From: a virus
DNA: 64,000 nucleotides
Virus record (IMG/VR): IMGVR_UViG_3300045538_000426
Span: 32,001 to 96,000 of that record
Reading direction: 5' to 3' (one strand)
The notes under the pieces are model-generated. The model made no database searches. It saw nothing but the letters and a program-made list of their open reading frames with translations, and was not told the origin of the DNA. The position numbers were made by a program, and so were the translations under genes. Position 1 is the first letter of the stretch; every line of letters begins with the position of its first letter. Shown here piece after piece: positions 1 to 64,000 of the stretch.

Positions 1-490
1 TAATGAAACAAAGATGCTCCATCTCAACAAACTGGCAAACAACAGTCGGTTTTGTTTGATACGTGATAACATAACGGTGAGAAATGCTGCCAGTATGTGT
101 CTAAAACAACTCCGTATAGAAGGCGCTCTTGATTGGAAGAAGAGATACGGCGACGAGTTAATTTTATTAGAGACATTTGTTCAACCTGACCGTGACGAGG
201 AATTGGATGGTCAGAAAAGCAGAAATGGGTGTTGTTATAGAAGCGACAATTGGATTCCGGTGGGAATGACCTCCGGTGCAAGCATACAAAAATCCCCACT
301 CCTTCTATGGGCTAAGGAAAAAGGAGAACGAGGTCGACTTGCGAGAGAGGATAAGGCCGAGTGTCTGAGAATCTACGGAAAGTATTTGGGAGAACACAAT
401 GGAAGTGGATATAAAGTCACTGAGAGTAAGAAAAAAATTGTGTTTGTTAAACCATTGGTTCATAATTGGAAAACCATAATATCAAAATGA
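1..490 (+). CDS. DUF4338 (Druantia DruA-like / Mom-like GNAT-related) protein, 5'-truncated by the window edge
   Basis: Motifs LLETFV..G..YRSDNWIPVGMTSG and KKKIVFVKPL are typical of the DUF4338 C-terminal part. The frame is open from base 2 (NETK-M), so the gene starts upstream. Confidence 0.7.
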   Translation, partial: NETKMLHLNKLANNSRFCLIRDNITVRNAASMCLKQLRIEGALDWKKRYGDELILLETFVQPDRDEELDGQKSRNGCCYRSDNWIPVGMTSGASIQKSPLLLWAKEKGERGRLAREDKAECLRIYGKYLGEHNGSGYKVTESKKKIVFVKPLVHNWKTIISK

Positions 491-1815
491 ATGAATTTTT
501 CGAATACGCTTCGCCTGAAATAGAATGTAAGTATAGAATACTTGTTTGGCCAAACATAACCTATTCGGAGGATTTGGAAAAGGATTCATATGTCGTCGTG
601 TTATCTAATGTGATACGGGAGGTAAATAAAATCGTTCCGGGTGTATTCTGGACGATTGTTACACCGAAGGAAGTCAACAGTCTCAAGTTTCAAAATACTG
701 AACAGATTATTTACGACTTTCCAACGTATCCAAATTCCATGAGAATCCACTTCGATTTCCGAAAGGTAATGAATCTCATAGATTGGAAAAGAAACGACTA
801 TGATATAGTTTACAGTCATTTACCGGAACATACTCTCCAGTTATCGAACCTGTTCAATAACCAAACCAATATACGTCCGAAGTTCATAGGATATTGTCAT
901 TGGTATGAAGTCGAGGAAAATACCGCTTATCTCAAGAATGTATTTATGAACAATATCGCCGGAACACTTGAGATGCAAGAGTGTGGGGTGAATTCTAAAT
1001 GGCTTAAATCTTTGGTATTAGAGAGGGCTGCCAAGTATTACTCAAAAAATGTCTTGGAAGATTTGGAGAAGATAATACAACCTCATTATCTTGGGACAGA
1101 TGCTGACGTGGGAGATAACACAAACATCGTCCAGAAGTCTATTTTATTTAATCACAGACCCAATCAGTATACAGGTTGGAACGAATTCCTATCGACTATG
1201 GACAACCTGTATAAAGTAAGACAGGATTTCACTGTATATGTCACGTTGGCTGAAGAGGAACGACCATATATAAAGAAGGTGTGTCTCGATAGGAAGGGAT
1301 ATTCTAACTTTCTGAAACAGATGCAAGTCGGCGTCGGATTCTTTAAAAGTTACAGTGCGTGGTCAATTTCCGCCACGGACGGTATGAGCCGCGGGCTCCC
1401 GTATTTGTTGCCAAAGAAGTTGTGCTATCCCGAAATGGTCGGTGACGATTATCCTCTATTTTTTAGCAATACAGACCAGTTTTTAATAAAGTTGGAGAAA
1501 GCACTTGATAACCCGGATTTCAGAAAAGACAATTCCGAGAGTTTATTGAAAGTGGTAAATAATTTGACGTGGGAAAATACCGTTCCAAAGTGGTTCAACA
1601 AGTGGAATGTATTTGAATTCGACAAATTAACAAAAGACACCCCGCGGTATAACGATATATTGGAATTGATAAAAACTAAGGGTACTGTTTCCAAGGAAAC
1701 TCTCATGGACTTTTTGGGGTGGGGAGTCAATATTTCCATGTCACCTTATAGAAATAGACTTAGGGATGAAACGGGAATTACATTCTTGAAAAATACCTAC
1801 CAATATAAGAATTGA
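487..1815 (+). CDS. GT-B (group 1/GT4-like) glycosyltransferase with a basic, helix-turn-helix-like C-terminal extension
   Basis: YSHLPEH, ILFNHRPNQYTGW and SAWSISATDGMSRGLPYLLP fit GT-B. ATG at 487 overlaps the upstream stop (ATGA); the ORF track starts at 466. Confidence 0.75.
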   Translation: MNEFFEYASPEIECKYRILVWPNITYSEDLEKDSYVVVLSNVIREVNKIVPGVFWTIVTPKEVNSLKFQNTEQIIYDFPTYPNSMRIHFDFRKVMNLIDWKRNDYDIVYSHLPEHTLQLSNLFNNQTNIRPKFIGYCHWYEVEENTAYLKNVFMNNIAGTLEMQECGVNSKWLKSLVLERAAKYYSKNVLEDLEKIIQPHYLGTDADVGDNTNIVQKSILFNHRPNQYTGWNEFLSTMDNLYKVRQDFTVYVTLAEEERPYIKKVCLDRKGYSNFLKQMQVGVGFFKSYSAWSISATDGMSRGLPYLLPKKLCYPEMVGDDYPLFFSNTDQFLIKLEKALDNPDFRKDNSESLLKVVNNLTWENTVPKWFNKWNVFEFDKLTKDTPRYNDILELIKTKGTVSKETLMDFLGWGVNISMSPYRNRLRDETGITFLKNTYQYKN

Positions 1816-1816
1816 G

Positions 1817-1854
1817 TTCTAATGTTTTCTAATTTTTTCTAATATCGTTCTCAT
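1817..1854 (+). repeat. Helically phased direct repeats TTCTAAT x3 plus TTCTCAT (candidate operator)
   Basis: Copies start at 1817, 1827, 1837 and 1848, directly upstream of an RHH-like gene. Confidence 0.6.
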
Positions 1855-1865
1855 ATGTATGGGAA

Positions 1866-2045
1866 ATGGTTGATGAAAAAGATAACACCTCGATCCAAAT
1901 CTCGGTAAGAATACGTGATTTGCTTCGGGATTTTTGCGATGAACGCGGATTCAAAATGAGCCGGTTTGTCGAAATCGCTATCCTACAATCAATCTCAGGA
2001 AGTTATTCAGTACAAAATTATGAAAATGACAAAAGCACAAGCTGA
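1866..2045 (+). CDS. Ribbon-helix-helix DNA-binding protein (59 aa, below the ORF-track cutoff)
   Basis: Manual translation MVDEKDNTSIQISVRIRDLLRDFCDERGFKMSRFVEIAILQSI... shows the alternating beta strand followed by two helices of CopG/Arc-type proteins. Confidence 0.65.
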   Translation: MVDEKDNTSIQISVRIRDLLRDFCDERGFKMSRFVEIAILQSISGSYSVQNYENDKSTS

Positions 2046-2208
2046 AGCAAAGGTCTACACCCTCACCGAATCTCTATTAGCAACGAAGCGAGACCAGAAG
2101 GATGTAAATGCGGGATATAAGGAAAAAATCAAGGATGTGGAATCTGAGATAAAGGCGATTATAGAAGACTACAATTCCGCCGGTTCCGTGCCTGCTACGA
2201 CGGTCTAA
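2020..2208 (+). CDS. Small coiled-coil hypothetical protein
   Basis: MKMTKAQAEAKVYTLTESLLATKRDQKDVNAGYKEKIKDVESEIKAII; ATG at 2020 is the likely start. Confidence 0.55.
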   Translation: MKMTKAQAEAKVYTLTESLLATKRDQKDVNAGYKEKIKDVESEIKAIIEDYNSAGSVPATTV

Positions 2209-2229
2209 TCAAACCTACGAACAAGTTGT

Positions 2230-2772
2230 ATGGAAAAGAAAAAGATATTGTTGGCAAGTGATGATCTTAGGATGTTCAGTGGAGTTGCCTGTCAGTCAAG
2301 GGAACTTGTCATAAATACACTACATCATTACGACTGGGTTCAGATCGCGGGCTCAATTAAACATCCGGAGGCAGGAAAGGTGGTTGATATGTGTCAAGCC
2401 GCCAGAGAACAATCGGGCGTGAAAGATGCTTATCTAAAGTTGTATCCGGCAGATGGTTACGGTAACGAAGATATGCTGCTTTCTATCATGGATATTGAGA
2501 AGCCGGATGCAATTATGCATTTTACCGACCCTCGTTTTTGGGGATGGTTGTATCAAATCGAAAGAAAGATCCGACAAACCATTCCGCTTACGTATCTCAA
2601 TATTTGGGATGATATTCCATATCCAATGTGGAATCGTCCGTTTTATGAGAGCTGTGATGCTCTTTTTAGTATCAGCAAACAGACGATGAACATTAACAAG
2701 TGGGTTCTCGGTCCGGAAAATTGCACGAGTGTCGGTGGAGATTATGACAGCGACGGTAATGTTATCATATGA
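2230..2772 (+). CDS. GT4 glycosyltransferase, N-terminal (acceptor) domain of a split gene
   Basis: KKKILLASDD..SGVA..S, EKPDAIMHFTDPRFW and YESCDALFSISKQT form a GT-B N-terminal Rossmann domain only. Confidence 0.75.
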   Translation: MEKKKILLASDDLRMFSGVACQSRELVINTLHHYDWVQIAGSIKHPEAGKVVDMCQAAREQSGVKDAYLKLYPADGYGNEDMLLSIMDIEKPDAIMHFTDPRFWGWLYQIERKIRQTIPLTYLNIWDDIPYPMWNRPFYESCDALFSISKQTMNINKWVLGPENCTSVGGDYDSDGNVII

Positions 2773-2841
2773 CACTCACGCCCGATGAACAGGAAAAGGT
2801 CGTTGTGGACGAATTAATAAATTTTAACTAGATAAAAACAT

Positions 2842-3831
2842 ATGCCAGTAAAAGGAAAACACCTACTTCACTACGTCCCACATGGGATCAACTCCACTGT
2901 ATTTAAACCAGTCGACGCTACGTCGCCCGAACTCGTCAAGTTTCGTAAGAACTTATTTAAAAACGGAGAATATGATTTCGTATTCTTCTATAACAGCCGC
3001 AACATCAATCGCAAGCGGACAGCGAACATCATGTTGGCGTTTCGAACATTCTGTGATAATTTGCCCAAAGAGAAGTCATCCAAGTGCATTCTCGTTCTTC
3101 ACACTGAGAAAATCCTCGACGCTGGAACGGATTTGAACGCAGTTGGAGAAGCGTTTCTACAGGGACTTAACTATCTTGTATTGGAGAGTAGATATTCTCC
3201 GGAAGAAATGAATCTTCTTTACAATCTATCCGATGTTACGGTCAATGTGAGTTCAAACGAGGGATTTGGATTGAGCGTCGCTGAATCAATCGTATCAGGA
3301 ACCCCCGTCATTGTAAATGTTACTGGTGGATTACAAGACCAGATAGGCCAGTTGGATGACGATGGAAAGCCGGTGGAATTTTCACGAGATTTTGGTTCAA
3401 ACAATGTTAAAAAATATACGAAACATGGTATCTGGGCTAAGCCGGTTTGGCCCGTGACTCGCGTCATTCAAGGTTCACCGCCGACTCCTTATATATTCGA
3501 CGATTTGTGTAAGTGGGAAGATGTAGCCGAGGCTATGATGTATTGGTATGTTCTCGGTAAAGAAAAGTGTGAATCGTGTGGAGCCGAGGGTCGCAGGTGG
3601 GCTCTAAATGAGGGCGGGTTGAATCATAAGAATCTCGCCGAACAGTTCATAAAGGCTATGGATTTCACCTTGGAGAACTTCACTCCACGGTCTAGGTTCA
3701 GCCTCCACGGAGACACTGAATATGTTGGGAATAGGATGCCGCAAAACAGTATGGGGTTTGATATTCCAAAGATAGATGTGGAAAAAATGAGGAGTGAAAT
3801 AGTTCACGTCAATCAAACAAACTCTCTATAA
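2842..3831 (+). CDS. GT4 glycosyltransferase, C-terminal (donor-binding) domain of a split gene
   Basis: YVPHGIN, RNINRKR and SSNEGFGLSVAESIVSGTPVIVNVTGGLQDQ (E-X7-E motif). Confidence 0.85.
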   Translation: MPVKGKHLLHYVPHGINSTVFKPVDATSPELVKFRKNLFKNGEYDFVFFYNSRNINRKRTANIMLAFRTFCDNLPKEKSSKCILVLHTEKILDAGTDLNAVGEAFLQGLNYLVLESRYSPEEMNLLYNLSDVTVNVSSNEGFGLSVAESIVSGTPVIVNVTGGLQDQIGQLDDDGKPVEFSRDFGSNNVKKYTKHGIWAKPVWPVTRVIQGSPPTPYIFDDLCKWEDVAEAMMYWYVLGKEKCESCGAEGRRWALNEGGLNHKNLAEQFIKAMDFTLENFTPRSRFSLHGDTEYVGNRMPQNSMGFDIPKIDVEKMRSEIVHVNQTNSL

Positions 3832-3870
3832 TAGATTGATTAGTTGGATGTGATGTGAGAATATACCGAT

Positions 3871-4560
3871 ATGGAAATACAACTTCTAAAGAACGAATAT
3901 TTTGACGATGATTCTAAGTTGCCTAAACATGCCACGGAACGGGCAACCGGTTTCGACATAAAAGCAATCTCCGATCCGGAAATCATAGGAACGAAAGCCG
4001 CAACTTCTGACACTCTCTGGGATTCCATAGATTACATTCAGTATCGGACTGGAATTTTCATAGCAACTCAAGACGAACGGAAATACGATGCTATGTCTTG
4101 TGTTTCAATAAAATCATACGACGTATTGATATGCCCAAGGTCATCTGTGTCAAAATACAATTTGACCTTGGCAAACTCGGTGGGATTGATAGACGCTGAT
4201 TATAGGGGAGAAATTCTTCTTCGATTCAAGTATAACTGGCAGCCAATGGATTTTATTTACGTTCCGACAGCGGACGGCAACGTCACTGCTATAAGTTCGA
4301 GAATCGTTGGAAAACCTAATTTAGACAAGATTTACAAAAAAGGAGATGCCATAGGACAATTGAAAATCACGGTTAACGAACCGGTGAAGTTCAAATTGGT
4401 AGATCAGTTGGATGTCACCGAGCGGAATGATGGTGGATTTGGAAGTACCGATGTCCGTGTAACCTTACCGTCGGTCATAACCGACCTATATCAAAAAGAC
4501 AACATTTCACCGACGCCCAAGAAATACATAGATTTGATTAAAGAAAGAGATTCTAAATAA
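3871..4560 (+). CDS. dut: Trimeric dUTPase
   Basis: ATGFDI, PRSS, NSVGLIDADYRGEI and ERNDGGFGST motifs. Confidence 0.92.
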   Translation: MEIQLLKNEYFDDDSKLPKHATERATGFDIKAISDPEIIGTKAATSDTLWDSIDYIQYRTGIFIATQDERKYDAMSCVSIKSYDVLICPRSSVSKYNLTLANSVGLIDADYRGEILLRFKYNWQPMDFIYVPTADGNVTAISSRIVGKPNLDKIYKKGDAIGQLKITVNEPVKFKLVDQLDVTERNDGGFGSTDVRVTLPSVITDLYQKDNISPTPKKYIDLIKERDSK

Positions 4561-4561
4561 T

Positions 4562-5887
4562 ATGACAAAACCGGTTTGCATTCTACAGTCCCCATTATTC
4601 ACTCGCTCAGGCTACGGAGAGTGGTCAATGGCCATGGCAAAGTCGTTACTTCGTTATGATAAATTTGACTTGAAAATAGTCCCTACTCGATGGGGCGGCT
4701 GTCCGTCAAAGTCTTCCTTTAAAGATATCACCGACCCGATGGAACAGGAACTGTTCAACAGAATCCTCCGTCAACCGCTGGGAGCTCAACCGGATGTATT
4801 CATTCAGATGACCATTCCAAGTGAGTTTCAATCCCCCGCTAAGTTTAACATCGGAATGACTGCGGGAATAGAGACGACAGTTCCTCCCGGAGATTGGATC
4901 GAGGGAATGAATCGAATGTCCGTAAACTTCGTTCTGTCTGATTTCGTTAAGAAAGTTTTTTCACAAGCATCGTTTGTCAAACAACATCCAGATGGAAAGA
5001 AAGAAGATTTGAAACTGAGAAAGCCAATCGAGGTCGTTCGGTGGGGAGCTGATACTTCGATATACAAAAGAACGTCTGAAAAAAATGAAGCGGTTGATTT
5101 AGCATTGTCGGGAGTGAAAGAAAACTTCTGTTTCTTGTTCGTAGGTCAGTGGACTCATAGTAATGGGTTATATAGTGACCGTAAGGATATTGGAATGTTA
5201 ATCAAGACGTTCTGTGAGGCTTTCGCTGGCGTCAAAGATAAGCCAGCGCTGATTCTGAAGACAAGTGGTGTTTCTTTTTCAAATGTCGATAAAGCAGACT
5301 GTTTGAATCGGATTAATAAAATCAAACAGTCGGTTGGTGGGGATTTGCCTAACGTATATCTTCTCCACGGTGAGTTGAGTGATGTAGAGATGAATGCTCT
5401 GTTCAATCACGAGAAGGTAAAAACTCACATTAGCTTCACTCACGGTGAGGGATATGGACATCCACTATTGTTGGCCGGTCTAAGCGGTAAACCGGTAATG
5501 GCGTCGGATTGGAGTGGACATTTGGATTTCCTAAATTCTGAGAATTCATATCCAATCAAAGGTGAATTGAAACAAGTGAGGGGAGATTCCGCCAATCAGT
5601 GGATTATGAAGGAATCCGCTTGGTTTAACGTTAATTATGAAAAGGCAAAGGAGAAATTACGTGGAATGGTGACAAACTACGATTCTCTGACCGAGAAGTC
5701 TATTCTCGGATGTGTAGGACTGGCCGAGAAGTTTAGCACGTCAATGATAGACAAACAGTTTCATGGTATGCTTGATAAGTATGTCCCAGAGTTTCCGACC
5801 GAGCAGAAGATAGTTTTGCCTAAGTTGAAAAAATTGGAATTGCCGTCACTGAAGAAGGTAGAGCTTCCGACACTAAAGAAGGTATAA
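4562..5887 (+). CDS. GT4 glycosyltransferase with C-terminal LPxLKK repeats
   Basis: TRSGYGEWS, FLFVGQW..RKDIGMLIKTF and FTHGEGYGHPLLLAGLSGKPV. Confidence 0.85.
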   Translation: MTKPVCILQSPLFTRSGYGEWSMAMAKSLLRYDKFDLKIVPTRWGGCPSKSSFKDITDPMEQELFNRILRQPLGAQPDVFIQMTIPSEFQSPAKFNIGMTAGIETTVPPGDWIEGMNRMSVNFVLSDFVKKVFSQASFVKQHPDGKKEDLKLRKPIEVVRWGADTSIYKRTSEKNEAVDLALSGVKENFCFLFVGQWTHSNGLYSDRKDIGMLIKTFCEAFAGVKDKPALILKTSGVSFSNVDKADCLNRINKIKQSVGGDLPNVYLLHGELSDVEMNALFNHEKVKTHISFTHGEGYGHPLLLAGLSGKPVMASDWSGHLDFLNSENSYPIKGELKQVRGDSANQWIMKESAWFNVNYEKAKEKLRGMVTNYDSLTEKSILGCVGLAEKFSTSMIDKQFHGMLDKYVPEFPTEQKIVLPKLKKLELPSLKKVELPTLKKV

Positions 5888-6573
5888 TGTCAACCGTTCC
5901 AAAAATAAGCTATCTCGTTACTTGTAAAAATGAAGGAAAGCAACTTTCCGAATTGGTCGAGTATCTTGCAGAATTTTCGTTGCCAGTCCACGACGAAATA
6001 GTTATCATAGACGACTATTCCACCGAAGTACAGACGTGTAAATATTTGACCGATTGGGATTGGTTCGAAAAGGGAAACATAAACATCCATAAACATGAGT
6101 TAAACAAAAACTACTCTGAACACAAGAATTATGGAAAATCAAAATGTTCCGGTGATTGGATATTTCAAATAGACGCGGATGAGATGCCGGCTGAGACTCT
6201 CATGACTAACCTACATGAGATATTATCTTCCAATGAGAACGTAGAATTGTTTTGGGTTCCCCGTATAAATGTATTTAATGGTGTTACAGCGGAACATGCA
6301 GCGCAGTGGGGATGGGATATAAATAACCCTAACAAGTGGGTGAATTGGAACAGCGGAGATTACCAGGGAAGAATTTTCAAGAATCTCCCACATCTTCGAT
6401 GGGAACGCCCTCTTCACGAACGGATAGAGGGATATAAAGTTTCTTCCAAATTCCCAAAGGAAGAGGAATTCGCGTTAATTCATACCAAAACGATAGAAAA
6501 ACAAATCCAAACTAACATTAGATACAACACGGATTTCAGTGAGGCCATGAATAGAGGACATAAGATACCGTGA
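5887..6573 (+). CDS. GT2 glycosyltransferase
   Basis: ISYLVTCKNE, IVIIDDYST, WIFQIDADE and LHERIEG. Confidence 0.88.
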   Translation: MSTVPKISYLVTCKNEGKQLSELVEYLAEFSLPVHDEIVIIDDYSTEVQTCKYLTDWDWFEKGNINIHKHELNKNYSEHKNYGKSKCSGDWIFQIDADEMPAETLMTNLHEILSSNENVELFWVPRINVFNGVTAEHAAQWGWDINNPNKWVNWNSGDYQGRIFKNLPHLRWERPLHERIEGYKVSSKFPKEEEFALIHTKTIEKQIQTNIRYNTDFSEAMNRGHKIP

Positions 6574-7040
6574 ATGAGAAGCGAATTAAATACCTCCGTT
6601 ACATTCGGAATCACGTAGTATCCGTTCAAAAGAGTTTAAATTCATTTGCTTCTGAACTAATAGAACGTGGACGAATCCACGACGCATCGAAGTTTTCTGA
6701 CCCTGAATTATCGGGGTTCGCAGAAAATGTCGATAATGCATCTGACATCGTCTATGGAAGCGATGAACACAGTAAGAAGATGAATGAGATGCGGGTCATC
6801 ATCGACATTCATCATACAAATAATCGTCATCACCCCGAGCACTGGGGAGACGGTGTGAACGAAATGACTTTGTTGGATATACTTGAGATGCTTGCTGATT
6901 GGAAAACCGCATCAGCACAGTATAAAGACGGTGATTTGCTCAAATCCGTTGAGATAAATTGTAAGAAATATAAAGTAGACGACCAACTTAAACGGATTAT
7001 ACTTAACACGATAAGCGACCACATGAACGATTCCAAGTGA
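6570..7040 (+). CDS. DUF5662 family HD-like protein (copy 1)
   Basis: HDASKFSDPE, HH..NRHHPEHW and MTLLDILEMLADW; GTG start. Confidence 0.75.
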   Translation: MNEKRIKYLRYIRNHVVSVQKSLNSFASELIERGRIHDASKFSDPELSGFAENVDNASDIVYGSDEHSKKMNEMRVIIDIHHTNNRHHPEHWGDGVNEMTLLDILEMLADWKTASAQYKDGDLLKSVEINCKKYKVDDQLKRIILNTISDHMNDSK

Positions 7041-7783
7041 AAACTTTGATATATACAACAGCGGTAGATTCTGATACATCGAAGTTCAAAAATTCTTTGT
7101 ATAGCCAGTATTGTATATTGAGCTGGGAGAAGTGGTGTAATAAAAATGGAATCGACTTTCTTGTTATACGAGACAATGACCCTAGATATAAGTTTCCTGT
7201 ATGGAACAAGGATAGGATTTTCGAACTCGTTGGAAATACATATGAAAAGATAGGATATGTCGACTCCGATACAATTGTTAGGTGGGATTGTCCAAATCCA
7301 TTCGATTTGTATACTGACGAATTCTGTGGAGTGAAGGAGATAAGTTCATTGAGATGGATATATAACTCAATTTCAACTTACGGTCATTTCTATCCAAACG
7401 TAACACTTTCACTGGATGAATATATAAACAGCGGCGTGGTTTTCTTTACCAGAGATCATAAATATATTTATGATGAATTGATTGAATTGTATGTGAAGAA
7501 TCAATCTGAATTGGATACTATAAAAGGGGTCGGTAAGGTACAAACTCTCCTAAATCTTTCGCTTAAAAAGAACCGTGTCAAACAGAAGTATTTCGATGAT
7601 AGGTGGAACCTATTTTCCATTCATAAGAAAAACATGTTCGTTCATAACTGGCAATTAAATGAGGATAAGACTCCTTTCTTTGTAAAATACGCCTACGTCT
7701 GGCATTTCACTGGGTTTCCAATTGAAAGTCGGACTGATGTCATGAAGAATGTATGGGAGTCGGTAAAGCATCTATATGAATAA
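7037..7783 (+). CDS. GT-A fold glycosyltransferase (GT8-like)
   Basis: YVDSDTIV DxD motif, YINSGVVFF and VWHFTG. Confidence 0.75.
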   Translation: MKTLIYTTAVDSDTSKFKNSLYSQYCILSWEKWCNKNGIDFLVIRDNDPRYKFPVWNKDRIFELVGNTYEKIGYVDSDTIVRWDCPNPFDLYTDEFCGVKEISSLRWIYNSISTYGHFYPNVTLSLDEYINSGVVFFTRDHKYIYDELIELYVKNQSELDTIKGVGKVQTLLNLSLKKNRVKQKYFDDRWNLFSIHKKNMFVHNWQLNEDKTPFFVKYAYVWHFTGFPIESRTDVMKNVWESVKHLYE

Positions 7784-8531
7784 CATAGTATTCATCATAA
7801 ACGTGAAGAAGGATGGCCAATCGAAGCCAGAGTATGACTTTTCTATAAAGAGTTGGAAGCACTTTTGTCAGTCAAATGGACATGAATTGTTTGTCTTAGA
7901 CACCCCAATCGTAGAACAGTCGGAAATGGGAATCATCTGGCAGAGATACTTTCTGTTTGATTTGTTGGATCACAATCAGATAAAATACAATCAGATATTG
8001 ATAGTTGACGCTGACACCATAGTTCACCCGAATTGTCCGGACATATTTTCATTAACTGATAATAAATACACCCTCGTTCGGGATGACGGTGATTACGATT
8101 GGATTCTGCGGTCAATGGAAAACTACAGAAAGTTCATCTTTAAGGATGAACCGATGTTCGATTGGTGGACGTATTATAATAGTGGATTTCAAGTTGTGAA
8201 TGGAACTCACCGTAATTTTTTTGATACGATGCGTAACTTCTACATATCAAATAGAGAGGAAATAAAATGGTGTCAGAAAACTTTTGGAGTGGGAACTGAT
8301 CAGACCCCACTGAACTTTTTATTGCGACGGGAGAAGATTGAAATAAAGGAACTGTCATATAAATACAATTGTGTTTGTCTTAACAAGAAAGAGGTGTTAG
8401 ACTCCGACATGTTACATACAAAAGTAGCGAATGTAATGCATTTCAATGGGTTGCCGGATAAAGATAAGAGTGTGCCTTATTGGATGGAGACGACATATAA
8501 GAATCTGTATGAGAATAGGGATAATAGGTAG
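7776..8531 (+). CDS. GT-A fold glycosyltransferase (GT8-like), paralog of the upstream gene
   Basis: IVDADTIVHPNCPDIF, YYNSGFQV, DQTPLN and VMHFNG. Confidence 0.8.
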   Translation: MNNIVFIINVKKDGQSKPEYDFSIKSWKHFCQSNGHELFVLDTPIVEQSEMGIIWQRYFLFDLLDHNQIKYNQILIVDADTIVHPNCPDIFSLTDNKYTLVRDDGDYDWILRSMENYRKFIFKDEPMFDWWTYYNSGFQVVNGTHRNFFDTMRNFYISNREEIKWCQKTFGVGTDQTPLNFLLRREKIEIKELSYKYNCVCLNKKEVLDSDMLHTKVANVMHFNGLPDKDKSVPYWMETTYKNLYENRDNR

Positions 8532-10314
8532 AGGATACTTCGGAACGAAGATTTATGAGGTGGTAAAGGACAGTCATGAGATTGTGTTTTTTACTGGTCG
8601 TGACATGATGGTTAGTTACGATGTAGATTGGGTGATAATCGCCAGCAGCACCCCTTCACATGGAGAGTTGGTCAAAACTTTCCTTTTTAAAGGAATAAAC
8701 GTTTTCTGTGAAAAGCCACTGACTTCAAATTTCAGCGAATCGCTGATTCTGATGGAACTCGCCGATAGGCTCGGTGTGAAGTTATACATCGACGATGTTT
8801 TTCTTTTCAACTCCGAATATATAAGACGAAAAGATGAATTCCGCGACTCAAATTCTTTGGTTTTTTCGTGGAACAAATTCGGATCATTTGGCGATAACAT
8901 AGTAAATAACCTCGTTTACCACGACATTTATTTGTTATTGGATATATTAGGCCCTCAGCGAATATCTAATTTTTCCACTGCCCGGAATAGAATAAACGAA
9001 AAGCAATATGGTTTTATATTTGGCAACGTTCCGGTTTACTTGTCATATGACAGACTCTCACAAGGAGCGGCCAGAAAAACTATAACGTCTTTGGATTTCG
9101 CTTCATCAACTTCGTCTGAGATAAACCTTTCTTCGCCCGAAAACAATCCCCTACGTGATATGATGGAACGGGTTCTGAACGGTGGTGTGGATTTCAAACA
9201 GAACACGGAACGTCACCGTGAAGTCGAACGCATACTACAATGTCATTTTAAAAATAACAAACCAAGAGTAGCTATCGTAGGCGCTGGTGTCTTCGGTGTA
9301 AGTGCTGCGATGGAACTAAAGGACGACTTCTCTCCGACTATCTTTGAGTCGGAGATGGACATTTTAACCAAAGCGAGTTCGATAAATCAGTATAGGATTC
9401 ATCGGGGATACCATTACCCACGGAGCGCGGACACCGCTTTCGCATCAAAGAGTGGAAATGATTCTTTTCAAAAGACATTTGACTGTAAATCGAATTTAGA
9501 AGTCAAGAGTTATTATTGTATCGCAAAGGATGGTTCGAGGACATCCGTGGGTGATTATGTGTCTTTTTTGGAAAAGACAGGATTGGAATTTGAAGTCACT
9601 GACAACGACAGACTAAAATCGGAAAATTTGGGCATTATTTTGAAGGTGGATGAAAAATTGTTTGACCCGACGAAACTGAAAACTGACGTGTGGAAGAAAA
9701 TAGAAGAACATGGTTTATCGGTTATATTGGGGCGACGATTTGAACGGACGATGGTTTATGAATACGATTACGTCGTCAATTGTTCTTACGCAAATATAAA
9801 TCATATCCTATCTGACAGCCAACGGTTTGATTGTCAATTTGAATTGTGTGAAAAACCAGTGGTCAAACTACCTGACTCATATAAGAACATGAGCGTGGTC
9901 ATTATGGATGGTCCATTTATGTGCATCGACCCGTTTGGTTCAACGGGATATCATGTGATGGGCAATGTAGTTCATGCTATACACGCCACCAATGTCGGAA
10001 AGTTTCCAGAAATACCTAAAAAATACGTTCCCCATATGAACATCGGAGTCGTTCCGGCGGACAAGTTGAAGGATGTTACTAACGTGGATAGGTTCGTCAA
10101 GTCAGCCTCTGTCTTTTTTAAAGATATGGATGCTATGGAACACATAGGATCGATGTTCACGGTCAGAACCGTGTTGCCTGAGAGGGACCATGATGATGCA
10201 CGTCCTAGCTTTATTAAACAACACAATGATAAGGTATACTCGGTCTTTTCTGGAAAAATAACTTCCTGTGTCGATTGTGCTAAAAATTTGAAAGAAATGT
10301 TGTTAAAATCTTAA
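8509..10314 (+). CDS. Fusion of Gfo/Idh/MocA oxidoreductase and FAD-dependent oxidoreductase
   Basis: N-terminal IGIIGRGYFG..FCEKPL; second domain VAIVGAGVFG, ASSINQYRIHRGYHYPRS and SGKIT. ATG at 8509 is the likely start. Confidence 0.8.
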   Translation: MRIGIIGRGYFGTKIYEVVKDSHEIVFFTGRDMMVSYDVDWVIIASSTPSHGELVKTFLFKGINVFCEKPLTSNFSESLILMELADRLGVKLYIDDVFLFNSEYIRRKDEFRDSNSLVFSWNKFGSFGDNIVNNLVYHDIYLLLDILGPQRISNFSTARNRINEKQYGFIFGNVPVYLSYDRLSQGAARKTITSLDFASSTSSEINLSSPENNPLRDMMERVLNGGVDFKQNTERHREVERILQCHFKNNKPRVAIVGAGVFGVSAAMELKDDFSPTIFESEMDILTKASSINQYRIHRGYHYPRSADTAFASKSGNDSFQKTFDCKSNLEVKSYYCIAKDGSRTSVGDYVSFLEKTGLEFEVTDNDRLKSENLGIILKVDEKLFDPTKLKTDVWKKIEEHGLSVILGRRFERTMVYEYDYVVNCSYANINHILSDSQRFDCQFELCEKPVVKLPDSYKNMSVVIMDGPFMCIDPFGSTGYHVMGNVVHAIHATNVGKFPEIPKKYVPHMNIGVVPADKLKDVTNVDRFVKSASVFFKDMDAMEHIGSMFTVRTVLPERDHDDARPSFIKQHNDKVYSVFSGKITSCVDCAKNLKEMLLKS

Positions 10315-10317
10315 AAT

Positions 10318-10887
10318 ATGGAACTAAACGAATTGCTTGCTCTGGTACCGGATAAATCCAAAGACCGAACCACTACCTCACATCGGTTTAAAACCGATCT
10401 GTATAATTTCTTCAAGAAACCTGAATTTGAAGATAAGACGTGCCTTGAGATAGGTTGTAAGAGTGGATACACCACTATCTTCTTGACGTGTGTATTTAAA
10501 TTGGTCTATGGAATAAATTACGATACCGTTGTTGCCCCTGATAATTTTTTGAAGTCACATGGGAGATCGAATTACGAGTTGTTTGCACAAGATGTCTACA
10601 AGCTCGGGCTGCCGGTTAAATCAGCAGACGTTATTTTCGTGGACGCGGTTCATACATACGATGCGGTTATCATGGATGTATCAAACTCATTAAAATTGAC
10701 TTCTTCTGGTAAGAAATATTTTGTGTTTGATGATATAGGATTGTACCCAGAGGTAAAATCGGCTGTTGATGTTCTTATAGGAAATAACATATTGAAAATG
10801 GAGACTAAAATAGGATATAGTCCATTTGAAACGGGATTTGTAGGATTCCTCAACGATTATGAGGGAGTCATTTGTTCCGAAGTATGA
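10318..10887 (+). CDS. Class I SAM-dependent methyltransferase (Methyltransf_24-like)
   Basis: CLEIGCKSGYTT, VIFVDAVHTYDAV and FVFDD. Confidence 0.8.
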   Translation: MELNELLALVPDKSKDRTTTSHRFKTDLYNFFKKPEFEDKTCLEIGCKSGYTTIFLTCVFKLVYGINYDTVVAPDNFLKSHGRSNYELFAQDVYKLGLPVKSADVIFVDAVHTYDAVIMDVSNSLKLTSSGKKYFVFDDIGLYPEVKSAVDVLIGNNILKMETKIGYSPFETGFVGFLNDYEGVICSEV

Positions 10888-11900
10888 AGATACATATAGC
10901 GGAAATAAACAAACACAGAAACGAGACTACGTTTAGACCCTATCTAGCGGCAGCCGATGAGTTGGCGCGGCACGGTATTCAGTTCGTTAATGACGAATCC
11001 GAAGCGGACGTTGTGTTTGTCGGACAAGCGTCAATTATAGATAAGAAGAAGTCATTGGAGGAATCTGCTCGAAACGGACTTGCGTTTCTGAAAAACATAA
11101 ATCGACCGTTCGTGGTGTTCGATGGACAAGATTCTTCTAGTTTGATAGGAACGTGGGATGTATGTAAAAACTATTCTGGTTTGAAGTTAGTAAAAAACGT
11201 CATCTTGAATTCTACAGAGGACTATAAGAACAAATATGAAAACGGACGATGGTTTTGGGGAAAATCGGAATGTGGTAACGGTGGATATGGAATAGATGAT
11301 GTAGAATCTCTGAAAGACTCGTTAATTTTAAGTGGAGTTAATTGGTTAAATACATACGGAAATGGATTTTCATTTAACGGCGTCAATAAACAGAAGAAAT
11401 ACGACGTTGCGATAATGATAGGAATATCACCTGAGAATCACGAACATGGGATCAGAACGGATGACCTTTATAACGAATCTCGAAAAAACCTATTTGGTGC
11501 GGCTAAGGACTTAAAGTGTCGGGTGGTTACGACTGAGAAGACCGGTAAGTTGAACAGAAACGAATATTTGGATGTATTACACAACAGCAAATTTTGTATC
11601 TCTCCATTTGGCTACGGTGAGGTTAACATACGTGAGATAGAAGCTCTCATGACGGGAACGGTAATAATTAAGCCGTCAATTTCAAATGTAATGACGAAAC
11701 CTTGGATTTACGGTGATGGAATGTCATTGACTTGTAAACCTGATTATTCGGATTTGGCTGAGATGGTGGAGACTTATTTGCCGGATTACTATAACTTTGC
11801 CGAGGGAATGTTGTATGAACAACACAAGAGGTTTCAAATGGACGCATCCAATGAGGCTGTGGCGGAACACTTAATTGTAAAAGTTCTTTCTAATCTATGA
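10884..11900 (+). CDS. GT-B-like glycosyltransferase (exostosin/GT47-like C-terminus)
   Basis: EYLDVLHNSKFCISPFGYGEVNIREIEALMTGTVIIKP; ATG at 10884. Confidence 0.65.
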   Translation: MKIHIAEINKHRNETTFRPYLAAADELARHGIQFVNDESEADVVFVGQASIIDKKKSLEESARNGLAFLKNINRPFVVFDGQDSSSLIGTWDVCKNYSGLKLVKNVILNSTEDYKNKYENGRWFWGKSECGNGGYGIDDVESLKDSLILSGVNWLNTYGNGFSFNGVNKQKKYDVAIMIGISPENHEHGIRTDDLYNESRKNLFGAAKDLKCRVVTTEKTGKLNRNEYLDVLHNSKFCISPFGYGEVNIREIEALMTGTVIIKPSISNVMTKPWIYGDGMSLTCKPDYSDLAEMVETYLPDYYNFAEGMLYEQHKRFQMDASNEAVAEHLIVKVLSNL

Positions 11901-12892
11901 AAGTAATTAACAAATTTTCTATAGGAACACATGTGATGTTCTATGAAATCGAGATGTTCTCGGATTTCATCGACGGAATGATTAATTTAATGGAGTCGGT
12001 AGATAACAAGGAGAACATCCACATTGATATAGCATTCAATGTTTCACAGTTCTTTGAGAAGATTGATGCTTCTAAGATAGACAAGCGTGGTTTGATAGAG
12101 AAGTTCGAGTCACAATTGTGCCGACTTATTCCATATGTCGATCCTACTACTTTATATTCCAGAATAATTGACGACGACTTGAGTTTTTATACACAAACTG
12201 ATTATCGTAGAGAATACAATTCAAAGTTTTGTAAGATGGTGGACTTTGTCATGTGGGGAGAAACTGATAGTTTTTTTCCAAAACAAGCATTTCAAGCACT
12301 TGATGTTCTTTCCGACTATGCTCGTGAGAACGGGGTAAATCGTTACGTTGCATGCTTTGCCGACCGCAAAATGTGGGATTCTAGTTGGGATGCTACCGTC
12401 CATCCAAAATATCTTAATCATGTATTTGTGGAATCTGATTTTGAGAATGTAAATCAAGCAAAATCGAAAATGTCGGTCGCTGACATGAATAATGTAAACG
12501 ATGACAGTGGTCCGATTGAACTAGCCCACATCAATTATCCAAAGATTGACGGATCGTGTTTGGTTATGAGCAGTGACTTCTTACGTTCCGGTATAAACAT
12601 ACCACCGTGTTTTATTCACAATGACGATGAGAGTCTATCGTTGGTCGCCAAACAGATGATGGGAGATGGTTACTGCCAATTCATTTTTAAGAATATATTG
12701 AAAGTTCACGCTAGGAGACACCCGAACAAGAGAACCTACGTCTCAAATGAAGACAACCCAAATGGATTCTGTAACGAGAAAAAGGGTGAGTGGTGGAGTC
12801 GGTTCATAAAAATGTCCCAGTATAACATTGGTATATTAATAAAGAACCAGGGAAAGTTTTTAACCTTTGAAGATTTCAAAAATAACACATGA
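11897..12892 (+). CDS. Probable GT-A-like glycosyltransferase
   Basis: WGETDS, KIDGSCLV and HNDDESL; translationally coupled within the GT cluster. Confidence 0.45.
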   Translation: MKVINKFSIGTHVMFYEIEMFSDFIDGMINLMESVDNKENIHIDIAFNVSQFFEKIDASKIDKRGLIEKFESQLCRLIPYVDPTTLYSRIIDDDLSFYTQTDYRREYNSKFCKMVDFVMWGETDSFFPKQAFQALDVLSDYARENGVNRYVACFADRKMWDSSWDATVHPKYLNHVFVESDFENVNQAKSKMSVADMNNVNDDSGPIELAHINYPKIDGSCLVMSSDFLRSGINIPPCFIHNDDESLSLVAKQMMGDGYCQFIFKNILKVHARRHPNKRTYVSNEDNPNGFCNEKKGEWWSRFIKMSQYNIGILIKNQGKFLTFEDFKNNT

Positions 12893-13566
12893 ATGATCTA
12901 AATGTTGTAATATGTATCGACGATGTTCATCCACAAAAAGAATGGATGATACGGGGCGACAAAACCGAGGCTTATCTAAATTCTCTCAATGAAGAATTTG
13001 GTGCTAAGTTTAGTTTATTCATTCCGTCATATTATCATTCACTTACCGCGATAAGTTTGAATAAGGAATGGATTCAATGGCTTAATCACCGAGGTTATTT
13101 TGAACTCTGTGCACATGGTCACTACCACGATTGTAAGAATAAAATGTTGGGTGAACAGGAATTCTTGGAATTGGATTATGCTGATGCGAAAGACAGAGTG
13201 GAACTTATTCTCAGTGAGTGGGACAAAGTGGGTCTTACGCCAAGGGGATTCCGTATGCCGGGCTGGGGATGTTCACAGGGTAGCGCCGAAGCCGTCGGTG
13301 AATCATTTGACTTTGTAGCGGCGCACCGTGACATAAATTTCAACATAAATTTTCCCACGAAGACTTTTTATGGATGTAATGGTATCCACGAAAATTCTGA
13401 GATAAACATACAGAAAGGAAATCTCGTGGTATTTCAGTCTCATATTTGTGGTGACTGGAATAAGAATACTTGGACTGATTCTACATACGAAAACTTCAGA
13501 CTTGTCCTTGACTATATCAAAAACGAGTATACAGTTAACTTTACCACGTTCGAAAAATTGTTGTGA
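12889..13566 (+). CDS. Polysaccharide deacetylase (DUF2334/NodB-like)
   Basis: IDDVHP, ELCAHGHYH, GFRMPGW and FQSH metal-binding motifs. Confidence 0.8.
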   Translation: MNDLNVVICIDDVHPQKEWMIRGDKTEAYLNSLNEEFGAKFSLFIPSYYHSLTAISLNKEWIQWLNHRGYFELCAHGHYHDCKNKMLGEQEFLELDYADAKDRVELILSEWDKVGLTPRGFRMPGWGCSQGSAEAVGESFDFVAAHRDINFNINFPTKTFYGCNGIHENSEINIQKGNLVVFQSHICGDWNKNTWTDSTYENFRLVLDYIKNEYTVNFTTFEKLL

Positions 13567-14495
13567 ATATAGCGTTTGTCACAGAGATGGGTTTTGTTGG
13601 AAAAATTCCCCGAGAGCACCTTAACATGCGAGTCGAATTCGCGTGGATGTGTGCGCTTGGTGCTGACCACTATCCCCACAACGTAACTCCACATAAAAAG
13701 TATGACATGATTGTGGTTATCCTTCCAAAAAAGGGATTGGATGTGTGGATTGAGTCAGAGGTGTTGCAGAACTTACGAGGTCACTGTTCGAAGCTCGCGA
13801 TAATGCAAGAGGGGCCACATTGGTATTTTCAAGATTACGATGTAAGGGCGCAGTTTTGGTTTCACTCGGCCATGTCTTCGGTAGACGTTATTTTCGTCCA
13901 TAACCAATTGGACAAGAAATATTATAGTGGAATTTTGGAAAATCAGACGATTCATGTTTTGCCGTCACTTATGATAGAGGATTCGGTTAGGAATTTCACA
14001 GTAGATGGTAGAGACGGAGTTATGGTGGGTGGGAATTTCTGTCAGTGGTATGGGGGATTTGATTCTTATATTGTAGCCCGTCAACAAACTGGACCGATAC
14101 GATGTCCGAGCATGGGAAGAAAACAACCACAAGAAGATTCTATACCAGATATTCAATATCTTCCATACCTGACGTGGTCAGCTTGGGTAATGGAGTTGTC
14201 TAACAGTAAAATCGGAGTTCACCTCATGCGAACACATGCGGCTGGAACATTCGCTTTGAACTGTGCGTATCTTGGAATACCGTGTATAGGATACGCTGGA
14301 TTGGATACACAAGAGACGTGTCACCCCGACACGACAGTTGCGTTAGCAGACATACCGACGGCTAAGAAATTGATGCAACGATTGTCGGACCCGGGAGAAT
14401 ACGAAATGTTGGCGAGAAAATCAAGGACATTGTATGAAAAGAACTATAGAGAAACTGTTTTTTTACAATACATGAAAAACATTCTAGGGGAGTAA
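13563..14495 (+). CDS. GT-B-like glycosyltransferase
   Basis: GVHLMRTHAAGTFALNCAYLGIPCIGY donor-binding-like segment; GTG start. Confidence 0.6.
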   Translation: MNIAFVTEMGFVGKIPREHLNMRVEFAWMCALGADHYPHNVTPHKKYDMIVVILPKKGLDVWIESEVLQNLRGHCSKLAIMQEGPHWYFQDYDVRAQFWFHSAMSSVDVIFVHNQLDKKYYSGILENQTIHVLPSLMIEDSVRNFTVDGRDGVMVGGNFCQWYGGFDSYIVARQQTGPIRCPSMGRKQPQEDSIPDIQYLPYLTWSAWVMELSNSKIGVHLMRTHAAGTFALNCAYLGIPCIGYAGLDTQETCHPDTTVALADIPTAKKLMQRLSDPGEYEMLARKSRTLYEKNYRETVFLQYMKNILGE

Positions 14496-14526
14496 ATTAA
14501 AACAAATTCAATGGAAAAAATATAGG

Positions 14527-14534
14527 TATTTATT
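14527..14534 (+). promoter_or_regulatory. TATTTAT-type motif (late-promoter candidate)
   Basis: TATTTATT ends 10 nt before the ATG at 14545 and matches the motif seen before late genes. Confidence 0.4.
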
Positions 14535-14544
14535 TGAGATTACT

Positions 14545-15408
14545 ATGAAATATACATTCAAAGACAAACTTTTTTTGGTCACTGGCGGCAGCGGATTTCT
14601 AGGAAAACCACTGGTTGCTAGGTTATTGGCCGACGGTGCAATGGTTCGTGTGTTGGCTAGAGACGAGGGCAAGCTCATCGAACTAAAACAATTATATCCA
14701 TCAGTTGAGATATTGACGGGCGACGTTTCGGATGAATTTGAAGTACGACAAGCCATGTTGGGCGTAAACGGTGTGTTTCACCTCGCTGCGTCAAAGCACA
14801 TAGGAATTGCTGAGAAGCAAGTAAGAGAGTGTATAAAATCAAATACGATAGGTTCGATGAATATACTGGCTGAATCTCTTAGAAACCCGGTGGAATTCGT
14901 CATCGGTATAAGCACGGATAAGACAGCGAAGGTATCGGGTGTTTACGGTGCGTCTAAGTTTTTGATGGAGAGATTGTTCAAACAATATGAACAATTGAAT
15001 ACTAAATGTGATTATCGAATAGTGAGATATGGAAATGTGATATACTCCACTGGATCGGTGTTGTGTAAGTGGAGGGAGGCAATTCTAAAGAACCAACAAA
15101 TCACGGTGACGGATTTAGACGCAACTCGTTTCTTTTGGACAGTAGACCAGGCAATAAACCTAATTTATGAATGTCTGGCTAGTGCTAAAGATTCTACTCC
15201 TTTTGTTCCTGAGATGAAAGGTATGAGTCTTAGAAACCTATTGATTGCTATGGAAGAGAAGTATTCTACTACGCCCGCTGTCAGGCCAGACTGGAACATA
15301 ATCGGATTACAGCCGGGAGAAAACCTACATGAGAAAATTGTATCGGATGGACCGGATTCGAGTCAGGTTCAACAATACGAGATCGATGAAATTAAAAACT
15401 TGATATGA
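14545..15408 (+). CDS. Polysaccharide biosynthesis NDP-sugar 4,6-dehydratase (CapD/PseB-like)
   Basis: VTGGSGFLG, FHLAASKHI, ISTDK, YGASK, VRYGNV, GSV and IGLQPGENLHE. Confidence 0.88.
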   Translation: MKYTFKDKLFLVTGGSGFLGKPLVARLLADGAMVRVLARDEGKLIELKQLYPSVEILTGDVSDEFEVRQAMLGVNGVFHLAASKHIGIAEKQVRECIKSNTIGSMNILAESLRNPVEFVIGISTDKTAKVSGVYGASKFLMERLFKQYEQLNTKCDYRIVRYGNVIYSTGSVLCKWREAILKNQQITVTDLDATRFFWTVDQAINLIYECLASAKDSTPFVPEMKGMSLRNLLIAMEEKYSTTPAVRPDWNIIGLQPGENLHEKIVSDGPDSSQVQQYEIDEIKNLI

Positions 15409-16271
15409 AATTCCTTATATTGGGCGGAAATAGATTCGTTGGGAAGAAATTAGCAACCAGATTGGTTTCCAAGGGACATCAAGTAACCGTCTTGAATCGT
15501 TCGGGAACCGGCCCAACCGGATGTGAGATAATAAAACACGACCGCAATCTTGGGTTTTCCGACCCAAAATTCGATGATTGGAATCGTCCTTTGGGGGAAT
15601 CTCCGAGGTTCGATGATGTAATAGATTTCTGTCTTTTTAAACCAGAACAAGCGGTAAGTCTGATTACAAAGTTTTCTCCACAACAGAAATACACATTTAT
15701 CAGCAGCGCCGCTGCTTATGCTGATTCTCATTCTCAATTGTATACCGAGTATATGCCTATCGGCGGTAGGAGCGCTTTTGGAGAGTATGGAAAAGAAAAA
15801 TCTCTATGTGAGTATGTTATTGAAAAGAATAATGTCAATTATGTGGTATTCCGTCCGTCTTATATAGTCGGCAACGATTGTCCAAGACCAAGATTGAGGT
15901 ATTACATTAACAGCATTTTGTCGGAGGGAAAAGCATTTGTGCCGGGTGATGGAAAAGCGTTATTTAGTTTAGTTTGGGTAGATGACGTAGTCGACACGAT
16001 ATACAACTACGTGACAAACGTCGACCGAGTGTATTCTGGACGAAGAGATAGATTTAATATCACCGGTTATGATGTATACAGTCACATCGGGTTGGTGACT
16101 GAGATTTCGGAGTTCTTAAAAAAGAAAGTGGATATTGTGTATGAGTCAAAAGACACACCGTTTCTAAACGAGAATTTTATTATCTCCCCCGCTAAACTCG
16201 GAGAGAGGTTCGTGCCAATAAAATATAGACTAATGGAATTTTGCGATTACAATGGGATTAGATATGAATAA
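15405..16271 (+). CDS. NAD-dependent epimerase/dehydratase
   Basis: ILGGNRFVG, ISS, YGKEK (YxxxK) and FRPSYIVG. Confidence 0.85.
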   Translation: MKFLILGGNRFVGKKLATRLVSKGHQVTVLNRSGTGPTGCEIIKHDRNLGFSDPKFDDWNRPLGESPRFDDVIDFCLFKPEQAVSLITKFSPQQKYTFISSAAAYADSHSQLYTEYMPIGGRSAFGEYGKEKSLCEYVIEKNNVNYVVFRPSYIVGNDCPRPRLRYYINSILSEGKAFVPGDGKALFSLVWVDDVVDTIYNYVTNVDRVYSGRRDRFNITGYDVYSHIGLVTEISEFLKKKVDIVYESKDTPFLNENFIISPAKLGERFVPIKYRLMEFCDYNGIRYE

Positions 16272-17409
16272 ACTATTAAGATCAAAACCGTATATTCCAG
16301 AAGCAGACATTCCCGCTATTGTAAAAAATCTCGAAGAAGTAGTCAGAAGCGGAATGTTCATACAGGGAAAATACGTCGGTCAATTGGAAAAATCATTTGC
16401 TGAATACTGTGGAACTAAGTTTGCTGTTGCTACCAACTCCGGTGCTACTGCGCTTGAGGTTGCTTTGAGAGCAACAGGAGTCGAAAATAAAAAGATAATC
16501 GTCCCAACCCAAACGTTTGTAGCCTCGGTCAGTGCCATAATACGGTCAAATAACATTCCGGTGATTGTTGACGTCGAGGAAGATACACAGAGCCTCAGTG
16601 CACGGATTATACGTGAAAACGTTGACAATGATGTATTCGCGGTAATGTGGGTTCATATGGCGGGCTTCATAAGTCCTGATTACTACAATATAAAGAAACT
16701 ATGTGACAGTCTGGGTATTCTTTTGATAGAAGATGCGTCGCATGCGGTAGGAGCATCAATCGACGGTATAAAAGCAGGTAACTTGGGATTTGCTGGTTGT
16801 TTTTCTCTGTTTGCTACGAAGATTATAACGAGTGGTGAGGGTGGGATTATAACCACAAATGATGCCGATTTTGCTGAGAGATGTAGGGTGATAAGAAATC
16901 ACGGATGTATCCGTAATCCAGCTCCTTATGAGGGAATTGATTTCGGAGTCAATTGCACGTATGCATCCTCGAATTATAGAATGCCGGAATTGTCGGCGGT
17001 AATCGGTGCGAGCCAGATGCCGAGAATAGACCTATTCGTGTTAAAGCGAAATGTCCTCGCCCTCGCCTATGATTTACACATCACAAATCCACGTATCACA
17101 AAACCATCCATACCGGATAACACAACTATGACTTGGTGGCAATACATCGTTTCTCTTCCGGAGGGAACTACATTGGAAGCCAGAACGGAATTATGCACGA
17201 CGTTGTTGAGGGATCATGGAATATCCACTGCGAATGCTTATTGGCCTCCGTGTCATGAACAACCGGCATTCAAGAAATACGTCGCTGCTGGTCAGAAATA
17301 TGAAGTAGCCGATAGTCTCCTTAAACGTCACCTTGCTCTTCCGTTATACGTTGAAATGGATTTGGAACAGGTGAGATTCGTTTCCGACGTAATCAATAAA
17401 ATTGTATGA
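16264..17409 (+). CDS. DegT/DnrJ/EryC1/StrS PLP-dependent sugar aminotransferase
   Basis: NSGATAL, IEDASHAVG, FSLFATKIITSGEGG and SNYRM. Confidence 0.93.
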   Translation: MNKLLRSKPYIPEADIPAIVKNLEEVVRSGMFIQGKYVGQLEKSFAEYCGTKFAVATNSGATALEVALRATGVENKKIIVPTQTFVASVSAIIRSNNIPVIVDVEEDTQSLSARIIRENVDNDVFAVMWVHMAGFISPDYYNIKKLCDSLGILLIEDASHAVGASIDGIKAGNLGFAGCFSLFATKIITSGEGGIITTNDADFAERCRVIRNHGCIRNPAPYEGIDFGVNCTYASSNYRMPELSAVIGASQMPRIDLFVLKRNVLALAYDLHITNPRITKPSIPDNTTMTWWQYIVSLPEGTTLEARTELCTTLLRDHGISTANAYWPPCHEQPAFKKYVAAGQKYEVADSLLKRHLALPLYVEMDLEQVRFVSDVINKIV

Positions 17410-18101
17410 AGACTATAAGTATTCATCAACCTAACTATCTACCGTGGTTGGGCTTCTTCGATAAGGTAGCCAAGAGTGACACGTTCGTTGTCTTCGATAA
17501 CGTTCAATTCCCGCGTGGAAAACAACACTTCGGGCATAGAAATTTGATAAAATCACCCAATGGAGAAGGTAGGTGGTTAACGGTCCCTCTTATTGGAAAG
17601 AGTGATATGAAAAACTTCAATGAGATTGAAATCAATCACAATGGATGGAACCTAGATCACTTAAATCTAATCAAATCCTTTTACTCCAAATCGACGTATT
17701 TCAGCAAATATTATCCAGAGTTGGAGACTATTTTAAAGAAACCCCACGTCACTTTGTCCGATTTAAATGTGGAATTGATAAAGTTTCTACTGGCTTCATT
17801 GCATATTGACGTGGAAGTGGTTCTATGTTCTGAGGTATGTGGGACGGACGTGTCTGGTGCTGACAGAATCATGTTCCTATTAAAGAAATTGAATGCGACG
17901 CATTATATATCAGGAACAGGCCCAGGGTCAGTGAAATATATCAACGAACAGGAATTCAAGGATAATGGAATAGAATTAATATGGCAGAACTATTCACATC
18001 CTATGTATAAGCAGTTATACGGCGATTTTGTATCAAATTTATCTGTGATTGATTTGTTGTTCAATCACGGTCCATATTGCCGTGACATTTTAGAAAATTA
18101 A
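17406..18101 (+). CDS. wbqC: WbqC-like protein
   Basis: IHQPNYLPWLGFF, WLTVP, ATHYISGTG and LSVIDLLFN. Confidence 0.92.
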   Translation: MKTISIHQPNYLPWLGFFDKVAKSDTFVVFDNVQFPRGKQHFGHRNLIKSPNGEGRWLTVPLIGKSDMKNFNEIEINHNGWNLDHLNLIKSFYSKSTYFSKYYPELETILKKPHVTLSDLNVELIKFLLASLHIDVEVVLCSEVCGTDVSGADRIMFLLKKLNATHYISGTGPGSVKYINEQEFKDNGIELIWQNYSHPMYKQLYGDFVSNLSVIDLLFNHGPYCRDILEN

Positions 18102-18102
18102 C

Positions 18103-18759
18103 ATGGCTAGAAAAATAATGGCAATAGGGGCACATCCTGATGATGTGGAATTCGGTTGTTCTGGTACTCTCGTTCGACATAAAGCTGACGGTGACTTCGT
18201 TTCATATGTGTGTATGACGGATACCGAATCCAAGGACGGTACGACTGGTGAACTTCTACGGACGTTGGAACAGAACCGAGAAGAGACATTGGCTGCCGCG
18301 TCGGTGATTGGTTGTGATTTTGTGGATTTTCTCCCGTTTAAAGATCTTCACGTTCCATTCTCATTTGACTCGGTGAGTATGCTTGAGAAGCTCATAAAAA
18401 AATATGACATAGATATGATTTATACTCACTGGGCCGGTGATGCAAATCAAGATCATATTTCTACATTTAGAACGACGATGGCCGCTGCTAGGTATGTTCC
18501 CGATGTGGTCTGTTATGAACAGATTCCCATAGCAAGGATGTCGGAAAATCAAATGGAAACGACGTATTACGTGAATATAACCGACCAATTTTCAACAAAG
18601 ATTTCGGCTTCCATGAAACACAAGAGTCAGATAGAGAAATACGAAAAACATGGTTTGGACGTTAGAGAGAATTTGGAAACGTTGGCTAAATTTAGAGGTA
18701 TACAAGCAAGATGTAAGTATGCAGAAGCATTTCACATCATTAAAATGGTGAAATCATAA
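18103..18759 (+). CDS. PIG-L/LmbE family deacetylase
   Basis: IGAHPDDVEFGC, E..AA, YTHW.GD.NQDH and YAEAF. Confidence 0.92.
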   Translation: MARKIMAIGAHPDDVEFGCSGTLVRHKADGDFVSYVCMTDTESKDGTTGELLRTLEQNREETLAAASVIGCDFVDFLPFKDLHVPFSFDSVSMLEKLIKKYDIDMIYTHWAGDANQDHISTFRTTMAAARYVPDVVCYEQIPIARMSENQMETTYYVNITDQFSTKISASMKHKSQIEKYEKHGLDVRENLETLAKFRGIQARCKYAEAFHIIKMVKS

Positions 18760-18760
18760 T

Positions 18761-19840
18761 ATGAATATAGAATTCGACGTCACATTAAACTGCAATTTCA
18801 GTTGTTTGAATTGTAATCGACATAGCAATTTCAATTCGCTTGAAAATCCACACGACCACACCAAGTCAGCTGGCCTCAATTATTACGACAATACAAACGT
18901 ATCAATGAACGCGGTAGATAAGTTAATTTCCGACGTTAAGTTACATGGTGGTATAAAAAGAATCCATGTTATAGGTGGGGAACCGTTGACACATCCCGAG
19001 ATAGACAAGATAGTGGACAAGCTTCGTGATGAATTGTTGGGGTTGTATGTTCCCGATATTGTCATTATTTCAAATCTTCACCCGAAAATGATAAAAGCGG
19101 GAACATTGGATACCCCAAAACAAATTGTTCAAAACTTTCCATTTGATAGAATCGACACTATACAATGGGGATATACACCGTCGTTCTTGCCTGCTTTAAT
19201 GAAAGCTTTGGCTGATTTGTTGAAATCTACGGGGATGACAACCGATGTTTTATCTGATAAATTATCGGAGTTAGTCGTTCAAGAAGACCCAAATAAAAAG
19301 ACAACTGCACATGATATACTGTCTACTGTAAAGATGTTCAGGGGGATGCTAGTTTCTAACTTCACGATGTTAGCTGATAAATCAGACGTTCACAGATGTT
19401 CCCTTGTATCTCCATATGACTCTGGTCAAGAAATGATTCCACTGTGTAACATACCAAATAAATGTGGGACAAATTATTCATTCGATGGATACTGGCCGTG
19501 TTCGCAAGGTGCCGCGATAGCTAGGATGTTCAATCTCACTCAATATAATCGAAAAGACATACCGATGAAGTTTGAGGATTGGGGAGATGTTGATTCTAAA
19601 GGAAATGCTATTGTAAACTCGAAGTCAAATATGTGGGAATTGTGCAAACACTGTCAACTGTCTGCAAAAACCAAGATGTTAGAGAAAGACCATGGTAGAC
19701 CGATATCCATAAGTTATAGGAAGGCATTGGGTATAGAGGGAGATTCAAAGCCATCGTCTCCCCACGTTGTTCCAAGTCATAAGAAAAATCTAGCCACGTC
19801 GATATACTTAGAAAAGTGTGAAACTGAATGTAAATCCTGA
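18761..19840 (+). CDS. Radical SAM protein with C-terminal Cys cluster
   Basis: CNFSCLNC (CX3CX2C), IGGEPLTHP, and C-terminal C..C..PC..C..C. Confidence 0.85.
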   Translation: MNIEFDVTLNCNFSCLNCNRHSNFNSLENPHDHTKSAGLNYYDNTNVSMNAVDKLISDVKLHGGIKRIHVIGGEPLTHPEIDKIVDKLRDELLGLYVPDIVIISNLHPKMIKAGTLDTPKQIVQNFPFDRIDTIQWGYTPSFLPALMKALADLLKSTGMTTDVLSDKLSELVVQEDPNKKTTAHDILSTVKMFRGMLVSNFTMLADKSDVHRCSLVSPYDSGQEMIPLCNIPNKCGTNYSFDGYWPCSQGAAIARMFNLTQYNRKDIPMKFEDWGDVDSKGNAIVNSKSNMWELCKHCQLSAKTKMLEKDHGRPISISYRKALGIEGDSKPSSPHVVPSHKKNLATSIYLEKCETECKS

Positions 19841-20762
19841 GTTCGGAATAGAACTAGCCCTAGCAGTTCCTTACGCTTACTGGTTACACCTAAACGGTGA
19901 ACTTGAATCTGTAACGACGTCCCGTGGAATGCGTCCCTTCTATTACTTCTGCAATGACGTCCGGGAAGATTATCAGACGAGAAGCATTGATAACGTAGCC
20001 GCATTGCAGAATGTGCCGAATCAGTGGATACACCACAATGCTATGGCTATAACAGGAAAAGATTATAGTGACATGACCTCCGAAGAACAGTCATCGGTGA
20101 ATGGCGTCCTAGATTATTCCAAGTGGTCACCCGTTCCATTCCGAGAACATTACAAAAACGAGGAGTTTAAGTTTAAGAAACCGACTGTTTTTATAACCAA
20201 TAAGTTCAACATAGAACACGGCGAACCTCCGATGGGATATTTTGATATAGAGTGTTTATATGAGATGTTCAAATATCTCACTGAGAAGGGATATACCGTC
20301 GTTTATAAAAGAGCCACGAATCGTGAGAAGGAGTTTTCTTTAGATTCAAATGAGGAGATGTCTCTCAGAGACGGTTACTTAGATATACAAGCTGATGTAG
20401 ACGGAGTCGGTGTTATGACGGATTTCCAATTAACAAAACACTTTGACGATGTTATTTTGGTGGATGACTTGGTCAGTAAATCTAAGTTATCATATAACGA
20501 AACTCAACTTAGAATAATGGCAAACTGTGATAAATTCATAAGTGTTTGTGGTGGGAATTCAATTTTGTCTTCCATGTTTGGTGGAACTGTGATAAGTTAC
20601 ATCCACAAAGGTAAGGAATTGAGAAAAAATTACTTTGGTGAGAACAGTTATTTCCGAAAGTTATCCGGAGCAAATGTCATCCCCGTAATAGATCCGGACG
20701 TTATGAAAACCGGCATTCACAATTACTCAAGCCTTAAATCCGCTATACTAACTAATTTCTAA
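19818..20762 (+). CDS. Glycan-related protein, probable GT-B-like (GT9-like C-terminus)
   Basis: QLRIMANCDKFISVCGGNSILSS; coupled to the GT cluster; GTG start. Confidence 0.45.
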   Translation: MKLNVNPEFGIELALAVPYAYWLHLNGELESVTTSRGMRPFYYFCNDVREDYQTRSIDNVAALQNVPNQWIHHNAMAITGKDYSDMTSEEQSSVNGVLDYSKWSPVPFREHYKNEEFKFKKPTVFITNKFNIEHGEPPMGYFDIECLYEMFKYLTEKGYTVVYKRATNREKEFSLDSNEEMSLRDGYLDIQADVDGVGVMTDFQLTKHFDDVILVDDLVSKSKLSYNETQLRIMANCDKFISVCGGNSILSSMFGGTVISYIHKGKELRKNYFGENSYFRKLSGANVIPVIDPDVMKTGIHNYSSLKSAILTNF

Positions 20763-20763
20763 T

Positions 20764-21936
20764 ATGAATATAAGCTTCATTCAACCCTCCCGTGATAATC
20801 TGAAATACCTGAAGTGGTCATACGCTTCTATACGAAAGAATCTCGCCAATAAGGAACATGAGATATGCGTCGCCGACGACTTCAGCCACGATGGCACAGA
20901 GGAATGGTGCAAAGAAATGGTCAAGTCAGACCCGTATTTTAAGTTTATACGAAATAATGGACCTACTCGATTGGGTCACACGATATTGTATGACAGACTG
21001 ATTAATGACGTTGCAACCAATGATGTTGTTATGATTTGGCACGCTGACATGTATGCGTGTCCCGGGTTGGATACGCAAATAGAGAACCATATCAAACCAG
21101 GTGTGGTCGTTAGCCTAACGAGGATCGAACCTCCTCTCCATCCACCGGGTCCAGAAAAGATAACCGCTGCCTTCGGAGAGGAACCGGAAGATTTTGACGA
21201 AGAAAAATTTCTAAAATGGTTTAAATTAGCAGTAACATCCTATAAAGATAAGACCACCGAAGGTATATTTGCGCCTTGGGCTATATACAAGAAGGACTTC
21301 CAATCTATCGGTGGGCACGATTCACTCTTCGCCCCACAATCCAAGGAGGATAGTGACATATTCAATCGATTTCTATTAAATGGATACAAGTTCATCCAAA
21401 CCTGGGAAGGATGTGTATATCACATGACATGTCGGGGAAGCAGATTTAACCCTACTCTCACGGAGGTTGGAAAGGAAAGTCAAGAGTGGTTGAAGCAGAA
21501 TAACCGAAGTGCTAGGAATTTTATAAGAAAGTGGGGGCACTTCGTTAAACACGACTCTTATATGAAGCCCATCGTTCCGAAACTATACAAAGTAGGGTTT
21601 GTGATACGTAATATAAACGACCCGATGTTATCTGTGCTCGAACCTTGGTGTGGAACTTTATATTCCGATGTTAATTATGACAAATATATAGAATCGGAAC
21701 AGCCTAATACCAAATTTGACTTGCGCTCCAAGTTAAAGAAGTTATCGGAAGTCGGAGATGATGATGTAACTGTGGAGTTTGATGCTAGGGAATTTACGAA
21801 CAATCATTTCAATTTAATATCAAACTTGTCGGATGTTGTAACCGAGACTGGTGAGCCAGGCACATTTGAGTTCTCCATATTTAAAATAACTATCAATTCC
21901 ACAACTTCTCGCGAACTGAGTCTCATAAAGTTATGA
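20764..21936 (+). CDS. GT2 glycosyltransferase
   Basis: EICVADDFSHDGT, IWHADMY, PWAIYKKDFQSIGGHD and EDSDIF. Confidence 0.9.
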   Translation: MNISFIQPSRDNLKYLKWSYASIRKNLANKEHEICVADDFSHDGTEEWCKEMVKSDPYFKFIRNNGPTRLGHTILYDRLINDVATNDVVMIWHADMYACPGLDTQIENHIKPGVVVSLTRIEPPLHPPGPEKITAAFGEEPEDFDEEKFLKWFKLAVTSYKDKTTEGIFAPWAIYKKDFQSIGGHDSLFAPQSKEDSDIFNRFLLNGYKFIQTWEGCVYHMTCRGSRFNPTLTEVGKESQEWLKQNNRSARNFIRKWGHFVKHDSYMKPIVPKLYKVGFVIRNINDPMLSVLEPWCGTLYSDVNYDKYIESEQPNTKFDLRSKLKKLSEVGDDDVTVEFDAREFTNNHFNLISNLSDVVTETGEPGTFEFSIFKITINSTTSRELSLIKL

Positions 21937-22097
21937 GGGGATTTAAGAAACTGTTGATTAAGTGCTTTGACTCCAATGAAAATGGGAAATTGGAGTGGGG
22001 TGAGATAATATACCCGTTGACAGCGTTATTTATTTTCGAATTGTTATCAGGAATCATCGCAAACTTTCTATATGATATCATAAAGGGGGCTCGGTGA
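21933..22097 (+). CDS. 54-aa membrane protein with an EF-hand-like loop (below the ORF-track cutoff)
   Basis: Manual translation MRGFKKLLIKCFDSNENGKLEWGEIIYPLTALFIFELLSGIIANFLYDIIKGAR; coupled on both sides (ATGA and GTGA overlaps). Confidence 0.6.
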   Translation: MRGFKKLLIKCFDSNENGKLEWGEIIYPLTALFIFELLSGIIANFLYDIIKGAR

Positions 22098-22432
22098 GTA
22101 TACACTGGGGGTTTATTTCCATCCACGTATTGGCGTTGCTGATATGGTTGAGAACCGAAGCGGTGGTTGAATATGGAAGAATTTTGGGATTATCAAAATT
22201 TCTAAAAATTGACGATTATGATGAGAAACGTCTTTCCAATTTTGAGTTGGATTACATACTTTACCTAAGAACATTCCACGACAGTTTCATCATTAGACTC
22301 ATCACATGTCCAATCTGTCTCATGTGTTGGCTGACCTCGCCGGCTATAGTTTTATATGGCTTGTCCTCATATTCCGCAGATGTGTTGATTACCTTATTCT
22401 TTTACTATTTATTAGTAAAAGTAATGAGATGA
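22094..22432 (+). CDS. Membrane protein with CPxC motif (DUF1360-like)
   Basis: Hydrophobic segments plus RLITCPICLMCW. Confidence 0.55.
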   Translation: MSIHWGFISIHVLALLIWLRTEAVVEYGRILGLSKFLKIDDYDEKRLSNFELDYILYLRTFHDSFIIRLITCPICLMCWLTSPAIVLYGLSSYSADVLITLFFYYLLVKVMR

Positions 22433-22719
22433 ATAACATCAAGATCAACCACTTCACTGACTTATTTAACCTGATTAACTCGGTGGGATTGTCAAACGTT
22501 CATCCATTTGATAATTTTGATAAGACTGTAAGACGTTACGTAGCATTATGTGGATGTGATAGGGCAGCGGAGAAACAACAGGCCGGTAAAGATGCGTCGA
22601 AATTGTATTCGTCTTTGATACGCAACGAAATATCACAACATATTCAGTTGATTAAATCAAAGAAGCAAGCGATATCTATCAGTTTTTTTGAAGACGGTAA
22701 GCTAGCAGTCAAGTATTAA
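22429..22719 (+). CDS. Hypothetical protein
   Basis: ATG at 22429 overlaps the upstream stop; MNNIKINHFTDLF... Confidence 0.55.
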   Translation: MNNIKINHFTDLFNLINSVGLSNVHPFDNFDKTVRRYVALCGCDRAAEKQQAGKDASKLYSSLIRNEISQHIQLIKSKKQAISISFFEDGKLAVKY

Positions 22720-23645
22720 TCCTCCTTAGCATCACAGACGACCTTTTTATGTGGACAATACTTGCAGTTCTTCTTTCCTTTGCCGGGAACTTTAGGAAAC
22801 GAACCGTCTACTTTAAAAGATCCATCTTCAACAAAGCATTCTTCCACAAACGAAGTGAATCCTTTTAGAGAGTCGACTACCGCTGGTCTATTGCTGCACG
22901 GTGAGAACAATTGAATACGACTTTGTGGAAATTTCACATCGCTGAATAATTTCCGTTTTAGGATGAAAAATTCTACTTCAATGTCTTCCAGAGGTACCTG
23001 AAGTTTCTTACTGTAAAAGGCCTTGTAGATTATCAATTGACTGTATTTACTCTCATCCTCTTTCATGTAACTATTCCATCCACTCGATGAGGTTTTGAAG
23101 TCTATGATTTTGTATTTTCCCGTGGATTTGTCTCTGAGAACTATATCCAAAAATCCTACGAATTGGACATTATACTTAATGTCTATCTCAAGGGGAACTT
23201 CAGCTCCTATGAATTCATATTTCTTACTGGGAAAATTCTTCAGTCGGTTAGATGGTTTTGAGAACTCACCCAAGACGTCCTGCGCGTCAAAACAGAATTC
23301 GGTATACTCATCCTCTGTATATTTCAGTGTCTTGGTGGAACCATCTAACAATTCTCTGTCAAATGCGGTCTTGAAAATATCAAATAATTTTATCGAATCG
23401 GCCTCAACGTGACCTTTTGTGTAGAGAACTTCGAGGTATAACTGAAGAGCCTCGTGAATTGCAGTTCCGAAACATGTATTTACCGATCCCTCAAATTTAC
23501 GAAGATTCTGCAGATAATCATGTTTCCACTTAGCAGGGCAACGAAACCATGTCGCATACTGTGAATAACTCACTCTCTTCTTTTTTATAACGGGAACGGA
23601 TTCGTCCATATACCCCACTATAAGTGGTTTTTGACGAAAGTCCAC
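22716..23645 (-). CDS. PD-(D/E)XK exonuclease, Cas4/AddB-like with Fe-S cysteines
   Basis: SYSQ..CP, GTAIH, E..GFLD..IIDFKT, QL..Y and C-terminal CKYCPHKKVVC. The start may be the ATG at 23609. Confidence 0.85.
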   Translation of the reverse strand: MDFRQKPLIVGYMDESVPVIKKKRVSYSQYATWFRCPAKWKHDYLQNLRKFEGSVNTCFGTAIHEALQLYLEVLYTKGHVEADSIKLFDIFKTAFDRELLDGSTKTLKYTEDEYTEFCFDAQDVLGEFSKPSNRLKNFPSKKYEFIGAEVPLEIDIKYNVQFVGFLDIVLRDKSTGKYKIIDFKTSSSGWNSYMKEDESKYSQLIIYKAFYSKKLQVPLEDIEVEFFILKRKLFSDVKFPQSRIQLFSPCSNRPAVVDSLKGFTSFVEECFVEDGSFKVDGSFPKVPGKGKKNCKYCPHKKVVCDAKED

Positions 23646-23656
23646 TACTTATACCC

Positions 23657-24421
23657 ATGAGATGTATTATACTATTTGTTCTGTTGTTTTTTACTTATCT
23701 TGGTGTCGCTGACGAGATACCATCACCATCGTATATTCTAAAGACGGTGGGTAAGGTAGATAGAGTCGTTTTTTACGATAGTGGAAAAATCGAAACCAAC
23801 AACCTCGTCGTAGGTTCGACGTATCAAGTTAAAGATGCACAGTCGGATTACATCACGGGAACAAATTCATCCGTGGTCTTTTCCATTTCCGATGATGTTG
23901 TGTTACATGTAGAAGAAAACAGCGAATTTAAGATACATACGTCAACCGCTGAACTCGCTGCTTCGTCAATTCCAATGAAAGCGAAGTTTTCGAATAAGAA
24001 CCATGTAATGTCATTGATGAACGGTACAGTCGACATAATAAACTTTTCTACAAACGGAACGTTTTTGTTACAAACTCCACGGGTATCACTTACAATTAAA
24101 CAGGGAAAATACCGAGTGATTGTGCAAGGAAAGACAACCATTGTTGCGACGATTGAAGGCATCGCCATATTACATAAGTTGGTGGATATTAAAACGGGAA
24201 ATGTGGACGCGGGTAAGTTTGCACACATCACTACATATTACAGTCTTCTCGGGAAAGGAATGGACCTGGCAAACAACGGAAAAGCGACCGCTTCCATTGG
24301 ATCGATTGAGCCAGATGATATGAAGAAAATGTCGGATTCGTTCGACGGAGTCGTGAAACTTCATGGTTCTTTTATTTATATAGTAGATGGTGGAAAAATC
24401 CTCGGTGTTAAAATTCATTGA
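23657..24421 (+). CDS. Secreted FecR-domain protein
   Basis: Signal peptide MRCIILFVLLFFTYLGVA; FecR-like ..TGTNSSV.F..L.VEENSEF..L.NGTV..TPRV.L..GKY..TIVATIEG. Confidence 0.65.
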   Translation: MRCIILFVLLFFTYLGVADEIPSPSYILKTVGKVDRVVFYDSGKIETNNLVVGSTYQVKDAQSDYITGTNSSVVFSISDDVVLHVEENSEFKIHTSTAELAASSIPMKAKFSNKNHVMSLMNGTVDIINFSTNGTFLLQTPRVSLTIKQGKYRVIVQGKTTIVATIEGIAILHKLVDIKTGNVDAGKFAHITTYYSLLGKGMDLANNGKATASIGSIEPDDMKKMSDSFDGVVKLHGSFIYIVDGGKILGVKIH

Positions 24422-24445
24422 CTTTCAACGGTGATTTGTTATCAT
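24418..24445 (+). promoter_or_regulatory. sigma70-like promoter upstream of the DNA polymerase operon
   Basis: TTGACT-N16-TATCAT with TG just before the -10 box. Confidence 0.6.
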
Positions 24446-24452
24446 ATGTTTC

Positions 24453-24680
24453 GTGAGCACCGAAACACTTAGAGAACTTACACCGGAAGAACTTGATCTG
24501 TTACTTTCTATAGTAAATACAACCACGCCCAAATTGACATCGTATGATTTACATCCGATGGATCTCCGACTCATACATGGTTGGAAACTCAAAGAGATTT
24601 TCGGAAAAGCCGAGTCAAAATTGAAGGATGAGGAAAAAGTTGTGGTAAAATCCATCATCGGTAAGTTAGGAATGTCATAA
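24453..24680 (+). CDS. Hypothetical protein
   Basis: 75-aa ORF with GTG start that fills the gap before the polymerase. Confidence 0.55.
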   Translation: MSTETLRELTPEELDLLLSIVNTTTPKLTSYDLHPMDLRLIHGWKLKEIFGKAESKLKDEEKVVVKSIIGKLGMS

Positions 24681-24682
24681 TC

Positions 24683-27211
24683 ATGTATCAAAACATTTTC
24701 GTAGATAAAAAGAGTGAGACGGTTTTCATATGGGATGATAAATTGGGTCTTATTCAAATTCCAGTCGACCAAGCAACTTACGCCTATCGTAGGTGTTCCG
24801 GCGGACGTTACCGTTCTCTATACGGCGATGAATTGGAAAAGATTTCTAAGTTTTCTCCACGGGATCCATCTCTATTTGAATCCGATGTCCCATTAACCAC
24901 TCGTGTTTTAATAGATGCATATGAGGATTCAGATGAACCATCAACCGGCCACACGACGCTTTTCTTGGATATAGAAATAGATGTCACCGACGGATTCTCT
25001 ACACCGGAGGATGCTGGAAACGAGATAACGGCTATTGCTATATATGACGACATCACGGCGAAATATACGGCGATGATTCTTGATAAACAGATGCGGGTTA
25101 CCGACTCCCAAAAAGACGGTGTCTCTGTTCTTCGATTCGACAATGAAGAGTCGCTTCTCTCTCATTTTTTGACAAAGATAGAGGAAATCAGACCAACGAT
25201 AATAACCGGTTGGAACGTGGCTCAATATGATATGCCATATCTGTTCAACCGAATTACTACTGTTTTGGGGCGGAGAAGTGCTCAACGGTTATCTCCCATT
25301 AATATCGCTTATGTAAACCCCCGTGAAGGAGAAGTTGTTCTCGCTGGCGTGTCGGTTCTCGATTATTTGATTCTATATAAGAAATTCATCGGTAGAAATG
25401 AATCGAATTACACACTCGGTGCCATTGGAAAACGAGTGGTTAAGATGGAAAAGATAAGTTACAGTGGAAATTTACAAGACTTGTTCAATTCCGATATTAA
25501 TCGTTACATTGAATACAACCTAAACGACGTTCAGATAGTGGTTGCGTTGGATAAGAAGTTGAAATTTATAGATTTGGCTAGAAACGTGTGTCATACGGGA
25601 CATGTTCCATATGAATATTTCGGTATGTCAAGTCGTTATATCGAAGGTGCGATGTTACTTTATTTGAGAAGGACCGGATTGGTCGCTACGAATAAGTCAT
25701 TGGAGGGACAGGCCGACTTTGCAAGACGAACTGAGGAGTCGGAAGAAGGGTTTGAAGGAGCATACGTCAAGGATCCTGTTCCGGGAAGATATGATTGGGT
25801 ATATGACTTGGATTTAACTTCCATGTATCCGAATATCATGATTAGTCTCAACATCAGCCCGGAGACGGTCATTTCCAAAGTAGAAGATTGGAATGTAGAA
25901 CGGTATTTGAAAGGTGACTACAAATCTGTGAAAATGGGTGGGTCTGAATACGACATTGTTGATTTCAAGAAAATGATGGATGAGAAAAAGTTCTCTATCG
26001 CTTCAAATGGTGTAATTTATAGAAACGATAAGCCGGGATTGATACCGGCCATCCTTATAAAATGGTTCGATGAACGAAAATCCCTCCGTAAGCTCGCTAA
26101 GAAATATGCGGAGGACGGTGATATGGAGAAACATGAATTTTACGACAACCGACAACGTGTTCAGAAAATTCTACTTAACAGTGCATACGGTGTGTTGGGA
26201 CTTGAGGTATTTCGTTTTTACAACAAAGATAACGCGGCAGCAGTAACACTTACGGGTCAGGATATAATCAAGACCACAAACAAAGCCATCAATCTATATT
26301 ACAAAAACATATTGAACGTAGACAATGATTATGTGGTGTATGTCGACACCGATTCCGTATTCGCTTCAGCCGTTCCAATCATTGAACATTCTATGCCGGA
26401 GGTAGATTTGAAAGACGATGTTCAGATGACCGCTGCTATTCTGAAAGTTGCTGGTGAAGTTCAATTATTCGTCAACAAGTTTTATGATGTGATGGCTAAG
26501 AAGTTCTTTAATATAAGCACTCATCGGTTTGATATCAAACAAGAGGTTATTTCAAAGACAAGTTTTTGGTTGGCGAAGAAACGATACTGTCAGTTGATTA
26601 TAAACAAGGGAGGTCTTCCCGTGGACGAACTTGAAGTTAAGGGGTTTGACGTCGTTCGGACAAGTTTCCCCCTCGTGTTCAGAAAGTTCATGAATACGTT
26701 TCTGATGGGTCTGCTTAATAAGGTAGAACAACGCGTGATAGATGATACCATCGTAAAGTTTCTGGAAGAGATAAACACGTTGTCTATTTTGGATATGGCA
26801 AAAAGCACATCCGTAAAGTTCGTGAGTCTTGATAAAACAAAGAACTATGACCCCACATCACGGATTCCGTTTAACACGGTATTGGGAACGCCCGCTCAAG
26901 TCAAAGCCGCGTTGATGTATAATGATTTGATTGATAAATGGGGATTGGAAAAACATACTCAAAAGATATTCAATGGTCAAAAAATCAAATGGGTGTATTT
27001 GAAACAGAATGAATACGGAATCGATGCTCTCGCGTTTAAGGCTGACGGAAATGATTCGAAAGAGATATTGAGTTTTATAGATACCTACATAGACAGATCA
27101 GCGATGTACGACCAAGAACTGAAGACCAAACTCCAGGACTTTTACGCTGTATTGAAGTGGCAGTATCCAAGTTTGGAGAGCCGTAAAGCAGAAGAGTTTT
27201 TTAGTTTTTGA
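24683..27211 (+). CDS. polB: Family B DNA polymerase (T4 gp43-like)
   Basis: Exo I DIE, Exo II GWN..YD, Exo III YN.NDV, DLTSMYP, KILLNSAYG and YVDTDS. No intein insertion is evident. Confidence 0.97.
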   Translation: MYQNIFVDKKSETVFIWDDKLGLIQIPVDQATYAYRRCSGGRYRSLYGDELEKISKFSPRDPSLFESDVPLTTRVLIDAYEDSDEPSTGHTTLFLDIEIDVTDGFSTPEDAGNEITAIAIYDDITAKYTAMILDKQMRVTDSQKDGVSVLRFDNEESLLSHFLTKIEEIRPTIITGWNVAQYDMPYLFNRITTVLGRRSAQRLSPINIAYVNPREGEVVLAGVSVLDYLILYKKFIGRNESNYTLGAIGKRVVKMEKISYSGNLQDLFNSDINRYIEYNLNDVQIVVALDKKLKFIDLARNVCHTGHVPYEYFGMSSRYIEGAMLLYLRRTGLVATNKSLEGQADFARRTEESEEGFEGAYVKDPVPGRYDWVYDLDLTSMYPNIMISLNISPETVISKVEDWNVERYLKGDYKSVKMGGSEYDIVDFKKMMDEKKFSIASNGVIYRNDKPGLIPAILIKWFDERKSLRKLAKKYAEDGDMEKHEFYDNRQRVQKILLNSAYGVLGLEVFRFYNKDNAAAVTLTGQDIIKTTNKAINLYYKNILNVDNDYVVYVDTDSVFASAVPIIEHSMPEVDLKDDVQMTAAILKVAGEVQLFVNKFYDVMAKKFFNISTHRFDIKQEVISKTSFWLAKKRYCQLIINKGGLPVDELEVKGFDVVRTSFPLVFRKFMNTFLMGLLNKVEQRVIDDTIVKFLEEINTLSILDMAKSTSVKFVSLDKTKNYDPTSRIPFNTVLGTPAQVKAALMYNDLIDKWGLEKHTQKIFNGQKIKWVYLKQNEYGIDALAFKADGNDSKEILSFIDTYIDRSAMYDQELKTKLQDFYAVLKWQYPSLESRKAEEFFSF

Positions 27212-27252
27212 TTTATGTTATACTTCGAACGCAAAAACAACGATAAATAATT

Positions 27253-27510
27253 ATGAAATTCAGAACCCGCGCCGAAGATCCAGATTCACCGATGATTGAT
27301 ACCGACAATCTTCCTGACATGGACGCCTTGATTACGGAAAAAGTGATGGAACTCCGTAACTTATGTTATTCTGCTGGATACAGGTGTGTATTGACGGTAC
27401 AACAGAGATACAACGCCACTCTACGTAATGCTTGGTGCATCCATGATTTAGACGACGGTGAAAGTATATGTGACACTGTAAAGTCCGCCATGCAGGAAAG
27501 ACTGAAATAG
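27253..27510 (+). CDS. Hypothetical protein
   Basis: 85-aa ORF in the operon, AT-rich leader. Confidence 0.55.
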   Translation: MKFRTRAEDPDSPMIDTDNLPDMDALITEKVMELRNLCYSAGYRCVLTVQQRYNATLRNAWCIHDLDDGESICDTVKSAMQERLK

Positions 27511-27515
27511 GATAA

Positions 27516-27881
27516 ATGATTATGAAAATGCCAAATGCAATTCTTATAAATAAGACCGATTCTTCCACTGGAAAAAGGTGGAATGTAGTTTACATAAAAA
27601 CCGGTGTGGAGACTTATACTCACGTTGGTTCGGAATATGTAAAGACAGATGACATCACAAACTTTGACCCATTTGTAAATTGGTTGGATTATATACCCGA
27701 TAAGGAATGGGTTCATCCTGTGGTAGCCACTCCGTCTAATAATGGAGGTTGGAATTTATGTGCATTCGATGGATTCCACAACGCCACTTACAATGGGAAA
27801 GATACTACATTGGATTTCTTGTATAGTAACAATCTTCTATTTAAAATGTTCGATAAACTTCTGAAATCGTATGAAAAGTGA
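27516..27881 (+). CDS. Hypothetical protein
   Basis: 121-aa ORF in the operon. Confidence 0.55.
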   Translation: MIMKMPNAILINKTDSSTGKRWNVVYIKTGVETYTHVGSEYVKTDDITNFDPFVNWLDYIPDKEWVHPVVATPSNNGGWNLCAFDGFHNATYNGKDTTLDFLYSNNLLFKMFDKLLKSYEK

Positions 27882-28083
27882 CTTGCTGCATGCGTGTTTG
27901 CCACCTGATAGGGATGAAATTTATAGGTTATTAGATCTGTTTGAAAACGCCAAATACACGGAAAATTATATTGTTTCGTCGGTGATGAAACATTTTAGAG
28001 GAAGATGTAACCCTGTATTAGTGAGGGAGATTGTGTCGGAATATCTTGCTGCCCGCCCACGGCAGAAAATAAGAATAGTATGA
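27871..28083 (+). CDS. Small protein resembling the GatB/YqeY C-terminal helical domain
   Basis: IVSSVMKHFRGRCNPVLVREIV resembles the GatB tail GQVMK..KG.ANP..V.EI. Confidence 0.5.
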   Translation: MKSDLLHACLPPDRDEIYRLLDLFENAKYTENYIVSSVMKHFRGRCNPVLVREIVSEYLAARPRQKIRIV

Positions 28084-28955
28084 ATTACAGAAAATTACTT
28101 CCGTTTCACGATGACGTTAAAGTCATGACGCAGTTTGGCATGCTTCCTCTTTCCGTGATGGAGTTTTCCAATGATGATAAATGGGACATGGCTTATTTTA
28201 AACAAGACGATTCCGAAAAGCGAAGAAGCGACGATTGTGAGTATCTTTCCGGATTGGGGATGAGCGAGTTTAGCAGTGCTATCTGTGAATTTATTGTAAA
28301 GTATTGGAGTTTGGAGAATGCCAACGTCGTTGACCCGTTCGCCGGGCGTTCAACTAGAGCCATAATAAGTTCAAAGTTGGGTAGGAATTACCAAGGTTAC
28401 GAAATTTCACCACACACTTTCAATCGTAGTTTGGAACAATACAAAGTCGCGGGGGTAAATCCATTGCTTCATTTGTCAGATGGTCGGTATATGTTAGAAA
28501 CCGAAAATGACTTCGCCCACCTCGTCATGACGTGTCCTCCGTATGGATCGATCGAAAAGTATGAGAGTGTCCCGGGACAATTAAGCGACATTAGAAAATA
28601 CGACGAGTTTCTCTCTAACATAAGTGTTTGTATATCCAATATATACAGAGTTTTAAAGCCAGGAGGGTTCTGTTGTTGGGTGGTAGCTGATTGGAGAGAT
28701 GGTCATGGATACCATCAGTTCAGTAACGACAGCATTCAATTGTTTAAAATGAACGGATTGATACCTCACGACACGGTTATTATAAAGAACAATTCTCCAT
28801 TTGCCGCACTTCAAGCGGGCAAGGCAGCTGCTAAACGGATAACCTCAAAGACACATGAATATCTATTGGTCTTCCGCAAGGAAGGTGAGCTGAATATAGA
28901 CGGATTAAAACTAACGGAAATAAACAAATCGGCAAATGCTTTTTTTGAATTATGA
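28080..28955 (+). CDS. DNA amino-methyltransferase (N6-A/N4-C)
   Basis: Motif I VDPFAGRST precedes motif IV TCPPY; RVLKPGG and HEYLLVFRK follow. Confidence 0.88.
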   Translation: MNYRKLLPFHDDVKVMTQFGMLPLSVMEFSNDDKWDMAYFKQDDSEKRRSDDCEYLSGLGMSEFSSAICEFIVKYWSLENANVVDPFAGRSTRAIISSKLGRNYQGYEISPHTFNRSLEQYKVAGVNPLLHLSDGRYMLETENDFAHLVMTCPPYGSIEKYESVPGQLSDIRKYDEFLSNISVCISNIYRVLKPGGFCCWVVADWRDGHGYHQFSNDSIQLFKMNGLIPHDTVIIKNNSPFAALQAGKAAAKRITSKTHEYLLVFRKEGELNIDGLKLTEINKSANAFFEL

Positions 28956-29107
28956 GAATGTCAGATACGATTTTACTTGAATGGGAGGATTTGGTACTAG
29001 ATTTTATAAAGATAGGATTTACCAGAGTTGAAGCAAGAATTTGTGCCACTGCAATAATGGAAGATAGGTATAAAAAATTTACAACCCTCGATGATGTGGT
29101 AGACTGA
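28952..29107 (+). CDS. 51-aa hypothetical protein (below the ORF-track cutoff)
   Basis: MRMSDTILLEWEDLVLDFIKIGFTRVEARICATAIMEDRYKKFTTLDDVVD; ATGA overlap with the methyltransferase stop. Confidence 0.5.
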   Translation: MRMSDTILLEWEDLVLDFIKIGFTRVEARICATAIMEDRYKKFTTLDDVVD

Positions 29108-29128
29108 TGGAGATATAAAACTAAAATC

Positions 29129-29872
29129 ATGAAAAAACAAACTGTAGAGACATTCATCAAGAAGTATTCACTTAACGGACTCGTTGACTCTGTCAAGTGG
29201 ACCGTTGATTCCGATAAAAAGACACTTACCACCAACGCTATCACGGAGGAAAAGAACGTCTTGATTGCTGTGGAGATTGCTAATTTCGACGCGATTGATG
29301 AGAAGTGTGAATTAGGAGTCTTCGAGACATCTCGTCTATCTAAGATGTTATCGGTTCTCTCCGATACGGTTACACTTTCTCTCAATAAGAAGGACGATAA
29401 GATTACTTCTGTTGGACTTTCTGACGACAATGACACCGTAGCACAATTCATCACATCCGACCTCGCGGTTATCCCATCCGCTCCGGCGTTGAAGAAACTC
29501 CCTGACTTCGGTGTGGAGATACTCTTGGACACCGACTTTGTCTCACGTTTCGTAAAAGCGAAGAATGCTCTTCCCGAAGTAGATACGTTTACTTTACTGA
29601 TGAACAAGAAGTCTAAGTTGGAGATGGTCTTAGGTCATTCCACTTTAAATAGCAATCGTATCACGTTGGGTGTAGATGCGGTCGATGGTAAGGACGTGGT
29701 CAAGAAAAGCGTTAGCTTTAATGCTAAGTATTTCAAGGAAATCTTAGTGGCCAACAGCGACTGCCCATCTGCCGTGTTGAGAGTAAGTGATGCGGGTTTG
29801 TCAACGGTGGAATTCATAAATTCCGATTTCAAGTCGACTTATTACATGGTCGAGGTTAAGATGGTTGACTAA
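29129..29872 (+). CDS. DNA polymerase sliding clamp (gp45-like)
   Basis: 247 aa with two repeated beta-alpha-beta domains (VSFNAKYFKEIL..LRVSDAGL); lies next to the clamp loader. Confidence 0.8.
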   Translation: MKKQTVETFIKKYSLNGLVDSVKWTVDSDKKTLTTNAITEEKNVLIAVEIANFDAIDEKCELGVFETSRLSKMLSVLSDTVTLSLNKKDDKITSVGLSDDNDTVAQFITSDLAVIPSAPALKKLPDFGVEILLDTDFVSRFVKAKNALPEVDTFTLLMNKKSKLEMVLGHSTLNSNRITLGVDAVDGKDVVKKSVSFNAKYFKEILVANSDCPSAVLRVSDAGLSTVEFINSDFKSTYYMVEVKMVD

Positions 29873-29890
29873 GTTGACTAATAACAAGTT

Positions 29891-30847
29891 ATGAATTTTT
29901 CGTTTGAGGAAGAGGTTCCCAAATCTACGGTTGTAAATTCTCTATGGGTAGAGAAATACCGACCCGATAAATTGGATGGGTATATAGGAAATGACCAACT
30001 TAAACAGACGGTTTCATCCTTTATTACGCGAAATGACATACCACATCTACTGTTTTATGGAACGGCTGGCACAGGAAAGACGACTCTCGCTAAGTTGATA
30101 ACTAAGAACGTCGAATGTGATGTCCTTTATATTAACGCGAGTGATGAAAACTCCGTTGACACGGTCAGATCGAAGATTAAGGGGTTCGCTTCGACTACAG
30201 GATTTACATCGTTAAAGGTGATTATTCTGGATGAGTCAGACTTTTTGTCTCAGGAAGCTCAGGCGGCTCTACGAAATCTGATGGAGACATTCAGTCTCAC
30301 TACTCGGTTTATATTGACATGTAACTATCAGGAAAAGATTATCCCCGCGTTAATCTCCCGTTGTCAGACGTATCAAATAAATCCAATTAGTAAGAAAGAG
30401 GTGGCGATTCACCTCAAATCAATCTTCGAGAAGGAATCGGTCAAATTCTCGATGGAAGACTTGGGATATATAGTGAACACGTATTATCCCGATATCCGTA
30501 AGATATTGAATTTCTCCCAACAAAGTGTGTTGGACGGAACTATCAAAATCAATACTTACGATGCCGTAGGAACTGATTTGAAGAATAAGATAATAAGTTC
30601 ACTGTCAAATTCGAATAACATATCCACTACGTTCAACGAAATACGTCAGATAGTTGCTGATAATGACATTCGTTCGTTCGACGAGTATTATTCATTACTC
30701 TACGAAAGATGTTCGGATTACTCCAAGGGAAAGGATGTTCCTGTAATTATTACAATCGCTGAATACGTTCATCAAAGTAGTTTGGTGGTCGATAAGGAGA
30801 TTACATTCATGGCGTGTATCGCAGCGGTTCTAAAGTCAATAAAATGA
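29891..30847 (+). CDS. Clamp loader AAA+ subunit (gp44/RFC small subunit)
   Basis: LWVEKYRP, GTAGTGKTT, INASDE, LDESD, Q.ALRN and SRC. Confidence 0.95.
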   Translation: MNFSFEEEVPKSTVVNSLWVEKYRPDKLDGYIGNDQLKQTVSSFITRNDIPHLLFYGTAGTGKTTLAKLITKNVECDVLYINASDENSVDTVRSKIKGFASTTGFTSLKVIILDESDFLSQEAQAALRNLMETFSLTTRFILTCNYQEKIIPALISRCQTYQINPISKKEVAIHLKSIFEKESVKFSMEDLGYIVNTYYPDIRKILNFSQQSVLDGTIKINTYDAVGTDLKNKIISSLSNSNNISTTFNEIRQIVADNDIRSFDEYYSLLYERCSDYSKGKDVPVIITIAEYVHQSSLVVDKEITFMACIAAVLKSIK

Positions 30848-30879
30848 GACAGTAGTAATCTTTATAAGAACTAACATGG

Positions 30880-30903
30880 AAACCGGCCTCTGGCCGGTTT
30901 TTT
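30880..30903 (+). terminator. Rho-independent terminator
   Basis: AAACCGGCC-TCT-GGCCGGTTT stem-loop running into a T-tract, right after the replication operon. Confidence 0.85.
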
Positions 30904-30929
30904 AGTTTGTAGAAACGATAACTGATTGA

Positions 30930-30937
30930 TATTTATA
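30930..30937 (+). promoter_or_regulatory. TATTTATA late-promoter-like motif
   Basis: Ends 6 nt before the ATG at 30944, immediately after a terminator. Confidence 0.6.
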
Positions 30938-30943
30938 GGATAA

Positions 30944-31522
30944 ATGAAACAAAAACTACACGAAAACGACCTCGGTGATAGAATGGCTCTTGGGTTGCCG
31001 TATGGAACATCTGGTGTGGTCAATCCAGGAGCAGGCACATTTAGTTCACCTGACGCATCTCAGACTCCATCTAGTTTTTATCAAGATGGTCCTAACAAAG
31101 TAAGCTCTTATAACAACGATAAAGCAATCGGTATAAATAAAGACGATATTGCTTTGTTGAAGGGAAGAGTCACTCCCGATGAGATACTGTGTGGAATGGA
31201 GTATGAACTCAAGCGAATGGTCGACCGAAACAAAGGAAAGGCGAAGGAAATCGTAGTGGCGAATCTAAAGAGAGATCCTAAGTATTATTCTAGTCTCGGT
31301 ATGCTTATTCACGGAGACGAACGTATAAACGAGTCGGTTGACCCGGAAAAAATGGCTGCGGAAAAGAAGAAAGCATTTGAAGAGATATTCTCCGGTATGA
31401 TGGCTAGTCAAGGAAAGACCACGGTCAGAAACGTTGATGAGAGAGTGGTAAATGCATATAAGGAAACCGCTGCTCGTTCAAACGAACGTCGGAAGCCATT
31501 TGGAACGATTATAAAATTATGA
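30944..31522 (+). CDS. DUF5661-like protein, candidate virion internal protein
   Basis: GMEYELKR..AKEIVVANLKRDPKYYSSL. Confidence 0.6.
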   Translation: MKQKLHENDLGDRMALGLPYGTSGVVNPGAGTFSSPDASQTPSSFYQDGPNKVSSYNNDKAIGINKDDIALLKGRVTPDEILCGMEYELKRMVDRNKGKAKEIVVANLKRDPKYYSSLGMLIHGDERINESVDPEKMAAEKKKAFEEIFSGMMASQGKTTVRNVDERVVNAYKETAARSNERRKPFGTIIKL

Positions 31523-32154
31523 GACTATTTGAGTTTTACCCCGATATATCAACTGACAAATTATCTGGCGGAAAGGGAGATGGCGCATTGCCGAGTCATA
31601 CGGACACCGCTGAACTTGCATTAGGCGTTCAGATAGAATCCGAACACACGGATGACCCCGACATAGCCACGGAAATTGCCACCGATCACCTCACTGAAGA
31701 CCCGAAGTATTACTCCAAACTTATATCTGCTGGACTTTCTGATGAATTTCCTTCGATGGTTAATTCTGGATTGGGTGATCCGAATGCACCATTGAATAAA
31801 GTATCCAAGATTGGTAATGACGTGACATATTGTAAGCCTGGGAATAATATAGGCAAAATTACTAAGACATCGGACGGTAATATACCCGGCAGATCAGACA
31901 AGCCCATCGTTGATAAGTCTATATCGGAGATAAAGTCGGATACGACATATGGTGATTATGCTAAGATAGCACAAAGAGTCATTGATGCTCTCATGGTTAT
32001 GGCTAGGAAGACTCCGAAGAACTTCACGGAAGCGGAAAAAATGATAACTCCGAGTTTTGTGAAAAGCGTTCTATTAGGATTGGGTCAGTCACATCCGGAA
32101 CTTAGTGAAAAGTTGACGTCGTTAGCAGCGATTGCAAGAAAACCGAAATTCTAA
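31519..32154 (+). CDS. DUF5661 family protein
   Basis: GVQIESEHTDDPDIATEIATDHLTEDPKYYSKL. Confidence 0.75.
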   Translation: MRLFEFYPDISTDKLSGGKGDGALPSHTDTAELALGVQIESEHTDDPDIATEIATDHLTEDPKYYSKLISAGLSDEFPSMVNSGLGDPNAPLNKVSKIGNDVTYCKPGNNIGKITKTSDGNIPGRSDKPIVDKSISEIKSDTTYGDYAKIAQRVIDALMVMARKTPKNFTEAEKMITPSFVKSVLLGLGQSHPELSEKLTSLAAIARKPKF

Positions 32155-32155
32155 C

Positions 32156-33460
32156 ATGTTAAACGAGAGTCCTGATAAGTTAATATTGAAGGGAAAGAAG
32201 CTTTCGTGGCACGCGGGCATTACATTCTTTGCATTCAAGACACCCGGTGGAAAGTTTCATATAGCTCTATCTCATGGATCGACATCTGACTTTCATATGC
32301 AGATAAATGAAATAGATCTTACTTCATATATCAAGAAAAATCACACCGAATTCATGACTTATTTGGATCATGAAAGTATGGCTGCGGTAATCCATGCTAT
32401 AAAGCCGGACATAATCAAGAAGGAAATGAACCGGGAGGAATTTGAATTCAGTGGTCGGATGTGGCAGGACAGTGGGAAGAATTATCTATCGTTCTGGAAC
32501 AGTCGTCAAAGAGTTGAGGAGAACCGTTCATTGTTAGACCGATTGATGGCTTTGCTTAAAATCAAATTCGACAATTCACTATTCGAATTTCCTCAAAATC
32601 AGGGAGATTATCGTCCATATGATCAAATAGGAGGAACTGCGGAACTTCCGAAGAAAGATATGGCTAAATTCATGTCACAGCTTCACACTCTTCCTCCCGG
32701 AGCAAAGAAGTGGGCCATGCAAGGGTTATCTATGAAAGAGGCACTCATGAGTGAGAACCCCGACGTCATATACATGGATGATTCTGGAAAGGAATCTTAT
32801 AGTTGGGGTTCTATCCAAGTCAGTTCAGTATTCTCCGTATTTAATAATTTAAGAGACGGTGTCGATTCACAATACATCGTCGCCGTGTGTTCCGGTGCAA
32901 ATCAGTATATAACCACTGGAGACGATAGGTTTGATAGAGAATTGCAGTTGGATAAGTATGCTCGTGAAACGGCTGGTGAGTACATGAATCACGATACGTT
33001 GCTTAGTCCACTTGCTGATTATTTAATAGGTGACGATGATGAGGACGTGTGGAACCTCAGAGCGGCTACGTTAGTGTCAGGTCGAAGTTGGAAGTTGGAT
33101 AGTGGATCGGTTTTTTCGTTCTGGAATAAACAGTCGGTAGTTCAACGATATAAAAAACAGATAGATGAAATTATGAATAAGATAGGGGCTCGTGCAGAGA
33201 GTTCCAAATTTGAATCTATAGATCATCAAAACGAAATGAAATCGTATGAAGAGTTTTTCGGTGGACAACTTCAAAAATCTAAACTATCGGATGTTCAGAT
33301 ACGAGAATTGATGAAGATACAACACTTGGATCCGAGAGCAAAGAAAATCCTCCACGCGTTGGCGAATAGAGGGGATTATGCGGATTCCATGAAAAGCGCA
33401 GCTGCATCCATGAATATAACGGTAGCTCAACTTAAAAATCGAATTACACAGGGAGACTGA
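32156..33460 (+). CDS. Hypothetical protein with an internally duplicated domain
   Basis: Two copies of E.PD....SW ... GR.W......SFWN; ATG at 32156. Confidence 0.6.
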   Translation: MLNESPDKLILKGKKLSWHAGITFFAFKTPGGKFHIALSHGSTSDFHMQINEIDLTSYIKKNHTEFMTYLDHESMAAVIHAIKPDIIKKEMNREEFEFSGRMWQDSGKNYLSFWNSRQRVEENRSLLDRLMALLKIKFDNSLFEFPQNQGDYRPYDQIGGTAELPKKDMAKFMSQLHTLPPGAKKWAMQGLSMKEALMSENPDVIYMDDSGKESYSWGSIQVSSVFSVFNNLRDGVDSQYIVAVCSGANQYITTGDDRFDRELQLDKYARETAGEYMNHDTLLSPLADYLIGDDDEDVWNLRAATLVSGRSWKLDSGSVFSFWNKQSVVQRYKKQIDEIMNKIGARAESSKFESIDHQNEMKSYEEFFGGQLQKSKLSDVQIRELMKIQHLDPRAKKILHALANRGDYADSMKSAAASMNITVAQLKNRITQGD

Positions 33461-33462
33461 CG

Positions 33463-34068
33463 ATGAATCGAAGGGACATAATAAACAGATACAAGACACG
33501 TTCCACGTTGAATGAGAGTGGAATCAATGAGATTGACTATAAAAGCCTCGCCGTCGCTGGTATGATAGGAGCCGCTTCTATGTTTCCCGGACAATCTAAA
33601 GCGTCACAGGAACCAACCTCAACGGTTCAGAAAGTTTCTTATCCATATACTTTGGAGGATATTATAGCAGCGACCATCGTCGATGAAGCGGGTGGAGAAA
33701 AAGATGCCGCGCGGGATATGCAATCTGTTTTGAATGTTATAATGAAACGTGGGAATGGTGATATACGGTCCGCCGCGGCAGCATGTTTGAAAGAAAAACA
33801 ATTTAGCGGATGGAATCCCATAAAGAAGTCTGACATCAAGAGCGTCAATAGTTTTATAGAGAAGAAGAGAAAACACGGAAAATATTCCGTCGCTCTGAAA
33901 TTGGTCGCTCAGGCTCGTGCCGGAACACTGAAGGATATCACCAATGGAGCAGATCATTTTCTCAATCTGGAATTGACAAAATCTCAAAGTGGAAAGATTC
34001 CGTCTTGGTATGACCCTAAAAAAGTGACGGGTAAGATAGGAAGGACCACGTTCCTGAAATTGAATTGA
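33463..34068 (+). CDS. Cell wall hydrolase (Hydrolase_2, SleB/CwlJ family)
   Basis: IAATIVDEAGGE, VLNVIMKR, KQFSGWN, DITNGADHF and PSW..KIGRTTF. Confidence 0.85.
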   Translation: MNRRDIINRYKTRSTLNESGINEIDYKSLAVAGMIGAASMFPGQSKASQEPTSTVQKVSYPYTLEDIIAATIVDEAGGEKDAARDMQSVLNVIMKRGNGDIRSAAAACLKEKQFSGWNPIKKSDIKSVNSFIEKKRKHGKYSVALKLVAQARAGTLKDITNGADHFLNLELTKSQSGKIPSWYDPKKVTGKIGRTTFLKLN

Positions 34069-34069
34069 T

Positions 34070-34327
34070 ATGGAAGAATACCCTGTTATTAACTCTGACA
34101 TGATCCGTAATATGATGATAAGACGGAATCAGTCTAATGAATTTCAACAAGTCGTTCAATATGATCCCTCGGAGGTAACGGAGTTAGAAGAGTTTTGTGC
34201 CAAATATGGAATATTAGGTGTAAATTTTGGTAAAATGTCTCCCAGAGCAACGTTGAGTATGTTGAAGGCTAAAATGGGAATACGTGATTCTGTGAATGAG
34301 AATAAAAAGATTTTGTTGAAAGGATAA
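34070..34327 (+). CDS. Hypothetical protein
   Basis: 85-aa ORF in the late block. Confidence 0.6.
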   Translation: MEEYPVINSDMIRNMMIRRNQSNEFQQVVQYDPSEVTELEEFCAKYGILGVNFGKMSPRATLSMLKAKMGIRDSVNENKKILLKG

Positions 34328-34331
34328 TTAT

Positions 34332-35300
34332 ATGAAAAATTACATACGTCTCGTAGTATTGATCGCGTCGTTATCGTTGGCCGGATGCACAACGTTGATG
34401 GATTCGTTTAAATCAAGTGAAACCAAAGCACAGGACAAGCTCGATAAGAAGACCTCTGAGATTCTCGTAGACAAAGATGCTTTGTCAAAAAACAACATCG
34501 TCAAGTTAAAACAAATAGGAACCGTGTCTAAAGGAGTTCAACACGCGTTGAATAAGGACACGAACAATTCTCCTCCTATAAACGTAGCCAGAGAGTTAAA
34601 TGACCGGGTTATTTCTCTAGCCGGAAATCCAGACGTTAAGGATGTTGTCCGCGTGAAGCAAGTTGTGGATGATTTGATTTCGGAGGTGGAAGCTGAACAG
34701 AAACGGGGAAAATCGGAATTGACCAGACTTGACAAGGAACTCCAATACTCACAATCCCAGCGTGACCTCATTCAGAGTTCATTTGATAAGAAATCGGAAG
34801 AATATAGGAAAATCAGTGAAAAAATCGCATATATAAGCGACCAACAAGAGGCCGCTGTGGAACAGATGGATAAGTGGTTTGGATTGGGAGCAGTATTCTA
34901 TGGATTGAAGAAATTTGTAATATCTTCTATATGGATTCTCTCAATCGGAACGATTTTATTCATGGGTCTTAGGATATTGTCACAGACCAATCCGATTGCT
35001 GCGTCTGTTTTTAGTATATTTGAGTTAATGGGAAGTGGAGTGCTTCGTGTAATTAAGTCGATACTTCCAAATTCATTCGGTCATGCCAAGTTCGTCGATA
35101 CATCCACGTCGGAAAAGTATAGAATCACACTGGATAGAATAATCGATACACTACAGTCGTTGAAAGAGCAGAATGCTGTGCTTCCCAACGAGTCTAAATT
35201 TGACTTAGCTAAGACGTTCTTGGAACTTGACAAGAAAATGGATAGCGTCGAGAAGAAAGTTGTCTATGACCGACTCGTTTCGATGGGTTGGAAAATATAA
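34332..35300 (+). CDS. Lipoprotein with coiled coil and downstream transmembrane segment(s), spanin-like
   Basis: Lipobox LAGC at residues 16-19, long heptad-rich region, then a hydrophobic stretch FVISSIWILSIGTILFMGL. Confidence 0.6.
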   Translation: MKNYIRLVVLIASLSLAGCTTLMDSFKSSETKAQDKLDKKTSEILVDKDALSKNNIVKLKQIGTVSKGVQHALNKDTNNSPPINVARELNDRVISLAGNPDVKDVVRVKQVVDDLISEVEAEQKRGKSELTRLDKELQYSQSQRDLIQSSFDKKSEEYRKISEKIAYISDQQEAAVEQMDKWFGLGAVFYGLKKFVISSIWILSIGTILFMGLRILSQTNPIAASVFSIFELMGSGVLRVIKSILPNSFGHAKFVDTSTSEKYRITLDRIIDTLQSLKEQNAVLPNESKFDLAKTFLELDKKMDSVEKKVVYDRLVSMGWKI

Positions 35301-35304
35301 TTTC

Positions 35305-35332
35305 TTGAATCTAACATGTTGTGGTATATATT
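35305..35332 (+). promoter_or_regulatory. sigma70-like promoter
   Basis: TTGAAT-N16-TATATT upstream of the ATG at 35344. Confidence 0.4.
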
Positions 35333-35343
35333 GTTATCTGGAT

Positions 35344-35643
35344 ATGAGATATTACATTGTAGACACAACCCAATCCAACGAACCTAGGATTTTTGATTCT
35401 TTGCCATCGTTGGTTTTTCACCTAGAAGGATCTGTGCAGCGAAAATTTGGACTTACGAGGGACGCATATATGCACAATCTCATAAGTTTGGGTTATGGAT
35501 ACGATGATAGGGAAGGTGCCACTTTTACTACCGCCATGTCGGAGGAATTCAACATCGGTGTAGTTCGTTCCGGTAAGTTATTGAGAACAAACGTCCACGA
35601 AGCGGCATATGGAAACAAATACCGCCAACAACACGGAGATTAA
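35344..35643 (+). CDS. Hypothetical protein
   Basis: MRYYIVDTTQ...; ATG at 35344 is the likely start. Confidence 0.6.
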   Translation: MRYYIVDTTQSNEPRIFDSLPSLVFHLEGSVQRKFGLTRDAYMHNLISLGYGYDDREGATFTTAMSEEFNIGVVRSGKLLRTNVHEAAYGNKYRQQHGD

Positions 35644-37283
35644 TGATTTCTCTGGACGTAAAGTGGTCAGAGCCTTACCAGTTCAACACCGAACATGGCA
35701 AGTGGTGGAAACGTGATTGGATGATACCCTCGGATCATAGGTCTGAGTTCTTTGTGTATTGGAGGAGTAACTCTTTTAAGTTGAAAGAACGGGGGTTCGG
35801 TGTTTTTAAGAAGGACGAGGAGTGGTATCTAAGTGAATCTAAGCCAGAAAAACACTTTTTCAAGGAATTCTCACATTTAACGCCGGTGGAGAAACCACGG
35901 GCTGATTTTTTTCTCATTCCATATAAAGTCAAGGATGAGTCATGTCTTCGTCCGTGGCAGGTAGGAGCGGTTGGCAAGATTTGTGCGGCGCTGGAAAAGT
36001 GGGGATGTGCGATAGACGGTTCGGACGTCGGAATAGGTAAAACTTATACGGCATGTGGTGTGGCAAGAGAACTTGAGATGGATATTTTAGTGGTATGCCC
36101 GAAAGCCGTCAAAGAGTCTTGGAGGAGGGTCATCAAGGACCATTTTAAAATGGCCGGACGGATGGTAGGTATCATCAACTACGAATTGCTGACACGAGGG
36201 AGGTCGGATTCTGAGATAGCGTCCTATGTTAGAAATAAAAAGACCCACGTTAATGAATTTATTTGGAAGATTCCCAAAAACACATTGATAGTGTGGGATG
36301 AGAGTCAGAAGTTGAAGGGAAGCGCAACCAAAAACAGCAAAGTGTGTCTGTTAGCGTTGAAACAGGGTTACAAAATGCTGTTTTGCAGTGCTACAAACGC
36401 CACGAACCCACTTGAATTGAGAACCGTCGGCATGTCTCTCAAACTCTTCGAGAATAACAAACAATATTATCAGTGGTTGTATCTCCACGGAGTAAATAAG
36501 GGGAGATTTGGACTTGAATTCAACAATAATAAAGACGTATTGACGAAGTTGAACCGAGATATATTTGTAGACCGGGGAATCAGACTTACACGAGATACAA
36601 TTCCAAACTTCCCAGAGAGTCAGATAACGGCTCAGTGTTATGACATGGAAGAAGAGAGTCAGAAAAAGATAAATTCTTTATATGACGAGATGAAATCCGA
36701 ATTAAAGCGGTTGACCAGCAAGGTGAAGAAAGAAGGGAAGGATAATACATCCCAACTCACCGCGATTTTACGGGCGAGACAGAAGATAGAGTTGGTAAAG
36801 GTCCCATTGTTCATCGAAATGATAGAAGATGGTATTGAAAATGGTATGAGCGTGGTTGTTTTCGTGAATTTTACCGATACAATTGAGGCTCTATCGAAGA
36901 GACTCAACACGAGATGTATCGTCAATGGTCAGGTGAAAGACAAGGAGAGGCAAGATAACATCGATAATTTCCAAGCCGATAAAGAACGAGTTATATTGGT
37001 AAATATCGCGGCAGGTGGCGCGGGATTAAGTTTACATGACCTGAATGGAAAATATCCTAGACTATCGATCATTTCTCCGTCATACTCGGCCGTACAAATG
37101 AGACAGGCTACAGGACGAGTTTGGAGAGACAGTGCTAAAAGCAAGAGCATTCAGAATATTGTTTTCGTGGCGAATACGGTAGAGGTGCAGGTGTGTGAGG
37201 CTGTCAATAAGAAATTGGATAACTTGGATTTGCTCAACGATGGGGATATGGATAACTATGAAACCACAGGAAATAACAGTTAA
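35643..37283 (+). CDS. Superfamily 2 (SNF2-like) helicase
   Basis: LRPWQ, DVGIGKT, VVCPK, WDESQ (DExx), SAT, GGAGLSL and QATGRVWR. Confidence 0.9.
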   Translation: MISLDVKWSEPYQFNTEHGKWWKRDWMIPSDHRSEFFVYWRSNSFKLKERGFGVFKKDEEWYLSESKPEKHFFKEFSHLTPVEKPRADFFLIPYKVKDESCLRPWQVGAVGKICAALEKWGCAIDGSDVGIGKTYTACGVARELEMDILVVCPKAVKESWRRVIKDHFKMAGRMVGIINYELLTRGRSDSEIASYVRNKKTHVNEFIWKIPKNTLIVWDESQKLKGSATKNSKVCLLALKQGYKMLFCSATNATNPLELRTVGMSLKLFENNKQYYQWLYLHGVNKGRFGLEFNNNKDVLTKLNRDIFVDRGIRLTRDTIPNFPESQITAQCYDMEEESQKKINSLYDEMKSELKRLTSKVKKEGKDNTSQLTAILRARQKIELVKVPLFIEMIEDGIENGMSVVVFVNFTDTIEALSKRLNTRCIVNGQVKDKERQDNIDNFQADKERVILVNIAAGGAGLSLHDLNGKYPRLSIISPSYSAVQMRQATGRVWRDSAKSKSIQNIVFVANTVEVQVCEAVNKKLDNLDLLNDGDMDNYETTGNNS

Positions 37284-37563
37284 AAGCGCTGGTTGGTCAC
37301 GAGTCATCATCATTGACAAGTCTCTCTTCGATGATGTTTACGTCGAGGCTTGTACTCAAGTAATTGAATTGAATTTCAAGGAAAAGAATATGTTAGTGGC
37401 ACCTTTCATAGAAGCATCTTTAAAGAATGGAAAACGATTTTTCATCTTCAATTCCTATAAGATATTATCAAACGCGGGGTATCATACTTTCGCTGAAAAT
37501 CTCAGACGAAATGTAAAACAGAATATGTGCGTAGACTTGAAAAACGAACCTATTAGGGGATAA
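37258..37563 (+). CDS. Hypothetical protein
   Basis: MKPQEITVKSAGW...; ATG at 37258 is the likely start. Confidence 0.55.
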   Translation: MKPQEITVKSAGWSRVIIIDKSLFDDVYVEACTQVIELNFKEKNMLVAPFIEASLKNGKRFFIFNSYKILSNAGYHTFAENLRRNVKQNMCVDLKNEPIRG

Positions 37564-38273
37564 TGGAACAAGAAAACACAGACAGTCTTCTACGGTCGCT
37601 CATGGAACAAGTTTCCAAGCTTTCAACGGAGGTGGCCGATCTCAAACGAGATATACCCACCAATGAGGACGTCATCAAAGAGATATCAATAACGAAGAAT
37701 GCCAATTTTAAGATACTTCCGTTTAGAACAAAGAGAAAACGAGGATTGGGCGCATCGCCGTTGTTGGAATCGGAGATAAGAGAAGCGCAATCGAAGTCAA
37801 AGAGCGCCGCACAGGCAGCGAAACATCTTAACGTATCGTTTGTCACGTATAAGAAGTATGCAACTCTCTACGGAATACACTCTACGTTTTCAAACCGATG
37901 TGGGAAGGGAGTTCCGAAGCCCAAGAATCCTAACTACGGAAAATATCCGTTGAATGATATACTAGAAGGAAAATTTCCAGAATATCCACTTTGGAAATTG
38001 AAAGACAGGTTGATTAGGGCCGGGCTCAAACAGCCCCTCTGTGAGTTGTGTGGATATTCTGAACGCAGAATTACCGACGGTAAGATACCGTTGCTTCTGG
38101 TTTTTGAGGATGATAATCCGAAAAATCACAAACTTCTAAATATTAAAGTTTATTGTTATAATTGTTCCTTCACCGCTGGTAAAATATGGGTCAAGATAAA
38201 AGACAGAACCCGTTGGATAAACGACCCGGATAGACTACAGGGTTCAAAATACGACACGGAACAAAGATTTTAA
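37563..38273 (+). CDS. HTH plus degenerate HNH-like zinc-binding protein
   Basis: AAQAAKHLNVSFVTYKKYA (HTH), LKDRLI..CELCG, and LLLVFEDDNPKNHKLLNIKVYCYNC. Confidence 0.65.
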   Translation: MEQENTDSLLRSLMEQVSKLSTEVADLKRDIPTNEDVIKEISITKNANFKILPFRTKRKRGLGASPLLESEIREAQSKSKSAAQAAKHLNVSFVTYKKYATLYGIHSTFSNRCGKGVPKPKNPNYGKYPLNDILEGKFPEYPLWKLKDRLIRAGLKQPLCELCGYSERRITDGKIPLLLVFEDDNPKNHKLLNIKVYCYNCSFTAGKIWVKIKDRTRWINDPDRLQGSKYDTEQRF

Positions 38274-38293
38274 GTGTTATTGAAACCGACTTC

Positions 38294-38301
38294 TATTTAT
38301 C
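38294..38301 (+). promoter_or_regulatory. TATTTAT late-promoter-like motif
   Basis: TATTTATC ends 6 nt before the ATG at 38308. Confidence 0.5.
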
Positions 38302-38307
38302 CTATAG

Positions 38308-38829
38308 ATGGATAACGGAGTAAATCACATTTTAAATGTTACCGGCGTTTTAAAAAACTTCGGTATCGCCAAGAAGATATCTGCCTCCGAATTGCGGAAA
38401 ATAAAGAAACGTGCAAAAGACGCATGTTCTTCGTCGGACGATTATACTGAATTGCTTAAGTCGGAGATATTGAAATACACGGATGATTATGTAAAGCGGA
38501 ATAAGATTCCGGGGTTAATCACGTCGAAGGGAAATGGACTTAAAAACTTCAACATCAAGGATAAAGCATACGCAAAGATTTATAATGAGGCTGCCCAGAT
38601 GGCTAAGGGGTTGTTGGCCGGCAGAACTCTCTCGAAGAAAGAGTTGACTTTTTTTATAATGTCTCTTGTAGGGGCGTTAAATCTCACTCAAGAAGATTTT
38701 GATGCTTTTAATAAAGAAATAAGAGAGAGTGCTGATTTCGAAGAATCCGATGAATCCGATGAATGGGGTGGATTTGGAGAGTATGGGTCGGACGACGATG
38801 ATGACGATGGGCCAGAACAAAATGCGTGA
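38308..38829 (+). CDS. Hypothetical protein with a very acidic C-terminal tail
   Basis: Ends in EESDESDEWGGFGEYGSDDDDDDGPEQNA. Confidence 0.65.
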   Translation: MDNGVNHILNVTGVLKNFGIAKKISASELRKIKKRAKDACSSSDDYTELLKSEILKYTDDYVKRNKIPGLITSKGNGLKNFNIKDKAYAKIYNEAAQMAKGLLAGRTLSKKELTFFIMSLVGALNLTQEDFDAFNKEIRESADFEESDESDEWGGFGEYGSDDDDDDGPEQNA

Positions 38830-38895
38830 TTGGAGTAAGTGTCCAATGTGGTGAACAATGATTTAATTATTGTTGGTTAAAGTGCATCTTCCGTA

Positions 38896-38903
38896 TATTT
38901 ATA
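38896..38903 (+). promoter_or_regulatory. TATTTATA late-promoter-like motif
   Basis: Ends 7 nt before the ATG at 38911. Confidence 0.6.
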
Positions 38904-38910
38904 GTGGAAT

Positions 38911-40749
38911 ATGGCACTCAAAGTCAAGATCAGTGAATTTGTCTCCGCATCCTTTGTCTCGGGAAGCGACTTGATTCCAATTGTCCGATACGAATCCGGC
39001 AGTTACAGTAACAAGAAGACTGATTTATCTGCTGTGAAGGATTGGTTAGTCACATCCGTGCCAATCGGAATACCCGCAGATGGTGTTTATACTGATGGGT
39101 TTTTTGATACGTTCACGAATACCACTCGGATTTCCGATGCCATCGATGATATAAGCGAAGCCTTTCTCGATTTGGCACCAGTAAAAGCCGGATTGCTCAC
39201 GGGAACAAACCTATCCATCTCGGGTGTAACGGAATATTCTGCTTATCTTGCATCGGGACTAAATTCCCATTGGTATAGCGGGTCTATATCCGCTGGAAGT
39301 CAAGTTTCTAAGTTTGTTAATGGTACCGCTTTGACGTTGTCGACCACGGGCTCTGGGCAATCTTCGCCGATGAATTTCCGTTCGGGAAAATACAGCGACT
39401 TCTCCTCTTTAACGGGGGGAGTCACCGCCAGTTTCTCCACTGGAAGTAACGCGGTAGTTCAAGCATCGAGTGCATCTATATTAAACTCCACGGCATCGGT
39501 TGTATCAAGTAGTTTGGCGATTGGAACTGGAATACTACCATCCACCTATATAAATGGAACTTCCCGATATAATACATTCTGGACGCAAACATCAGCGTCC
39601 GTAAAACACACACTTTCTGTCACTGGTTCTTCTACCTACCGAGTCACCGCCGATAATGGTGCCGGAACCACTAACGGATATACGATTTGGTTTGCTACAA
39701 ATACGGGCAATGATTATCCCAATCAAACTGTTTCAGCGACCGCTAGTGTGTCAACTGTTAATTTGAAATACATTAGCGGCATGGCATATCTATCCGGGTC
39801 CTCGACGGTACAAGTTAGGCTGAATGCTAATAATTTACATAATCCGGTATACAATTCAACTCCCATATCGTTTGCATTCTCAAACCCAACGATAGGATCG
39901 ATATCGGCCACAGGAAGCACGTCTACACCGGCGCATGGTGACCAGTTGGCTATAACAACCTCGTTGAATGTCACCACCGCGAATCAAGTTTCTTCTACAC
40001 CTTGGACGACGAATCCAACCTTTGTAGTCACCGCCACGAAACCGGGAAAATCAAATGTGACATCTGGAACAGTGACGGTTTATTCCCGTCCGGTTAACAC
40101 TTATTCAAATCCGTCGTCGGGAACCACAAACGCGGCCAACACCATAACAGAACTGTTCTTGGATGAATATTATAGAATAGGAAATTTGAAAAGCGGTTCG
40201 ACGTCAACATATACGACGAATTTCCCATCTTCATCGAACCTACAGACATCAGTTTCCAGCGCAGATAATGCTCATTTACAGGTTCAGAACGGTAGATTGA
40301 TAGCTGCTGGAAGCGGAGATTACAGTGGATTTACACCGGGTGCTTCCGCTGGTGGATATGCTAATTATTTCCGTAGATTAGACATTCTCTCCGATAACGT
40401 TGAGAGTGGACAGTTGACTATGTCATTCTCCGGATTCTCAACGGTTGAGGCGTGGGGTTCGTCTACCGGAGTCGGTCCAGAAGTAGCGATTGTATTGTCA
40501 TCCAGCATAGCCTCCAATCTAACCGCGAGTAGTATATTCGATTTGGGATTGGGCACTGGTCTATATTCGGGAACAAACGTAACCGGTTCTCAGAACGCGG
40601 CTAATTCATCATTGGGTTCCGGTCGAGTTTATTGGGCTCTGCCATTGGGAACAAACACCGGCCCAGCAACAACAAATCATCTCGTTTTATGGATACGTTA
40701 CAAGAACGCATCCACTAATTATATAGACGACCTGACTTTCAAAGTTTAA
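38911..40749 (+). CDS. Ser/Thr/Gly-rich virion structural protein (fibre/baseplate-like)
   Basis: Beta-rich, low-charge composition; N-terminal KISE motif shared with the 44802 protein; preceded by the late motif. Confidence 0.6.
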   Translation: MALKVKISEFVSASFVSGSDLIPIVRYESGSYSNKKTDLSAVKDWLVTSVPIGIPADGVYTDGFFDTFTNTTRISDAIDDISEAFLDLAPVKAGLLTGTNLSISGVTEYSAYLASGLNSHWYSGSISAGSQVSKFVNGTALTLSTTGSGQSSPMNFRSGKYSDFSSLTGGVTASFSTGSNAVVQASSASILNSTASVVSSSLAIGTGILPSTYINGTSRYNTFWTQTSASVKHTLSVTGSSTYRVTADNGAGTTNGYTIWFATNTGNDYPNQTVSATASVSTVNLKYISGMAYLSGSSTVQVRLNANNLHNPVYNSTPISFAFSNPTIGSISATGSTSTPAHGDQLAITTSLNVTTANQVSSTPWTTNPTFVVTATKPGKSNVTSGTVTVYSRPVNTYSNPSSGTTNAANTITELFLDEYYRIGNLKSGSTSTYTTNFPSSSNLQTSVSSADNAHLQVQNGRLIAAGSGDYSGFTPGASAGGYANYFRRLDILSDNVESGQLTMSFSGFSTVEAWGSSTGVGPEVAIVLSSSIASNLTASSIFDLGLGTGLYSGTNVTGSQNAANSSLGSGRVYWALPLGTNTGPATTNHLVLWIRYKNASTNYIDDLTFKV

Positions 40750-40758
40750 TTCGTAAGT

Positions 40759-43700
40759 ATGTCACTTAACAAAACAGACCTGGCCTTTAAGAAGCTGATA
40801 AACCGTCAGTTTACTACACCAAATCGTGCGTTCTATCAAGAGGTCGGTGCTAATACTCTTGAGATAGATTCTGGGATGGTTTATACAAGCCCGATACCCA
40901 CCTCAAGGGCCGAGGCTATATCCGCGAGTGTGGTGAGAGTAGTAAAATGTGCATTAACTAAAGATTACAGTGGAACCGTATCCACTTCATCTTACTATAT
41001 GATTTCCGGCAGCGGATACTCTGTAGACGCAAGCAACTATAACGCTAATTTCACATCATTGGGCGCTAACTTCTTCGTGATAAGTAGTTCATACGTTCAG
41101 AGGAATTTTTTAAGTGAAAAATACGGAAGTCAATATGCCGTGGAAGTGAGAGATAGTTCCGGTACACAACTGTCATCGGATTCTTCTATAAATTGGTATT
41201 TCGACTACAAAAGTGGTGTGTTACACGTAGCTGACCCGTCACCGTCGACTTTGCCGTATTCTATAACAGCGTCTCAATACATTGGTTCGTTTTTGAGTGA
41301 CTCGTCGCTGAACGGTAACGTAGGTACTCCCGAAATGTACGGAGCGGTTGGAGACGGAACCACTGATGATTTCTTGGCATTTAAGCATGCTTTGGTGAGT
41401 CATAGTATAGTAGAATTGGGTGCTAAGACTTACGCCGTCCGTGGTTACATCGGTATGCCTTCTAACAGATCCCTCGTTGGAAAAGGAAAGGATAGATCTG
41501 TAATTAAATTGATGGATAATTCACCGTATGGATATGGTTCACAGATATATGTGATTCAAAACACGGTGATGCAAGATGATGTTTATTGGACCGGTTCTTC
41601 GGTAGGAACATCCACCGGAACAGGATCAATCGTGGTCGACTACAGAGACACGTCTGTAAGAGATCAATCACCGTCAAGTCCATATTACCAACAGTCACAG
41701 GCACAAGCTTTTGCTGGTATGGGTTACTGGCAACATGACACGAGTGTAGCGAAAATCGGCGCACGTAGAAACGTTTTGATCGAAGGATTGACGGTCGATT
41801 GTAATTTTGATTATCAGGCTAGACACGGAAGCATAAATCATTCCGACAACCCATATTCGGCGTCCAGAGTCGCGGGTGGATATTATTACATACCGGATTA
41901 CAGAGAAAGAGTCCGCCCTACCATCCACGCTATAGTGTTGAATGGAGAGAATATCGTAGTCAAGGATGTCAAAATTGTAAATTATGGATACGGCGTGGCT
42001 TATGCTACATCGGGCCCACTGAACTACGCGGACTCAGCCACGTTGCCGGTTTATAACGAAAACTTTCCGCTTTTGATAAATGGTGACATCAGTGTAGATT
42101 ACACGTCTTCAACTCACCACCGTCCATCGGATCAAGCAGGCCTTTCGCTTTTCCGTGGAAACTACGCTATTGATTGCGAAGTTTTGGATATTGCTAATGT
42201 AAATTTGATGAATCCGTTCTCGAATACAACGGCCATCTATGTAACAAATCAATCGTTGAACACCAGCAATGGACAAAGCAGTTTTTCTTCCGAGGGTGGA
42301 ATTTTCAATTGCGTGGTCGATCCTGGTCGCAGAATAAAGACTCCGACTGCGAGTTTGTGGAGTGGTTCTTATTTGGATAGTTATAGTTACGTAAGTTCAA
42401 GTTTAAAACAATCCGCAGCAACTTTAGCCGAGTGGTTGTATACATCACAGGGATCTTTGACTGGATCGAATGGAGATATAGCTATATCAGAGGGTTCTCC
42501 TGCGGGAGCTTACACCTCACATATGAGGAAGGTGAGTGGAAGTTGGAAACCTATTGGATCTGGTTACGCTGTTCAGGAACATTATGTCCATGCATTCTCC
42601 GGATACAGAGTGTTTAATAGCTTAGCGAGAAATGCGGAGACAGGATTTTATCTGGATAGTTGGAGAAACAACGCGTTCGTTGAAAACAATCAGTTCGTCG
42701 ACGTTTCGAGTGGATTTAGAACCGTGGTATCTGACATCATATTGACATCCAGTTATAAAAACGTAGTCATTAAAGATAATTATGTTAAATTGACTGATCA
42801 GAGCAGAGCTTATGTCTATGGTCACGGTGCAATATTCTATGGAGCCGGCATGGCAACAGCAGATGGTTCTTCGTTAAGACACATAGATAATTTGACGATT
42901 GAAAACAATTTATTCGAATTGCCGATATCCGGAAGCACAGACGTATATGGTTCAGGTAATGTGGTGTTTAGGACGTATCCGAGATACGCTGGAATTTGGT
43001 TTGGTTCGGAAACCTCACTTTCCGGTTCATCACAACGGAAACATCGTTCGGTTTCTGTAAAAAACAACCATTTCTCAAACTGGAATCCGGTCAGGTCTCG
43101 ACTCGAATCTACTGAAGCGTTTGGGTATAATTTACCAATTTGGTTCGCATACAGCACGTCTTCATTAGAAGCTGATATAGATGACCCGGCAGCAGGACCG
43201 TTTCCATTGTCGATAAACAAGTTCAAGACGAATTTTTTACCTAACTATAACATTTCGGAAAACACCTATAGTGATGCAATTTATCCAGCTACATCGTCTC
43301 TGGTCCCAATCATCGTTTCGCTGCAAGGCAACGGTAATACATTTTATTATCCAATTGATCAAGTAAGCAAGCTTGCCACTTTTACCGCGACGAGTGGAAG
43401 TATAGGAATATTATTTGCAACCGGAAGTTTATATGGAACAGCGAGTTATTCTCTGAATGGAAGCGGCGGTTCCTCAACCGGATTCCAACCTTGGTCGTCC
43501 GGTTCAATGACAATTGAAATGGACGGTTCGGGGAACCTCCAAGATGAAGATGGAAACCCAATTGAATCGGAAGAATCCTCCTCTTTCATAACCTATGCCG
43601 GATCTGTATCTATCGGAACGACCGCTTCGGCAGCTGGATATTCATTGTATGTAAGTCGTTCAATTAAAATAGACGGTGAGTTAAGTCAAGGAACGGCCTC

Positions 43701-44754
43701 GATTGCATTTGGAAACTGGTCCCACGCAGAAGGAGATCTTACTTATGCTGGAGGAATAGCAGCTCACGCTGAAGGATATAACACTAATTCTAGTGGAAGT
43801 TATTCTCACTCTGAAGGTGGACTCACTCATGCTAGCGGATTATATGCCCATTCTGAGGGTTCATATACGTCGGCAAGCAACTACGCAGCTCACGCTGAAG
43901 GATATAACACTATTGCAAGTGGTCAACAGAGTCATGCTGAAGGATCTTCCACATTGGCGTCTGGTAATGGTTCTCATTCTGAGGGACAGCACACCACGGC
44001 AAGCGCACATTACCAACACGTATCTGGAAAATACAATGTAGCCAGTTCCAACAATGACGACCTCTTCATCATCGGATCAGGAACAGAAAATTCACGACGG
44101 TCTAATATAATGGTTGTAAATAGAAAAACTGTATATCTTAATAACGGCGGCTATGTATCAGGTAGTGGATTCAATATTGTTTCCGGAAGTTCTTTGTGTG
44201 TTAACACAACAGAGTCTTTCTTTGACAGAACATATTGGAGCGCTTCACTGTCTGTTGGCGGAGGGGTAATTGTAAAGAATGGTATATTATTGGTGACTGG
44301 TTCCGAATCTAACGGCGGTGGAAACAACGCCGGAAGTATTTTTGTTAAAGGTTGTGAAGATGCTCCGTTTTTGACATTGGGTTCAAAGAACGACGGAGCA
44401 TCCTCTGTTCAGAAATATGGACTTATTCAATCGTCCGGAAAAAGACTGTGGTTAGCCGCTGGAACATCAGCTGGCATCTTATGTATAGGACCTGATGACG
44501 AAAACAATGCCACATCAATTGGAACCACGCCAGACAGTGATTATACACTTAATATAGGTCCTGGAGCAGGAACATATGCTTTGAGAGTGCAGGGTGGTAT
44601 ATCCTCAAGTTTCTTCAAGACTCCGGCGAGCAGTTCTGTGGTTGTGAATGTCACCGGTTCTATGTTCTATAGCGGAAGTAATTTGTTCATATTTACTGGA
44701 AACGGATCTGCTGGAGGATTGGTTGGATGGAAAACCGCTTCACTAGGCGGATAA
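40759..44754 (+). CDS. Tail spike/fibre with pectate-lyase-like beta-helix depolymerase and HAEG repeats
   Basis: TPEMYGAVGDGTTDD (Pectate_lyase_3-like start), beta-helix-like middle, then about seven 14-aa S/A-HAEG repeats. Confidence 0.8.
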   Translation: MSLNKTDLAFKKLINRQFTTPNRAFYQEVGANTLEIDSGMVYTSPIPTSRAEAISASVVRVVKCALTKDYSGTVSTSSYYMISGSGYSVDASNYNANFTSLGANFFVISSSYVQRNFLSEKYGSQYAVEVRDSSGTQLSSDSSINWYFDYKSGVLHVADPSPSTLPYSITASQYIGSFLSDSSLNGNVGTPEMYGAVGDGTTDDFLAFKHALVSHSIVELGAKTYAVRGYIGMPSNRSLVGKGKDRSVIKLMDNSPYGYGSQIYVIQNTVMQDDVYWTGSSVGTSTGTGSIVVDYRDTSVRDQSPSSPYYQQSQAQAFAGMGYWQHDTSVAKIGARRNVLIEGLTVDCNFDYQARHGSINHSDNPYSASRVAGGYYYIPDYRERVRPTIHAIVLNGENIVVKDVKIVNYGYGVAYATSGPLNYADSATLPVYNENFPLLINGDISVDYTSSTHHRPSDQAGLSLFRGNYAIDCEVLDIANVNLMNPFSNTTAIYVTNQSLNTSNGQSSFSSEGGIFNCVVDPGRRIKTPTASLWSGSYLDSYSYVSSSLKQSAATLAEWLYTSQGSLTGSNGDIAISEGSPAGAYTSHMRKVSGSWKPIGSGYAVQEHYVHAFSGYRVFNSLARNAETGFYLDSWRNNAFVENNQFVDVSSGFRTVVSDIILTSSYKNVVIKDNYVKLTDQSRAYVYGHGAIFYGAGMATADGSSLRHIDNLTIENNLFELPISGSTDVYGSGNVVFRTYPRYAGIWFGSETSLSGSSQRKHRSVSVKNNHFSNWNPVRSRLESTEAFGYNLPIWFAYSTSSLEADIDDPAAGPFPLSINKFKTNFLPNYNISENTYSDAIYPATSSLVPIIVSLQGNGNTFYYPIDQVSKLATFTATSGSIGILFATGSLYGTASYSLNGSGGSSTGFQPWSSGSMTIEMDGSGNLQDEDGNPIESEESSSFITYAGSVSIGTTASAAGYSLYVSRSIKIDGELSQGTASIAFGNWSHAEGDLTYAGGIAAHAEGYNTNSSGSYSHSEGGLTHASGLYAHSEGSYTSASNYAAHAEGYNTIASGQQSHAEGSSTLASGNGSHSEGQHTTASAHYQHVSGKYNVASSNNDDLFIIGSGTENSRRSNIMVVNRKTVYLNNGGYVSGSGFNIVSGSSLCVNTTESFFDRTYWSASLSVGGGVIVKNGILLVTGSESNGGGNNAGSIFVKGCEDAPFLTLGSKNDGASSVQKYGLIQSSGKRLWLAAGTSAGILCIGPDDENNATSIGTTPDSDYTLNIGPGAGTYALRVQGGISSSFFKTPASSSVVVNVTGSMFYSGSNLFIFTGNGSAGGLVGWKTASLGG

Positions 44755-44780
44755 AACAGTCGAAATCAAAAAACAATCAA

Positions 44781-44788
44781 TATTTATA
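44781..44788 (+). promoter_or_regulatory. TATTTATA late-promoter-like motif
   Basis: Ends 13 nt before the ATG at 44802. Confidence 0.6.
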
Positions 44789-44801
44789 GGAAAGATAATT
44801 T

Positions 44802-46436
44802 ATGGCAAAAATCAGTGAACTAACGACACTTACCGCACCGATAACATCCTCTGATCTCGGAGTGATGATACGTCCCGCATCTGGTGGAGGATATAATTCC
44901 TTCAAAAGCAAGATGAATAATTTCGGAGATTTGACCGCATCTGTTTTAAATAATGGACAGGCAAATGTTGCTAGCGGTATAATTTCTCATGCCGAGGGCG
45001 GGGGCACTCTAGCGGATGGGCTTGGTTCTCACACCGAGGGATATTACACCACCGCAAGTATAAGTTATTCGCACGCAGAGGGGGCTCATTGTATCGCTCC
45101 TGGAAATTATACCCACGCGGAAGGTTCGGGGTCATGGGCAGGCATTTTGTTTGGGAATCCATCCTCCTTAGCTCCCGGCAGTCATGCTGAAGGTCTTTTC
45201 ACACGAACTGCTGCTCCTGGAGCACACTCGGAGGGAAGCGGAAGTTTGGCCAGAGGAACAGTTTCTCACGCAGAGGGAAATAATACTTGGACAATAGGTG
45301 AATCGTCCCACGCAGAGGGGCTAAAAACCACTGCTAGCGGAGAGTTTTCCCATGCGGAGGGAAATGGTTCATACACATTCGGGACAGCTTCTCACGCGGA
45401 AGGTCAATACACTTATGCTTCCGGAAATTATTCCCATGCTGAGGGATATTATACGACTGCGAGTGGAAATTATTCCCATGCTGAGGGAGAGGGAACCGTT
45501 GCTTCAAGCACCATTGCGCATGCTGAAGGATATTATTCTATAGCATCTAACAACGTAGCACATGCTGAGGGAAATAGGACCACTGCGTCGGGAGTAGGTG
45601 CACACACGGAAGGCGACTCTACTACAGCGACCGGAAATTATGCCCACGCGGAGGGATATGGGTCGACTGCCACGGGAATCTTGGCTCATGCTGAAGGTGC
45701 GTTGACTTTAGCTTCCGGCGTGGCGTCTCATGCTGAAGGTCGTTATACGACTGCTTCATCTGACTACGCCCACTCCGAAGGAATTGCAAGCATAGCATCG
45801 ACATATGCCGCCCACGCAGAGGGAAGTGGGTCGACGGCAGTTGGTACAGGATCTCATTCTGAAGGAAATAAGACGTTGTCATTCGGTGATTTTTCTCATG
45901 CTGAGGGATATTATACGACTGCGAGTGGAAATTATTCCCACGCTGAAGGCACATACTCTACAGCCAGTGGATTATATTCTCACGCAGAGGGATTTTATGG
46001 GGCTGCACCGGGTCTCGCCGCTCACGCTGAAGGCGGTGAGTGTGTTGCCCTTGCTGGGTATGGACATGCTGAGGGATACAGAACATTAGCATCAGGCGTC
46101 GCGTCACATGCTCAAGGAGCACACGTAACAGCGTCAGGGGATTATCAACAGGCAATGGGACGTTATAACGCCGCAATCTCAGATCAGTATCATTTAGTCT
46201 TGGTAGGAAATGGTTCATCTCCTTTTGCTAAATCTAATATACTGGTGCTCACCACTTCCAGTCTTTTCTTGAATGGATATGTGACCTCAAGTGGTTTAGT
46301 TGCTCCACAGACAAGCTCTTTACAGCCTGTGACCGGCTCGATGTTCTATAGCAGTGCTTTATCTAAACTATTCGTTTTCACTGGAGTAACTGGAACCGAC
46401 GGGCTTGTCGGATGGAAAGGAACTACCCTAAGTTAA
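44802..46436 (+). CDS. Fibre protein built from 14-aa HAEG repeats (YadA-head-like beta-roll)
   Basis: More than 20 repeats of the form ASGxxSHAEGxxTx. Confidence 0.8.
   Translation: MAKISELTTLTAPITSSDLGVMIRPASGGGYNSFKSKMNNFGDLTASVLNNGQANVASGIISHAEGGGTLADGLGSHTEGYYTTASISYSHAEGAHCIAPGNYTHAEGSGSWAGILFGNPSSLAPGSHAEGLFTRTAAPGAHSEGSGSLARGTVSHAEGNNTWTIGESSHAEGLKTTASGEFSHAEGNGSYTFGTASHAEGQYTYASGNYSHAEGYYTTASGNYSHAEGEGTVASSTIAHAEGYYSIASNNVAHAEGNRTTASGVGAHTEGDSTTATGNYAHAEGYGSTATGILAHAEGALTLASGVASHAEGRYTTASSDYAHSEGIASIASTYAAHAEGSGSTAVGTGSHSEGNKTLSFGDFSHAEGYYTTASGNYSHAEGTYSTASGLYSHAEGFYGAAPGLAAHAEGGECVALAGYGHAEGYRTLASGVASHAQGAHVTASGDYQQAMGRYNAAISDQYHLVLVGNGSSPFAKSNILVLTTSSLFLNGYVTSSGLVAPQTSSLQPVTGSMFYSSALSKLFVFTGVTGTDGLVGWKGTTLS
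45435..45940 (+). repeat. Identical 44-bp direct repeat within the 42-bp-period coding array
   Basis: CATGCTGAGGGATATTATACGACTGCGAGTGGAAATTATTCCCA at 45435-45478 and 45897-45940 (offset 462 = 11 x 42). Confidence 0.85.
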
Positions 46437-46597
46437 AAAGAAAATTTTTTCAGAAGGTTACTGAAAAATTTAGATAAACCACGTTTGGTGATACGAATTC
46501 GCCTGGTTTCTTGTTTATAAAACAAGATAGTGGTTTCAGTTAATTCGACGTTTTCCTTTTCTCCCGCCGAGTTTATAATAGAGATGGTTTTTTTCAT
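46433..46597 (-). CDS. 54-aa basic hypothetical protein (below the ORF-track cutoff)
   Basis: MKKTISIINSAGEKENVELTETTILFYKQETRRIRITKRGLSKFFSNLLKKFSF; its stop overlaps the fibre gene stop. Confidence 0.4.
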   Translation of the reverse strand: MKKTISIINSAGEKENVELTETTILFYKQETRRIRITKRGLSKFFSNLLKKFSF

Positions 46598-46604
46598 AAA
46601 AGGG

Positions 46605-46638
46605 TTTCTCCCGAACAGAATTAACTGTTCGGGAGAAA
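46605..46638. terminator. Perfect 14-bp hairpin, probable bidirectional terminator at the strand-convergence point
   Basis: TTTCTCCCGAACAG-AATTAA-CTGTTCGGGAGAAA. Confidence 0.8.
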
Positions 46639-46644
46639 TTTGTT

Positions 46645-47298
46645 CTAATTTGTTCCGTTTGATTCGAGGAAGTGCTTCCAGTCAGCGTGTTTTGCCTCTG
46701 TGATTAAATCACAGACTTTAATAGGACCGGGAGCGAACGGCTTACGGATTAACTTCAATCCGACTTCCTCATTCATCCGGTTTCCCTTTCGGGTGTTAAT
46801 TTCCTTCGAAGTAACAACCATGTTAGTCCAGCTATCCTGACCGCCTCTGCTCGATGGGATAATGTGGTCGATGTTAGCGTCGTTTTTATTCAATGGTTTA
46901 CCTGTGTATTGGTCAATGCCTCCGTCACGTCTCCAGAGAGCTTCCTTGGTGGGCTTTCCACGAAACATCCTAAGCGGCATCTTCGTGTAATTAGTTGCAA
47001 CCACAACCGTAGGAACTCTAATTTCACTGTGAGCACTGTTGATGGTTACATCCCAAGGACGGATAGGAAGTTTAATCCAATCATCCCATGTTAAAGGAAT
47101 GATTTGCGTTGGCTTATCAAAGTCCGGGTTACCATCTACATCGAGTTCATAGTGAATATCCAATGCAACCGAAGACGGTTCCCGTTCGGTGGATGCTCCA
47201 CAGAGCTGAATTATCGTGTCTTTGACGGTTTTGTAACCAACCACTTTCCAGCTTCGGTTAAGACTCAAACAGATTAATTTTTGTGCGATGTTGCTCAT
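46645..47298 (-). CDS. HNH endonuclease (McrA/HNH_5-like)
   Basis: LWRRDGGIDQYTG..ANIDHIIPSSRGGQDSWTNMV....IN.RKGNR. Confidence 0.9.
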   Translation of the reverse strand: MSNIAQKLICLSLNRSWKVVGYKTVKDTIIQLCGASTEREPSSVALDIHYELDVDGNPDFDKPTQIIPLTWDDWIKLPIRPWDVTINSAHSEIRVPTVVVATNYTKMPLRMFRGKPTKEALWRRDGGIDQYTGKPLNKNDANIDHIIPSSRGGQDSWTNMVVTSKEINTRKGNRMNEEVGLKLIRKPFAPGPIKVCDLITEAKHADWKHFLESNGTN

Positions 47299-47308
47299 AA
47301 CAAGGTTA

Positions 47309-47336
47309 AATATACCTCACTTTGAAAAAAAGTCAA
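47309..47336 (-). promoter_or_regulatory. sigma70-like promoter
   Basis: TTGACT-N16-TATATT on the - strand, upstream of HNH. Confidence 0.6.
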
Positions 47337-47412
47337 CGATTTTTTTTAAGTTCCAACTGAAGATGATGGAAAATATCCTACACGGGAATAAAAACTGGCG
47401 GGTGTCTATCGG

Positions 47413-48060
47413 CTAGATTATTTCATCTATTAGTCCGTATTTCAAACATTCTTCTGGAGACAGACAGAGGTCGTGTTTCAACATTTCATTCAATTCTTTT
47501 TCCTTAAATTTGGTGTGTTTTAGATAGACTTTTTTTATCATTGACATGACCAAATCTAGGTTTTTTATCTCGTCTTGGAATTGTGCGTAATTTCCCCACA
47601 TTGCTGAACTTACCTGATGAATCAACATATTAGCATTCTTCCTCATGTAACGTCGGCGACCCACTACACTTATCAAGGTCGCTGCGGATGCGGCTATTCC
47701 CTCAACATACGTGTCAACCGGAACCTTGCTTGCAATAATTCTATCAACGGTTGTGAAGCTACTATAAACTTCTCCGCCTTCACTTGAGATGAACAACTCG
47801 ATTGGAGGAATCGATGTGAGGTTATATTGAAGTTGAATTAATCGGATTTGTCTCTCCGTCTCGGATAATTGTCGGTTAAGCATATAGATGCTGTCCCGTG
47901 TGACGTCACTGTAAAAATAGAGTTGATTTGTCTGACTGGATAAGGAAATGCTTTCCCGTTGAGGTTTTACATCGTCACATTCATCGGCGGTGACGGAGAG
48001 GGAATATTTTCGGTTATCACGTAGGGGGGATTTCATAATGATAGGAGAACGACCATTCAT
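47413..48060 (-). CDS. clpP: ClpP-like serine protease (S14)
   Basis: LFISSEGG, GIAASAAT (Ser), MLIHQ (His), HD (Asp) and YGLIDEII; ATG at 48060 is the likely start. Confidence 0.85.
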   Translation of the reverse strand: MNGRSPIIMKSPLRDNRKYSLSVTADECDDVKPQRESISLSSQTNQLYFYSDVTRDSIYMLNRQLSETERQIRLIQLQYNLTSIPPIELFISSEGGEVYSSFTTVDRIIASKVPVDTYVEGIAASAATLISVVGRRRYMRKNANMLIHQVSSAMWGNYAQFQDEIKNLDLVMSMIKKVYLKHTKFKEKELNEMLKHDLCLSPEECLKYGLIDEII

Positions 48061-48066
48061 GCTACG

Positions 48067-48074
48067 TATAAATA
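48067..48074 (-). promoter_or_regulatory. TATTTATA late-promoter-like motif
   Basis: On the - strand it ends 6 nt before the ClpP ATG at 48060. Confidence 0.55.
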
Positions 48075-48104
48075 TGAGACGACCGACCAATTCACTTTTA
48101 TTAG

Positions 48105-48569
48105 TTAGACTAAAATGACATCGTCGAATCCCTCCGCTGTGGTTGGTCGAACATATTTTGCTAACATCTTATCAATAACGAATTCCGGAACCTCTCGTCC
48201 TCCGCTGGATTTCCTTTTAGCTTGATTTCTCATCAATGTAGCCTTATTTCTTTCGAGGACATATGCAATTATCTCCACGCCGTGTTTTCTCCCCGATAAA
48301 ATGTAATCTTTACGTTCCTTCGGATTCAGACTCGTAGCGTCGATCATAACATCTTTCCCTGACGCCAGGTCACGGTTGAGGTTGTATTTGATTGTAGAAA
48401 AGACCTGTGCTGTAACGGATTGGTCAGATTCATCTCTACCCAATATACCCCTCAATTTGTCGCTGCTGTGGACAATTACATTCGGGTGAGATTTTAAAAA
48501 GTTTTCGATGAATGTGGATTTTCCTGATCCAGACACTCCTACCATTATGTATAATTTTTTCTTTTCCAT
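48105..48569 (-). CDS. AAA_33 P-loop kinase (polynucleotide kinase-like)
   Basis: MVGVSGSGKST, SSD.LR, IDATSL..KER and R..R...EVP.FVI.KM. Confidence 0.85.
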   Translation of the reverse strand: MEKKKLYIMVGVSGSGKSTFIENFLKSHPNVIVHSSDKLRGILGRDESDQSVTAQVFSTIKYNLNRDLASGKDVMIDATSLNPKERKDYILSGRKHGVEIIAYVLERNKATLMRNQAKRKSSGGREVPEFVIDKMLAKYVRPTTAEGFDDVILV

Positions 48570-48574
48570 ATAGA

Positions 48575-48982
48575 TTATAACAAAGACGCTGCCCGCTTGT
48601 AATTCTCAATGTAACTTTCGATATTTTCTTTGCCGATTGGATTCATCGAGTGGACGGCATACTCCGGAAACTTTAACCTGTTATCCATACAGTATTCTAC
48701 TGCCCACTTGGCGCAATCGTATCCGGTCTTATCTTTGAAGGTATCATAGAGTCGGTTATAATCCTCCTTATTATTTCTATACATAGCGGGGTTATAATGT
48801 TCAGCTCCCAGGTCATGGTCAAACGAAATGAACAACGGCATGCCGAGGCTGTCTATGGTACTAACGAAATCTTTGTAATTTCGGACAACAGTCCATGGAA
48901 ACGGTGGAAGATTTACCCAAGTTACATTCTTCGGCCACCTCTCATCGTCGAGGAAAATATAATAAACAGACGTATTCATCAC
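48575..48982 (-). CDS. Cyclic-phosphate-processing receiver domain protein
   Basis: IFLDDER.P, VVRNY, ISFDHDLG, TGYDCAKW and HSMNPIG signature. Confidence 0.8.
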   Translation of the reverse strand: MMNTSVYYIFLDDERWPKNVTWVNLPPFPWTVVRNYKDFVSTIDSLGMPLFISFDHDLGAEHYNPAMYRNNKEDYNRLYDTFKDKTGYDCAKWAVEYCMDNRLKFPEYAVHSMNPIGKENIESYIENYKRAASLL

Positions 48983-48985
48983 CGA

Positions 48986-49013
48986 AGTCTATCAGGTTGT
49001 TTTGAATTGTCAA
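48986..49013 (-). promoter_or_regulatory. sigma70-like promoter
   Basis: TTGACA-N16-TAGACT on the - strand. Confidence 0.6.
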
Positions 49014-52000
49014 TTTACAAATACCATCTCATTGCTTAGTATTAATATATGAGTGTATCTTTCCCAACTATTAAGCTCTCGGTCGGATTTTTTCAATGGT
49101 CCTTTGAAATCTAATTTTGAATCCCAAGTGACCGGTGTGATTGAATTCACGTCTTTTATCTCCGATACCTTTATTACCAGTGTATAATCTTTATTAAAAT
49201 TGGTTTCATTTGCCATCACGAACTCCAATTTGTCATTCACGTTTATGGTGAGGTCGAGGTTGAACGGAACTTCAGCGGGTTTGTTCAATACAACTTGAGT
49301 TTGTATCACGCCGTTTTTATAAACAAACAACTTCGTCACGTCGCCTGGTTTACCAACAACACCCACGGAACCCGAGACTGTGAACGTTCCGCTTCTAGGT
49401 GAAATCCACTGACGGGAAGGTTTTATACTTGTATTTTTTGACAACGAACCACCGGTTCGGTTTATATTGACTCCCTTGAAAAATTCATTGGTAGAACTAT
49501 AAATGTCTCGATTAAACGATTGAAACTCGAAAAAGTTGGATGTTGATTTTGTTTTGTCATTTGTGACGCGGTATCCATACTTCCAATTATACTCCTTTTT
49601 TACATCCGACATATCTTCCTTCATCGCACCTTCGATGTAACGAATTCCGATTTTGATTTCCAAATCAGACGGTTCTCGTTGGAAGCAGATTCTATACAAT
49701 GTTCTAATTTTATCTTCCTCTGTTATTATACGGACGAATTCCGGCCTAGATACCATGTTTCTAACTTGTTCGATTACCATGGCGTTATTCATCAAGAACA
49801 ATGCTTGTTTCGGAACAGTGGTCTGGAATCTTCTTCCCGTGGTCATTTCGGGAGTAGCAAAGTCGAACGTTGTGAATACTTCCGGCAGACGACCTCTATC
49901 AACTAATCCATATACTGTTCTACGAGTAGAATACTCTCCACCAGCAGAAGCAATCAAATTGACCGACTGACCGCCCATATTCGTGTCTAATTTCCCACCC
50001 AAGAATAAAATGGTATCCCTTAACGTTTCAAATCCAATTCGGGTGGTGTTCATTTTCCAGTGAAGTCGATTATATGGGTCAATTAAAGACTTTCTGCCGT
50101 CACTATTGGATAACTGACGGTATGTTGAGGAATTCATAATAAGCCTGTGCATATCTTTCACCGACCATCCGTTTTTAATAAATGTGTAAGCCAGGTAGTT
50201 CAGTAATTCATAATGAACTGGTTTCGGTGTATTGATTCCGAAATCATCCACGGACGTTACCAATCCCTCACCAAAATGGAATTGCCAAATTCGATTGATG
50301 ATAACCCGTGACGTAAGTGGGTTGAGTGGATTTGCGATACTCTTTGCCAATTCAAGTCTTCCACTTCCATTGGTGAAAAGATTTGGATTAAGATAATCAA
50401 ACGTCGATATAAAACGCCTCGTTACTATCGGTCCACGAGTGCCGGGATCACCTTTGATTAACACGGGCGAATCGGTTGCTCTCGGTTTATCACCCAATGC
50501 CATTGCTCTAGGCGGAGTCGATGGGTGGGCGATTTCGTGAGTGATTAATTTTCCACGTTGTTGTCTGAGTTCATTGTCATACTGCATCGTTTTTTGATTA
50601 CTGGCATAGAATCTCGGAAACGAGTCACGGTCTATGTCAAGTGGACCTCCATTTTTAAAAATTGCTGAGATGAATCCTTCCAATCCAACCGTGTTAGTCG
50701 GCGTCACACTCACAGTAATGACTGCGTTGTGATATGCTGACGCCAAATCTTTCATGTTCTTTATCACGCCTATCTTTTTTATGTGGGATAGGAGATATGG
50801 GTTTACGTTAGTTCCGTTCTCTGATATAAACGTAGAGAATTCCTCTTTGAATTTGGTATCGTCTACGTTATACATCGAACCGAATGGTAAAAATACAGCT
50901 GACGTCGGAGTTACAGAAGACTTCTTCGGCACTTTTGGCGTGGATTGAACTGCTACCCCAGCATCGTTCGAAACAACTGTAACTTCCATTCCACCCCTCA
51001 TATTTGGTTGACGGACATTTATCATCGACGTCCACCTCTGAATCATTCTTATGTTCAGACCGGAGTCTCGGATGTAATCGGTTCTGTTAGATGACGCCAC
51101 TGAATTTAGAGCATATCCACCATACACATTTTTGAAAGTGTTTGTTTTAAATTCGTTTAGTGCGGCAAGGTAACGAGAGTTTATGAAACCCTCAATCTCT
51201 CCTTCTATCACAGTTCGTTTGTTTAAATAATCCTTGTAACCACTCGTCTCCACTACGGGATTTAGGAGAGGTTTTTCGGAATCATTTGGAAAATATGAAC
51301 TATTCAACACTCCATGTAGAGCATAATAATCTTTTGTGCTGATCGGGTCGAACTTGTGGTCATGGCAACGAGCACAAACAACCGTTGTGGCCATGAATCC
51401 TTTGAATATTACATCTATTTGGTCGTCAATAATGTCATTGGCGTTTCCGGAATTTTTACCAAGGGTCAGAAATCCAAGTCCCGCTAAATCTGGCCGTTTA
51501 ATATCGTCCAATTTATCTCCGGCTATCTGCTCTAATATGAATCGGTTGAATGGTTTGTTTTCGTTAAAACTTCGGATAACATAATCACGGTAGGTGTAAG
51601 AGTATGTGTAACGAGGTTCTCGATTTCCATTAACTGTTCCAGTGGTGTCGCTGTATCTGGCAGTATCCAACCAGTGCCTTCCCCACCTTTCGCCATACAT
51701 GGGATTGTCTAACAATCGGTCTATTAGTTTGGAATATGCATCTGAGGAGGAATCCGATAAAAACAATTCCACGTCTTTTTCGGAAGGCGGCAGACCTATC
51801 AAGTCAAAATACGCTCGTCGAATTAAAATCTTTTTGTCAGCTATCTGTGACGGCATCAGATTAGTTTTTGCAAGTTCTGTGAATACAAAGTTATCGATTG
51901 GGTTTGATATCCATTTACTAGATGACTTCGGTATCTCCGGCAATGTCAAAGGCTTGTAAGCCCAATGTTCTCTGGATTCTTTACCTAAGTCGACTAACTT

Positions 52001-52375
52001 TGTTTTTTCCACTCGTGGATCAGGTGCGCCATTTTTAATCCATGTCTCAAAATCTGATATTACCTGTGGAGATAATTTCCCATCGGGCGGCATTTGCAGA
52101 TCTTTATCTGAATATCGCATAGCCTTTATAATCAAACTCTGCTCTATGTCGTTTGGAACCACGGCCGGCCCGTTTTCTCCTCCCTTTAAGGATGCGTCTC
52201 TGTTATCCAATAACAGCTGGCCCTTAGCCTTCTTCCCCTCGGCGCTGTGACACTTATAACATTCCTTGATTAAAACTGGACGGATTTTCTTCTCAAAGAA
52301 GTCAGATTCATCTTTAGTGATTGCTGTGACGTTTAATGTCAGCAGATAAATGCACAATAGTATAATTTTGTTCAT
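49010..52375 (-). CDS. Planctomycete-type cytochrome c protein: PSCyt1 + DUF1549 (PSCyt2) + DUF1553 (PSD1)
   Basis: Signal peptide; FFEKKIRPVL..CYKCH..MPP; NPIDNF, LIRRAYFDLIGLPP, YGERWGRHWLD, CARCHDHKFDPI; GRLELA..NPLT.RV.INRIWQFHFGEGLV, P.QALFLMN and SNE..FV. Confidence 0.93.
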   Translation of the reverse strand: MNKIILLCIYLLTLNVTAITKDESDFFEKKIRPVLIKECYKCHSAEGKKAKGQLLLDNRDASLKGGENGPAVVPNDIEQSLIIKAMRYSDKDLQMPPDGKLSPQVISDFETWIKNGAPDPRVEKTKLVDLGKESREHWAYKPLTLPEIPKSSSKWISNPIDNFVFTELAKTNLMPSQIADKKILIRRAYFDLIGLPPSEKDVELFLSDSSSDAYSKLIDRLLDNPMYGERWGRHWLDTARYSDTTGTVNGNREPRYTYSYTYRDYVIRSFNENKPFNRFILEQIAGDKLDDIKRPDLAGLGFLTLGKNSGNANDIIDDQIDVIFKGFMATTVVCARCHDHKFDPISTKDYYALHGVLNSSYFPNDSEKPLLNPVVETSGYKDYLNKRTVIEGEIEGFINSRYLAALNEFKTNTFKNVYGGYALNSVASSNRTDYIRDSGLNIRMIQRWTSMINVRQPNMRGGMEVTVVSNDAGVAVQSTPKVPKKSSVTPTSAVFLPFGSMYNVDDTKFKEEFSTFISENGTNVNPYLLSHIKKIGVIKNMKDLASAYHNAVITVSVTPTNTVGLEGFISAIFKNGGPLDIDRDSFPRFYASNQKTMQYDNELRQQRGKLITHEIAHPSTPPRAMALGDKPRATDSPVLIKGDPGTRGPIVTRRFISTFDYLNPNLFTNGSGRLELAKSIANPLNPLTSRVIINRIWQFHFGEGLVTSVDDFGINTPKPVHYELLNYLAYTFIKNGWSVKDMHRLIMNSSTYRQLSNSDGRKSLIDPYNRLHWKMNTTRIGFETLRDTILFLGGKLDTNMGGQSVNLIASAGGEYSTRRTVYGLVDRGRLPEVFTTFDFATPEMTTGRRFQTTVPKQALFLMNNAMVIEQVRNMVSRPEFVRIITEEDKIRTLYRICFQREPSDLEIKIGIRYIEGAMKEDMSDVKKEYNWKYGYRVTNDKTKSTSNFFEFQSFNRDIYSSTNEFFKGVNINRTGGSLSKNTSIKPSRQWISPRSGTFTVSGSVGVVGKPGDVTKLFVYKNGVIQTQVVLNKPAEVPFNLDLTINVNDKLEFVMANETNFNKDYTLVIKVSEIKDVNSITPVTWDSKLDFKGPLKKSDRELNSWERYTHILILSNEMVFVN

Positions 52376-52407
52376 AATTTATTAACCGAACGACGTGCGT
52401 TCTTTGA

Positions 52408-53796
52408 TTAGGCGATTACCTTCGTTGCAACTTCACCGAAAACATCCGTGAGGCGGAAATCTCTTCCATTATAACGATAAGAAAGTTTCTTATGGTCGTA
52501 TCCGGTCAATCGGAGAATGGTAGCATGTAGATCGTGAACCGACATTTTATCCTCGACGACTTGTCCACCGAATTCGTCAGTTGCACCATATACTGTGCCA
52601 CCCTTGACACCACCGCCGACCAATACAGAAGACATAGCACGGTTCCAGTGACTTCTTCCGAATCCATTGGCTCCACCGACACCATCACGAGCAGGTGTTC
52701 GTCCGAACTCGCCTGTCATGACGATTAGAGTGGAATCTAATAGACCACGGGATTTCAAGTCTTGGATAAGAGCTGCAATCGGTCCGTCCACTTGGTCAGC
52801 TGCATTTTTAAGAGAACGGCTGATTCCGTCGTGGGTATCCCATCCACCAGTCCACACTTGAACGAATCGGACTCCCTTTTCAACCAATCTACGAGCAATA
52901 AGCATTTGTTTTCCTTGACTCGTGGTTCCATATGAGTCACGGACTGATTGAGACTCTTTGCTTATATCGAATACGTCAGTGGCCTCGGTCTGCATCTTGA
53001 ATGCTAGTTCGAAACTCTGAATACGTGCGTCAAATGCCTCGTCCTTTTGAAAATTCTGACGGTGGATTTCATTGAGAGATGATAATGTGTCTAATTGACT
53101 ACGTTGCTCTTTGAGAGACGCATATTGACTTTTGATGTTTTGAATCATCTTATCAACCGATCCAAGTGACGTGTCAATCGGCGTTCCCTGATACATTCCT
53201 GGGAGGAAAGAACTTCCGAAATTTTGTGTTCCACCGGTTGGCATTCCACCGGAACGGAGACTGATGAATGCTGGAAGGTTGTCGTTTCCGCTTCCCAGTC
53301 CATATACCACCCACGAACCCAAACTCGGTCGTACCAATCGAAGATTTCCGGTATTCATGAAAATCGTCGCTGTTTCGTGTGCTGGAACGTCGGTTGTCAT
53401 TCCACGGAGAACCGCTGCGTGGTCAATGTGTTGTCCAATCTTCGAGAACACTTCACTGACTTCGATTCCAGATTTTCCACACTTATTGAACTTGAATGGA
53501 GATCCACATGCAAGTCCACCCATTCCAGGAAGAGGCTGACCGTCCATTTCTACCAATTTTGGCTTCGGATCCCACGTATCAATGTGGGATTGGCCGCCGC
53601 TGAAGAAAATGTGGATGATATGTTTTGCTTTAGATGGGAAATGAGTGGCGACACCTTGTGCACCAGACAAGTCTCCCTCGAAAAGAGATGTCGCTCCCAA
53701 CATTCCCATTCCCATGCCAAATTTGGATAAGAATTGTCGCTTGGTCATGATTAAATCCAACGGGGATACGGAGTCTTGGTTACAGTATTCTTTCAT
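52408..53796 (-). CDS. DUF1501 domain protein with Tat-like N-terminus
   Basis: KRQFL signal; AKHIIHIFFSGGQSHIDTWDPKP, RPSLGSW..YGLG, ARRLVEKGVRFV, WDTH, GEFGRTP, RSHW, GGGVKGG..G.TDEFG, HDLHATIL and DFRLTDV. Confidence 0.95.
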   Translation of the reverse strand: MKEYCNQDSVSPLDLIMTKRQFLSKFGMGMGMLGATSLFEGDLSGAQGVATHFPSKAKHIIHIFFSGGQSHIDTWDPKPKLVEMDGQPLPGMGGLACGSPFKFNKCGKSGIEVSEVFSKIGQHIDHAAVLRGMTTDVPAHETATIFMNTGNLRLVRPSLGSWVVYGLGSGNDNLPAFISLRSGGMPTGGTQNFGSSFLPGMYQGTPIDTSLGSVDKMIQNIKSQYASLKEQRSQLDTLSSLNEIHRQNFQKDEAFDARIQSFELAFKMQTEATDVFDISKESQSVRDSYGTTSQGKQMLIARRLVEKGVRFVQVWTGGWDTHDGISRSLKNAADQVDGPIAALIQDLKSRGLLDSTLIVMTGEFGRTPARDGVGGANGFGRSHWNRAMSSVLVGGGVKGGTVYGATDEFGGQVVEDKMSVHDLHATILRLTGYDHKKLSYRYNGRDFRLTDVFGEVATKVIA

Positions 53797-53853
53797 AGTG
53801 ATTATGGTGTTTAGTATAACTATCAAATTGTGGAGTAAAGAAATGAATAAAAT

Positions 53854-54114
53854 TCAATAACTGGTTTGTCGTTTTAACATGAATCCAAAACCTACGATTC
53901 TAAATGAAAATACCCAAAAATACTTCTCACCGTCTTCAAATCTTGTATCGAGATATAATAGTTCAGTTGGGGCACTTACCGAAAATTGACTTCCTCTGTC
54001 ATCTTCCATTACACATTCCCTTTTTTTGGTAAAAACGAAATTCGGAAAATAGAACACGGTTAATGAAAGATAATTAAAATCCCCCCGCTTGAAAATGTAT
54101 TTAGTTACTTCCAC
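53854..54114 (-). CDS. Hypothetical protein
   Basis: 86-aa ORF in the - strand gene run; GTG start. Confidence 0.5.
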   Translation of the reverse strand: MEVTKYIFKRGDFNYLSLTVFYFPNFVFTKKRECVMEDDRGSQFSVSAPTELLYLDTRFEDGEKYFWVFSFRIVGFGFMLKRQTSY

Positions 54115-54127
54115 AAAGTTGTGCTTT

Positions 54128-54391
54128 CTATTTAAAAATTGTACACCGTAAGTTAACCGATATTAAATTACATTTCTTTATCGACAGTGAATCAAAAATC
54201 GTAATAATTTCCTCATCCTTTGCGTTTTTAATCACATCTCCGTTTATTTTAATCTGAGCCTGCCAGCGGGTTAGTTTTGATGCATAATCAGCAGCGTCCT
54301 TGCACTTAACATCGGATATGTATTCATGTATTCTATGTCTTCCATGTTCCCCGGAATAACCTTTATATGTTATATACTCCAACGGAACCAA
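54128..54391 (-). CDS. Hypothetical protein
   Basis: 87-aa ORF in the - strand gene run. Confidence 0.5.
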   Translation of the reverse strand: MVPLEYITYKGYSGEHGRHRIHEYISDVKCKDAADYASKLTRWQAQIKINGDVIKNAKDEEIITIFDSLSIKKCNLISVNLRCTIFK

Positions 54392-54421
54392 AGTCTTTTT
54401 TGTTTCGGTTAAAAAACATAA

Positions 54422-54820
54422 TTAAATTTCCCCATCGACGAGATGAAGATGACAAATTTGTTGTTTGTCTGCCCATTCCAAAATCTGCGCATAAACCTTC
54501 ATTAGATGGTCATAATCATAATCATCTTCGGAAGCAAATCGGCCGGGCAACGCCGGATCGGTCTTGTATTTGGCCATGTTAACTAAAGATTTAACGTTAC
54601 CGGTCCAATCCCAACGTGGTTCATCTGGGCCCTCGTCGTCACTGATTCCTCCGCCGGTGATAGATGCCCATGTATCGTAACAAGAACAGTGTCCGTATTT
54701 AGTTAAAGCTGCCCAGTCGTCAATTACAACTGCGACCCAACCAGACTCCTGATAGTCACAGTCGTCATCCTGTGCTATGATTGAGTTTCGAAATAACTCA
54801 CTTTGTCCTTTAGTTATCAT
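54422..54820 (-). CDS. Hypothetical acidic protein
   Basis: 132-aa ORF downstream of a sigma70-like promoter. Confidence 0.65.
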   Translation of the reverse strand: MITKGQSELFRNSIIAQDDDCDYQESGWVAVVIDDWAALTKYGHCSCYDTWASITGGGISDDEGPDEPRWDWTGNVKSLVNMAKYKTDPALPGRFASEDDYDYDHLMKVYAQILEWADKQQICHLHLVDGEI

Positions 54821-54826
54821 GATTGA

Positions 54827-54855
54827 AGATTAAACTAATTCCATCGGATTGTCAA
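54827..54855 (-). promoter_or_regulatory. sigma70-like promoter
   Basis: TTGACA-N17-TAATCT on the - strand. Confidence 0.55.
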
Positions 54856-54856
54856 C

Positions 54857-55077
54857 TTAAAAGCTGGACGGCTTCACGACTTCTCCATCTATAATGGGAA
54901 GGGGGATCGGTTCCTCGCTCCACATACAATTCCGTTCTTTCTCTACAGTGAATGAATATTCCTCGTTGCTTGCGTAGAGTTTTCCACCTGACTTTTCTAC
55001 ACATAGAATACACGGGTGTGTTCGCCGAAGTCCGTCCACCAATAATATCCCGCTTTAGTGGGAATTTTTTTTGTCAT
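54857..55077 (-). pseudogene. Small phage protein apparently broken by a 1-nt frameshift
   Basis: MTKKIPTKAGYYWWTDFGEHT (from 55077) continues as PCILCVEK...WSEEPIPLP only if one C is added to the run at 55014-55016. Confidence 0.5.
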
Positions 55078-55208
55078 TTTCATATTTTTTTGCTTTCTTA
55101 CATTTTTTACATATACCGTCAAATCTAATATAGTTCATCTTGTAGAATTTGTTTTCTGACATCGATTCTCTACATTCTCTACACGTTATTTTGACAGTCA
55201 TATAATGT

Positions 55209-55652
55209 TTAAAATGAAAAATCTGGGTTTTGATGTATATTTCCGACCACTTTTCTATAAGCTCCTAGTGGATTGCCGGAATAACGGTCCGATCCACCTG
55301 TCTCCAACATACGCCGTGTAAATCCTCGCCACCCCGATTGAATAAAACTCCATTTTACCAGATATGTTACGTTATAGAGACGGTCGTTGCTCCAATCATC
55401 GTGAACTTTGGTTTGAACTAGATCGTCCTCGTAAATTTCTCTGCCATTCGAATCATCGAATTCACAATATCGATTGAAGATATAATCAGATGTACCGGAT
55501 TCTGTATCCAAACCATCCGTTCTACTTAGAGAAATTTCATTTCCCGTGTGGTGCCATAGAAGATGGTGTCCATCTGAACTGTGATATGGAATATCCGAAA
55601 ATATTCTCAGGTTTTTACACCAAACTCGTGATTTATTCTTTAATTTTCTCAT
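55209..55652 (-). CDS. yopX: YopX family protein
   Basis: YCEFDDSNGREIYEDDLV and KVVGNIHQNPD. Confidence 0.8.
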   Translation of the reverse strand: MRKLKNKSRVWCKNLRIFSDIPYHSSDGHHLLWHHTGNEISLSRTDGLDTESGTSDYIFNRYCEFDDSNGREIYEDDLVQTKVHDDWSNDRLYNVTYLVKWSFIQSGWRGFTRRMLETGGSDRYSGNPLGAYRKVVGNIHQNPDFSF

Positions 55653-55671
55653 AAATCTTGATTATATCCCC

Positions 55672-55848
55672 TCATTCTAATCCCCAAAACTTTCTCATAT
55701 CTGGATTTGGATGATTTTTGTAAGCAGAAGCTGCACAGTCATGTAGTTCGTCTTTCATATCATCTAGTGATCTTGACCTCTCACGGAAGATTTTGTGGGC
55801 CACATCAATATCGAACCAATATTCCGTTGGATGTGTTATATTATCCAT
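55672..55848 (-). CDS. 58-aa hypothetical protein (below the ORF-track cutoff)
   Basis: Manual translation MDNITHPTEYWFDIDVAHKIFRERSRSLDDMKDELHDC...; fills the gap between two genes. Confidence 0.45.
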   Translation of the reverse strand: MDNITHPTEYWFDIDVAHKIFRERSRSLDDMKDELHDCAASAYKNHPNPDMRKFWGLE

Positions 55849-56347
55849 TTAGATGCCTTTCTAAAAATTTCCGTATCTTAGAACCTATTCTTTTGAAGAA
55901 ACCTACGTCTTCTTTCATTTCTCCGAAAAGATTGTCCAATGCCGCGTCTGATTTGGCGCGATTCTTCCCTCTAAATTCAAGAAGTTTTACATTCGACACA
56001 ACTGAATCCCGGAATTCTACTTCGTATTTTACCCAATAATCGTTTTTAAGACGAAGGTCGTCCTCATAACCAGCGCAATACAAATCATATATTTCCATGA
56101 CGAGGTTGTGTGGATTGTAACGTAACCATGTGGGATTTTTTCTCTCATATTCACCGTTCACGACTACAGCGTCAAAACTTTGAATCCACATAGTCCCATC
56201 TTCACGGATTTCGTAATTGGACATTCTTTTTCCTAGATTCTTGGTCTGAAACGTAAAAATCTTATTAAAATCAGCCTTCTCTAATTCTTGTCGGTCTTTG
56301 GGGAAAGGCAAAGGAAATTTACATTTTATTGTATCGTATAATCCCAT
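55841..56347 (-). CDS. Hypothetical phage protein
   Basis: MGLYDTIKCKFPLP..FQTKNL..YEIREDG. Confidence 0.65.
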   Translation of the reverse strand: MGLYDTIKCKFPLPFPKDRQELEKADFNKIFTFQTKNLGKRMSNYEIREDGTMWIQSFDAVVVNGEYERKNPTWLRYNPHNLVMEIYDLYCAGYEDDLRLKNDYWVKYEVEFRDSVVSNVKLLEFRGKNRAKSDAALDNLFGEMKEDVGFFKRIGSKIRKFLERHLNG

Positions 56348-56349
56348 AT

Positions 56350-56667
56350 TTATTGTCGGTTGAACACCAAATTCGAAAAGTGTTGATTTATCTGCGTCAG
56401 CGCGATTTGTTTTCCCGACTGAATTCCGTAGTTATAAGATTGGTCGTTGACGAATCGTAACAAATCCATCAAATTGTGAATTGGTTCTCTCAATGGGATG
56501 TAAATTCTCAATCCAAGCGCCCATACGGAATGATTCTCTGAACAATCTGGAACTTGAACGGCTCCTATGGAAAGCAAGAAATCAACCGTAGCAACATCGG
56601 CGTGTTCTCTGTGTGTGTAATGTGCCATATTACTAATTTTGTGGTGGGGGAGGGACTTCAAATCCAC
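56350..56667 (-). CDS. Hypothetical protein
   Basis: 105-aa ORF in the operon. Confidence 0.55.
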   Translation of the reverse strand: MDLKSLPHHKISNMAHYTHREHADVATVDFLLSIGAVQVPDCSENHSVWALGLRIYIPLREPIHNLMDLLRFVNDQSYNYGIQSGKQIALTQINQHFSNLVFNRQ

Positions 56668-56932
56668 TCTTACGTCTAACTGTCGGATCTACTCTAGTCC
56701 CATCTTCAAATGCAGACCTAGTTGTTTCAGACATTTTAATCAAATCGGACAATTCAATGCTGTGGTGTTTTTTGGAAAATTCCGCAATTGCTCCTAATAG
56801 GTCAGACAGTTCCATGAGTGCCATGATAGGATTGTTTGATTCCATCGCGTCTTTAAATTCCAGATACTCTTCGTCTATTTTAGTAATTTCTCCGAGTATT
56901 CCTTTAGGAATTGGTTTTGTGTGATATGGCAT
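56633..56932 (-). CDS. MazG-like all-alpha NTP pyrophosphohydrolase
   Basis: KIDEEYLEFKDA..ELSDLLGAI (EExxE...ExxD pattern). Confidence 0.6.
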   Translation of the reverse strand: MPYHTKPIPKGILGEITKIDEEYLEFKDAMESNNPIMALMELSDLLGAIAEFSKKHHSIELSDLIKMSETTRSAFEDGTRVDPTVRRKSGFEVPPPPQN

Positions 56933-57482
56933 ATTTTTCTATAACTTTTGAGAGTCTTGGTTCCGCTACACCGGTTCCATAAATCCATTCCAAGAACTCA
57001 CAACTACGAATACCATAACTCCCAAGTTCGATTTTGTCAAACATAATATCATAAGAAGGCATATCCGATGAAGACCGAGTTGGTGTTATGTATACACCTT
57101 CACCGAGTTTTGATTCAAAAAAATCAAATGCCAAAGAAATGACATAATCTAACGAATCCCCGTTTACATGGTCGGTTTTTATTAGTTCATTTTTTATGAA
57201 ATATTTCGAATGATACGCATCAAACGCATCTTCTCGGAAGCACGGTGTAATTGTTTGAAACTGTCCCTTTGGTAAGAACCCCTTGTTGTATTGATATAGG
57301 AAAGATTGTTCTCCCGAAGCAACCAACACCTTTCCCTTTTCCAATACCGTGAAATCCGGTATATCCGATGGTTTGGTTATGTCCGATATTGACTTGGTAA
57401 CTAACCACGGTGTTTCTACTCGCTTGAATCCTCTATGTTCATAGAAGCTTAATGAATCATCCAATATTTTGTAGCTTATCAT
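56904..57482 (-). CDS. Stand-alone class II aminoacyl-tRNA-synthetase-like catalytic domain
   Basis: Motif 1 GFKRVETP, SGEQSF, motif 2 CFRED..YFIKNEL, IELGSYG and motif 3 GTGVAEPRL; no anticodon-binding domain (192 aa). Confidence 0.75.
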   Translation of the reverse strand: MISYKILDDSLSFYEHRGFKRVETPWLVTKSISDITKPSDIPDFTVLEKGKVLVASGEQSFLYQYNKGFLPKGQFQTITPCFREDAFDAYHSKYFIKNELIKTDHVNGDSLDYVISLAFDFFESKLGEGVYITPTRSSSDMPSYDIMFDKIELGSYGIRSCEFLEWIYGTGVAEPRLSKVIEKYAISHKTNS

Positions 57483-57723
57483 ATTTTAGAATCAATTGAA
57501 TTTTCTCGTTCCGCGTAATTTGTTTGATTTGATATTCACGCTTCATTGCTTCCGACTTGGTATCGAATGCTTCGGAGTAAACCATAACCACTGGTCGTCT
57601 TGTTTTTGTGTATTTTGCTCCTTTGCCGTCATTGTGAGTTTTTATCCGTTTCTCAAGGTTGTTGCTGTAACCACAGTAAAACGTACCGTCCGAACACCTA
57701 ATCAAGTAACAGTAATGTTGCAT
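57457..57723 (-). CDS. GIY-YIG nuclease (UPF0213/YazA-like)
   Basis: YCYLIRCSDGTFYCGYSNNLEKR..HN.GKGAKYT..EA..RE..IK; ATG at 57723 is the likely start. Confidence 0.9.
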   Translation of the reverse strand: MQHYCYLIRCSDGTFYCGYSNNLEKRIKTHNDGKGAKYTKTRRPVVMVYSEAFDTKSEAMKREYQIKQITRNEKIQLILKYDKLQNIG

Positions 57724-57976
57724 TAAAAATAGAATCTGTGATAGAATTCCAAGTGGCCCTATCGGTTGCATTACATACATCAATTTCAGTGGAACAGAAA
57801 ATTGTATTATCATCCGGCCATTGAACGGATGAGACACATGATTTGTTGATTTTTATCATCCATTCCGATTCCGCTACCAAAACTCTTTCGTATCTTTGCT
57901 TTAATTCAATGATTTTTTCGTCTTCCACGATTGATTTAGTTATCATACGGTTTGAATGTGATTTTACCAAGTTCAT
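57698..57976 (-). CDS. Hypothetical protein
   Basis: 92-aa ORF in the operon. Confidence 0.45.
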   Translation of the reverse strand: MNLVKSHSNRMITKSIVEDEKIIELKQRYERVLVAESEWMIKINKSCVSSVQWPDDNTIFCSTEIDVCNATDRATWNSITDSIFNATLLLLD

Positions 57977-58373
57977 TTATCATGACGGATTCTCTGAAAA
58001 GACAGTCTTTGCTCATGATTGTAAATTCACATGGAGTTATATACCCATCGGAATAAAATTCTATGCCCATCACGTCATCTTCTATTATGGATAATGATAC
58101 CACCGAATCGGAGTAAACCTTTAGGAATTCATTGGTTATAGAAATTATGTGGTTTGTGATTCCGATGCTTGCATTTGCCCCCGAGGTAATCGCATTTGCT
58201 CGGTAGTGGATAATCAGCGTTTCCAAATTAGTTTTTGCAGTTTCGTATTCATGTCTAGGATTCGGAGATATATTTGAGATCATACCAACGAAAATAATCC
58301 CAATGATAAAAATAACCAACAGAACTTCGATGAGTGTATATGCGGAGGATTTACGACGCGTAAGTTTGGTCAT
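57936..58373 (-). CDS. Prepilin-type N-terminal cleavage/methylation domain protein (pseudopilin GspH/FimT-like)
   Basis: Basic leader MTKLTRRKSSA followed by YTLIEVLLVIFIIGII (class III signal peptide with Glu5). Confidence 0.8.
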   Translation of the reverse strand: MTKLTRRKSSAYTLIEVLLVIFIIGIIFVGMISNISPNPRHEYETAKTNLETLIIHYRANAITSGANASIGITNHIISITNEFLKVYSDSVVSLSIIEDDVMGIEFYSDGYITPCEFTIMSKDCLFRESVMINELGKITFKPYDN

Positions 58374-58557
58374 ATAAAGTAAATCTCCATTCCACTGAAG
58401 CCATCGTGCGGTCTGTTACTTTTCTAAGAAGTTCGGCGTCTATGTAATTTTCAGTTGAATGTTCCAATTCCTCGCTAATGTTATCATGTACGTCTATAGG
58501 AATTAAATTTGTTCTTCCGAACAACTGCTTATTGTTTTTTAAAAAGTCAGCGTTCAT
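58351..58557 (-). CDS. Hypothetical protein
   Basis: MNADFLKNN...; ATG at 58557 follows the thyA stop. Confidence 0.5.
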   Translation of the reverse strand: MNADFLKNNKQLFGRTNLIPIDVHDNISEELEHSTENYIDAELLRKVTDRTMASVEWRFTLYDQTYAS

Positions 58558-58558
58558 A

Positions 58559-59743
58559 TTAAACCGCAACGTCCGCTTTGATGGCCGATTGCGGGTTGTA
58601 ACCAATCAACTCTATGTCCTCGAATTTAGTATCAAATATAGATTTTCCCAAGGTCTTTAACTTTAACGATGGAAGTTCGCCGATGGTCCTACATAGCTGC
58701 AATTCGGCCTGTTCGACGTGATTCTCATATAAATGGAAATCGGCGATACTCGCGACCAATGTTCCGACAATCATGTTTAATTGATTGGCCACCAGATGTG
58801 TAAGTAAAGCATAAAATGCATCATTATACGGCTTTCCTAAGAAAGCGTCGTTACTACGCATGGAATAGTAGCAGTTAAGTCTATATTTGGGGATATTCAT
58901 TTGGTCACAGATTCGATACAGTGGTTCTTCGGCACACCTATGTCTCCCATCCGTAATGCCTAGGCATTTATGTAACAAAACTTCTCTTTCACTGACCGAT
59001 AACTCTTCCGTCCCGAATTGAATATAATTGTGGCAAGCAGGAAGAACAGCATCCTCTTTTCTGTTACTGTGATATGGATGCCACGACGAAATGATTATCC
59101 TACGGCTATCTGGATTTGTTTTTAATTCGTTTAGGGCAGCGGTTAGTTGATCTACATATCCAACTTCACACGATTCGCCATAACTTGTCTCATAATGAAC
59201 GTCCCACTCGGTTCCAAATGGTTGTTGGGGGTTTTTATTATTACAAAGTGGGTCCGAGTTGTCGTGACATGGAAACCGTCTCCACAAACCACCGTAAGCA
59301 AAGTTTCCTACACTTCCGAACTGATGAGCAAATTTTTCGTTTTCAACGATTCGTTTTTCAAATTCCTTTTGAGTAAACGGACGATGACTTCTAGCGCCGA
59401 TATCTACACCGTAGAATGTCCCACCTTCGGTACAAATAGCCATGCCATTATCCTCATAATACTTGAGATATGATTGATATGGCCACTCTGTCCAGAAAGT
59501 CACTCCGTTTTGAAGAAGGTAACGGATATTGGTGTCACCTGAAATCATCCACAATAGTTCGTGAACGACGCTTTTCCAGTGAATTTTTTTGGTGGTCAGT
59601 AACGGAAACCCTCGATTTAAATCGATATGGGTTTGTCTTCCCCAAACTTTGCGGGTGTTTATTCCAGTTCTATTTGAAGATTTTTTTCCATTTGATAGAA
59701 CGTCGAACAATAACTTGAAATAATCAGACTCATATTTATTCAT
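58559..59743 (-). CDS. thyA: Thymidylate synthase with insertions
   Basis: GFPLLTTKK, ELLW, SRRII, LPACH, RSND..LG.PYN and DFHLYENH. Confidence 0.92.
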   Translation of the reverse strand: MNKYESDYFKLLFDVLSNGKKSSNRTGINTRKVWGRQTHIDLNRGFPLLTTKKIHWKSVVHELLWMISGDTNIRYLLQNGVTFWTEWPYQSYLKYYEDNGMAICTEGGTFYGVDIGARSHRPFTQKEFEKRIVENEKFAHQFGSVGNFAYGGLWRRFPCHDNSDPLCNNKNPQQPFGTEWDVHYETSYGESCEVGYVDQLTAALNELKTNPDSRRIIISSWHPYHSNRKEDAVLPACHNYIQFGTEELSVSEREVLLHKCLGITDGRHRCAEEPLYRICDQMNIPKYRLNCYYSMRSNDAFLGKPYNDAFYALLTHLVANQLNMIVGTLVASIADFHLYENHVEQAELQLCRTIGELPSLKLKTLGKSIFDTKFEDIELIGYNPQSAIKADVAV

Positions 59744-59930
59744 ATTCTTCTTTAATGATATTTAAGATGTTTTGTAAATCCTCTTGATCCAGCCCGACTG
59801 AACAATAACCCACAATTGGGTATTTTCCCTTTTCAATTTCCACCGTGCATAAATGGTCTTTGTAAAGAGATGTATTATCCACAAGACTCCATTGATGTCC
59901 TCCGATATACTCCCATGTTCTATCTTTCAT
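59736..59930 (-). CDS. Hypothetical protein
   Basis: 64-aa coupled ORF. Confidence 0.5.
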   Translation of the reverse strand: MKDRTWEYIGGHQWSLVDNTSLYKDHLCTVEIEKGKYPIVGYCSVGLDQEDLQNILNIIKEEYE

Positions 59931-60129
59931 AGGCTTCTTCGGAAATTTCCTGTGTAATATCTACCGGTTTGATACCAGTGTTGTTGTCTCTAAATCTCAA
60001 AACAGTATAATATGCCAGGAACTCCTCCTTGAACGGTGGAAGAGAATCAATAAGTTCGTGTTTAACGGTATACGCCTCCGATGGTATATTATCGTAAAAC
60101 AAAAGGTAAATATAGGTTGAACGTGCCAT
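59920..60129 (-). CDS. Hypothetical protein
   Basis: 69-aa coupled ORF. Confidence 0.5.
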   Translation of the reverse strand: MARSTYIYLLFYDNIPSEAYTVKHELIDSLPPFKEEFLAYYTVLRFRDNNTGIKPVDITQEISEEAYER

Positions 60130-60167
60130 TATTATTTTACAAATTTTTGATCTTTTTTAGGACGGAT

Positions 60168-60467
60168 TCAACTTTCGTATTCATACACTACATCTTCTAT
60201 TTCAAGCCACTTTGAATTGGCTTTCTTTATTGCCGATAGTTCCACTCCCATGTGGCCAACTACCACTGCAATTTGACTTTCTATTGAATTAATCTTTTCC
60301 GTAAAATTCAAATCAAACCTCTCGTCGGATTTTTCCATTCGGTCACGGAGTTCCATTAACCTGTCGAACTCTGCTAACCAAAACCCAGTTGACGCATTCA
60401 ACATGGTATCGGATTCGCCTTGGATGATAAGATTTTCTTTAGATTTTTTTGTAAGTTTCTTTTTCAT
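60168..60467 (-). CDS. Hypothetical coiled-coil protein
   Basis: 99-aa ORF with ATGA overlap. Confidence 0.55.
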   Translation of the reverse strand: MKKKLTKKSKENLIIQGESDTMLNASTGFWLAEFDRLMELRDRMEKSDERFDLNFTEKINSIESQIAVVVGHMGVELSAIKKANSKWLEIEDVVYEYES

Positions 60468-60937
60468 TCGGTGAAGTATTCTCTAACGGTGTTTTCTAGG
60501 ATTTTACGAAGTTGTGGAGGAATGTTGTATTTTTGGGAATTTATGTCGATGGATTTTCTTATGTTACCGTCTTTATTTCTCATAGTGGCTGCTTTCCAGT
60601 CAGCCAACATTTCTAAAACATCTACCAACGTCATGTCTTCCACGCCGTTCGGCCAGTGTTCGGGGTGATGACGATTTTTTGCATAATGGTGAGTTATAGC
60701 TGGTCGGACCTCATCTAATAACTTCTTGTATTCCTCACTGCCATAGACGGTTGCACCTAGTTTGTGGGTATTAGCCGCGAAAATACTAAGTTCAGGTTCC
60801 TCGAATTTTGAGTTGTCGTGATTTTCTCCCCTTTTGATTAAATCAACGACAAATAGATTTAAGTTTCCTTGGACGGTTCTTACGTGTTTGTGAGTTTCGG
60901 CTAGACAGTGGCTCACTTCTTGTTCGGTAACGTTCAT
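60464..60937 (-). CDS. DUF5662 family HD-like protein (copy 2)
   Basis: HDNSKFEEPE, HHY.KNRHHPEHW and MTLVDVLEMLADW. Confidence 0.8.
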   Translation of the reverse strand: MNVTEQEVSHCLAETHKHVRTVQGNLNLFVVDLIKRGENHDNSKFEEPELSIFAANTHKLGATVYGSEEYKKLLDEVRPAITHHYAKNRHHPEHWPNGVEDMTLVDVLEMLADWKAATMRNKDGNIRKSIDINSQKYNIPPQLRKILENTVREYFTE

Positions 60938-60944
60938 GTCAACG

Positions 60945-60973
60945 ACTGTATTTCACAACTCGGTGTCCGTCAA
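60945..60973 (-). promoter_or_regulatory. sigma70-like promoter
   Basis: TTGACG-N17-TACAGT on the - strand. Confidence 0.5.
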
Positions 60974-60979
60974 ATTCTT

Positions 60980-61117
60980 TTACAAGTTCTTGATTCGGCA
61001 GTAGATGTTCAGAGTTAGTTCTCTAAACCATTTAAAATCTTCTTTTATAGGGGACCAAGGAAGCTTACCGGCGAGTCCAATCGTTCTACCCTCCGACATT
61101 GCTGCTACGGCTATCAC
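60980..61117 (-). pseudogene. folA: Truncated dihydrofolate reductase (N-terminal 45 aa only)
   Basis: Manual translation from GTG: MIAVAAMSEGRTIGLAGKLPWSPIKEDFKWFRELTLNIYCRIKNL*. It matches the DHFR N-terminus and stops before the IMGRKT motif. Confidence 0.75.
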
Positions 61118-61266
61118 TCGACCAAAACCATTCTCTTAGATACGCCGTTTAACCCATATGCGTAATTAATCGTGATTACTTCTTCTAGGCTGAGTGTGTA
61201 TACGGTGGAGTCAATTCTCTCGCCTGTGCTAGTGTTCACCAACTTATATGTTTGATATGTTTTCAT
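61114..61266 (-). CDS. 50-aa hypothetical protein (below the ORF-track cutoff)
   Basis: MKTYQTYKLVNTSTGERIDSTVYTLSLEEVITINYAYGLNGVSKRMVLVE; coupled on both sides. Confidence 0.55.
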   Translation of the reverse strand: MKTYQTYKLVNTSTGERIDSTVYTLSLEEVITINYAYGLNGVSKRMVLVE

Positions 61267-61664
61267 GTTGTTTTAATTGTCAATACTCTATAGACCGACT
61301 CGAATCCGTTTTTGTCCGAGATTTTCACCACTAAGTCTTTTTCGGGAGAGAAATAATGGCTAACAAATTTGAAGTCGGAACTTTTTTCACCCAACGAGGA
61401 TTTCAGAGAACGGTGGATTAGTTCACAAAATTCCGATTCGGTAAGTTCCTTCTTTTTCAATACGGTTTCCCGGATTTCGTATTTTTGTTTGACTGATTTG
61501 ATGAAATCATTAGTTTTCTTGTCGTTTCTAAACAAATTCTCACGCAAAAACGAGAATACACATTCCTCGTTATTGGATTTCGTCACTAACTCAAGCCGTG
61601 GATTCTTTTTGATATCGGACTCAAGTTCAATGACAATTTTCTCTAAAAGTTCAGTTAGTTCCAT
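61263..61664 (-). CDS. Hypothetical protein
   Basis: MELTELLEK... from ATG 61664; the track's TTG start at 61700 is the -35 box. Confidence 0.6.
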   Translation of the reverse strand: MELTELLEKIVIELESDIKKNPRLELVTKSNNEECVFSFLRENLFRNDKKTNDFIKSVKQKYEIRETVLKKKELTESEFCELIHRSLKSSLGEKSSDFKFVSHYFSPEKDLVVKISDKNGFESVYRVLTIKTT

Positions 61665-61672
61665 ATGTTTTA

Positions 61673-61700
61673 ATAGTATCACCAAAATCAGGACTGTCAA
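61673..61700 (-). promoter_or_regulatory. sigma70-like promoter
   Basis: TTGACA-N16-TACTAT on the - strand. Confidence 0.6.
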
Positions 61701-61716
61701 TTAAGTAATTATACAA

Positions 61717-62307
61717 TCAATCCCAAAGTGCTAAAAAGTGACGTCCGAACAAATCAAATCCCTCTTGAACCCGTTTGCTATGTTCTTCACATGGAGTCCA
61801 GTCAATCCGACGGTCATCGGCGGGTTTATATCCAATGGAATGTTCGTCGACGGAGACGACCAACTGACGACTATCATAATTCTCGGGATAAATAGGGTCA
61901 GGTTCGTTGTCGAAGTTTTCCATAGACCAGATGATTTTATCCAAAACTTCTTCCCAACGTTGGCTTCCCGTTTTTACAACGGCGACGTCTTTAATGAAAT
62001 CAAAATAGAGTTGGTCCGTTGTATTCAACTCGTCGGCCTCTTCCATAAATGAAATCGGATAACCACTCAAATTATTTCTCATTTGTTTTAACCTGGGCAA
62101 ACTCCACTTTGCACAATGACTGTGGAAATCAAATGATTCTTCGGATGGGAAACCATCCCGAATTCTTTGCCCCTGTTTTCTGAAAAAATACATCACATCC
62201 CTCGTCCACCACTTAGGTTTCATGTAGAGAAGTTCCCACCAGCGTAGAGGTTCAAAATTAAATCCCCAGTGTTTTACTACGTCGCCTACTTTTAGTTCTT
62301 GTTTCAT
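61717..62307 (-). CDS. Hypothetical phage protein
   Basis: 196 aa with W..LDKIIWS..QEGFDLFGRHF..LWD. Confidence 0.65.
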   Translation of the reverse strand: MKQELKVGDVVKHWGFNFEPLRWWELLYMKPKWWTRDVMYFFRKQGQRIRDGFPSEESFDFHSHCAKWSLPRLKQMRNNLSGYPISFMEEADELNTTDQLYFDFIKDVAVVKTGSQRWEEVLDKIIWSMENFDNEPDPIYPENYDSRQLVVSVDEHSIGYKPADDRRIDWTPCEEHSKRVQEGFDLFGRHFLALWD

Positions 62308-62675
62308 AGATTATACTTTATACCATTCAATTTATAAAAATTGAGTTCGTCTTTTTCTGCAACATAACCATCCGAAGAATAGTCAAATTCACAACATGGA
62401 AATTGTCTACCGGATTCATCAGTCAGACACCAACTATGGGGTTCTTCTAACCATTTCCATCCAACTCCATCGTTGGTTGGTGGGAATTCACCGAAACCGT
62501 TTCCAATTCCCGCGGGGGAATCCGGAGTGTGTTCGTGATTACATGTACATCCTCTTGGAACGCAATCGTCACAGAAATAAGGATATACGATGTTTTTTGA
62601 ACTGGGCATGTAACACCACTTAGCCGATGTATGTTTTTCACAATCACATTTAAATCGATGATACATAATACTCAT
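62304..62675 (-). CDS. Cys-rich (putative Zn-binding) protein
   Basis: CDC..CYMP..CDDCVPRGCTC..PCCE. Confidence 0.6.
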   Translation of the reverse strand: MSIMYHRFKCDCEKHTSAKWCYMPSSKNIVYPYFCDDCVPRGCTCNHEHTPDSPAGIGNGFGEFPPTNDGVGWKWLEEPHSWCLTDESGRQFPCCEFDYSSDGYVAEKDELNFYKLNGIKYNL

Positions 62676-63148
62676 TTAAAAGAGATGTATTTCAACTCTT
62701 CCTTGGTTAGTTTCGATTCTATTATTCTGTGGAATTTTTCTTTTCTTTTCTCAAGTTCGATTCGTTTCAATTTCTTGTCTAACTTGACCGTCACCAGTTC
62801 TTCATTATAGTCGTCAACTGACTTTTTGAACTCATCTTCAAAATCTTCCCATAACCATCTAGTAGGAAATGAGTTATTACATCCATAAGGTTCCGGCAAA
62901 AACGCATACTCCCCACCCACCGTTATTTCCTTCTTATATTCATCTAAATCAAATTTGCCTTCAGATGCATCACCCTCGTAACCACAGTTTCCATAATCAA
63001 ACCAACCTTTTTTGGTAACATCGGGAATGATGGTCAATACAATTTCACCGAATCGTTCATCGATTTTTGATAAAATTTCATTGTATTTTCTAATAGTTGT
63101 CTTTGGGTTATATAAAGACTCGAATTCTTTTTTAGTTATTTTGCTCAT
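62672..63148 (-). CDS. Hypothetical protein
   Basis: 158-aa coupled ORF. Confidence 0.6.
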   Translation of the reverse strand: MSKITKKEFESLYNPKTTIRKYNEILSKIDERFGEIVLTIIPDVTKKGWFDYGNCGYEGDASEGKFDLDEYKKEITVGGEYAFLPEPYGCNNSFPTRWLWEDFEDEFKKSVDDYNEELVTVKLDKKLKRIELEKRKEKFHRIIESKLTKEELKYISFK

Positions 63149-63558
63149 TTTTGTGAAAATTCAACGTAACCCGCTTTTTTCAACACTGACAAGGCTTTCG
63201 CTGGACTTTTGTCCACTATCCGAAGTCCCCGTTTATCTCTTTTAGCGGTAGGTGAGTGATATTCATAGACGCTTTCACAAGTCTCCACGAAATTATCTGG
63301 TATTAACTTTTGGAATTCTCCATATGGGATTCCCGAATTGTAATAGAAATCAAAAAACTTCCCATCTTTTACAATACCTAACATGAAGTTCGGTCCATAT
63401 GTCAAGTCTTCGTCATCAACTATTACTGCACAGGTTAGTTTCTTAGACTTAATTCGTTTTCTTATAGTATCTAAAGAATTTTCGTTCTTATGTTCGCCCC
63501 TACGAGTAAGTTCGGCCAGTAGTTGTTCCGTGGGTGTGGATTCTAAATCAGACTTCAT
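63145..63558 (-). CDS. Hypothetical protein
   Basis: 137-aa coupled ORF. Confidence 0.6.
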   Translation of the reverse strand: MKSDLESTPTEQLLAELTRRGEHKNENSLDTIRKRIKSKKLTCAVIVDDEDLTYGPNFMLGIVKDGKFFDFYYNSGIPYGEFQKLIPDNFVETCESVYEYHSPTAKRDKRGLRIVDKSPAKALSVLKKAGYVEFSQK

Positions 63559-64000
63559 AAATATCCCCGTTAATCATAGTTTTTACTCCCAATTTTCCAG
63601 AAAATATTCTGACGTTTACATGTGATTCGTATATCATAATATCACTTCGTTGACCGCTTTCCGTCCATTTGTCTCGTGTAATTCCCACCGATACATCGTG
63701 TTCCCATCCTTCGTGTAGAACAATCTCCTTTATTCCTGATTGGATTATAGCACGAGTACAATCGCTGCATGGAAGTCCTTGTGTGTATAACACGGTTCCT
63801 AATGTAGAAATTCCGTTGCGGGCACAATGAAAGATGCAATTACGTTCTGCGTGTTCTGACCAGAAGTATTTCTCTGGCCTTTCATGACGTTCAGGTATAT
63901 CGTCAATTATTCCTCGACAGAACCCATTATACCCTTCGCTTATAACTGAATTGTCCCTCACCAATACTGCTCCGACTTTTGTCTTCTTGTCTTTGCTCTT
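63548..64000 (-). CDS. dCMP deaminase (ComEB family), 5'-truncated by the window edge
   Basis: KSKD..TKVGAV, GYNG, HAERN and PCSDC zinc motifs. Confidence 0.92.
   Translation of the reverse strand, partial: KSKDKKTKVGAVLVRDNSVISEGYNGFCRGIIDDIPERHERPEKYFWSEHAERNCIFHCARNGISTLGTVLYTQGLPCSDCTRAIIQSGIKEIVLHEGWEHDVSVGITRDKWTESGQRSDIMIYESHVNVRIFSGKLGVKTMINGDIYEV

Follow-up and report, generated by a model that had tools for sequence, protein, structure and literature searches.

Why would a bacteriophage carry a two-gene module otherwise described from bacteria? Planctomycetes, Verrucomicrobia and Lentisphaerae share a conserved genetic module, "DUF1501 + PSCyt1/PSCyt2/PSD1" (Kamneva et al. 2012, PMC3542564; He et al. 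2017, PMC5615132), which is present as tens of paralogs per host genome and has been proposed to serve in electron transport (Kamneva et al. 2012, PMC3542564). He et al. (2017, PMC5615132) reported CBMs encoded within PSCyt genes, and neighbouring sulfatase genes. The window studied here, a stretch of 64,000 nucleotides corresponding to positions 32,001 to 96,000 of IMG/VR virus record IMGVR_UViG_3300045538_000426, encodes such a pair on its minus strand, which an initial annotation had read as a haem/redox or substrate-binding module captured and kept by a phage.

The first gene (52408..53796, minus strand) encodes a DUF1501 protein of 462 aa that matches Pfam PF07394 over the whole profile (1-390/390) with 449 bits, for a curated cut-off of 27 bits; it is full-length and intact, as had been claimed. 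We placed its start at the ATG at 53796 rather than at the upstream TTG at 53826, because relatives open with the same MKEYC residues. Residues 18-23 (TKRQFL, with the KR codons at 53737-53742), followed by a hydrophobic stretch, form a predicted Tat-type signal, which agrees with the Tat-like KRQFL signal first proposed and is a Lys-Arg variant of the TRRxFL present in most DUF1501 relatives. Among the DUF1501 rows compared, 22 of the 29 viral and 56 of the 63 cellular ones have twin arginines, the second Arg being nearly invariant, and a motif survey recovered a Tat motif in nearly all relatives. Across 52 DUF1501 sequences, D76, D125, H140, D320, H322, E363, R366 and H383 are invariant, and all are present in the window protein; S70, D73, T74 and D76 are conserved in the family.

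On the same strand, with a spacer of 32 nt from the DUF1501 stop codon, lies the gene for the partner, a 1121-aa protein (49010..52375) predicted to be exported by a Sec-type signal peptide read from the sequence (about residues 1-18; 52322..52375, minus strand); hydrophobic N-termini are found in all phage partners. Three Pfam domains follow in order, each matched over nearly the whole profile and above its cut-off: the PSCyt1 c-type cytochrome-like domain (52079..52261, minus strand; PF07635, 55 bits, residues 39-99), the DUF1549/PSCyt2 domain (51299..51901, minus strand; PF07583, 232 bits, residues 159-359) and the DUF1553/PSD1 domain (49643..50362, minus strand; PF07587, 254 bits, residues 672-911). 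PSCyt1 contains CYKCH at residues 39-43, with C39, C42, H43, M95 and P96 invariant, and residues 23-120 of the structural model (pLDDT 83.4) match the dihaem cytochrome FoxE with a Z of 8.2 and 22% identity over 92 residues. PSCyt2 contains the invariant residues C-A-R-C-H-D-H-K (334-341), of which CARCH (334-338) lies at window positions 51362-51376. Both CxxCH motifs are invariant across 40 sequences and occur in 12/12 full-length phage partners. All the parts initially listed for this protein, namely CYKCH, CARCH, DUF1549 and DUF1553, were thus recovered.

A variable beta-sandwich insertion at about residues 925-1090 (49106..49603, minus strand), delimited from the secondary structure of the model and from fold matches, precedes the conserved C-terminal helices of the partner and is missing from many relatives, with 91-95% gaps in the shorter ones. 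Foldseek matched it to CBM6/35/36 and PA14 (E 2e-3 to 1e-2) and VIA to adhesin, CBM36, CBM51 and MAM domains (Z 7.3-8.9), so that, as modelled, it resembles carbohydrate-binding and adhesin modules. For the helical DUF1549/DUF1553 core we obtained no convincing fold match, beta-sandwich matches filling the lists, and we claim no new fold; an Atlas search with the C-terminal part of the protein returned unnamed PVC clusters only.

Judged by its sequence, the pair is a member of the PVC-module family in a new kind of carrier. It has in common with the cellular module the full-length Pfam matches, the adjacent and co-oriented genes, the Tat signal on DUF1501, the signal peptide and both CxxCH motifs on the partner, and the optional carbohydrate-binding-type domain. 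It differs by its carrier, a phage and not a PVC bacterial genome, by belonging to a clade without cellular-genome member, by its low GC, by the replacement of the twin Arg by Lys-Arg in the sub-clade of the window, and by the DUF1501-first gene order, which among cellular loci is mainly that of the closest Verrucomicrobiota and Singulisphaera relatives.

The record itself is a tailed-phage fragment of 122,969 bp, about 41% complete, with hallmark phage genes spread over its 123 kb. The pair, which the initial annotation had placed among small phage early-type genes, is located mid-contig with phage genes on either side: its neighbours encode DNA polymerase, helicase, thymidylate synthase, fibre-like proteins, HNH, ClpP and YopX, and tape measure, UvsX-like, DnaB-like, ribonucleotide reductase and tail proteins are encoded elsewhere on the contig. 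The composition is likewise phage-typical, with GC3 z-scores of -0.16 and +0.11 for the two genes relative to 91 genes of the contig. The module is neighboured by fibre-like genes (38911-46436), and a two-way terminator-like hairpin found by scanning (46602..46641, stems of 17 and 14 pairs, one per strand) closes the minus-strand block in which the pair lies as well as the plus-strand fibre genes that converge on it. A -10 box had been proposed upstream of the pair; the hexamer TATACT is indeed present at 53818-53813, but it is absent from the list given by our promoter scan, which found 24 sites against 23.1 in shuffled sequence, and since this is no excess over chance the promoter is unsupported. 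The carrier is a large uncultured phage whose host probably belongs to Verrucomicrobia, this host assignment being drawn solely from gene descent.

The capture is not a singular case: DUF1501, with or without its partner, was found on 35 IMG/VR contigs, including genomes of 164-243 kb rated 94-100% complete, and on about 20 further metagenome contigs. The closest relatives of the window proteins are 93% and 98% identical. In a related phage contig (L002), the same pair occupies the same place, with amino acid identities of 89% for DUF1501 and 82% for the partner, and 15 of the 34 ORFs around it match the contig of the window in conserved order; at eight other loci (L121-L124, L128, L137, L138 and L148) the flanking genes are held in common, for example cREC, AAA_33, ClpP and HNH. 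The pair has a conserved place within a family of related low-GC phages and is co-inherited. Metagenome loci at 68-89% identity (n=22, two of them being contigs of the IMG/VR loci L004 and L005) have a GC of 0.31-0.44, and loci at 57% identity or less have a GC of 0.55-0.67.

These data bear on the reading of the locus as an artefact, with the pair being either host DNA misassembled onto phage DNA or host sequence flanking a prophage. In its favour it could be said that the record holding L002 is classed as a provirus by IMG/VR and that the gene family is otherwise cellular. This reading is contradicted by synteny, the same pair, place and flanking phage genes having been recovered in independently assembled contigs from different samples, and it also fits poorly with the mid-contig position between phage genes, the GC3 values, the GC of 0.31-0.44 in the phage clade against 0.55-0.67 in cellular relatives and the existence of a clade (V1, below) devoid of any cellular-genome sequence; we regard it as hardly credible.

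A single UniProt entry, A0A6J5M742 from an uncultured Caudovirales phage and labelled DUF1501, was the best match in the viral structure library (E 1.4e-8); it is, like the window DUF1501, a phage protein, annotated automatically, but it has 14% identity over aligned columns, lies on a distant branch and represents a database label and not a study. Searching GenBank phage genomes by tblastn with both proteins gave no match, and literature searches found no paper on phage copies of the module, in line with the original remark that no characterised phage example was known. Copies are thus common in sequence databases and appear to be undescribed: of the earlier proviso that viral copies might prove common and already described, the first half is correct for the sequence databases and the second appears not to be.

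Tree building supported the PVC origin that had been suggested, the closest cellular relatives being Verrucomicrobiota at 52-60% identity. In the DUF1501 tree all phage copies fall in one clade (support 100) whose sole cellular members are Verrucomicrobiota, and the best trees separate two phage-only clades, V1 and V2, beside Verrucomicrobiota sequences; V1 holds the window copy, and V2 is sister to a Chthoniobacter MAG; transfer between V2 and the Chthoniobacter pair may have gone in either direction. The partner tree mirrors this shape. A single phage clade was not rejected by the AU test (p 0.125), and there may have been either one capture or two. The nearest cellular match is located on a 1.96-Mb contig.

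Compared with L002, dN is 0.10 and 0.12 for the two genes and dS is saturated, and we therefore took dN/dS from closer phage pairs: 0.017 for both genes in L125 versus L126, 0.10 for both in L133 versus L004, and 0.033 and 0.068 for the two genes in L122 versus L123. The pair is under strong purifying selection, with dN/dS of 0.02-0.10 in phage copies. It descends from the PVC module and represents an old and apparently unpublished phage branch; phage-encoded, intact and selected, with phage-like GC3, the module has been captured and kept as first suggested, and it shows the attributes looked for in an auxiliary gene, namely viral genes on either side, host descent and purifying selection.

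What the pair does was approached through the fold of DUF1501. The model (pLDDT 87.7) matches PafA (Z 19.9), ENPP6 (19.3), Xac NPP (19.2) and sulfatases (17-18.6) over 240-290 aligned residues at 10-16% identity, from which an alkaline-phosphatase-superfamily fold is predicted, with Z about 20 for the best match. PafA, NPP/ENPP phosphodiesterases and type I sulfatases have this core fold in common with DUF1501, which keeps acidic and His residues at the places expected for the superfamily; NPP/PafA-type phosphoesterases, which are defined by a two-metal site with a Thr/Ser nucleophile, give the best scores in a comparison made by overall fold. The GEFGR of DUF1501 aligns with the sulfatase GDHGR, and the presence of Glu-Phe where sulfatases carry the metal-binding Asp-His suggests that its chemistry may differ from that of known members. 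Membership of the type I sulfatases was considered and rejected despite the common fold, as PF00884 (Sulfatase) scored 16.1 bits, below its 25-bit cut-off, and a motif search of the protein did not find the formylglycine motif [CS]x[PA]xR. Searching the PDB by sequence yielded no more than marginal matches to sulfatases and LtaS, and no solved structure for the DUF1501 or PSCyt/PSD families. Around the closest cellular homologs lies a mixture of genes (GH18, FG-GAP, beta-lactamase-like) that offers no consistent substrate clue. On the strength of the modelled fold, DUF1501 probably hydrolyses an ester substrate.

The same fold comparison retrieves envelope-modifying members of the superfamily, LtaS, EptA, MCR-1 and YejM/PbgA, at Z 15-17. 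An exported enzyme aimed by the CBM-like domain of its partner could alter a glycan or lipid bearing phospho or sulfo groups on the surface of the infected cell, blocking superinfection or the trapping of progeny, with no role in feeding. The adhesin/CBM-like domain of the partner would suit this function, as would the fibre-like genes adjoining the module in the window and its position in a 164-kb phage (L011), where tail-fibre genes lie to one side of it and other large genes to the other. The transferase members are, however, membrane-anchored, whereas DUF1501 is predicted to be soluble and Tat-exported, and the place of the module in the genome varies, from small early-type genes (L004 and the V2 loci) to the vicinity of ribonucleotide reductase (L018 and L019); we consider envelope remodelling rather unlikely.

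Weight had initially been put on the haem protein, and a respiratory function would follow if this dihaem partner were the working part, a periplasmic electron carrier sustaining energy, with DUF1501 as an accessory. The two invariant CxxCH, the cytochrome-like N-terminal domain and the electron transport proposed by Kamneva et al. (PMC3542564) are consistent with it. Against this, four phage genomes rated 94-100% complete encode DUF1501 and nowhere a PSD1 partner, identity is higher for DUF1501 than for the partner (89% and 82% in the comparison with L002, 97% and 79% in that of L121 with L002), and no redox partner genes are found nearby. The near-complete phages with DUF1501 only indicate that the core conserved in phages is the protein with the hydrolase fold and that the one with the haem motifs can be lost, and the many phages with DUF1501 but no partner show that the two proteins need not always work together. 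The emphasis on haem and redox was hence placed on the wrong gene, and a purely respiratory aid seems very unlikely.

On balance, and with some reserve, we favour an explanation in which a copy of the PVC module, acquired long ago from a lineage of Verrucomicrobiota type, has since been inherited in large phages as an exported ester hydrolase with its partner. During infection the minus-strand block of non-structural genes would supply both proteins; DUF1501 would fold in the cytoplasm and leave through the host Tat system, and the partner would leave through Sec and have haem attached by the cytochrome c maturation system of the host. Dependence on the host for export and haem attachment is suggested by five pair-carrying phage records (two rated 97-100% complete), in which neither TatC nor Cytochrom_C_asm was found. 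In the periplasm, DUF1501, as a metal-dependent member of the alkaline phosphatase superfamily, would hydrolyse a phospho- or sulfo-ester, and the partner, with its CBM-like domain, may bind or present the substrate or supply a redox step. Organic matter would thereby yield additional phosphorus, sulfur or carbon to a phage replicating a very large genome, a step that follows the usual logic of auxiliary metabolic genes. The tens of paralogs per host, however, point to a wide range of substrates and not to phosphate scavenging alone.

Cyanophage pstS and phoA are examples of auxiliary metabolic genes by which phages support nutrient uptake. Like these, the present genes are host-derived, non-structural and selected in a phage, and would act in the host envelope; they differ in forming a two-protein module, predicted to be exported, that would need host Tat and haem attachment and that falls in deep phage-only clades. 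A bolder proposal, which we judge distinctly unlikely, is that the phage-only branch serves a function unlike that of the cellular paralogs, for example periplasmic or surface remodelling of host glycans or lipids, aimed by the swappable CBM-like domain and controlling superinfection or release, and that large phages may also be a main vehicle by which this very large orphan family moves and diversifies among Verrucomicrobiota and Planctomycetota.

In Planctomycetota and Verrucomicrobiota, where each genome has tens of copies, DUF1501 and PSCyt/PSD rank among the largest function-unknown gene families, and our literature search found no experimental study of the function of either. Phages retain only genes that pay, and the single, compact and strongly selected phage copies, with the partner present or absent, single out DUF1501 as the essential part of the module; the phage versions, small and AT-rich, are candidates for expression and assay. 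They also provide a case of a phage gene that, to judge from phage gene content, relies on host Tat export and haem attachment, and they serve as markers for large phages (a group of about 160-350 kb) infecting a host phylum from which very few phages have been studied.

The initial annotation had described two adjacent minus-strand open reading frames in the window, and ORF calling, translations and Pfam searches all agree with that description. The upstream gene (52408-53796, minus strand) encodes a 462-aa protein matched end to end by Pfam DUF1501 (449 bits); comparison with relatives, which share the same initial residues, places its start codon at the ATG at 53796 and not at the TTG at 53826. 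The partner gene follows after a spacer of 32 nt (49010-52375, minus strand) and encodes a 1121-aa protein with the Pfam domains PSCyt1, DUF1549/PSCyt2 and DUF1553/PSD1, two CxxCH motifs (residues 39 and 334) and a hydrophobic, signal-like N-terminus. No recognisable Shine-Dalgarno sequence precedes either start codon (52376-52407 and 53797-53830, minus strand). The TATACT hexamer previously proposed as a possible -10 box is indeed present at 53818-53813, but the promoter scan omits this site, and promoter-like sites are no more numerous than in shuffled sequence.

The window spans bases 32001-96000 of its parent IMG/VR record (122,969 bp, estimated completeness 41%), which encodes a DNA polymerase, helicases including a DnaB-like one, a UvsX-like recombinase, thymidylate synthase, ribonucleotide reductase, a tape measure protein, tail proteins and fibre-like proteins. 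The minus-strand block that carries the pair also contains YopX, cREC_REC, AAA_33 kinase, ClpP and HNH Pfam matches and ends at a two-way terminator-like hairpin found by the scan (46602-46641, both strands). GC3 of both genes lies within 0.2 SD of the contig mean. The same pair, with the same neighbours, is found on L002, a 173.8-kb IMG/VR contig (89% amino acid identity for DUF1501 and 82% for the partner), where 15 of 34 ORFs match the window's contig in conserved order, and flanking genes common to one or other of these contigs recur in eight more metagenome contigs. This phage gene content, the GC3 values and the shared neighbours make an assembly artefact or host contamination very unlikely on sequence grounds. 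IMG/VR classes the L002 record (CheckV completeness 49%) as a provirus, yet the 21 kb around the pair are phage-like, and the label might have been triggered by host-like genes such as the pair. Directly downstream of the pair in the window are the cREC_REC protein and AAA_33 kinase (48105-48982, minus strand), preceded by a promoter-like site, TTGACA-16 nt-TAGACT, at 49013-48986 (promoter scan); one or both are retained beside the module in L002 and in the metagenome contigs L121, L122, L124, L128 and L138.

Using an alignment-based pattern scan of IMG/VR, we found DUF1501 on 35 viral contigs, with CheckV completeness of 100% for carriers of 164, 227, 236 and 243 kb, 97% for one of 190 kb and 94% for one of 184 kb. 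Four arrangements occur: DUF1501 followed by PSCyt, the reverse order, two DUF1501 paralogs without PSCyt, and DUF1501 alone. In four near-complete DUF1501 genomes the PSD1 domain is absent genome-wide; the same search recovered it in every pair-carrying record. In JGI metagenomes, scanning revealed 22 more loci with 68-89% identity; all have a GC of 0.31-0.44 and phage-like neighbours, and two are the same contigs as L004 and L005 of IMG/VR. JGI loci of at most 57% identity have a GC of 0.55-0.67.

Several loci depart from the simple pair. L004 (9959-20883; same contig as L134) has one DUF1501/PSCyt pair in each of the two gene orders, followed by a third, divergent DUF1501 of 434 aa; the two pairs fall in different sub-branches of V1 (one of two phage-only DUF1501 clades, V1 and V2). 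An inserted 433-aa gene that matches nothing among the other loci splits the pair in L123 (8685-9986) and L137 (11377-12678), and the two genes are separated by a conserved ORF of 86 aa in a different sub-clade (L125, 2806-3066; L126, L127, L140 and L145). DUF1501 is intact with no long PSCyt ORF downstream in L132 (3438-4799), L129, L130 and L127, L132 lacking the partner despite 99% identity of its DUF1501 to partner-carrying copies, and in L010 (11379-14164) the partner is broken into two ORFs (537 and 345 aa); these missing or split partners may reflect partner decay or sequencing errors. Many V2 phages have, beside the main copy and without PSCyt, an additional DUF1501 paralog (419-425 aa; L020, 8726-9985; L013, 7880-9151; L029, 8757-10028; others), which also matches DUF1552 (HXXSHH) weakly. 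In a 190-kb phage (L016) a papain-family cysteine protease gene (8875-9927) is directly upstream of the module.

The module has been described in bacteria, with no function assigned (Kamneva et al. 2012, PMC3542564; He et al. 2017, PMC5615132). Full-text literature searches returned no paper on phage copies of it; a Pseudomonas phage paper names DUF1501 just as a weak match for a 61-aa protein, and one protein of an uncultured phage is labelled DUF1501 in UniProt.

In both FastTree and IQ-TREE phylogenies, all phage DUF1501 proteins belong to a single clade (support 100), in which the cellular members are solely Verrucomicrobiota. V1 (support 95) groups the window with eight IMG/VR rows and low-GC metagenome proteins and contains no sequence from a cellular genome, and V2 (support 100) has a Chthoniobacter MAG as its sister lineage; identity to the nearest cellular-genome sequences is 52-60%. 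In an AU test a single phage clade was not rejected (p 0.125), so there may have been one capture or two. The partner tree mirrors that of DUF1501, even in the order of its sub-clades, and the two genes have therefore travelled together.

Both genes are under strong purifying selection. Synonymous sites are saturated in the comparison with L002, where dN is 0.10 for DUF1501 and 0.12 for PSCyt. Among other phage copies, three less divergent pairs have dN/dS of 0.017 in each gene, of 0.033 and 0.068, and of 0.10 in each gene. Within the syntenic block, DUF1501 ranks with the best conserved proteins. The conserved parts of the partner are PSCyt1, DUF1549, DUF1553 and the final 26 residues; its middle part and a C-terminal insertion, absent from many relatives, are variable. 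L121 and L002 are 97% identical in DUF1501 and just 79% in the adjacent partner, which suggests either very different rates of the two genes or recombination inside the module.

The DUF1501 model (pLDDT 87.7) has an alkaline-phosphatase-superfamily fold, with Z scores of 19.9 for PafA, 19.3 for ENPP6, 19.2 for Xanthomonas NPP and 17-18.6 for sulfatases. Sulfatases rank first in Foldseek, a profile search aligns the DUF1501 GEFGR with the sulfatase GDHGR, and acidic and His residues are conserved. The formylglycine motif is absent, and the Pfam Sulfatase score is under the cut-off. Taken with the predicted fold, these features indicate that DUF1501 is a separate branch of the superfamily. For the partner (model pLDDT 83.4), structural comparison matched residues 23-120 to the dihaem cytochrome FoxE (Z 8.2, 22% identity), and residues 925-1076 form a beta-sandwich resembling, with middling scores, CBM6/35/36/51, PA14 and adhesin domains; the helical core had no fold match in match lists filled by the beta-sandwich. 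Neither a Cytochrom_C_asm protein nor TatC was found in five pair-carrying phage records, which, judged by gene content, means that export and haem attachment must be supplied by the host.

The best-supported account, from sequence and predicted structure, is that the pair would be a host-derived auxiliary module for the periplasm of the infected cell, to which both proteins would be exported. Catalysis would rest with DUF1501 as the core of the module, and its haem-motif partner would be an optional helper; an exclusively redox function is less likely, since phages can do without that partner. The main rival is envelope remodelling. Under the favoured reading, the module would hydrolyse an organic phospho- or sulfo-ester and so release nutrients.
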